DNA of 18,237 nt, taken from the NCBI GenBank assembly GCA_023137195.1, contig JAGLPV010000029.1, forward strand, positions 1 to 18,237, in the 5' to 3' direction. The stretch comes from Candidatus Aenigmatarchaeota archaeon. GTDB lineage: Archaea > EX4484-52. The notes beneath the pieces were generated by a model. The model searched no databases. It was not told where the DNA came from and was given only the letters and a program-made list of their open reading frames with translations. The translations under genes and the position numbers were made by a program. Numbering within the stretch: the first letter of the stretch is position 1; each line of letters starts with the position of its first letter. This document shows, in pieces, positions 1 to 18,237 of this stretch.

Positions 1-30
1 TGATTGTTGGACAGCCTGTTAATCTGTGGA

Positions 31-633
31 TTAAATAACTTTCCTGTGGATTGACTCAAGAAAATACTTGTGGATTTTTGTATCTTCTGTGAGTTCCGGG
101 TGGAATGCGAGGGCGATTATGTTGTTCTTTTTTACTGCGACTATTTTATTGTTTGTTTTTGCCAGTATTTCAATAGTGGAATCGTTTATTTTTGTTATCG
201 CGGGGGCTCTTATGAAGACTGCATTTACCTTTCCGATTCCTTTTATTTCTAGTTCTTTTTCAAAGCTGTCTTTTTGGGTTCCGAAGGCATTCCTGTTTAC
301 TTCCATATTAAGTAATCCCAGTAATTTTCCTGTTTTTTTGCACTGCGTATCTCCTGTGTTGGATATTATTATCATTCCTGCGCATGTTGCCAGAATCGGG
401 ATGTTTTGTTTTGCAAGCTCTTTTATTTTTTCATCCATTCCTGTTTCTTTTAGAAGCTTGTTTATTGTGGTTGACTCTCCTCCCGGGATTATTATGCCCG
501 ATGCATTTTGAAGGTCTTGTTTTGATTTGGCAAGGACAATATTGCAATTGATATTTAATTCTGCTGTTGCTTTTTTTAGAATGTCGGCATGTTCTGTGAA
601 TGCGCCTTGTAGGGCGATTATTGCGATTTTCAT
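31..633 (-). CDS. pdxT: Pyridoxal 5'-phosphate synthase glutaminase subunit PdxT
   Basis: Motifs ALQGAF.EH, IIPGGEST, TCAG (catalytic Cys), RNAFG.Q..SFE, FIRAP and FHPE (catalytic His/Glu); directly downstream of pdxS. Confidence 0.97.
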   Translation of the reverse strand: MKIAIIALQGAFTEHADILKKATAELNINCNIVLAKSKQDLQNASGIIIPGGESTTINKLLKETGMDEKIKELAKQNIPILATCAGMIIISNTGDTQCKKTGKLLGLLNMEVNRNAFGTQKDSFEKELEIKGIGKVNAVFIRAPAITKINDSTIEILAKTNNKIVAVKKNNIIALAFHPELTEDTKIHKYFLESIHRKVI

Positions 634-671
634 GTTTTGATTTTAATTAAAAAAGAAAAAAAGAGATTGGC

Positions 672-1565
672 TTATCTCTCCTGCAATCTTTCTTCTGGTT
701 TTAGTGTGGACATCTCTATGCCTCTCATTGGCTCTCCAAGGTCTTTTGAGATTTCTGCAAGAAGTTCGGGTTTATTGTAGTTTTTTACTGCTTCAACTAT
801 TGCTCTTGCTAGTTTTTTGGGATTGGATGATTTGAATATGCCTGAACCTACAAATACTCCGTCAACGCCCAATTGCATCATGAGGGCTGCGTCTGCTACT
901 GTTGCTATGCCGCCTGCTGCGAAATTTACTGTCGGCAATCTGCCAAGTTCTGCTACTTCTTTTACCAAGGATATGGGTACGCCGTACTCGTTTGCTTTTT
1001 TGGATAATTCTGCCGGGTCTTGTTTTAATCCGACCAATACTGCAATCTCGGCGTTTATGTTTCTTGTGTGTCTTACTGCCTCAACTACGTTTCCTGTTCC
1101 TGCTTCTCCTTTTGTCCGTATCATTGCTGCGCCCTCGTTTATTCTGCGCATTGCTTCGCCTAGGTTTCTGCATCCGCATACAAATGGTATCTTGAAATTT
1201 CCCTTGTATATGTGGTGGGCTTCATCTGCGGGGGTCAATACTTCGGATTCGTCTACCATGTCTACTCCTAGTGCCTGAAGAATCTGGGCTTCTACAAAGT
1301 GACCGATTCTTGCTTTTGCCATTACAGGGATTGTAACTGACTTAATGATTTCAGTGATTTTTTCGGGGGCGGACATCCTTGCTACTCCGCCGTGTGCTCT
1401 GATATCAGAAGGGACTCTTTCCAAAGCCATTACTGCTACTGCACCTGCCTCTTCTGCTATTTTTGCCTGTTCTGCATTTGTTACGTCCATTACTACGCCG
1501 GATTTTACCATCTTTGCGAATCCGCGCTTAAGTGTCTCTGTGCCTGTTTTACAATTTTCTGCCAT
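672..1565 (-). CDS. pdxS: Pyridoxal 5'-phosphate synthase lyase subunit PdxS
   Basis: [76 protein letters not shown]. Confidence 0.98.
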
Positions 1566-1588
1566 AATAATTACCTGTTTTTCTTCTG

Positions 1589-1628
1589 TCTTTTCGGTCG
1601 GATTTATTTTTGCAACTGACCAAAAAGA
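1589..1628 (-). promoter_or_regulatory. Stem-loop in the probable 5' leader of pdxS
   Basis: On the minus strand UCUUUUUGGUCAG pairs with CCGACCGAAAAGA over 13 positions (one G-U, one A-C mismatch, 14-nt loop). It lies between a TATA-like TATAAAA (1663-1657, minus) and the AGGTAA ribosome-binding-like motif (1576-1571). Confidence 0.45.
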
Positions 1629-1713
1629 TTCATTAATAGCATGAAATAGAATATTCTTTTATATTTTTGCTTTTATTCTTTCTTGCTTTGTTGATGTCAA
1701 CTGCACAGGAATG

Positions 1714-1721
1714 TTTTTAAA
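1714..1721 (+). promoter_or_regulatory. Putative archaeal TATA box for the tyrS transcript
   Basis: TTTTTAAA about 20-25 nt upstream of GGGCGC (1740), just ahead of the structured leader. Positional inference only. Confidence 0.4.
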
Positions 1722-1762
1722 TGTAAAATTATTATAATAGGGCGCTGGCAAAAAAAGCATTG

Positions 1763-1842
1763 AACGATAAAACTCCTGCATAACATTTGAATCTCGCAGG
1801 GGTTTTGTTGTTGTGCGTAAAGTTATTTGGCTTTATGCACAA
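1763..1842 (+). ncRNA. Structured RNA element (two adjacent long hairpins) upstream of tyrS; family unknown
   Basis: 1763-1779 pairs with 1796-1812 (17 bp, 3 G-U). 1811-1824 pairs with 1829-1842 (14 bp, 3 G-U). Every non-Watson-Crick position is a G-U wobble on the + strand. Confidence 0.6.
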
Positions 1843-1864
1843 AAAATAATAATGGTGTGCTTAT

Positions 1865-2938
1865 ATGGATTTGAAAAAGAGATTAGATTTGGTAAAACAA
1901 GTTGGAGAAGAAATAGTTACAGAAAAAGAACTGGAAGAATTGCTTAATTCTAAAAAGAAAATTATTGCTTATGATGGTTTTGAACCTTCAGGGAATATTC
2001 ATATTGCACAGGGACTTTTGAAGGCAATAAATATCAGAAAATTTCTTGATGCAGGAATCTCTTTTAAAATGCTTGTTGCTGACTGGCACGCCTGGCTGAA
2101 CAATAAGATGGGCGGGGACATGGCAAAAATAAAAAAAACAGGAGACTATTTTGTTGAGGTGTGGAAATCATGCGGTCTTGATACAGATAAAATTTCCTTT
2201 GTCTGGGCAGATGATATGGTTAAAAACAAGGATTACTGGGAAAGGGTCTTGAGTATTGCCCGATGTTCAACAATCAAGAGAACGCTTCGTTGTTCCCAGA
2301 TAATGGGCAGGAGTGAGAGTATGGATCTTTCTACTGCACAGATGTTTTATCCATGTATGCAGGCGGCAGATATATTTTATCTTAATGCAGATATTGCACA
2401 GCTAGGGATGGATCAACGTAAAGTAAATATGCTTGCACGCGAGGTTGCACCTAAACTGGGACTAAAACCACCTATTGCTGTTCATCATCATATGCTTGCT
2501 GGTTTGTTGCCTCCAAAAAAGGAAGGAGAAAATATCTCTGCAATCGATAAAAAAATAAACCAAAAAATGAGCAAATCCAATCCTATGAGTGCTGTGTTTA
2601 TGACTGATGATGAAAACGCAATCAGGAAGAAAATAGCAAAGGCATATTGTCCGCTCAAGCAGGTGGATGACAATCCTATATTAGAATACTTAAAATATAT
2701 TATCTTTGAAAAGGAAAAGACATTTAGGATTGAAAGACCTCAAAAATACGGGGGGCTTCTTGAATTTGAAAATTACGAGAGTGTAGAAAAAGATTATCTT
2801 GAAGGAAATCTTCATCCTGCTGATTTAAAGCAGGGTGTTGCCGACTCATTGAACAAGCTGTTGGAGCCGACAAGAAAGTATTTTGAGCAAAATACAAAGG
2901 CAAAAAAATTGAAGGAAGAAGTTACTAAAAACATGTAA
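1865..2938 (+). CDS. tyrS: Tyrosine--tRNA ligase, archaeal/eukaryal short type
   Basis: YDGFEPSG, HIGH-like HIAQ, YPCMQAADI, QLGMDQRK, KMSKS, AYCP, LHPADLK. Confidence 0.97.
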   Translation: MDLKKRLDLVKQVGEEIVTEKELEELLNSKKKIIAYDGFEPSGNIHIAQGLLKAINIRKFLDAGISFKMLVADWHAWLNNKMGGDMAKIKKTGDYFVEVWKSCGLDTDKISFVWADDMVKNKDYWERVLSIARCSTIKRTLRCSQIMGRSESMDLSTAQMFYPCMQAADIFYLNADIAQLGMDQRKVNMLAREVAPKLGLKPPIAVHHHMLAGLLPPKKEGENISAIDKKINQKMSKSNPMSAVFMTDDENAIRKKIAKAYCPLKQVDDNPILEYLKYIIFEKEKTFRIERPQKYGGLLEFENYESVEKDYLEGNLHPADLKQGVADSLNKLLEPTRKYFEQNTKAKKLKEEVTKNM

Positions 2939-2940
2939 AT

Positions 2941-4719
2941 ATGGCAAGAAGAAAAGTCAGGTTCCATGACGTGATACGTGTCGTTGACAAAAAGACATCT
3001 GGTTTTGGCGGAGGAGAAGGAGGTACAAACAACCGCATTATTTCAAACCTTGAGGAGACCGAAGAGCAAAAGCTTCAGGCAAGGGAAAATAAAGAAAAAA
3101 AGGAAAAAATATTATTGTCTACAAAAAACACAGCTGTGGAAAATCTTCTTGATGCTCATGCGTTTTTATCTACGGATGAGATGAAAAAATATAATAAACA
3201 AATCAAGAGTGCTAGCTCTGTGGGAGAAATCAACCAGGTAAAAAAGCAAATGCTGGAAGAGAAAATAAAATTCATGGACCTTGGGAAAAAGATGGAAGGT
3301 GTCAGGGGAAAGCTAAATGAAAAGAAATCAGAACTGCACGAGGACTACTCAAATGATGTTAATCGTATAATGAATAATGTCAATACAGATATTTATAGCA
3401 GTATTTTCTATTTTGAATTTCTTTCGAATCAAAGATATCCTTTGAAAGATCCGAGGGATGAAATAACGCCGATTTTATTTCCCAGGGAGTATATATTTAG
3501 CTTAGCATTAACATATCAGGAATATTTAAAAGAGGGTAAAGTTAAAGAAGAACTAAAAAAAGCATTTGAAAATAATAATATATTATTAAACGAAGCGATT
3601 ATTTCAAAAATAAATAAAGATTGGATAATTGGAGATGGATATAAAAAATATTTGATAAAAGAAGTAGCGGAACGGAGGCTAGATATCTACTCCGGCACCA
3701 GGGAAATGACTGTTCAGGATGTATTGACTTTTGATGGGGTTGTCAAGGCAAATCGATCCTATCAATATTTTTGTGAACTAAAAAACGAGGGTGCTTCTTC
3801 CGGATGGATAGAGGCAAAAATAATAAAATCCTATGATGGAGGAACTGGAGAGAAAGGAGAAATGATGATTCATATCAGAGGAGAACAGCCAGGAGAAAAT
3901 CATGTGAAGAATGCAATAGATATTATTACTCCTGCAGAACTTCATGAATATGGTTATGTTTATCTTGATAAAATTACCCGCCACAAGAAGCATTTTACTC
4001 TAAAGAATTCGCAAAACAAAAAAATGGAGTTTACCGACAGCCAGGGAAATAAAAAAGAAATGAGTGTACACGAAGCTCGCAACAGCAAGGACAGGCGGTT
4101 GAGAGAACAGGGAGAAATGGCATACCAGACTCTTGAAAATGAAAGCAGGGATGAGTTGCACTCTGTTCGTGAAGCCACAAACAAGATGCAGGATACGAGG
4201 AGAGATTACTATAATCAATATCATGATGCTGCAAACAAGGTATTGAAAAAGGAGTTCAGTTCAGATAAACTCCAAAAAAGCAAGGAACATCTTAAAAAGC
4301 ATGGAATAACTAACACAGAGCAATTTGATCCTTCTAACAAAGAGATTAATAAATACAGCAAGAAATATAAAAAGGAAGCTTTGATTGGAGAGATTATTGA
4401 AGAAGCCAACTGGTTTATTGTGAATTATGAAACACTATATGAGCATCTGGCGGATGTGGAATATGGTACTGTTGATAAGGCAAAAAAAAGAGCCGGTGCT
4501 GCTGTAACTAGTGGGAAAAAAATGATGGGAGCTGCCGAAGAAAAAACAAAGAAGACGTTTTCTTCATTCAAGTCCAGAATTAAAAGAAAACCCACAGGAT
4601 CCAGTGAAATAGTAGTGGACGGAACAGAGAGTGAAGAAGGATGGGATGACGTGACTGATACGACAGAAGGACCAGATGGTGTGTTTGTACCTAATAAAAA
4701 GGAAGAAGAAGAAGATTAA
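2941..4719 (+). CDS. Hypothetical 592-aa charged, probably coiled-coil-rich protein with acidic C-terminal tail
   Basis: Long uninterrupted ORF starting 2 nt after the tyrS stop. K/E-rich helical stretches, ends KKEEEED. No catalytic motif recognised. Confidence 0.85.
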   Translation: MARRKVRFHDVIRVVDKKTSGFGGGEGGTNNRIISNLEETEEQKLQARENKEKKEKILLSTKNTAVENLLDAHAFLSTDEMKKYNKQIKSASSVGEINQVKKQMLEEKIKFMDLGKKMEGVRGKLNEKKSELHEDYSNDVNRIMNNVNTDIYSSIFYFEFLSNQRYPLKDPRDEITPILFPREYIFSLALTYQEYLKEGKVKEELKKAFENNNILLNEAIISKINKDWIIGDGYKKYLIKEVAERRLDIYSGTREMTVQDVLTFDGVVKANRSYQYFCELKNEGASSGWIEAKIIKSYDGGTGEKGEMMIHIRGEQPGENHVKNAIDIITPAELHEYGYVYLDKITRHKKHFTLKNSQNKKMEFTDSQGNKKEMSVHEARNSKDRRLREQGEMAYQTLENESRDELHSVREATNKMQDTRRDYYNQYHDAANKVLKKEFSSDKLQKSKEHLKKHGITNTEQFDPSNKEINKYSKKYKKEALIGEIIEEANWFIVNYETLYEHLADVEYGTVDKAKKRAGAAVTSGKKMMGAAEEKTKKTFSSFKSRIKRKPTGSSEIVVDGTESEEGWDDVTDTTEGPDGVFVPNKKEEEED

Positions 4720-4732
4720 AACAAAAAGAAAT

Positions 4733-5998
4733 TTATTTTAACTCTTCAAATATCTCTTTTGCCCTGTCCATTGATATCTTTTTTTCTTCTATCATTTGAG
4801 CTACGATTTTATTGATTTGGTCTTCGTTCTTTGCTCCGACAGACATTGCAATGTTTCTGGCATGAAGTTTCATGTGTCCTTTTTGTATTCCGTCTGTTGC
4901 GATTGCCTTTAATGCTGCAAAGTTTTGGGCTAATCCCAAAGATGCAAATAATTCTGCCAGTTCGGTTGCTGTTTTTGCGCCTGTTATTTTTAGGTTTGCG
5001 CGTGCTATCGGGTGGACTCTTGTTGCTCCGCCGATTATTCCAAGAGCAAGAGGGAGTTCTATCGAAAGGCATAGATTGCCATCCTGGTCTTTTTCATATT
5101 TTGTTAGAGGGAGATATTTGCCTGTAATGCCTGCCCAGCTGTGCGCTCCTGCTTCTATTGCTCTTGTGTCGTTTCCACAGGCAAGGGTTGCGGCACTTAT
5201 GCCGTTCATTATTCCTTTGTTGTGGGTTGCCGCCCTGTAGGGATCGTTGAATGCGAATTCGTAGCCTGTCAAGATTCTGTCTATTGTGTCGCTTCCGAGC
5301 AGGTCTTTTTTTATTGTGGCTCTTGAGCGGACGATACGCTCTGTTGCAAGATTGGATATTATTCTGAAACCGACGGTTCCTTCTTTTAAGAGTCCTTTTA
5401 TTTTGCCGGAAACTGCCTCGCACATTGTGTTTACTGCATTTGCACCCATTGCATCACAGCAGTCTACAAGAAGGTGGACAACCAGTAATTCTCCAAAATT
5501 CTGGGTGGGGACTACTCTTATTTCGAGTTCCTTTGCTCCTCCTCCAAAACGCACAAGGATGTCCTGCTCGTTTGCATAATCAAGCAGGTCTTTTTTATTC
5601 TCCAGTATTATCTGCCTTGAATGAGCAATATTTTTTATTCCTGAAAACTGTATCTGTCCAATCATTACCGGTCTTGTGCTGTTTGTTACAAAACCGCCGC
5701 TTTCCCTTATTAGTTTTGCGCTGTTTGATGATGCGGCAATAACAGATGGCTCTTCTGTTACCATAGGAATAAGGTAATCTTTGTTGTTTACCAGAAAATT
5801 GCATGCAACGCCTACAGGAAGCTCGTAGGTACCGATTACATTTTCAATCATGTTGTTTGCGGTCTCTATTGGAAGAGAGCCTGTTTTGCTGATTGCTTCG
5901 GTTTCTTCTTTATTTAAATCCGCAAATTGGGCTATTTTTTTTAGGCGTTCTTCTACAGGTAATTTGTAGAATCCAGATAATTTGGATGTTCTTTCCAT
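4733..5998 (-). CDS. mvaA: Hydroxymethylglutaryl-CoA reductase, class II (bacterial/MvaA-type)
   Basis: ENVIG, TEEPSVIAA, DAMGAN, SNLA, RAATHNKGIMNG, GNDTRAIEAGAH, GLAQN.AAL and GIQKGHMKLH are class II signatures. Confidence 0.95.
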   Translation of the reverse strand: MERTSKLSGFYKLPVEERLKKIAQFADLNKEETEAISKTGSLPIETANNMIENVIGTYELPVGVACNFLVNNKDYLIPMVTEEPSVIAASSNSAKLIRESGGFVTNSTRPVMIGQIQFSGIKNIAHSRQIILENKKDLLDYANEQDILVRFGGGAKELEIRVVPTQNFGELLVVHLLVDCCDAMGANAVNTMCEAVSGKIKGLLKEGTVGFRIISNLATERIVRSRATIKKDLLGSDTIDRILTGYEFAFNDPYRAATHNKGIMNGISAATLACGNDTRAIEAGAHSWAGITGKYLPLTKYEKDQDGNLCLSIELPLALGIIGGATRVHPIARANLKITGAKTATELAELFASLGLAQNFAALKAIATDGIQKGHMKLHARNIAMSVGAKNEDQINKIVAQMIEEKKISMDRAKEIFEELK

Positions 5999-6018
5999 AC
6001 TCTTTTGTTTTACAAAAA

Positions 6019-6027
6019 TTATTTAAA
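6019..6027. promoter_or_regulatory. Putative shared TATA element of a divergent promoter
   Basis: The 49-bp intergenic region holds a central palindromic TTTAAA (6022-6027), 21-24 nt from both divergent ATGs (5998 minus, 6048 plus). Confidence 0.45.
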
Positions 6028-6047
6028 CCTTAACAACTTATATTTAC

Positions 6048-6326
6048 ATGGGACTGGAAATTACAATGATGTTTCTTTTGATTCTACTTGGTGTTTTGCT
6101 GTATGCTTATTTTAAGCGACCGTGGAAAAGAGGCTACTTGTATGTAAAAGATAACGGGAATATAATGAGAGGTCGGAGTTATGCTACAAAGAGAACTTCT
6201 TTTCGAAAAGGAGGGGAAGTCCATATCGGGGAAAATAAAGAGAATGTCCTGTCCGCAACAAACGAGGAAAAACCAGCCCCGTCCAAGTTTGATTTTTTGT
6301 TCGGCAAGAAAGATGATGAAAAGTAA
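6048..6326 (+). CDS. Small single-pass membrane protein, unknown function
   Basis: N-terminal hydrophobic helix (ITMMFLLILLGVLLYAYF) followed by basic KRPWKR. Fills the gap between the promoter and the ATPase, ending 5 nt before it. Confidence 0.75.
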   Translation: MGLEITMMFLLILLGVLLYAYFKRPWKRGYLYVKDNGNIMRGRSYATKRTSFRKGGEVHIGENKENVLSATNEEKPAPSKFDFLFGKKDDEK

Positions 6327-6331
6327 TTTCT

Positions 6332-8971
6332 ATGAAAACCAAAACACCTGATGAATTCCTGAAGCAGTTTTCGACTTCCAAAGATGGTCTGAATGAAAAG
6401 GAAGCTCAAAGAAGACTTGAACACTACGGGCATAATGAATTAAAACGGGCTAAAAAGGCAGGTGTGTTTTCTATATTTTTAAGCCAGTTTAAGAATGCGC
6501 TTATCATTCTTTTGATTTTTGCATGTATTTTATCCTTGTTTCTCGGTGAGAAATTAGAGTCATTTGCAATGTTTTTTATTATTCTTTTGACTGCTGTGAT
6601 GGGTTTTGTGCAGGAATACCGTGCTGAAAAGGCAATAGAAGCGCTGAAAAAACAAACGGCTCCTATGGCATTGGTTTATCGCGATGGGGTTGCCCGGAAA
6701 ATACTTGCCAAGGATATTGTTGTGGGAGATATTATTAGTCTGGAAGCGGGAGATGTCGTCTGTGCGGACTGTAAATTAATAGAGGCATATTATATCCAGG
6801 CAGATGAATCTTCACTTACAGGGGAATCTGTCCCGAACAAAAAATCAATTGATTTTTCTTCTTCTAAAAAGGAGAGCATGGCTTTTATGAGCACTATTGT
6901 GACTGCGGGCAAGGCAACTGCTGTCGTTATTGCAACGGGAATGAAAACACAGATTGGACAGATTGCAGATGTCATACAGGCTACTAAAGAGACACAAACT
7001 CCACTACAGATAAAATTTGATCAAATGGCAAAACAGATAGGTGGTATTGTTGTTGTCCTTATTGTAATGATTTCTGTTTTAAGCTATTTGCAGGGCAATA
7101 CTTTTGAAGCTATTGTTATGTTTGCCCTGACTTTGACTGTCGCGGCTGTCCCGAATTCCCTTCCTGTTGTTGTGACTGTTGGTTTATCTATCGGTGCTAA
7201 ACAGCTTGCAAAGAAAAATATGCTTATCAAAAAGTTGACTGCTGCTGAAAGCCTTGGCGCAACTACATTTATCTGCTCTGACAAGACAGGCACTCTTACC
7301 AGAAACCAGATGACTGTCACAGATATTTATATGGGTGGCAGGACTGTGGAAGTAGAAGGGAGAGGATATGAGCCGAAAGGAGAGTTTTATTTAAACGGCA
7401 AAACTGCCTTCCCTGATGATTTGGAATTATTATTGAGAATAGGGTATCTGTGCAATAATGCAAAATTGACTCGAAATGACGGAAAATATGGAATTATAGG
7501 AGATCCTACAGAAGGATCTTTGATTGTTCTGGGTCAAAAGGGTGGATTGGAAGAGAAAGTAATAAAGAATGATTTTAGTTTTATAGAAGAATTGCCATTT
7601 GATTCTGACAGGAAAAGGATGTCTGTGATATATGAAAACACAAAGAATGGTAAAAAAGAAGCTTATGTCAAGGGAGCTCCGGATTTGCTGATAGATTTGT
7701 GTGATACTATTTTATGCAAGGATGGGAAAATAAGGAAAATCACAAAGAAGGATAAGGAAGAGATAATAAATGCAAACGAGGATTTTGCAAAAAAGGCCCT
7801 GCGGGTGCTGGGTTTTGCATACAGGTCTGTTGACGGGTCTGATTATGCGACAGATATAATTGAAAAAGACCTGTGTTTTGTTGGTCTTGCAGGGATGATT
7901 GATCCTCCGCGGAAGGGTGTCAGGAAGTCGATTGAGCAATGCAGGACGGCAGGGATAAACGTGATGATCATTACTGGCGACCATCCTGCAACTGCCAGAG
8001 CAATAGCAGAGGAGATTGGTCTGTTTGAGGAAGGAAATATTATGATAACTGGCGATGATCTGGAAAAAATGACAGATGCTGAGCTGAATGTAAAAATAGA
8101 AAATATAAGGATTATCGCAAGGTCGCAGGCAATACAGAAGATGCGCATAGTTAGTATGCTACAGGAAAAAGGGCATATTGTTGCTATGACAGGTGATGGA
8201 GTAAATGATGCGCCTGCACTTAAAAAAGCAGATATTGGGGTTGCTATGGGTATTACCGGAACTGAGGTTTCCAAGGAGGTTTCTAAGGCAATACTTGTGG
8301 ATGATAATTTTTCAACGATTGTGAATGCGGTTGGGGAAGGAAGGAATATTTATGACAAGATGATAAAATCAGTCAGGTATCTTCTTTCATGCAATGCAGG
8401 GGAAATAATGACTATGCTTATTGCTATTTTGCTTAAGTTTCCTCTGCCCCTGATTCCTTTGCAGATTCTGCTTATGAACCTGCTGACGGATGATTTCCCT
8501 GCTCTTGGTCTTGGGATGGAGAAAGCAGATGATGATATAATGGAGCGCGAGCCACGGAATCCTAAAGAAAAGCCGATAACAAACCATATGCTCGGTCTTA
8601 TTGTTTTGTTCGGTATAATCATGGGGATAGGAACTATATTTTTGTATTCGCTCTATGTGGATGAGGATATAAACAAGGCGCGCACTGTGGCATTTACTAC
8701 ACTGGTTGCATTTGAGATGTTTGCTGTCTTGTCAACGCGTTCGCTGAAGCCGTCACTGAAAAAATTAAATCCTTTTTCAAACAAGTATTTGTTTGGAGCA
8801 ATCTGTTTATCTTTATTTATACAAGTGGTGATTATCTATGTTCCGTTTATGCAACTGATATTTGAGACTGTTGCTCTCTCAATGATTGATTGGCTGAGAA
8901 TTATTGCTGTTTCGAGCATCGGACTGGTTGTCATGGAAGGGAGTAAGTATGTATTCGGAGAGAGGGACTAA
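6332..8971 (+). CDS. Cation-transporting P-type ATPase, P2A (SERCA/PacL-like) architecture with atypical TM4 motif
   Basis: LTGES, ICSDKTGTLT, GDPTE, PFDSDRKRMS, KGAPD, DPPR, ITGDH, MTGDGVNDAPALKKADIG. TM5 SCNAGE, TM6 NLLTD. Confidence 0.95.
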   Translation: MKTKTPDEFLKQFSTSKDGLNEKEAQRRLEHYGHNELKRAKKAGVFSIFLSQFKNALIILLIFACILSLFLGEKLESFAMFFIILLTAVMGFVQEYRAEKAIEALKKQTAPMALVYRDGVARKILAKDIVVGDIISLEAGDVVCADCKLIEAYYIQADESSLTGESVPNKKSIDFSSSKKESMAFMSTIVTAGKATAVVIATGMKTQIGQIADVIQATKETQTPLQIKFDQMAKQIGGIVVVLIVMISVLSYLQGNTFEAIVMFALTLTVAAVPNSLPVVVTVGLSIGAKQLAKKNMLIKKLTAAESLGATTFICSDKTGTLTRNQMTVTDIYMGGRTVEVEGRGYEPKGEFYLNGKTAFPDDLELLLRIGYLCNNAKLTRNDGKYGIIGDPTEGSLIVLGQKGGLEEKVIKNDFSFIEELPFDSDRKRMSVIYENTKNGKKEAYVKGAPDLLIDLCDTILCKDGKIRKITKKDKEEIINANEDFAKKALRVLGFAYRSVDGSDYATDIIEKDLCFVGLAGMIDPPRKGVRKSIEQCRTAGINVMIITGDHPATARAIAEEIGLFEEGNIMITGDDLEKMTDAELNVKIENIRIIARSQAIQKMRIVSMLQEKGHIVAMTGDGVNDAPALKKADIGVAMGITGTEVSKEVSKAILVDDNFSTIVNAVGEGRNIYDKMIKSVRYLLSCNAGEIMTMLIAILLKFPLPLIPLQILLMNLLTDDFPALGLGMEKADDDIMEREPRNPKEKPITNHMLGLIVLFGIIMGIGTIFLYSLYVDEDINKARTVAFTTLVAFEMFAVLSTRSLKPSLKKLNPFSNKYLFGAICLSLFIQVVIIYVPFMQLIFETVALSMIDWLRIIAVSSIGLVVMEGSKYVFGERD

Positions 8972-8985
8972 GAAAGGGAGTGGAT

Positions 8986-9651
8986 ATGAAGACAGATAAA
9001 ATAAGGAAAATAGAGAATTATGCAAGGAAAAAAATGATAAATGTATGCGCGCATAATTATATGCATGTTGACCGGGTCAGGAACTGGGCTCTGAAGATTG
9101 CAAAAAAAGAAGGATTTAATGATTTAACTAGTGTAGAAGCGGCGGCTTTGCTACATGATGTTGGTCGTGCTTCTGCAAAAAAAGAGAGTCTGCACGGGGA
9201 GATGGGAGCAAGAATGGCTTCTGAATATTTAAGTAAAAACAAATTCTTTGATGAAGACAAGATAAAAGAGATTGCATATGCTATCCAGCACCACAATTCA
9301 CACAAAACTATCAAAGGGCAACTCGCTGCCATTTTAAGGGATGCAGATATGATGGATTTATTTGGTGCAGTTGGCATAATGAGAGGCATTGCATGGAGTG
9401 CATCAAATATAGAATATGATTCTAAAGATGTCAAAGGAGATGCATGGCGGGTGAGTCCGGAATATTTTGATAAAAGATTTGCTGAAAGAAAGGGTATAGG
9501 AAATTATATTATAGACTATCTTAATTTTCAGATAAGCTGCTATGACAACCTGAATACAAAGACGGCAAAGAAGTTTGCAAAGCCGCTTGTTGAATATCTA
9601 AGAAAATATATTGTGCAATTTGAATTTGAAGTCGTATCAGGACGTAGATGA
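8986..9651 (+). CDS. HD-domain metal-dependent phosphohydrolase
   Basis: H...H..RV, ALLHDVG, HGEMGA, IQHH, LRDAD.MD.FGAVG. ATG at 8986 preferred; GTG at 8980 is possible. Confidence 0.9.
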   Translation: MKTDKIRKIENYARKKMINVCAHNYMHVDRVRNWALKIAKKEGFNDLTSVEAAALLHDVGRASAKKESLHGEMGARMASEYLSKNKFFDEDKIKEIAYAIQHHNSHKTIKGQLAAILRDADMMDLFGAVGIMRGIAWSASNIEYDSKDVKGDAWRVSPEYFDKRFAERKGIGNYIIDYLNFQISCYDNLNTKTAKKFAKPLVEYLRKYIVQFEFEVVSGRR

Positions 9652-9657
9652 ATTTTC

Positions 9658-10221
9658 TTATTTTTTAATCCTAAACATATTCTTGAAGTAAGCCCAATGC
9701 CATACTATATGGAATATTGAAATTGCAAACATCGCTATTCCTGCTTCTACATGCCAGAACAGGATATTAAACGGCAAAGAAATAGATATGCTAAAATTGA
9801 TTTCTATCACCCGTAAAACGCCCAGTATCCCGGAAATCAAAAAAGTGATAAGAAGTAAAAAATTCCAGATTTTCCTGTGGTCTGCAATGCTTATTATTTT
9901 TTTCTTTGAGAGTATGTGACTAATTAGGTATAAAAAAATCAAAAACAAAGAAATTGGCAAAAGATGGTAAATTCTTTTAGCCTGCTGGGTTTTTAGTTCA
10001 TTCTCGATTAGTGAATTAACTTCCTCTCCCGTACTTGTTGTATTGTTATCTCTGTCTTCCGGTGCTGGTTGTGAACGGTCGCATATCCCATCGTTGTCTG
10101 TATCAATGAACAATCCGCATTTTCCTTCGCATAAGACCTCACCTTGCGGACAATCGTCCCATGCTAAAACTATTGTAGGGAGTAAAACAAATAATATCAA
10201 CGAGAAGATTATTTTTTTCAT
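9658..10221 (-). CDS. Membrane protein with signal peptide, Cys-rich/DxDxDG N-terminal module and DUF4405-like His-containing TM region
   Basis: Signal-like MKKIIFSLILFVLL..., DCP...C.GKC..F.DTDNDGICD, three hydrophobic helices with WHVEAG and FHIVWHW. ATG at 10221 has TATATAAA about 21 nt upstream. Confidence 0.75.
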   Translation of the reverse strand: MKKIIFSLILFVLLPTIVLAWDDCPQGEVLCEGKCGLFIDTDNDGICDRSQPAPEDRDNNTTSTGEEVNSLIENELKTQQAKRIYHLLPISLFLIFLYLISHILSKKKIISIADHRKIWNFLLLITFLISGILGVLRVIEINFSISISLPFNILFWHVEAGIAMFAISIFHIVWHWAYFKNMFRIKK

Positions 10222-10286
10222 GTAAAACAATAATTATTAAATTTATATATTTGTTCTATGCAGGCGGACAGTTGAGAAAAGTACAA

Positions 10287-11090
10287 TCAATAAAACAATG
10301 CTTCTTCTTCAAGTACGCATAGTGCCTTCTGACTCCAGATGCAAAGTCTTATGCTGTGTGCTCCGGGAGACAATAATCTTGCGTTTAAGTTCCTTACATT
10401 TACTGCTTCTATTCCCTGTAGACTGTTGAGTGTTTTTGTGTTGATTTCTTCATCGCCGTAGATTAAAAGAGGACCGGTCTTTGTCTTGTATTTTCTTCCT
10501 CTCATCTTTCCTCTACCTGCTCTTACTTTTTTTATCTTTGCTCTTTGGAGTTCTGCTTCAAGCCCTGCAGAATTTAAAAAATCATTTAGTTCTTTTGTCT
10601 TTTTGATAGCATCAAGATCATCTACAATCAATGGCAGCTGCATTTTTTCATCAACCCTGTGACCTCTTTGGAGGATGTATTTTATTTGTCCTGTTCCTGC
10701 AATTGCACTTCTTATTGCTTTTTTTCTTTCATTGCTGTTTAATTTTTTGGACCATATCTTTTCTGCCTTTGGAGGGTGAGCTTTTCTTCCCTTTACTGAA
10801 TGAGGCACGATTCTTACAACTCCTGACATACCTCCACTTCCGATACGGATTCTTTTTGTCCTGTGCATTGCACGATTTATCCATGCACCGTAGGATTTTC
10901 TTCTTCCCCTGTTTTCTGCAGAAGAATGAAAGCCGGATCTTGGATTTACTCCATAAGCCTGCCTGTTGTTTGCTTCAATTGTATTAACTGCTCTTTTTAT
11001 CAGGTCAAACCTGACTGATTCGTCAAATTGTCTTGGCAGTTTGTCTATTGTCTTTGCTTTGCCTTCTTTAGTTGTTAATACATTGTACAT
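10287..11090 (-). CDS. rpl4: 50S ribosomal protein uL4 (archaeal type)
   Basis: R.DLIKRAV, GRKAHPPK, KK.N..ERKKAIRSAIA, RAGRGKMRGRKY, L.PGAH..RL.IW. Confidence 0.96.
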   Translation of the reverse strand: MYNVLTTKEGKAKTIDKLPRQFDESVRFDLIKRAVNTIEANNRQAYGVNPRSGFHSSAENRGRRKSYGAWINRAMHRTKRIRIGSGGMSGVVRIVPHSVKGRKAHPPKAEKIWSKKLNSNERKKAIRSAIAGTGQIKYILQRGHRVDEKMQLPLIVDDLDAIKKTKELNDFLNSAGLEAELQRAKIKKVRAGRGKMRGRKYKTKTGPLLIYGDEEINTKTLNSLQGIEAVNVRNLNARLLSPGAHSIRLCIWSQKALCVLEEEALFY

Positions 11091-11103
11091 ATAATCACAA
11101 AAT

Positions 11104-12108
11104 TTAATCTATATATTTTATATCTATTGCCTCGCTAGAGGTTCCTGTTTGTTTTTTTATTGCTTTTCTCATCCTTATTAATCTCTTGGATGGTCCTGTT
11201 ACAGAACCTTTTACTACAATATAGCTTGATTTAATCATTCCGTATTTTTTAAATGGCTTTGTTTTTATTTTTGCAAAAATCTCGTCATCCGTGTCTTTGG
11301 TTATTATCTTCATGACGCAGAGGTTATTGATAACCCTGTTGAAAAATCCTAATTGTCCCATCTGCGGAACTGTTGCCTGTGTTTTTGCAGGATGCCATGG
11401 TCCCAGATTACCTGCTTTTCTTATGACTTTCTGCGATTTCTTTGCAAGCAGATGTATGCCCCATCTTTTTATTGATCCTGCAAATCCCTTTCCTTTTGTA
11501 ACGCCGGAAGCATCAATCATGGTGCCTTCTTCAATAAAGTCCTTTATGCTTATTGTCTTGCTTATTTTTTCCTTTGCAAAATTAAATTTGTCGGAAACTG
11601 AATTTCCGCCGATAAACATTTCGAATAGTTCCGGCTTTTTTTTAGTCATGCCTGTCTCCTGTGGCATAGTATGAACCATTAATTTGATGTCGACAATCTT
11701 GTTATCTGCTATTTTTTGTTCGATGTCTTTGAAGTCCTTGTCTTTTGGAGTAATATCTTTTTTTGAAATAATTGTCTTTTTCTTTAATATTGAGTTCTTG
11801 TTTATATTAAGTATGTCTTTGTACACAGTAAGTCCTGTTTCTTCTTCTGTATAACACCTGAATCCAACAACCTGTAAATCAGGGACTTCTATCAGAGTTA
11901 CCGGAGTTACTACTTTTTTATCATACAATGGACTTCCTTTCTTGTTGCAAACATAATTGACGTAAGTCATTCCTACTTTGTAACCTGCATATTCTCCAAT
12001 TGCATCACTCGAGTGTTTTATGCTCTTGATTTTGCCGTATATTCTTCTGGCTCTTACTTTGGGTCTGAATGCCAGCGAACCGCTTCTTGGATTGTGTATT
12101 TGAGACAT
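11104..12108 (-). CDS. rpl3: 50S ribosomal protein uL3 (archaeal type)
   Basis: PRSGSLAF.P..RA, AGYKVGMT, PVTLIE, GVTKGKGF.G.IKRWG, G.LGPWHP, VPQMGQLG, KGSV.GP.KRLIR.R. Confidence 0.97.
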   Translation of the reverse strand: MSQIHNPRSGSLAFRPKVRARRIYGKIKSIKHSSDAIGEYAGYKVGMTYVNYVCNKKGSPLYDKKVVTPVTLIEVPDLQVVGFRCYTEEETGLTVYKDILNINKNSILKKKTIISKKDITPKDKDFKDIEQKIADNKIVDIKLMVHTMPQETGMTKKKPELFEMFIGGNSVSDKFNFAKEKISKTISIKDFIEEGTMIDASGVTKGKGFAGSIKRWGIHLLAKKSQKVIRKAGNLGPWHPAKTQATVPQMGQLGFFNRVINNLCVMKIITKDTDDEIFAKIKTKPFKKYGMIKSSYIVVKGSVTGPSKRLIRMRKAIKKQTGTSSEAIDIKYID

Positions 12109-12292
12109 ATTATCTTCTTATTTTATTGTTGTAATGAACAAGGAAATTTGTGTTTTTATTGCCCTCGTTTATATTTACAATAGAAGAACAACCAGAATTA
12201 TTAAAAACGTTTTGTTTAACTCTCACTAAAACCATGGTATTTTTTGTTCCCTGCGACATTATATTTTAAAATATTTGTTGTCTGTTTTACTA

Positions 12293-13096
12293 ATGCAAGA
12301 GAAAAAAATAGGTTTTATTGGCGCCGGGAAAATGGCAGAGAGTCTGATTTCCTGCTTTATTGAAAAAAAACTTGTTGCGGCAAACCAGATTATTGCGGGT
12401 TGCCCGGGACAGGACAGGCTGAATTATTTAAATAAAAAATACGGTATTTCTGTCACGGGAGAAAACCAGACTGTTGTGGATAGTGCAGATATGGTTATTC
12501 TTGCAGTGAAACCGCACCAACTGCAAATGGCATTGGACAATATTTGCGGTCTGGAGGGAAAATTGATTGTATCTATACTTGCGGGCATTAAAATAGATAA
12601 AATAGAGCAGATTACAAACTCAAAAATCATTCGCCTTATGCCTAATCTTTGCTGCCAGGTAAATCATTCAGCAGGAGGGTATAGTATAAATGAAAAGACA
12701 ACGGAGGAAGATGAAAAATTATTTTTGCATTATTTTTCAGAAATTGGTTTTTTTTACAAAGTAGAGGAAGAAAAACTAAATATCATTACAGCGATAAGCG
12801 GAAGCGGTCCTGCTTTCTTTGCATTTTTTATTGATGAATTTGTAAAGGCCGGGGTAAAAAACGGGTTGCCTCAAGATATTGCGCTTTCACTGGCGCTAAA
12901 TACTTGTTTTGGGACAGCCAAGTATCTTACTAATACAAAGACTGAGCCAAGCACGTTGATTGAAAAAATCTCAACTCATGGGGGGACAACTGAGGCAGGA
13001 TTTGATGTGATAAAGGAATCTTGCATTGGTGAAGATATATTCAGGTTCATTATGGCTTCAAAAAAAAGAGCAGAGGAGATTGGCAATTATGAATGA
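12293..13096 (+). CDS. proC: Pyrroline-5-carboxylate reductase
   Basis: IGFIGAGKMA, LAVKP, VSILAG, RLMPN, TAISGSGPAF, GGTTEAG. ATG at 12293 preferred over TTG 12275. Confidence 0.95.
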   Translation: MQEKKIGFIGAGKMAESLISCFIEKKLVAANQIIAGCPGQDRLNYLNKKYGISVTGENQTVVDSADMVILAVKPHQLQMALDNICGLEGKLIVSILAGIKIDKIEQITNSKIIRLMPNLCCQVNHSAGGYSINEKTTEEDEKLFLHYFSEIGFFYKVEEEKLNIITAISGSGPAFFAFFIDEFVKAGVKNGLPQDIALSLALNTCFGTAKYLTNTKTEPSTLIEKISTHGGTTEAGFDVIKESCIGEDIFRFIMASKKRAEEIGNYE

Positions 13097-14351
13097 TGTT
13101 GATATTAGAAAAAAAATAGATTCTATAGTCTGTGATGCAAAGAGCAATCTTGCTTCGATTATGCATTCTAATGTGTCTAAAAGAGATTTGGCATTAAAGA
13201 CAATAGCAGATTTGTTGATTGATAATAAAAATCAGCTTCTGGAAGAAAACAGGAAAGATATTGAATCGGCAAAAAGTATGGGTTTGCCTGATCCAATGAT
13301 TGAAAGGTTGACTCTAGATGAAAAAACAATAGAGGGGATGGTTGAGAGTATTGGGACAATAATAAACCTGAAAGATCCTTTGAACCGGGTTCTGGAAGAA
13401 AGAAAACTGAAAAACGGGGTCTTCCTGAAAAAAATATCTGTTCCTATCGGGGTTATTGGTATTATTTACGAGTCCAGACCAAACGTCACTGTGGACTGCG
13501 CGGCGCTGTGTATAAAGTCGGGGAATGCCTGCATATTGAAAGGCGGAAAAGAAGCACTTCATTCCAACAGGTTCCTGTCCGGACTGATAAAAAAAGGGTG
13601 TGCTATGTCATCGGGATTGAATGAAAATGTTGTCCAGTTTATTGATATAACTGACAGGGAGGCGATTAAGTATTTACTGCAAAAAAACGATTTTATTGAT
13701 CTTATAATTCCCCGTGGTGGGGAAGGACTGATAAAGTTTATCGTCGAAAACTCTAAAATACCAGTTATCAAGCAATACAAGGGAATATGTCATGTTTATG
13801 TGGATGATAAGGCAGATATTGACAAGGCAATAAAAATATGCATTAATGCAAAAGTGCAAAGACCTTCTGTCTGCAATGCGATTGAATGTATTGTGGTGCA
13901 TGAAAAAGCGGCAAAAGAATTTCTTCCTGTCTTAAAAGAAAAATTTGATGAATTGGGGGTTGAGATAAGAGGGTGCAAAAGAACAGCTGATTTTATTGAT
14001 TGTGTGTCTGCAACAGAAAAGGACTGGGATAGTGAATTTCTGGACTTGACTGTTGCTGTAAGAATAGTTGGCGATTTGGATGAGGCAATTGGCTTTATCA
14101 ATGAGCACGGGACAAAGCATTCTGAGGCAATTATTTCAGAGAATGAGGAAAATACAGAGAAATTCTTCAGTGAAATTGACGCTGCATGCCTGTATTCAAA
14201 TACATCTACGCGATTTACAGACGGGTTTGAATTTGACATGGGTGCTGAAATAGGGATATCTACAGATAAGATTCACGCAAGAGGTCCTATGGGGCTGAAG
14301 GAGCTTACCACATATAAATATTTACTTAAAAGCAATGGGTTGATAAGATGA
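13089..14351 (+). CDS. proA: Gamma-glutamyl phosphate reductase
   Basis: VPIGVIGIIYESRPNVT, KSGNA.ILKGGKEA, IPRGGEGLI, RPSVCNA.E, N.STRFTDG, GAEIGIST.K.HARGPMGL. ATG at 13089 overlaps the proC end by 8 bp. Confidence 0.97.
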   Translation: MNDVDIRKKIDSIVCDAKSNLASIMHSNVSKRDLALKTIADLLIDNKNQLLEENRKDIESAKSMGLPDPMIERLTLDEKTIEGMVESIGTIINLKDPLNRVLEERKLKNGVFLKKISVPIGVIGIIYESRPNVTVDCAALCIKSGNACILKGGKEALHSNRFLSGLIKKGCAMSSGLNENVVQFIDITDREAIKYLLQKNDFIDLIIPRGGEGLIKFIVENSKIPVIKQYKGICHVYVDDKADIDKAIKICINAKVQRPSVCNAIECIVVHEKAAKEFLPVLKEKFDELGVEIRGCKRTADFIDCVSATEKDWDSEFLDLTVAVRIVGDLDEAIGFINEHGTKHSEAIISENEENTEKFFSEIDAACLYSNTSTRFTDGFEFDMGAEIGISTDKIHARGPMGLKELTTYKYLLKSNGLIR

Positions 14352-15127
14352 TGTTAAATCAAAAAGAGCTGATTGTCATAAAAATAGGGACTGCTGTACT
14401 TTCAAAGAAAGATAATTACCTGGATTTGGACTTTATGAAGGATGTTGCAAGGCAATGCGAATTGCTTATGGAAAAATACAGGGTGTTGATTGTCTCATCC
14501 GGCGCTATCGGGTGCGGGATGAAGCAAATAGGGTTTAAAACAAGACCTGATTCTATTGAGCAAGTACAGGCTTGCGCTGCTGTGGGGCAGTCTGACTTGA
14601 TGTTTATGTGGAAACAGGCATTTGGAAAGAGAAAAATATCACAGTTTTTGTTATCTTATGATTGCTTTGTAAACCAGCAGAAATACCATAATTTGGTCAA
14701 CTGCATCGATGCAGTACTGTCTTTTGATGCAATTCCAATAGCAAATGAAAATGATACTATTGCGACCGATGAACTGGGAGGAAATTTTGGTGACAATGAC
14801 AAACTCTCTGTGCTTCTTGCAAAAGGTATGAAGGCAAAAAAAATAATAATGCTTTGCGATGTTGACGGGCTTTATGATAAAAATCCTAATATGTTCCCTA
14901 ATGCAGAGGTGATACCGGAAGTTATGAAAATAACTCAAAAAACGCTTGATTTGGCTTTCGGGAAATCGACACGCGGTTTGGGGGGTATGCATTCAAAATT
15001 AAAAGCGATGGAGCTTGTATTAAAAGATGGTATCGATGGTTATATCACTAATGGCAGGAAGAAGGATTCTATCTTGAATGTCTTTTCATCTGAGTTTGAC
15101 GGGACCAAATTTTGTCAATATATATAA
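14348..15127 (+). CDS. proB: Glutamate 5-kinase (no PUA domain)
   Basis: VIKIGT, VSSGAI, QACAAVGQ, NENDT, FGDNDKLS, DVDGLYDKNP, GGM.SKL.A. ATGA overlap with the proA stop. Confidence 0.95.
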   Translation: MMLNQKELIVIKIGTAVLSKKDNYLDLDFMKDVARQCELLMEKYRVLIVSSGAIGCGMKQIGFKTRPDSIEQVQACAAVGQSDLMFMWKQAFGKRKISQFLLSYDCFVNQQKYHNLVNCIDAVLSFDAIPIANENDTIATDELGGNFGDNDKLSVLLAKGMKAKKIIMLCDVDGLYDKNPNMFPNAEVIPEVMKITQKTLDLAFGKSTRGLGGMHSKLKAMELVLKDGIDGYITNGRKKDSILNVFSSEFDGTKFCQYI

Positions 15128-15151
15128 AAAGCTTACGCAATTGAATATAAT

Positions 15152-15511
15152 ATGAAATTAAGGAAATTTACTGACGAGGAGAAAAAAGACACTATCCTTG
15201 CCCTGAAAAAACAGCATTTGAAAGACAAAAAGCAGTTGTGGCTTGATTTGGCAAAACGCCTGAACAAACCATCTAGGAATATGCCTGCTATCAACCTGGC
15301 AAAGATTCAGGAGAATGCAAAAGAAAATGATGTTGTGGTTGTTGCCGGGAAAATCCTTGGTGATGGACAATTAAAAAAGAAACTTACTTTATGCTCTTTT
15401 AAGGTTTCAGAGAGTGCACTGGTAAAAATAGAGGAAGCAAAGTGCAAATACGTTGATTTGGAAGAATTGATGAAATTAAAGAAACTAACTAATTTAAAAA
15501 TAATGGCTTGA
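15152..15511 (+). CDS. rpl18e: 50S ribosomal protein eL18
   Basis: W..LAKRL.KP.R....INLAKI, VVV.GKILGDG.L, S..A..KI. Precedes rpl13-rps9 as is usual in archaea. Confidence 0.92.
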   Translation: MKLRKFTDEEKKDTILALKKQHLKDKKQLWLDLAKRLNKPSRNMPAINLAKIQENAKENDVVVVAGKILGDGQLKKKLTLCSFKVSESALVKIEEAKCKYVDLEELMKLKKLTNLKIMA

Positions 15512-15513
15512 TT

Positions 15514-15933
15514 ATGGTAACAGTAATAAACGGGAAAGATTTAGTTTTAGGCAGGCTTGCAAGTTTTGTTGCGAAGAAAATTTCACAGGAAAACGAGGAA
15601 ATCATTATATATAATGCTAAAAAAATAGTTGTTTCGGGACAGAAAAAAGATATTATGTCCAGATACAAAGAAAGAAGAACTAAAGGAGATCCAATAAGAG
15701 GACCTTTTTTCCCGAGGACTCCTGTTGGAATGGTTCGAAGAGCAGTAAGAGGAATGCTTGGGTACACAGACAGGAAAGGAAAAGCAAGATTTAAACTTTT
15801 AAATGTATTCACAAAAGAAGATTATGATGCTAAGAATGTAACTAAAGTAGATGTGAAAACTGCAAAAGCATTGGATAAATCAAAATACATTACAATTGAA
15901 CAAATAAGTAAAGAACTTGGTGTGACTAATTAA
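15514..15933 (+). CDS. rpl13: 50S ribosomal protein uL13
   Basis: VLGRLAS.VAK, NA.K.VVSG, GP..PR.P....RRAVRGML, G......L.V. ATG at 15514. Confidence 0.95.
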   Translation: MVTVINGKDLVLGRLASFVAKKISQENEEIIIYNAKKIVVSGQKKDIMSRYKERRTKGDPIRGPFFPRTPVGMVRRAVRGMLGYTDRKGKARFKLLNVFTKEDYDAKNVTKVDVKTAKALDKSKYITIEQISKELGVTN

Positions 15934-15949
15934 TTAAATTAAGATATTT

Positions 15950-16366
15950 ATGAAAAAAGAAAGAGCATTGATGACGGTGGGGAAAAGAAAAAGAGCAGTA
16001 GCCCGGGCAGTTTTTAAAAAAGGAACAGGCAATATAAGAATTAACAAAATATTAATTGAGAATATATCTCCGCAATTGATGCAATTGAAGATAAAAGAGC
16101 CGGCATTACTTGTGCCTGATGTCTTAAAGAAATATGATGTATCTGTGAAGATTATCGGTGGTGGGATTACCGGACAGGCAGAAGCTGCACGACAGGCAAT
16201 AGCAAGAGGCATTGTAAAGTTGAGCAAAGATGCCAAAGAGATTGAAAAATTATTTGATAATTATAACAAAAACCTTCTTGTAACTGATTCAAGAAGAAAT
16301 GAAACAAGTAAACCATGTGCTTCTTCAAGAGGTCCAAGGAGAAAAATACAGTTGAGTAAGAGATAA
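15950..16366 (+). CDS. rps9: 30S ribosomal protein uS9
   Basis: GKRKRAVARA, G.G.IRIN, GGGITGQAEAARQAIARG, LLV.D.RR.E..KP, GPR...Q.S.R. Confidence 0.96.
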   Translation: MKKERALMTVGKRKRAVARAVFKKGTGNIRINKILIENISPQLMQLKIKEPALLVPDVLKKYDVSVKIIGGGITGQAEAARQAIARGIVKLSKDAKEIEKLFDNYNKNLLVTDSRRNETSKPCASSRGPRRKIQLSKR

Positions 16367-16367
16367 T

Positions 16368-16670
16368 ATGAAGATACCAAAAACAGTCAAAAGATTTTGT
16401 CCTTTTTGCAAAACAAATCACGAATGTAAAGTCAATCGTGTGAAAACCGGGGGGCGAAGAAAAACAAGTTCCTTGAAAGCTGGGAGTAGGTACAGGCTGA
16501 AGAAATTACATAAAGGTTATGGAGGATCTCCTTATCCCAAAATAGAACATGGTCTGACTTATGGTGCAAAAAAATCCCAGAAGGTGCTTATTAAATTTAC
16601 ATGTAGTGCTTGTTCTAAAAGCCACCAGTCTAATATTGGAAGGGCAAAGAAATTTGAGATTCTTAAATAA
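16368..16670 (+). CDS. rpl44e: 50S ribosomal protein eL42 (L44e)
   Basis: MKIPK....FCPFCK..H, GYGG.P.P, K..K......C..C.K.H zinc-ribbon pattern. Confidence 0.94.
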   Translation: MKIPKTVKRFCPFCKTNHECKVNRVKTGGRRKTSSLKAGSRYRLKKLHKGYGGSPYPKIEHGLTYGAKKSQKVLIKFTCSACSKSHQSNIGRAKKFEILK

Positions 16671-16700
16671 TCCACAGGAACGCACGAGAACCCACAAGAA
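16671..16700. repeat. Three imperfect 10-bp tandem repeats
   Basis: TCCACAGGAA / CGCACGAGAA / CCCACAAGAA immediately after the rpl44e stop. Confidence 0.55.
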
Positions 16701-16738
16701 AGTATTTTAATCTATAGTTAAACATGATTGAAACTTTT

Positions 16739-16754
16739 CCGCCAAATTTATATA
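16739..16754 (+). promoter_or_regulatory. Putative archaeal promoter (BRE + TATA) facing the cassette region
   Basis: CCGCCAAA followed by TTTATATA (16747-16754), a near-canonical BRE-TATA arrangement with no ORF start at the expected distance. Confidence 0.5.
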
Positions 16755-16761
16755 CTTCTCT

Positions 16762-16855
16762 CTTTACTGTTTTGGATATACGAAGTTTTTCTGTAGCGTA
16801 TCGGAAGAAAAATTTGGGTGAAGCCGAGGGCTGAACCGCATATCTCTTGTTAAAT
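16762..16855 (+). mobile_element. attC-like integron cassette recombination site (left R'' box degenerate)
   Basis: GATATACG (16775-82) and CGCATATC (16837-44) form an inverted pair, followed after 4 nt by GTTAAAT (16849-55, matches GTTRRRY). Internal hairpins AAGTTTTTCT/AGAAAAATTT and AGCC-gag-GGCT. The expected ...TAAC reads CTTTACT. Confidence 0.6.
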
Positions 16856-16938
16856 CCAATTATTACTCGGAACCAGCATGAAAGAAACACAGAAATGTTA
16901 AACACTAAGTAGGGGATTTTCTTCTAAAATAGCACAAG

Positions 16939-16946
16939 TTTATATA
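16939..16946 (+). promoter_or_regulatory. Putative TATA box of the cassette ORF
   Basis: TTTATATA about 22 nt upstream of ATG 16969, consistent with a leaderless archaeal transcript. Confidence 0.55.
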
Positions 16947-16968
16947 TTCTCAACTACTCAATAACATT

Positions 16969-17937
16969 ATGAATTGGACTACAAGAGGTAATGGCACATG
17001 GGAAAAAGTTGATGAGACATCATTTAAACAATTAGACATAGAGAAAGAGATTAATGGTGAAAAGAAAGCAGTATTTCATCAATACACAGAGATTAACTTT
17101 TCCAACTATAAATTTAGCTGTAATGTTAAATTTCTTGAAATAGGTAAACAACCTAATGGTCAGCAATGGGGAGAGGCAAAATTAATTTTTACAGATGCTG
17201 ATAACTCTGAAAAATTCAGATTAGATTTTATGGATGTATCACCCATTAAAACCTGTTGTCTAACTTATTTTGGATTTCAACAGAATTTCCCCCTAGAAGT
17301 CACTAAAGAAGGTGGCATTAATATTGAATTTTTTCTACGATCAGTCATAAGTTCTGCTGGTGGAAGGAAGATACTTATATCATTAATTGTTGATGGAAAT
17401 GATGTATTTACTAATTTTGAGATTAAAAAAGAATTTAATAAGCATATTGGTATCGGAACGTATCTTGCTAAAGTGCAATTCAACAATATAAAAATTGAGA
17501 AACTACCATCTAAGAAGTGCTTTGTAGTAATGCCTTTTAATTCTAGACGTGACTATATGTATGAAAATGCAATTGTAAAAGCTTTAGAAGAGAAGGATTC
17601 ATTCACATTTGAGAAACCGTACAGGTTAGACAAGAGTTTAAAATCGGGTTCTATTCCAAAAGAATTACAAGAGAAAATCAATGTTGCTGACCTTATTATA
17701 GCTGATATAAGTGAAAAAAATTTGAATGTTTTTTATGAAATTGGTTACTCCTACGCATTAGAAAAAATTACTTTATTATTGAGAGAAGATGGATCTAACT
17801 TTAATATACCCTTTGATATCGTTGGTGACCGCTATGTAAAATACAAACTCCCTATGAAGCAAGAAGACTTAGACCAAGAGATGAAGATTCTTAAAGATAA
17901 GATAAATAATTTCATAAAAACCAATGTTCTAGAATAA
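16969..17937 (+). CDS. Two-domain protein: N-terminal beta-sandwich (concanavalin A-like/DUF1080-like) plus C-terminal nucleoside 2-deoxyribosyltransferase-like domain
   Basis: C-terminal CFVVMPF...I..AD.IIADIS..N.NVFYEIGY..AL.K...IPFDI is the NDT-like pattern. N-terminal W...G.W, F.NY.FS..VK, IGIGT....VQF.NIKI suggests a lectin/glucanase fold (weaker). Sampled lines are about 25-27% GC. Confidence 0.75.
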   Translation: MNWTTRGNGTWEKVDETSFKQLDIEKEINGEKKAVFHQYTEINFSNYKFSCNVKFLEIGKQPNGQQWGEAKLIFTDADNSEKFRLDFMDVSPIKTCCLTYFGFQQNFPLEVTKEGGINIEFFLRSVISSAGGRKILISLIVDGNDVFTNFEIKKEFNKHIGIGTYLAKVQFNNIKIEKLPSKKCFVVMPFNSRRDYMYENAIVKALEEKDSFTFEKPYRLDKSLKSGSIPKELQEKINVADLIIADISEKNLNVFYEIGYSYALEKITLLLREDGSNFNIPFDIVGDRYVKYKLPMKQEDLDQEMKILKDKINNFIKTNVLE

Positions 17938-18001
17938 ATCAGGAAAATCCCCTTTCTCTACAAAACTGTAAGTCTTAGACTGCTGTGTAATGTTGGTTCC
18001 T

Positions 18002-18175
18002 GCGTCATAACTCTTCGTCGCTAACGCTCCTTGTCCTCCCACTCGTCCCTTCGGTCACTCGTAGGTCGGAGGTTAACAGCGATTATCCATTACACTCCGA
18101 CCGCCCACTACGTAGTTGATCTCCGTTCCACCCAATCTGCTCCGCAGGACTTCGGATAATCACGATGTTATACGC
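18002..18175 (+). mobile_element. Compound attC-like element (best-formed site 18071-18173)
   Basis: TAACAGCGATTATCC (18074-88) ... GGATAATCACGATGTTA (18154-70): perfect GATTATCC/GGATAATC boxes and TAAC/GTTA ends. Internal palindrome ACTACGTAGT and hairpin CTGC-tcc-GCAG. About 53% GC over 18001-18180 by hand count. Confidence 0.7.
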
Positions 18176-18199
18176 CCCTACGACTGAAAGGAGGAGAGC

Positions 18200-18237
18200 A
18201 TGGCTGAGTTCAGAAAATATTTTTCGTTCTTATTCAT
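18200..18237 (+). CDS. 5' fragment of a probable next cassette ORF (MAEFRKYFSFLF..., truncated by the window edge)
   Basis: AAGGAGG (18188-94) 5 nt before ATG 18200, about 30 nt after the attC-like GTT. The frame is open to the window end. Confidence 0.5.
   Translation, partial: MAEFRKYFSFLF

Follow-up and report, generated by a model that had tools for sequence, protein, structure and literature searches.

Integrons are defined by their integrase, IntI, and surveys for them use an IntI-specific profile together with a model of the attC site. In canonical attC sites, extrahelical bases are used for strand choice. Among the elements that exploit Xer recombination is CTX phage, of which a folded single strand mimics dif, while the pdif modules of Acinetobacter plasmids are small gene modules located between Xer-type sites of plain 28-bp double-stranded DNA. 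Ghaly et al. 2022 (Sci Adv, PMC9668308) described integrons in archaea: their screen by IntI profile and attC model yielded mostly arrays that were filed as integrase-less, with only 6 IntIs in 75 MAGs. Archaeal XerA/dif chromosome-dimer resolution has been described by Cortez et al. 2010 (PMC2958812); there, each chromosome has a single double-stranded dif, not beside xerA. In the literature outside subscription journals, we found no description of archaeal cassette arrays serviced by a XerA paralog, the only pertinent report being that of Ghaly et al. 2022. The DNA analyzed here (the window) is a contig of 18,237 nucleotides from a Candidatus Aenigmatarchaeota archaeon, in which two palindromes flank a single gene behind a cluster of ribosomal protein genes. 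We consider it probable that these palindromes are attC-like single-strand sites of a kind that bounds gene cassettes and is served by a XerA-family recombinase, and that the window records the capture of one cassette, in reverse, at a lone site.

Two palindromes of one attC-like hairpin family

With filters off, a covariance model (R2) trained solely on 63 elements from other genomes gave exactly two significant matches in the window, the next best match reaching 12.2 bits (E 1.3). Element 1, which we regard as the resident site, lies at 16761-16857 in the '+' orientation of the model (R2 59.7 bits, E 4e-13), shares the covariation of the family and has BLAST relatives in other genomes. On the plus strand it comprises a degenerate 5' box (TTAC at 16764-16767, where the family has TAAC), a stem P1, a conserved hairpin P2, a hairpin P3 and a 3' box, GTTAAAT, at 16849-16855. 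Element 2, which has a long P3 and would be the cassette's own site, lies about 1.2 kb away in the opposite orientation, at 18069-18173 (model '-'; R2 35.3 bits, E 1e-6; R1 36.4 bits), and its boxes, read on the plus strand, are TTAAC at 18073-18077 and GTTATAC at 18167-18173. The tail of element 2 occupies 17995-18068 on the minus strand, where it is rich in purines and GC, forms small hairpins and ends in the family motif ...AGTTATGACGCAGG; it was delimited from the GC profile, from the tails of other family members and from the co-inheritance of tail and junction. A preliminary description of this DNA had placed attC-like palindromes at both positions, with one low-GC open reading frame between them (16969-17937, 322 aa) and a second palindrome that is GC-rich and bounded by TAAC and GTTA. 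These observations hold, the GC content being 0.47-0.55 in the stretch that contains element 2, and with a model built on other genomes matching both palindromes they now have covariance support.

Folding of the elements as single sequences did not give better structures than shuffles (z-values −0.75, −0.90 and +0.03), so that the support for them comes from the family and not from single sequences. The comparison of the window with Rfam, both at the gathering thresholds and at E ≤ 10, and with ARAGORN returned nothing relevant, the matches being three chance snoRNA-like ones, and for this reason we abandoned an early idea that an RNase P RNA, an SRP RNA or an intron-bearing tRNA might account for the GC-rich stretch. 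A small open reading frame across element 1 (16663-16905, minus strand) belongs to no Pfam family and is accounted for by the element itself. Both palindromes are real and are members of one attC-like hairpin family.

This family was present in 37 (R1) or 34 (R2) of the 42 genomes of the phylum searched, and searches at the level of order, class and phylum cover these identical 42 genomes. A site starts with a conserved box ending in ATAAC, from which a spacer that stays unpaired and a stem of variable sequence lead to a three-way junction bearing two hairpins; the complementary box, starting with GTTAT, comes next, and then a tail of 60-100 nt that is rich in purines and GC and made up of small hairpins. 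In 83 elements, 94.8% of the cells were paired, compared to 69.8% in shuffles (none of 500 shuffles reached the observed value) and 31-51% in slid controls, and compensatory changes were found at 28 of 29 pairs, all of these counts being taken from an alignment fitted to a model that rewards G·U. Stem P1 has eight pairs, each with compensatory changes and 95.7% paired in total, and is separated from P0 by 5-6 unpaired nucleotides on each side, as in the central spacer of attC; the consensus structure of P1 contained no conserved bulge and no obvious extrahelical bases. The TAAC/GTTA helix is nearly invariant, its four core pairs being present in 71-79 of the 83 elements, and the boxes show no covariation. 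AAC was found in 71 and GTT in 77 of the 83, the full RYYYAAC in only 18 and GTTRRRY in 23, which leaves a box consensus closer to RYRYAAC/GTTRYRY.

The two strands of a site are not equivalent: P2 and P3 come in a fixed succession, and the G·T pairs and GNA loops favor one strand. The same G·U-rewarding alignment contained 94 G·T or T·G pairs versus 25 A·C or C·A pairs (48 versus 4 in P1), and the G·U pair at the base of P2 was kept in 77 of the 83 elements. Of 188 triloop hairpins, 115 had a GNA loop when read on the model strand, whereas the other strand gave 5 and shuffles gave 5.0. The G·T excess and the GNA triloops argue that one DNA strand folds, namely the one that is antisense to most cassette genes. 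In the genome to which the window belongs, the elements are mostly dispersed singles located just behind open reading frames and do not form arrays. Some copies are preceded by AT-rich, TATA-like boxes, as judged by eye.

Arrays and recombinases in related genomes

Among the relatives we identified 10 array contigs with 51 elements, all elements of a contig lying on one strand. Of the 41 array intervals, 30 hold exactly one open reading frame of at least 60 aa, the median spacing is 1,028 nt, and 40 array genes run opposite to the model orientation while 18 share its strand. Relatives thus have arrays of two or more sites on one strand, spaced by under 4 kb and accompanied by cassette genes, which the window does not, its sites being on opposite strands. 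When the 3' flank of an element was compared with the reverse-complemented 5' flank of the next element, a mean of 4.63 of 7 positions agreed, with at least 5 matches at 35 of 49 junctions, compared to 3.27 for the element's own 5' flank, 3.16 for the preceding element and 2.95 (± 1.4) for random pairs. The box flanks are therefore hybrid between neighbors, as at integron cassette junctions. Tail similarity follows an element's own junction (0.47) rather than that of the next element (0.21; background 0.20). As for the cargo, 48 of 83 genes in or beside the arrays belong to no Pfam family, and the remainder includes MNT/HepT, AbiEi/AbiEii, GmrSD, an HNH protein, a D12 methylase and a GNAT protein. 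This cargo and the TIR-like effectors suggest a shuffling of defense genes, namely toxin-antitoxin and restriction genes and such effectors, in organisms that are thought to be host-dependent.

None of the 42 genomes, 10 of which are at least 90% complete, contains a protein that reaches the cut-off of the integron integrase model TIGR02249. The matches to this model are split in two (model positions 1-180 and 237-315) and lie about 13 aa apart in the protein, so that positions ~181-236 are skipped, and scores against NF011946 were 126-153 bits, compared to a cut-off of 435. TIGR02249 and PF00589 detected no tyrosine recombinases other than those of the XerA family, which do not have the IntI-specific stretch; in the genome of the window, PF00589 detects only two XerA-like genes. 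Six of six recombinases tested, including array-adjacent ones, passed the XerA model NF040815 (224-268 bits; equivalog cut-off 220 bits), and the columns that we assign by eye to the residues R, K, H, R, H and Y are invariant in an alignment of 13 sequences. The proposal that this is an integron-like cassette system in an archaeon is supported by the arrays, with one gene per interval, hybrid junctions and a tyrosine recombinase at array ends. The preliminary description had also considered the array to be integrase-less or served by an intI gene elsewhere: there is indeed no intI beside the elements, and an IntI elsewhere is unlikely because no genome of the 42 reached the integrase cut-off and only XerA-family recombinases were found.

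Several genomes carry two to four copies of XerA, and in a quick tree paralog clades separate from a clade that follows taxonomy. In the paralog clades A and A2 of this tree, an element is located within 6 kb of the recombinase gene in 7 of 15 cases and within 1.2 kb in four (276, 279, 912 and 1152 nt), and the other 8 genes have no element on their often short contigs; outside these clades an element is nearby in 3 of 25 cases. In two arrays the paralog follows 180-190 nt behind the last element. Ordinary members of the family (42.5 and 57.7 bits) form the sites closest to the recombinase, at about 180 nt from the start codon. Where an element adjoins a recombinase gene, it is upstream and on the same strand in 8 of 10 cases, and the two nearest relatives of the recombinase beyond our set show the same succession of element and recombinase on one strand. 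By this adjacency, the XerA-family recombinase at the array ends is likely the catalyst. The genomes G005 and G017, each with a single XerA, still hold one to three elements, and a simple pattern search of the window's own genome for a unique dif-like site (TAAC-N4-9-GTTA) gave no candidate.

A probable cassette behind rpl44e

The conserved block L18e-L13-S9-L44e ends with rpl44e (16368-16670, plus strand; PF00935, E 7e-12), and in a genome of the same genus a different gene directly follows rpl44e. The sole open reading frame between the two elements (16969-17937, plus strand, low in GC) encodes a protein of 322 aa with a C-terminal domain resembling TIR and nucleoside 2-deoxyribosyltransferase (NDT) proteins and an N-terminal domain that belongs to no known family. 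It matches PF05014 below the cut-off (E 2e-4) and a TIR effector in PADLOC (E 2.4e-6), and its look-alikes in the Atlas (0.96-0.97) are groups of which a minority of members carry PF05014. In the other 41 genomes it was not found, except for a weak C-terminal match in G036 (28% identity, E 9.7e-8). The preliminary description had named invariant gene content behind rpl44e among the findings that would speak against it; in the genome of the same genus, this content differs. The gene between the elements likely has a TATA box near 16939-16948, judged by eye, and the cassette seems to carry its own promoter.

The best reading of the sequence is that a resident site stood alone behind rpl44e and that a single cassette of 1,318 bp (16850-18167, minus strand) has been inserted, reversed, into its GTT box. 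Read along the minus strand, this segment runs from C through the three-way junction, GTTA, the tail, the gene and a 5' flank to TAA, which is the structure of a unit in the arrays of the relatives. The left junction would lie in element 1, at G|TT of its 3' box (16849-16850), with the break anywhere within the shared GTTA. The GC-rich tail that usually stands behind an element is absent after element 1 (GC 0.33), and 16850-16862, when reverse-complemented, corresponds to the family 5' flank that ends in ...AATTGGATTTAA. The right junction would be the G|TT at 18167-18168, since the sequence from 18166 onward is of a multi-copy tail type that is found elsewhere behind elements in '+' orientation. 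The displaced tail of element 1 would then be 18168-18237 in '+' orientation, up to the end of the contig; over 34 and 31 nt it matches, at 94% identity, tails that immediately follow '+' elements (G031:C44 and G036:C160). Metagenome contigs aligned to the window agree with a multi-copy tail: in run X1 the depth of the tail region was 159.6 versus 15.3, the loose ends before 18166 in X1, X3 and X4 read as 3' halves of elements, and a piece of X5 ceases to fit at 18170. The holes in the cover by X3-X5 are uninformative, and one joint in X1, from 16798 to 18205 (side 25, with 10 foreign letters between), probably stems from another copy of the family and is not interpretable. No circular cassette and no junction of an empty site were seen in these contigs.

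Three claims of the preliminary description have to be revised in this light. The window shows just one cassette, between inverted sites, with 64 nt of contig left behind the second box; this fits a single reverse insertion and does not show the first part of an array. The 'SD plus ATG' that had been taken as the start of a next gene (18190-18203) lies inside the conserved tail, tails in two other genomes have no ATG there, and only 12 codons follow this ATG before the contig ends. Finally, the supposed 6/7 complementarity of GGTTAAC and GTTAAAC drops to 4/7 at the variable positions 4-10, compared to 2.95 ± 1.4 for random pairs and mostly 5-6 at true junctions. By hand counts, box complementarity is 3/7 at 16849 and 4/7 at 16897, both at chance level, which does not fix the left boundary, and beyond GTTAA the match of the window cassette is poor (3/7, counted by hand) relative to the 5 or more at 35 of 49 array junctions. 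The reverse insertion is without a second example among the relatives, in which 0 of 41 array intervals are inverted.

Proposed mechanism, rival explanations and related systems

In the mechanism that we propose, the sites would act as folded single-strand DNA recombination sites in the manner of integron attC, bounding single-gene cassettes in same-strand arrays across this archaeal phylum, and the folding strand would be the one antisense to most cassette genes. As their adjacency suggests, exchange would be catalyzed by the XerA-family recombinase at array ends, which does not have the stretch that defines IntI, and the junction patterns suggest that it would take place in the gene-distal box, at the triplet AA|C / G|TT. 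The window would have started with a lone resident site behind rpl44e, at which a circular 1,318-bp cassette, with the TIR/NDT-like gene and its own site, may have integrated in reverse at the GTT of the distal box, which would have left the resident junction at 16761-16849 and displaced its tail to 18168-18237. Whether this amounts to a second kind of integron, with a XerA-paralog integrase devoid of the IntI-specific domain, with extended folded-DNA sites and pervasive in a small archaeal phylum, is a bolder proposition that we put forward tentatively, though we regard it as a serious candidate; such a system might be an independent offshoot of Xer/dif or a living relative of the IntI ancestor, with the window as a fresh capture at a lone site beside a ribosomal protein operon.

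An ordinary integron, with canonical attC sites, a true IntI that remained unassembled in incomplete MAGs, and nearby XerA-like genes that are housekeeping or unrelated, seems unlikely to us. It would suit the arrays, the integron-like cargo and the plan of the site (box, spacer, stem, variable center, 80-130 nt, AAC/GTT core in 71 and 77 of 83), it parallels the mostly integrase-less archaeal arrays of Ghaly et al. 2022 (PMC9668308; 6 IntIs in 75 MAGs), and arrays do break assemblies, G000 being 85% complete. However, the absence of TIGR02249 proteins extends to the 10 genomes that are at least 90% complete, the window's own genome holds only the two XerA-like PF00589 genes, and a XerA paralog has an element within 1.2 kb in four cases, two arrays having one just 180-190 nt behind their last element; moreover, most boxes depart from RYYYAAC/GTTRRRY, and a long conserved tail at each site has not been described for attC. 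We give slightly less credence still to cassettes that use the housekeeping XerA in trans, without a dedicated integrase or a fixed platform, the array-adjacent paralogs being passengers. The adjacency of elements mostly to genes of the paralog clades (7/15 versus 3/25) and the upstream, same-strand position of the element in 8 of 10 adjacent cases speak against this, although NCBIfam classes all six tested recombinases as XerA whether or not they are adjacent to elements, a single XerA does not preclude elements in a genome, most elements of the window's genome are dispersed singles, and the insertion in the window is at a lone site far from recombinases.

The preliminary description had itself named dispersed MITE or REP copies as an alternative. 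In a broader form, with structured repeats, small RNAs or terminators that have no cassette role and arrays that arise by repeated intergenic insertion, we judge this explanation very improbable. Exactly one gene in 30 of 41 intervals links the copies to gene boundaries, and hybrid flanks between an element and the next are not expected of static repeats or RNAs. Most array genes (40 of 58) run antisense to the folding strand, the hairpins have GNA triloops rather than GNRA tetraloops (115 versus 19), the boxes are invariant without covariation, Rfam has no matching family and recombinase genes are adjacent. What such repeats or RNAs would explain are the single copies just behind genes, the TATA-like boxes seen by eye ahead of some copies, and the G·U pair conserved at the base of P2 (77/83). 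We favor cassette sites served by a XerA-family recombinase. This is important because, if a XerA paralog does service the arrays, cassettes would be captured without any need for the IntI-specific domain, a whole archaeal phylum of small genomes would hold a built-in platform for gene exchange that standard screens mislabel or miss, and the step from Xer/dif to integron could be tested on a natural intermediate.

Integrons are the system to which the present one bears the closest comparison: same-strand arrays of mostly single-gene cassettes between imperfect palindromes, conserved boxes with AAC/GTT, a spacer that stays unpaired and a second stem, hybrid junction boxes, a single folding strand to which most cassette genes run antisense, a gene for a tyrosine recombinase at the array end that diverges from the cassette genes, and a cargo of many unknowns, toxin-antitoxin pairs, restriction and defense genes and an acetyltransferase. 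The present system differs in that the recombinase has no IntI-specific stretch and scores as XerA, the recombinase-proximal site is a full element and apparently not a distinct attI, the center is a conserved three-way junction with a hairpin-rich tail of 60-100 nt per site, there are no clear extrahelical bases, the boxes are nearer to RYRYAAC/GTTRYRY, and at least the window cassette seems, by eye, to have its own promoter. With CTX phage it would share the action of a Xer-type recombinase on a one-strand hairpin and, as proposed here, integration at a short conserved core; however, such phages and islands use a single chromosomal dif, whereas here there are many sites, cassette arrays and recombinase paralogs. 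The pdif modules resemble the pair in the window in their inverted flanking sites, but have no folded three-way junction, and the arrays found here are same-strand. Finally, compared to archaeal XerA/dif (Cortez et al. 2010), the recombinase family (by NCBIfam) and the plan of two short inverted arms around a spacer of about 6 nt are the same, whereas the present folded sites number in the tens per genome and lie beside accessory genes.

Two attC-like elements behind a ribosomal block

Genome G000 comprises 1.42 Mb in 57 contigs (85% complete), and the window is one of these contigs in its entirety (C22, 18,237 nt). The cassette region is preceded by proC/proA/proB-like genes and by a ribosomal block (L18e-L13-S9-L44e), and the contig ends 64 nt past the outer box of element 2. 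Scans of the window with Rfam and ARAGORN gave no match, and in single-sequence folding neither palindrome was better than shuffled controls. BLAST of 16745-16875 against other genomes of the order returned stretches of 78-92% identity from several families. A covariance model of this element family (R2), trained on 63 elements from genomes other than G000, gave precisely two matches in the window with filters off, at 16761-16857 on the plus strand (element 1, 59.7 bits) and at 18069-18173 on the minus strand (element 2, 35.3 bits), the third-ranking match having 12 bits. The two palindromes of the preliminary description are thus real. They share one architecture in opposite orientations, element 1 having a degenerate 5' box and being devoid of the usual GC-rich tail (GC 0.33). 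A short motif just 3' of the rpl44e stop (16656-16702; ..CCACAGGAACGCACGAGAACCCACAAGAAAG..) recurs with 81-96% identity on other contigs of this genome (C21 twice, C42, C37, C33, C57 and C55) and in genomes G003, G004 and G009. The motif has no relation to the attC-like family and might be a terminator or other small repeat.

Architecture and folding strand of the site family

In the alignment of the BLAST relatives, the element opens with a box (..ATAAC), an unpaired spacer and stem P1, continues with junction GAAG and hairpin P2 and then junction TTTGG and hairpin P3, and closes with the P1 return strand, a spacer and the 3' box GTTAT.., which is usually followed by a purine- or GC-rich tail of 60-100 nt. 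In 83 elements, whose alignment was fitted to the model and biases the pairing and covariation figures towards it, 94.8% of cells were paired compared to 69.8% in shuffles and 31-51% in slid controls, and 28 of 29 pairs showed compensatory change, the TAAC/GTTA helix being almost without variation. At the base of P2, 77 of these 83 elements retain a G·T (G·U) pair (alignment A3, columns 29/125; window 16785/16813 region), and recognition of the conserved junction strands GAAG and TTTGG may depend on their sequence and not on pairing.

Among the non-Watson-Crick cells, G·T/T·G outnumbered A·C/C·A (94 versus 25, and 48 versus 4 in P1 alone), and the model strand is therefore the folding strand; it is antisense to most cassette genes. 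A count of perfect hairpins with a minimum stem of 4 bp in elements and tails gave 115 triloops of the G-N-A type out of 188 on the model strand, compared to 5 on the other strand and 5.0 in shuffles. The most frequent triloops were C(GAA)G (51), T(GCA)A (35) and C(GTA)G (15); GNRA tetraloops numbered only 19. GNA triloops with C·G closure form unusually stable DNA mini-hairpins, and their presence lends support, short of proof, to a single-stranded DNA substrate.

A second conserved module (..GAGAC-ATATGTCC-GNA-GGAC..G/C run..TTCCGTTTTT), consisting of a hairpin and a T-run, was observed on G000 contigs C1 (about 800-860 and 1090-1130) and C45 (upstream of 33770) and at locus L017 (about 880-930). 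Some 5' boxes have it 25-70 nt upstream and some tails at their far end, and it is possibly the terminator of a neighbouring cassette gene or a part of the site. A scan for dif-like patterns also found, on contig C55 (7288-7385), two near-identical palindromes GTAAC-N8-GTTAC with 12-nt perfect arms, 64 nt apart.

Arrays, cassette junctions and a probable reversed cassette in the window

The broader cassette system is of more interest than the window cassette itself. Of the 42 genomes of the phylum, 37 had a match to covariance model R1 and 34 to R2, the latter matching in 0/5 genomes of family f2. A locus beside rpl44e in this family (G004 contig C14, about 1850-2500) carries tandem units of ~100 nt bounded by TTAACC...GGTTAACGG palindromes, perhaps another type of site belonging to a system of this kind. 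Many of the matches lie in arrays, and ten array contigs with 51 elements and 41 intervals were used for statistics: all elements of a given contig were on one strand, the median spacing was 1,028 nt, 30 of the 41 intervals held a single ORF of at least 60 aa, and 40 of 58 array ORFs ran opposite to the model orientation. No Pfam family was assigned to 48 of the 83 ORFs in or just beside arrays, a set that takes in some flanking housekeeping genes; the assigned ORFs include MNT/HepT and AbiEi/AbiEii pairs, GmrSD, DUF4365, an HNH protein, a D12 methylase, GNAT and a GDSL lipase. At one locus (G001 contig C82, 4914-8315) an array-adjacent recombinase gene is followed by ftsZ, a glycosyltransferase gene and another element, so that housekeeping genes can sit between sites.

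Box-to-box exchange of cassettes predicts that the few bases after G|TT pair with the 5' box of the neighbouring element and not with that of their own. Indeed, at positions 4-10 the 3' flank of an element matched the reverse complement of the next element's 5' flank with a mean of 4.63/7 (35 of 49 junctions scoring at least 5), compared to 3.27 for its own flank, 3.16 for the preceding element and 2.95 for random pairs. This is the pattern expected of cassettes cut and joined at boxes. Tail similarity tracked the junction similarity of the same element (0.47) and not that of the next (0.21; background 0.20), which gives the unit as C - junction - GTTA - tail - gene - 5' flank - TAA. Seen in the orientation of the majority of genes, the gene comes first and the site second, followed by the predicted crossover at the distal G|TT, as in integrons.

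In the window, element 2, the C-rich stretch 17995-18068 (its tail reversed) and the ORF at 16969-17937 make up a normal cassette end. The ORF encodes 322 aa, the C-terminal half being TIR/nucleoside-deoxyribosyltransferase-like (Pfam PF05014 at E 2e-4, under the cut-off; PADLOC TIR effector at E 2.4e-6) and the N-terminal half having no assigned family. Atlas look-alikes of equal length, with similarities of 0.96-0.97, come mostly from bacteria, and 13-36% of their members carry PF05014. A defence-type effector, in line with other cassettes, would be a fair guess. A search of the other 41 genomes did not find the ORF, one of them giving a weak match to its C-terminal part.

Three observations fit the reading that 16761-16849 and 18168-18237 are the halves of one split resident site. 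Right after the G of element 1, the reverse complement of 16850-16862 reads as a family 5' flank ending ..AATTGGATTTAA, a string found verbatim ahead of two elements in other genomes. The plus strand from 18167 presents a box and tail oriented as in element 1, and this tail shares 94% identity over 34 nt with the one directly behind a plus-oriented element of G031 (contig C44) and over 31 nt with the later tail portion of another in G036 (contig C160), both at matching distances. Finally, metagenome contig depth over 18168-18237 was 159.6 versus 15.3 for the rest in run X1 (40 in X3 and 94.8 in X4), and in three runs the loose ends before 18166 read as 3' halves of plus-oriented elements. We infer that 16850-18167 (1,318 bp) is a canonical cassette, reversed within the resident site and joined at a shared GTTA. 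Against a single insertion count the weak pairing of the cassette's own boxes past GTTAA (3/7, hand count) and the lack of a second reverse insertion among the loci seen; the arrangement could also have arisen by inversion between two sites.

The preliminary description was largely correct in its observations and had the kind of system right, but its details wrong, since instead of the start of a visible array the window probably holds a single reversed cassette within a lone site. The next ORF it proposed, with SD and ATG, corresponds to GGAGGAGAGC-ATG inside the conserved tail, where two homologous tails have no ATG, and a box complement between 18071-77 and 16897-903 found no support. The suggested comparison of the rpl44e 3' neighbourhood did reveal a difference, a same-genus genome having a small membrane-protein gene directly 3' of rpl44e and no element. 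In a marine-sediment run from a separate study (X5), the ORF and element 2 are present over window 16960-18170 with small indels and an identity of about 97%, the rpl44e side being mostly missing from these short contigs, in which holes prove nothing. The cassette or its host is therefore present in a second habitat. One X5 contig piece ceases to match the window at 18170, which hints at another context for the cassette.

Recombinases and relation to integrons

None of the 42 genomes reached the integron-integrase cut-off (TIGR02249), which speaks against an intI elsewhere. All matches to this profile were split into model 1-180 and 237-315, segments that ~13 residues separate in the protein; from the model positions, we read the absent part as the IntI-specific domain. 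As quoted in Ghaly et al. 2022 (PMC9668308), that domain is described as 'surrounding patch III', in agreement with the missing part. The archaeal XerA model was passed by all six recombinases tested, and profile matches placed the two XerA-family genes of the own genome at C1:6574-7434 and C45:31061-31969. A quick ML tree of 43 recombinases showed one taxonomy-following clade, presumably housekeeping XerA, containing the C45 gene, and two paralog clades, A with 12 rows (the C1 gene among them) and A2 with 3. An element lay within 6 kb in 7 of 15 cases in clades A and A2 (four at 276, 279, 912 and 1,152 nt), compared to 3 of 25 in the remaining clades, many recombinases without an adjacent element being on contigs of 2-7 kb. 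On contig C1, a 1,602-aa ORF (1379-6187) lies between two elements (532 and 864) and the clade A gene. In 8 of the 10 adjacent cases the element was upstream of the recombinase gene on the same strand, which, flipped to gene orientation, corresponds to the integron layout with the predicted integrase divergent from the cassettes. The nearest outside relatives (62-63% identity; records titled Pacearchaeota, Nanoarchaeota or 'archaeon') had the same layout at 2 of 3 loci, and ten more distant loci (two archaeal MAGs, one Methanosarcinales record and seven bacterial records) had no element.

Archaeal integrons have already been reported: Ghaly et al. 2022 (PMC9668308) found 75 MAGs from nine phyla with 539 attCs, most matches being integrase-less arrays. 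Their IntIs numbered only six; these were detected through the two-profile rule of IntegronFinder, and each had the IntI-specific domain. Our literature search, with coverage outside subscription journals, found no published Xer-driven cassette platform. The present system is integron-like in every respect testable from sequence, but its recombinases fail the defining IntI test, and its sites differ from integron attCs in their conserved three-way junction, their long tail, the lack of evident extrahelical bases and boxes closer to RYRYAAC/GTTRYRY. The failed IntI test and the deviant site anatomy therefore place it outside the IntI-defined family.

What the first reader, a model, noticed from the sequence alone, without database searches (positions are those of the whole stretch)
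16869..18000. Cassette ORF sits in the loop of a ~1.1-kb fold-back made of four nested inverted repeats
Seen, in strictly nested order: GGAACCAGCAT (16869-79) / ATGTTGGTTCC (17990-18000; 10/11, the mismatch is G-T); ACACAG (16887-92) / CTGTGT (17983-88); CTAAG (16905-09) / CTTAG (17974-78); AGGGGATTTTC (16911-21) / GAAAATCCCCT (17943-53; perfect 11 bp). GTTA (16849) / TAAC (18008) close it further out. The standard attC model explains only ~7-bp end complementarity, not a long interrupted stem enclosing promoter plus ORF. Inference: single-stranded folding brings the cassette ends together, possibly a trace of how cassettes are made or captured, or a distinct non-autonomous element inserted between attC sites.
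Basis: seen in the sequence. Interest (0 to 1): 0.8.

Follow-up and report, generated by a model that had tools for sequence, protein, structure and literature searches.

The report
Cassette-spanning stem beside integron-like recombination site
The inverted repeats around this gene are real: they are the gene-specific closing stem of a folded recombination site on a mobile gene cassette, and most cassettes of this little-known integron-like family in ultra-small archaea and bacteria carry such a stem.

Summary
All four nested repeat pairs sit where stated. The flanks pair far better than shuffles (DNA duplex -21.2 vs -9.7±2.1 kcal/mol, 0 of 500). They rank 2nd of 1007 ORFs in the genome.

The ORF lies in a 1318-nt cassette (16850-18167). 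It is inserted at G|TT of a ~105-nt attC-like hairpin that is >90% conserved across CPR bacteria and DPANN archaea. The cassette ends in its own copy of that site, inverted relative to the resident one.

The arms are not a separate transposon. In the excised circle they would close the cassette's own composite site. In the array they bracket the ORF.

Such cassette-specific arms are general in this family: 19 of 33 inter-site intervals in related loci beat at least 63 of 64 mismatched pairings. They usually end exactly 11 nt from the crossover, as here. One cassette has near-perfect 65-nt arms that overwrite the gene's native C-terminus, so arms are made by copying.

The mechanism is inferred: single-strand folding, and whether the arms are selected or a by-product. 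No classical integron integrase was found, only XerA-like recombinases.

Earlier scan notes reported this cassette family on other DNA. Those I retrieved did not mention the arms.

The parts
16763..16859 (+). Resident attC-like hairpin 'A' (R''-L''-two inner hairpins-L'-R'). Its 5' box is degenerate. It is the last site of an array that runs leftward on the minus strand and abuts the L44e gene.
   Evidence: Covariance model R1 scores 69.2 bits, E 5e-14. nhmmer E 4.8e-24. It aligns to more than 100 copies in CPR/DPANN MAGs.
16848..16852 (+). Left junction TGTTA; crossover G|TT lies between 16849 and 16850.
   Evidence: The same 5 nt stand at 18166-18170. In uninterrupted copies (G036:C160, G031:C44, and the family consensus) the two flanks are contiguous.
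16850..18167 (+). Cassette X (1318 nt): 10-nt leader, left arm, promoter-like region, ORF, right arm, GC-rich module, own attC-like site.
   Evidence: Filled versus uninterrupted comparison. In run X5, from another study, a variant of X carries a different sequence after 18170.
16860..16921 (+). Left arm (arm') of the fold-back; it begins 11 nt after the crossover G16849.
   Evidence: The 11-nt spacing is the family rule (13 of 20 best intervals).
16937..16950 (+). A/T-rich TATA-like stretch about 25 nt upstream of the ATG: a probable archaeal promoter for a leaderless mRNA (inferred from the sequence only).
   Evidence: Read; not tested.
16969..17937 (+). Cassette ORF, 322 aa. The N-terminal part has no family. 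The C-terminal part is a TIR / nucleoside 2-deoxyribosyltransferase-like domain, so it is probably a defence-type accessory gene.
   Evidence: PADLOC TIR effector E 2.4e-6, residues 223-302. PF05014 E 2.3e-4, below the cut-off. Only 7 homologues among 5.8 billion proteins.
17943..18010 (+). Right arm of the fold-back. Its outer ~12 nt (17999-18010) belong to a conserved module of the site.
   Evidence: the shared module with C45 is.
18011..18066 (-). GC-rich module 'B1', a diverged copy of the family's second module (M2) in reverse orientation.
   Evidence: By-eye similarity of its reverse complement to the M2 copies listed; it is not detected by nhmmer, so this part is the weakest.
18067..18172 (-). 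Cassette X's own attC-like site 'B2', inverted relative to resident A.
   Evidence: R1 scores 32.7 bits, E 1.8e-5 on the minus strand, against 9.3 bits on the plus strand at the same place. The next best hit in the window scores 12.5 bits.
18168..18237 (+). Resident M2 module and, on the minus strand, the 3' end of the resident cassette's ORF. The contig ends inside this cassette.
   Evidence: 94% identity to G031:C44 and G036:C160. The same sequence follows the site in L109, L058 and L116.

Best explanation
The ORF is carried on an integron-type gene cassette of a family shared by CPR bacteria and DPANN archaea. Each cassette ends in a composite recombination element: a GC-rich module followed by a ~100-nt attC-like three-way hairpin with R and L boxes. 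Cassette X recombined at G|TT into the hairpin of a resident cassette that sits after the L44e gene, in inverted orientation.

The nested inverted repeats are the cassette's own 'arms'. One arm begins 11 nt after the crossover, at the cassette's 5' end. The other lies just before the composite element, at its 3' end. In single-stranded DNA they pair. In the excised circle this helix closes the composite site into a multi-branched structure. In the integrated array the same helix loops out the ORF and sets the two flanking crossover sites side by side, which should favour folding and excision.

Arms are cassette-specific and are created or renewed by templated copying (template switching or fold-back synthesis at the palindromic site), then decay into interrupted nested blocks like those in the window.

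Shown: the cassette boundaries, site membership, generality, fixed spacing and copying. Inferred: single-strand folding, the effect on recombination, and the recombinase (probably a XerA-like enzyme, not a classical IntI).
For: - Boundaries: TGTTA stands at both junctions, and the flanks are contiguous in uninterrupted copies. Run X5 holds an X variant with another right-hand neighbour after 18170.
- Sites: a 63-sequence alignment gives 29 predicted pairs, 20 of them with compensatory changes. Model R1 hits 16763-16859 (+) at 69.2 bits and 18067-18172 (-) at 32.7 bits.
- Canonical layout ORF-arm-module-hairpin: the ORF next to the module is on the opposite strand in 51 of 54 cases, and on the other side in 45 of 56.
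- Generality: over 33 inter-site intervals, cognate arms average -21.3 kcal/mol against -11.0±3.0 for mismatched pairings, and 19 of 33 beat at least 63 of 64 mismatched pairings.
- Fixed spacing: the arm ends exactly 11 nt from the crossover C in 13 of the 20 best intervals and 7-8 nt in 3 more. The window shows 11.
- Circular-junction model: arms of 11+5+6+17 bp close the two inner structures; the bottom-strand energy is -37.5 against -17.0 kcal/mol without the arms.
- Copying: L091 has arms identical at 64 of 65 positions, 47 nt of them inside the CDS, and the last 10 residues replace the 12-residue C-terminus kept by all 9 homologues aligned.
- Integron-like layout: Xer-like recombinase genes lie within 2.5 kb in 5 of about 118 loci, always divergent from the cassette ORFs.
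Against: - 14 of 33 intervals show no arms better than mismatched pairings. A solo site after a core gene in this genome has none (-10.5 kcal/mol).
- Two pairs of homologous cassettes gave no compensatory change: one has a single change that breaks a pair, the other has invariant arms.
- There is no strand bias in G-T mismatches that would name the folding strand.
- No circle junction (18167 to 16850) and no empty site of this locus was seen. The runs are contigs only, so this says little.
- No recombinase gene lies in the window, and model R1 finds no site in the loci around the genome's two XerA-like genes (C1:5140-8928; C45:29663-33466).
- X used the resident site's 'wrong' box and is inverted, so its insertion is not a textbook event.
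- Module B1 is assigned by eye only.
Confidence: 0.6

Rival explanations
1. The arms have no function. They are scars of templated DNA synthesis at a strongly folding palindromic site: fold-back priming after a break at the crossover, or intra-strand template switching during replication. They might arise at cassette birth. They then simply decay.
For: L091 has near-perfect 65-nt arms that overwrite the native C-terminus of a PP2C-type protein. Arms range from perfect to interrupted. 14 of 33 intervals lack them. No compensatory changes appear in two homologous cassette pairs.
Against: The 11-nt spacing is fixed, and many unrelated cassettes share a recurrent short design: an A/T-rich part next to the site and a G/C-rich clamp further out, 14-23 nt, often perfect. 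In the 78%-identical pair L025/L116 the arm cores are fully conserved. Simple fold-back priming at the hairpin would also copy the GC-rich module, which is not seen duplicated.
Confidence: 0.25
2. The pairing acts in RNA. The 5' and 3' ends of the cassette transcript pair to stabilise, insulate or terminate it.
For: The RNA duplex is strong (-43.8 kcal/mol, 0 of 500 shuffles). The one mismatch in the outer block is G-T on the sense strand.
Against: The left arm lies upstream of the TATA-like stretch and the ATG, so the cassette's own transcript would not contain it (inference). The arms are positioned relative to the DNA crossover. The same design occurs in bacteria and in archaea. There is no strand bias in wobble-type mismatches.
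Confidence: 0.07
3. It is an independent non-autonomous transposon with terminal inverted repeats (a MITE, or a mobile insertion cassette carrying a passenger gene) that landed between two attC sites.
For: Inverted repeats bracket a single non-transposase ORF.
Against: No other copy of either arm exists in the genome or in 40 relatives. No direct repeat flanks the arms. The arms abut the site's conserved modules at the family-wide spacing. Other cassettes have different arms.
Confidence: 0.03
4. The match is chance in A/T-rich intergenic DNA, plus ordinary R''/R' complementarity.
For: Single perfect 11-mers are not rare in 1 kb of 33% G+C DNA (my estimate is about 0.5 per 1.2 kb). The repeat finder did not rank these arms among its 25 longest.
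Against: 0 of 500 and 0 of 2000 shuffles reach the observed values. The ORF ranks 2 of 1007 in the genome. The same feature appears in 19 of 33 related intervals.
Confidence: 0.02

Closest known systems
Classical integron gene cassettes and attC sites (class 1 cassettes; Vibrio cholerae repeats in sedentary chromosomal integrons)
   Same: There is one ORF per cassette, followed by an imperfect palindrome with RYYYAAC/GTTRRRY-type boxes. The crossover is at G|TT. Cassettes form arrays in one orientation, and the recombinase gene is divergent from the array. Sites are highly alike within a lineage.
   Different: The site is a three-way hairpin with conserved loops plus an extra GC-rich module. 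It is more than 90% conserved across two domains. The neighbouring recombinases are XerA-like and lack the IntI-specific insert. Cassette-specific arms extend the pairing across the ORF at a fixed 11-nt offset; I recall no such feature for attC, and none surfaced in the searches (listings only).
Archaeal integrons and CALINs (Ghaly et al. 2022, PMC9668308; passages read)
   Same: attC clusters are mostly without an integrase in MAGs, including Nanoarchaeota/DPANN. Some archaeal attCs are 95-100% identical to bacterial ones.
   Different: That work used canonical attC models and IntI with its extra domain. The passages I read mention neither this element nor cassette-spanning repeats. I did not read the supplements.
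pdif (XerC/XerD) modules of Acinetobacter plasmids (recalled, not checked here)
   Same: Gene modules are moved by Xer-type recombinases. Modules are bracketed by inversely oriented sites, as cassette X is by A(+) and B2(-).
   Different: pdif sites are short duplex sites, not ~100-nt folded elements. Arrays of this family are normally in direct orientation. The arms are not the recombinase sites.
Quasipalindrome template switching and fold-back priming that extend palindromes (recalled general mechanism)
   Same: It would yield perfect inverted copies that start at the foot of an existing hairpin, of variable length, regardless of coding content (L091).
   Different: It has not been described for cassette sites as far as I know. 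The GC-rich module stays single-copy inside the loop.
MITEs and mobile insertion cassettes
   Same: Inverted repeats bracket a passenger gene.
   Different: There are no further copies, no target duplication and no matching transposase.

Membership tests
Integron gene cassette / attC | Imperfect palindromic site with R''(RYYYAAC)-L''...L'-R'(GTTRRRY) boxes | tested here: met
   The boxes and their pairing appear in 63 aligned copies, with 20 of 29 pairs covarying. The window sites score 69.2 and 32.7 bits.
Integron gene cassette / attC | Cassette boundary at G|TT of the R' box | tested here: met
   TGTTA stands at both junctions and uninterrupted copies are contiguous. The run X5 variant diverges after 18170.
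Integron gene cassette / attC | Arrays of single-ORF cassettes in one orientation, each ORF followed by its site | tested here: met
   32 loci carry two or more sites. ORF strand is consistent in 51 of 54 and 45 of 56 cases. L060 was read in full.
Integron gene cassette / attC | IntI integrase with the integron-specific additional domain next to attI | tested here: not met
   The genome (85% complete) has two tyrosine recombinases. Both score below the TIGR02249 cut-off (215.9 and 187.2 against 265), with model positions 180-237 unmatched. Both pass XerA NF040815. Five related loci carry homologues of these recombinases.
Integron gene cassette / attC | Detection by the canonical attC covariance model (IntegronFinder/HattCI); extrahelical bases that set the strand | not testable with these tools
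   No attC model is in Rfam or on hand (searches found nothing). Only the spacer asymmetry was seen (4 vs 2 nt in the consensus; 3 vs 5 in B2).
MITE / mobile insertion cassette | Several copies sharing the terminal repeats, plus a target-site duplication | tested here: not met
   The arms are unique in the genome and were not found in 40 relatives. No flanking direct repeat is present.
Xer/dif-type modules (pdif) | Short duplex XerC/XerD-type sites in inverse orientation bracketing the module | tested here: inconclusive
   X is bracketed by inverted sites and XerA-like genes occur near arrays. However, the sites are long folded elements and arrays are direct. No dif model was available.
Archaeal bulge-helix-bulge intron or rRNA-type processing stem | A stem formed in one transcript of an RNA gene, with a BHB motif at the junctions | tested here: not met
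   No tRNA or Rfam family lies in or around the region. The left arm lies upstream of the promoter-like stretch.

The most novel reading that the evidence does not exclude
The arms are a readable scar of cassette birth or re-capture. When the folded recombination site is cut or stalls replication, self-primed (fold-back) or template-switch synthesis copies the DNA on one side of the site to the other side in inverted form. Each cassette would then carry a record of how its gene was joined to the site. This would explain arms that start at a fixed base, vary in length, and overwrite coding sequence (L091). It would make the long-open question of how integron-type cassettes are generated directly testable by comparing cassette genes with their non-cassette relatives.
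Probability: 0.2. Interest if true: 0.85.

Novelty: new variant of a known kind. Interest (0 to 1): 0.65.

Why it matters
Integron-type cassettes are understood to need only a folded attC site. How two sites fold and meet at once, and how new cassettes arise, are both open questions. Here a cross-domain cassette family in CPR bacteria and DPANN archaea adds a second structural layer: a cassette-specific helix at a fixed offset from the crossover. That helix spans the gene in the array and closes the site in the circle. If it is functional, it is a built-in device for synapsis or for presenting the site. If it is a scar, it records the copying step that builds or repairs cassettes. Either reading gives concrete, cheap experiments, and a sequence signature for finding such cassettes in genomes where classical integron finders and IntI models fail.

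Tried and rejected
- Rfam at gathering and E-value thresholds, and ARAGORN, found nothing in or near the region.
- I first suspected a split tRNA or an RNA gene interrupted by an intron. I dropped this once the conserved flank proved to be a many-copy attC-like element.
- A similarity of the left junction to G002:C6 turned out to be coding sequence, i.e. chance.
- Sister genomes: G002 has another gene after L44e and no site. The G003 contig ends about 130 nt after L44e without one.
- Two scans of metagenome contigs for relatives of the ORF, one with the protein and one with a 3-sequence alignment, gave no confirmed locus.
- Run X5 covers a variant of the ORF and the right arm but not the left arm at 90% likeness.
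- The one joint seen (16798 to 18205, with 10 other letters between, run X1) is best read as another copy of the element, not an empty site of this locus.
- Counting G-T against A-C mismatches to find the folding strand was uninformative (21 vs 27, swamped by 124 transversion columns).
- Model R1 found no site in the loci around the two XerA-like genes (C1:5140-8928; C45:29663-33466).
- Reading the arms as a split intrinsic terminator was rejected: the A- or T-run next to the G/C clamp has either polarity in different cassettes (by eye).
- tblastn found no second copy of the L091 gene in the loci held.

Full report
**Setting.** The window is a whole 18,237-nt contig (C22) of a 1.42-Mb, 57-contig, 85%-complete genome. 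Its genes are archaeal housekeeping genes: L3, L4, an L18e-L13-S9-L44e row, HMG-CoA reductase, proCAB and pdxST. The relatives have 0.5-1.6-Mb genomes. Earlier scan notes call the organism a DPANN (Aenigmarchaeota) archaeon; I did not test the taxon. The region of interest follows the L44e gene, which ends at 16670.

- Every stated repeat is at its stated place.
The RNA duplex is -43.8 against -21.3±4.1, and the DNA duplex is -21.2 against -9.7±2.1; 0 of 500 shuffles reach either value.
- A gapped alignment chains 16860-16926 with 17930-18010 (52 identities in 91 columns); 0 of 2000 shuffles reach its score.
- As a control free of post-hoc choice, I applied the same geometry to all 1007 ORFs of at least 150 aa in the genome. 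This ORF ranks 2nd (mean -9.1, sd 2.6). Rank 1 is caused by a different repeat family.

**What surrounds it.**
- The ~85 nt at 16770-16852 recur in relatives. In G036:C160 and G031:C44 they are directly followed by the sequence that stands at 18166-18237 in the window.
The hosts are Patescibacteria/CPR, Woese-, Pace-, Nano-, Aenigm- and Nanohalo-archaeota, and a few other MAGs.
- Of the 123 matches, by eye more than 110 share a ~105-nt element that is over 90% identical across the two domains. It has YAAC and GTTRRRY boxes at its ends and is usually followed by a GC-rich second module, M2.
- In the window the two parts are separated by 1318 nt, with TGTTA at both junctions (16848-52 and 18166-70). 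So 16850-18167 is an insertion at G|TT, the hallmark of an integron-type cassette.

**The sites.**
- An alignment of 63 diverse copies folds into an outer R stem, an L stem and two inner hairpins. Of 29 predicted pairs, 20 show compensatory changes.
- A covariance model built from this alignment finds two sites in the window: 16763-16859 on the plus strand (69.2 bits, E 5e-14) and 18067-18172 on the minus strand (32.7 bits, E 1.8e-5).
- The same place on the plus strand scores 9.3 bits, and the next best hit scores 12.5 bits.
- Cassette X therefore ends in its own copy of the site, inverted relative to the resident one.
- The stretch before it (18011-18066) resembles M2 in reverse. I judged this by eye only; nhmmer does not detect it.

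**Canonical layout of the family.**
- In related loci the ORF beside M2 lies on the opposite strand in 51 of 54 cases, and the ORF on the other side does in 45 of 56.
- In gene orientation a cassette therefore reads: 10-nt leader, arm', ORF, arm, M2 (reversed), hairpin, crossover.
- X has exactly this layout.
- The resident element is the last site of an array that runs on the minus strand toward L44e. Its own ORF lies beyond the contig end.
- Sister species lack the element at this place.

**The arms are a family feature.**
- I noticed in a Patescibacteria array (L060) that each ORF is bracketed by its own inverted repeat, so I tested all 33 intervals between consecutive sites in the related loci held.
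- Cognate arms average -21.3 kcal/mol (DNA duplex), against -11.0±3.0 for arms paired across different cassettes. 19 of 33 cognate pairs beat at least 63 of 64 mismatched pairings; 14 of 33 do not.
- In 13 of the 20 best intervals the arm ends exactly 11 nt before the C of the YAAC box, and in 3 more at 7-8 nt.
- In the window the left arm starts at 16860, 11 nt after G16849.
GTTA is the crossover core. TAAC lies in a module that X shares with a copy in C45 of this genome.

**Geometry.** I folded a model of the circular junction (17938-18167 followed by 16850-16925) as single-stranded DNA. The arms form 11+5+6+17 bp on the bottom strand and close a multi-branch structure that holds the M2-like hairpin and the attC-like hairpin. 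The energy is -37.5 against -17.0 kcal/mol without the arms. The same helix has two faces. In the circle its loop is the ~170-nt recombination element. In the array its loop is the ORF, and the two flanking crossover sites end up at one end of the helix. [quoted passage not shown] A helix that ties them together could plausibly help. This is inference.

**Arms are made by copying.**
- In L091 the arms match at 64 of 65 positions, and 47 nt lie inside the 3' end of the ORF.
- The protein is PP2C-like with 227 homologues. All 9 homologues I aligned end in a conserved 12-residue tail after KYKSTK. The L091 protein instead ends in 10 unrelated residues encoded by the arm.
- A templated event thus produced a near-perfect inverted repeat at the cost of the native coding end.
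- Other cassettes (L109, and the window) show older, interrupted, nested arms.
- Whether arms are kept by selection is open. In two homologous cassette pairs, one shows a single change that breaks a pair. The other keeps the arm cores invariant at 78% overall identity.

**Recombinase.**
- The genome has no classical integron integrase.
- Its two tyrosine recombinases pass the archaeal XerA model (257.7 and 224.7 bits against a cut-off of 220). They fail TIGR02249 and lack its positions 180-237.
- Homologues at 37-46% identity lie within 2.5 kb of the element in 5 of about 118 loci (L051, L076, L086, L089, L111). In every case they are upstream of, and divergent from, the cassette ORFs, which is the integron layout.
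- Earlier scan notes on other genomes reached the same reading. I tested it only to this extent.
- Model R1 finds no site in the loci around the two genes of this genome (C1:5140-8928; C45:29663-33466).

**The cassette gene.** It encodes 322 aa with a C-terminal TIR / nucleoside-deoxyribosyltransferase-like domain. Only 7 homologues exist among 5.8 billion proteins. It is probably a defence-type accessory gene. A TATA-like stretch at 16937-50 suggests it has its own promoter and a leaderless mRNA. That would leave the left arm untranscribed and argues against an RNA-level role (inference).

**Mobility in nature.** Contigs of run X5, from a different study, hold a diverged X whose sequence departs from the window right after 18170. 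This fits a cassette boundary there. Depth over the two site halves is several-fold that of the ORF in all four runs, as expected for a many-copy element. No circle junction was seen, but the runs are contigs and cannot show absence.

**Literature.** Searches for attC with DPANN or Patescibacteria, for archaeal integrons, for cassette-flanking inverted repeats, and for integron-like systems in CPR returned no title or abstract describing this element or cassette-spanning stems. For those papers I saw listings only. I read passages of PMC9668308 and PMC5371416, and no supplements. The comparisons with pdif modules and with palindrome extension rest on recall.

**Verdict.** This is a real and statistically solid feature. 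It is not a separate element. It is the cassette-specific closing stem of an integron-like cassette, and it is general in a cross-domain family that classical integron criteria miss. The mechanism is inferred.

Noticed in passing
window 16672-16702: This stretch just after the L44e stop belongs to another dispersed repeat family built of CACGGAA/CACAGGAA-like units. Copies lie on C21, C33, C37, C42 and C55. Inverted copies of it give the only ORF-flank duplex in the genome that is stronger than the one studied here (C21:3104-4537).
   Followed up: partly
L091:1602-2384 (Woesearchaeota MAG contig): A PP2C-like cassette gene has had its conserved 12-residue C-terminus replaced by 10 residues encoded by the cassette arm. 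It also carries a 4-residue DGAT duplication in the catalytic N-terminal motif region relative to 9 homologues.
   Followed up: partly
G000 C1:6574-7434 and C45:31121-31969: This small genome has two XerA-type recombinase paralogues (37% identical). C1's is 46% identical to one next to a cassette array in a Saccharibacteria MAG (L086), which suggests one paralogue serves the cassettes rather than chromosome resolution.
   Followed up: partly
G000 C39:16889-17052, C37:24214-24335, C56:37139-37294, C1:864-999, C5:4440-4508, C2:75020-75083, C45:33670-33757: Diverged solo copies of the same element sit flush against gene ends: at C39 the box overlaps the stop codon, and at C37 the element starts at the base after it. 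Earlier notes report the element flush against about half of the tRNA genes. The site alone therefore seems to spread as an 'empty' unit.
   Followed up: partly
window 18168-18237 and L109:1240-1290, L058, L116, L147, G036:C160: The resident cassette that runs off the contig end is shared at about 90% identity between CPR bacteria and DPANN archaea. Several assemblies break inside it, as expected for a multi-copy mobile sequence.
   Followed up: no
window 2941-4719 and 9658-10230: Two sizeable ORFs (592 aa and 190 aa) among housekeeping genes have no Pfam family.
   Followed up: no
element hairpin 2 (e.g. window 16815-16837): The second inner hairpin has a conserved loop (CGAGCCGAG-type) on freely covarying stems. 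It is flanked by symmetric TGAA/TGAA internal-loop motifs. It looks like a protein-binding module.
   Followed up: no
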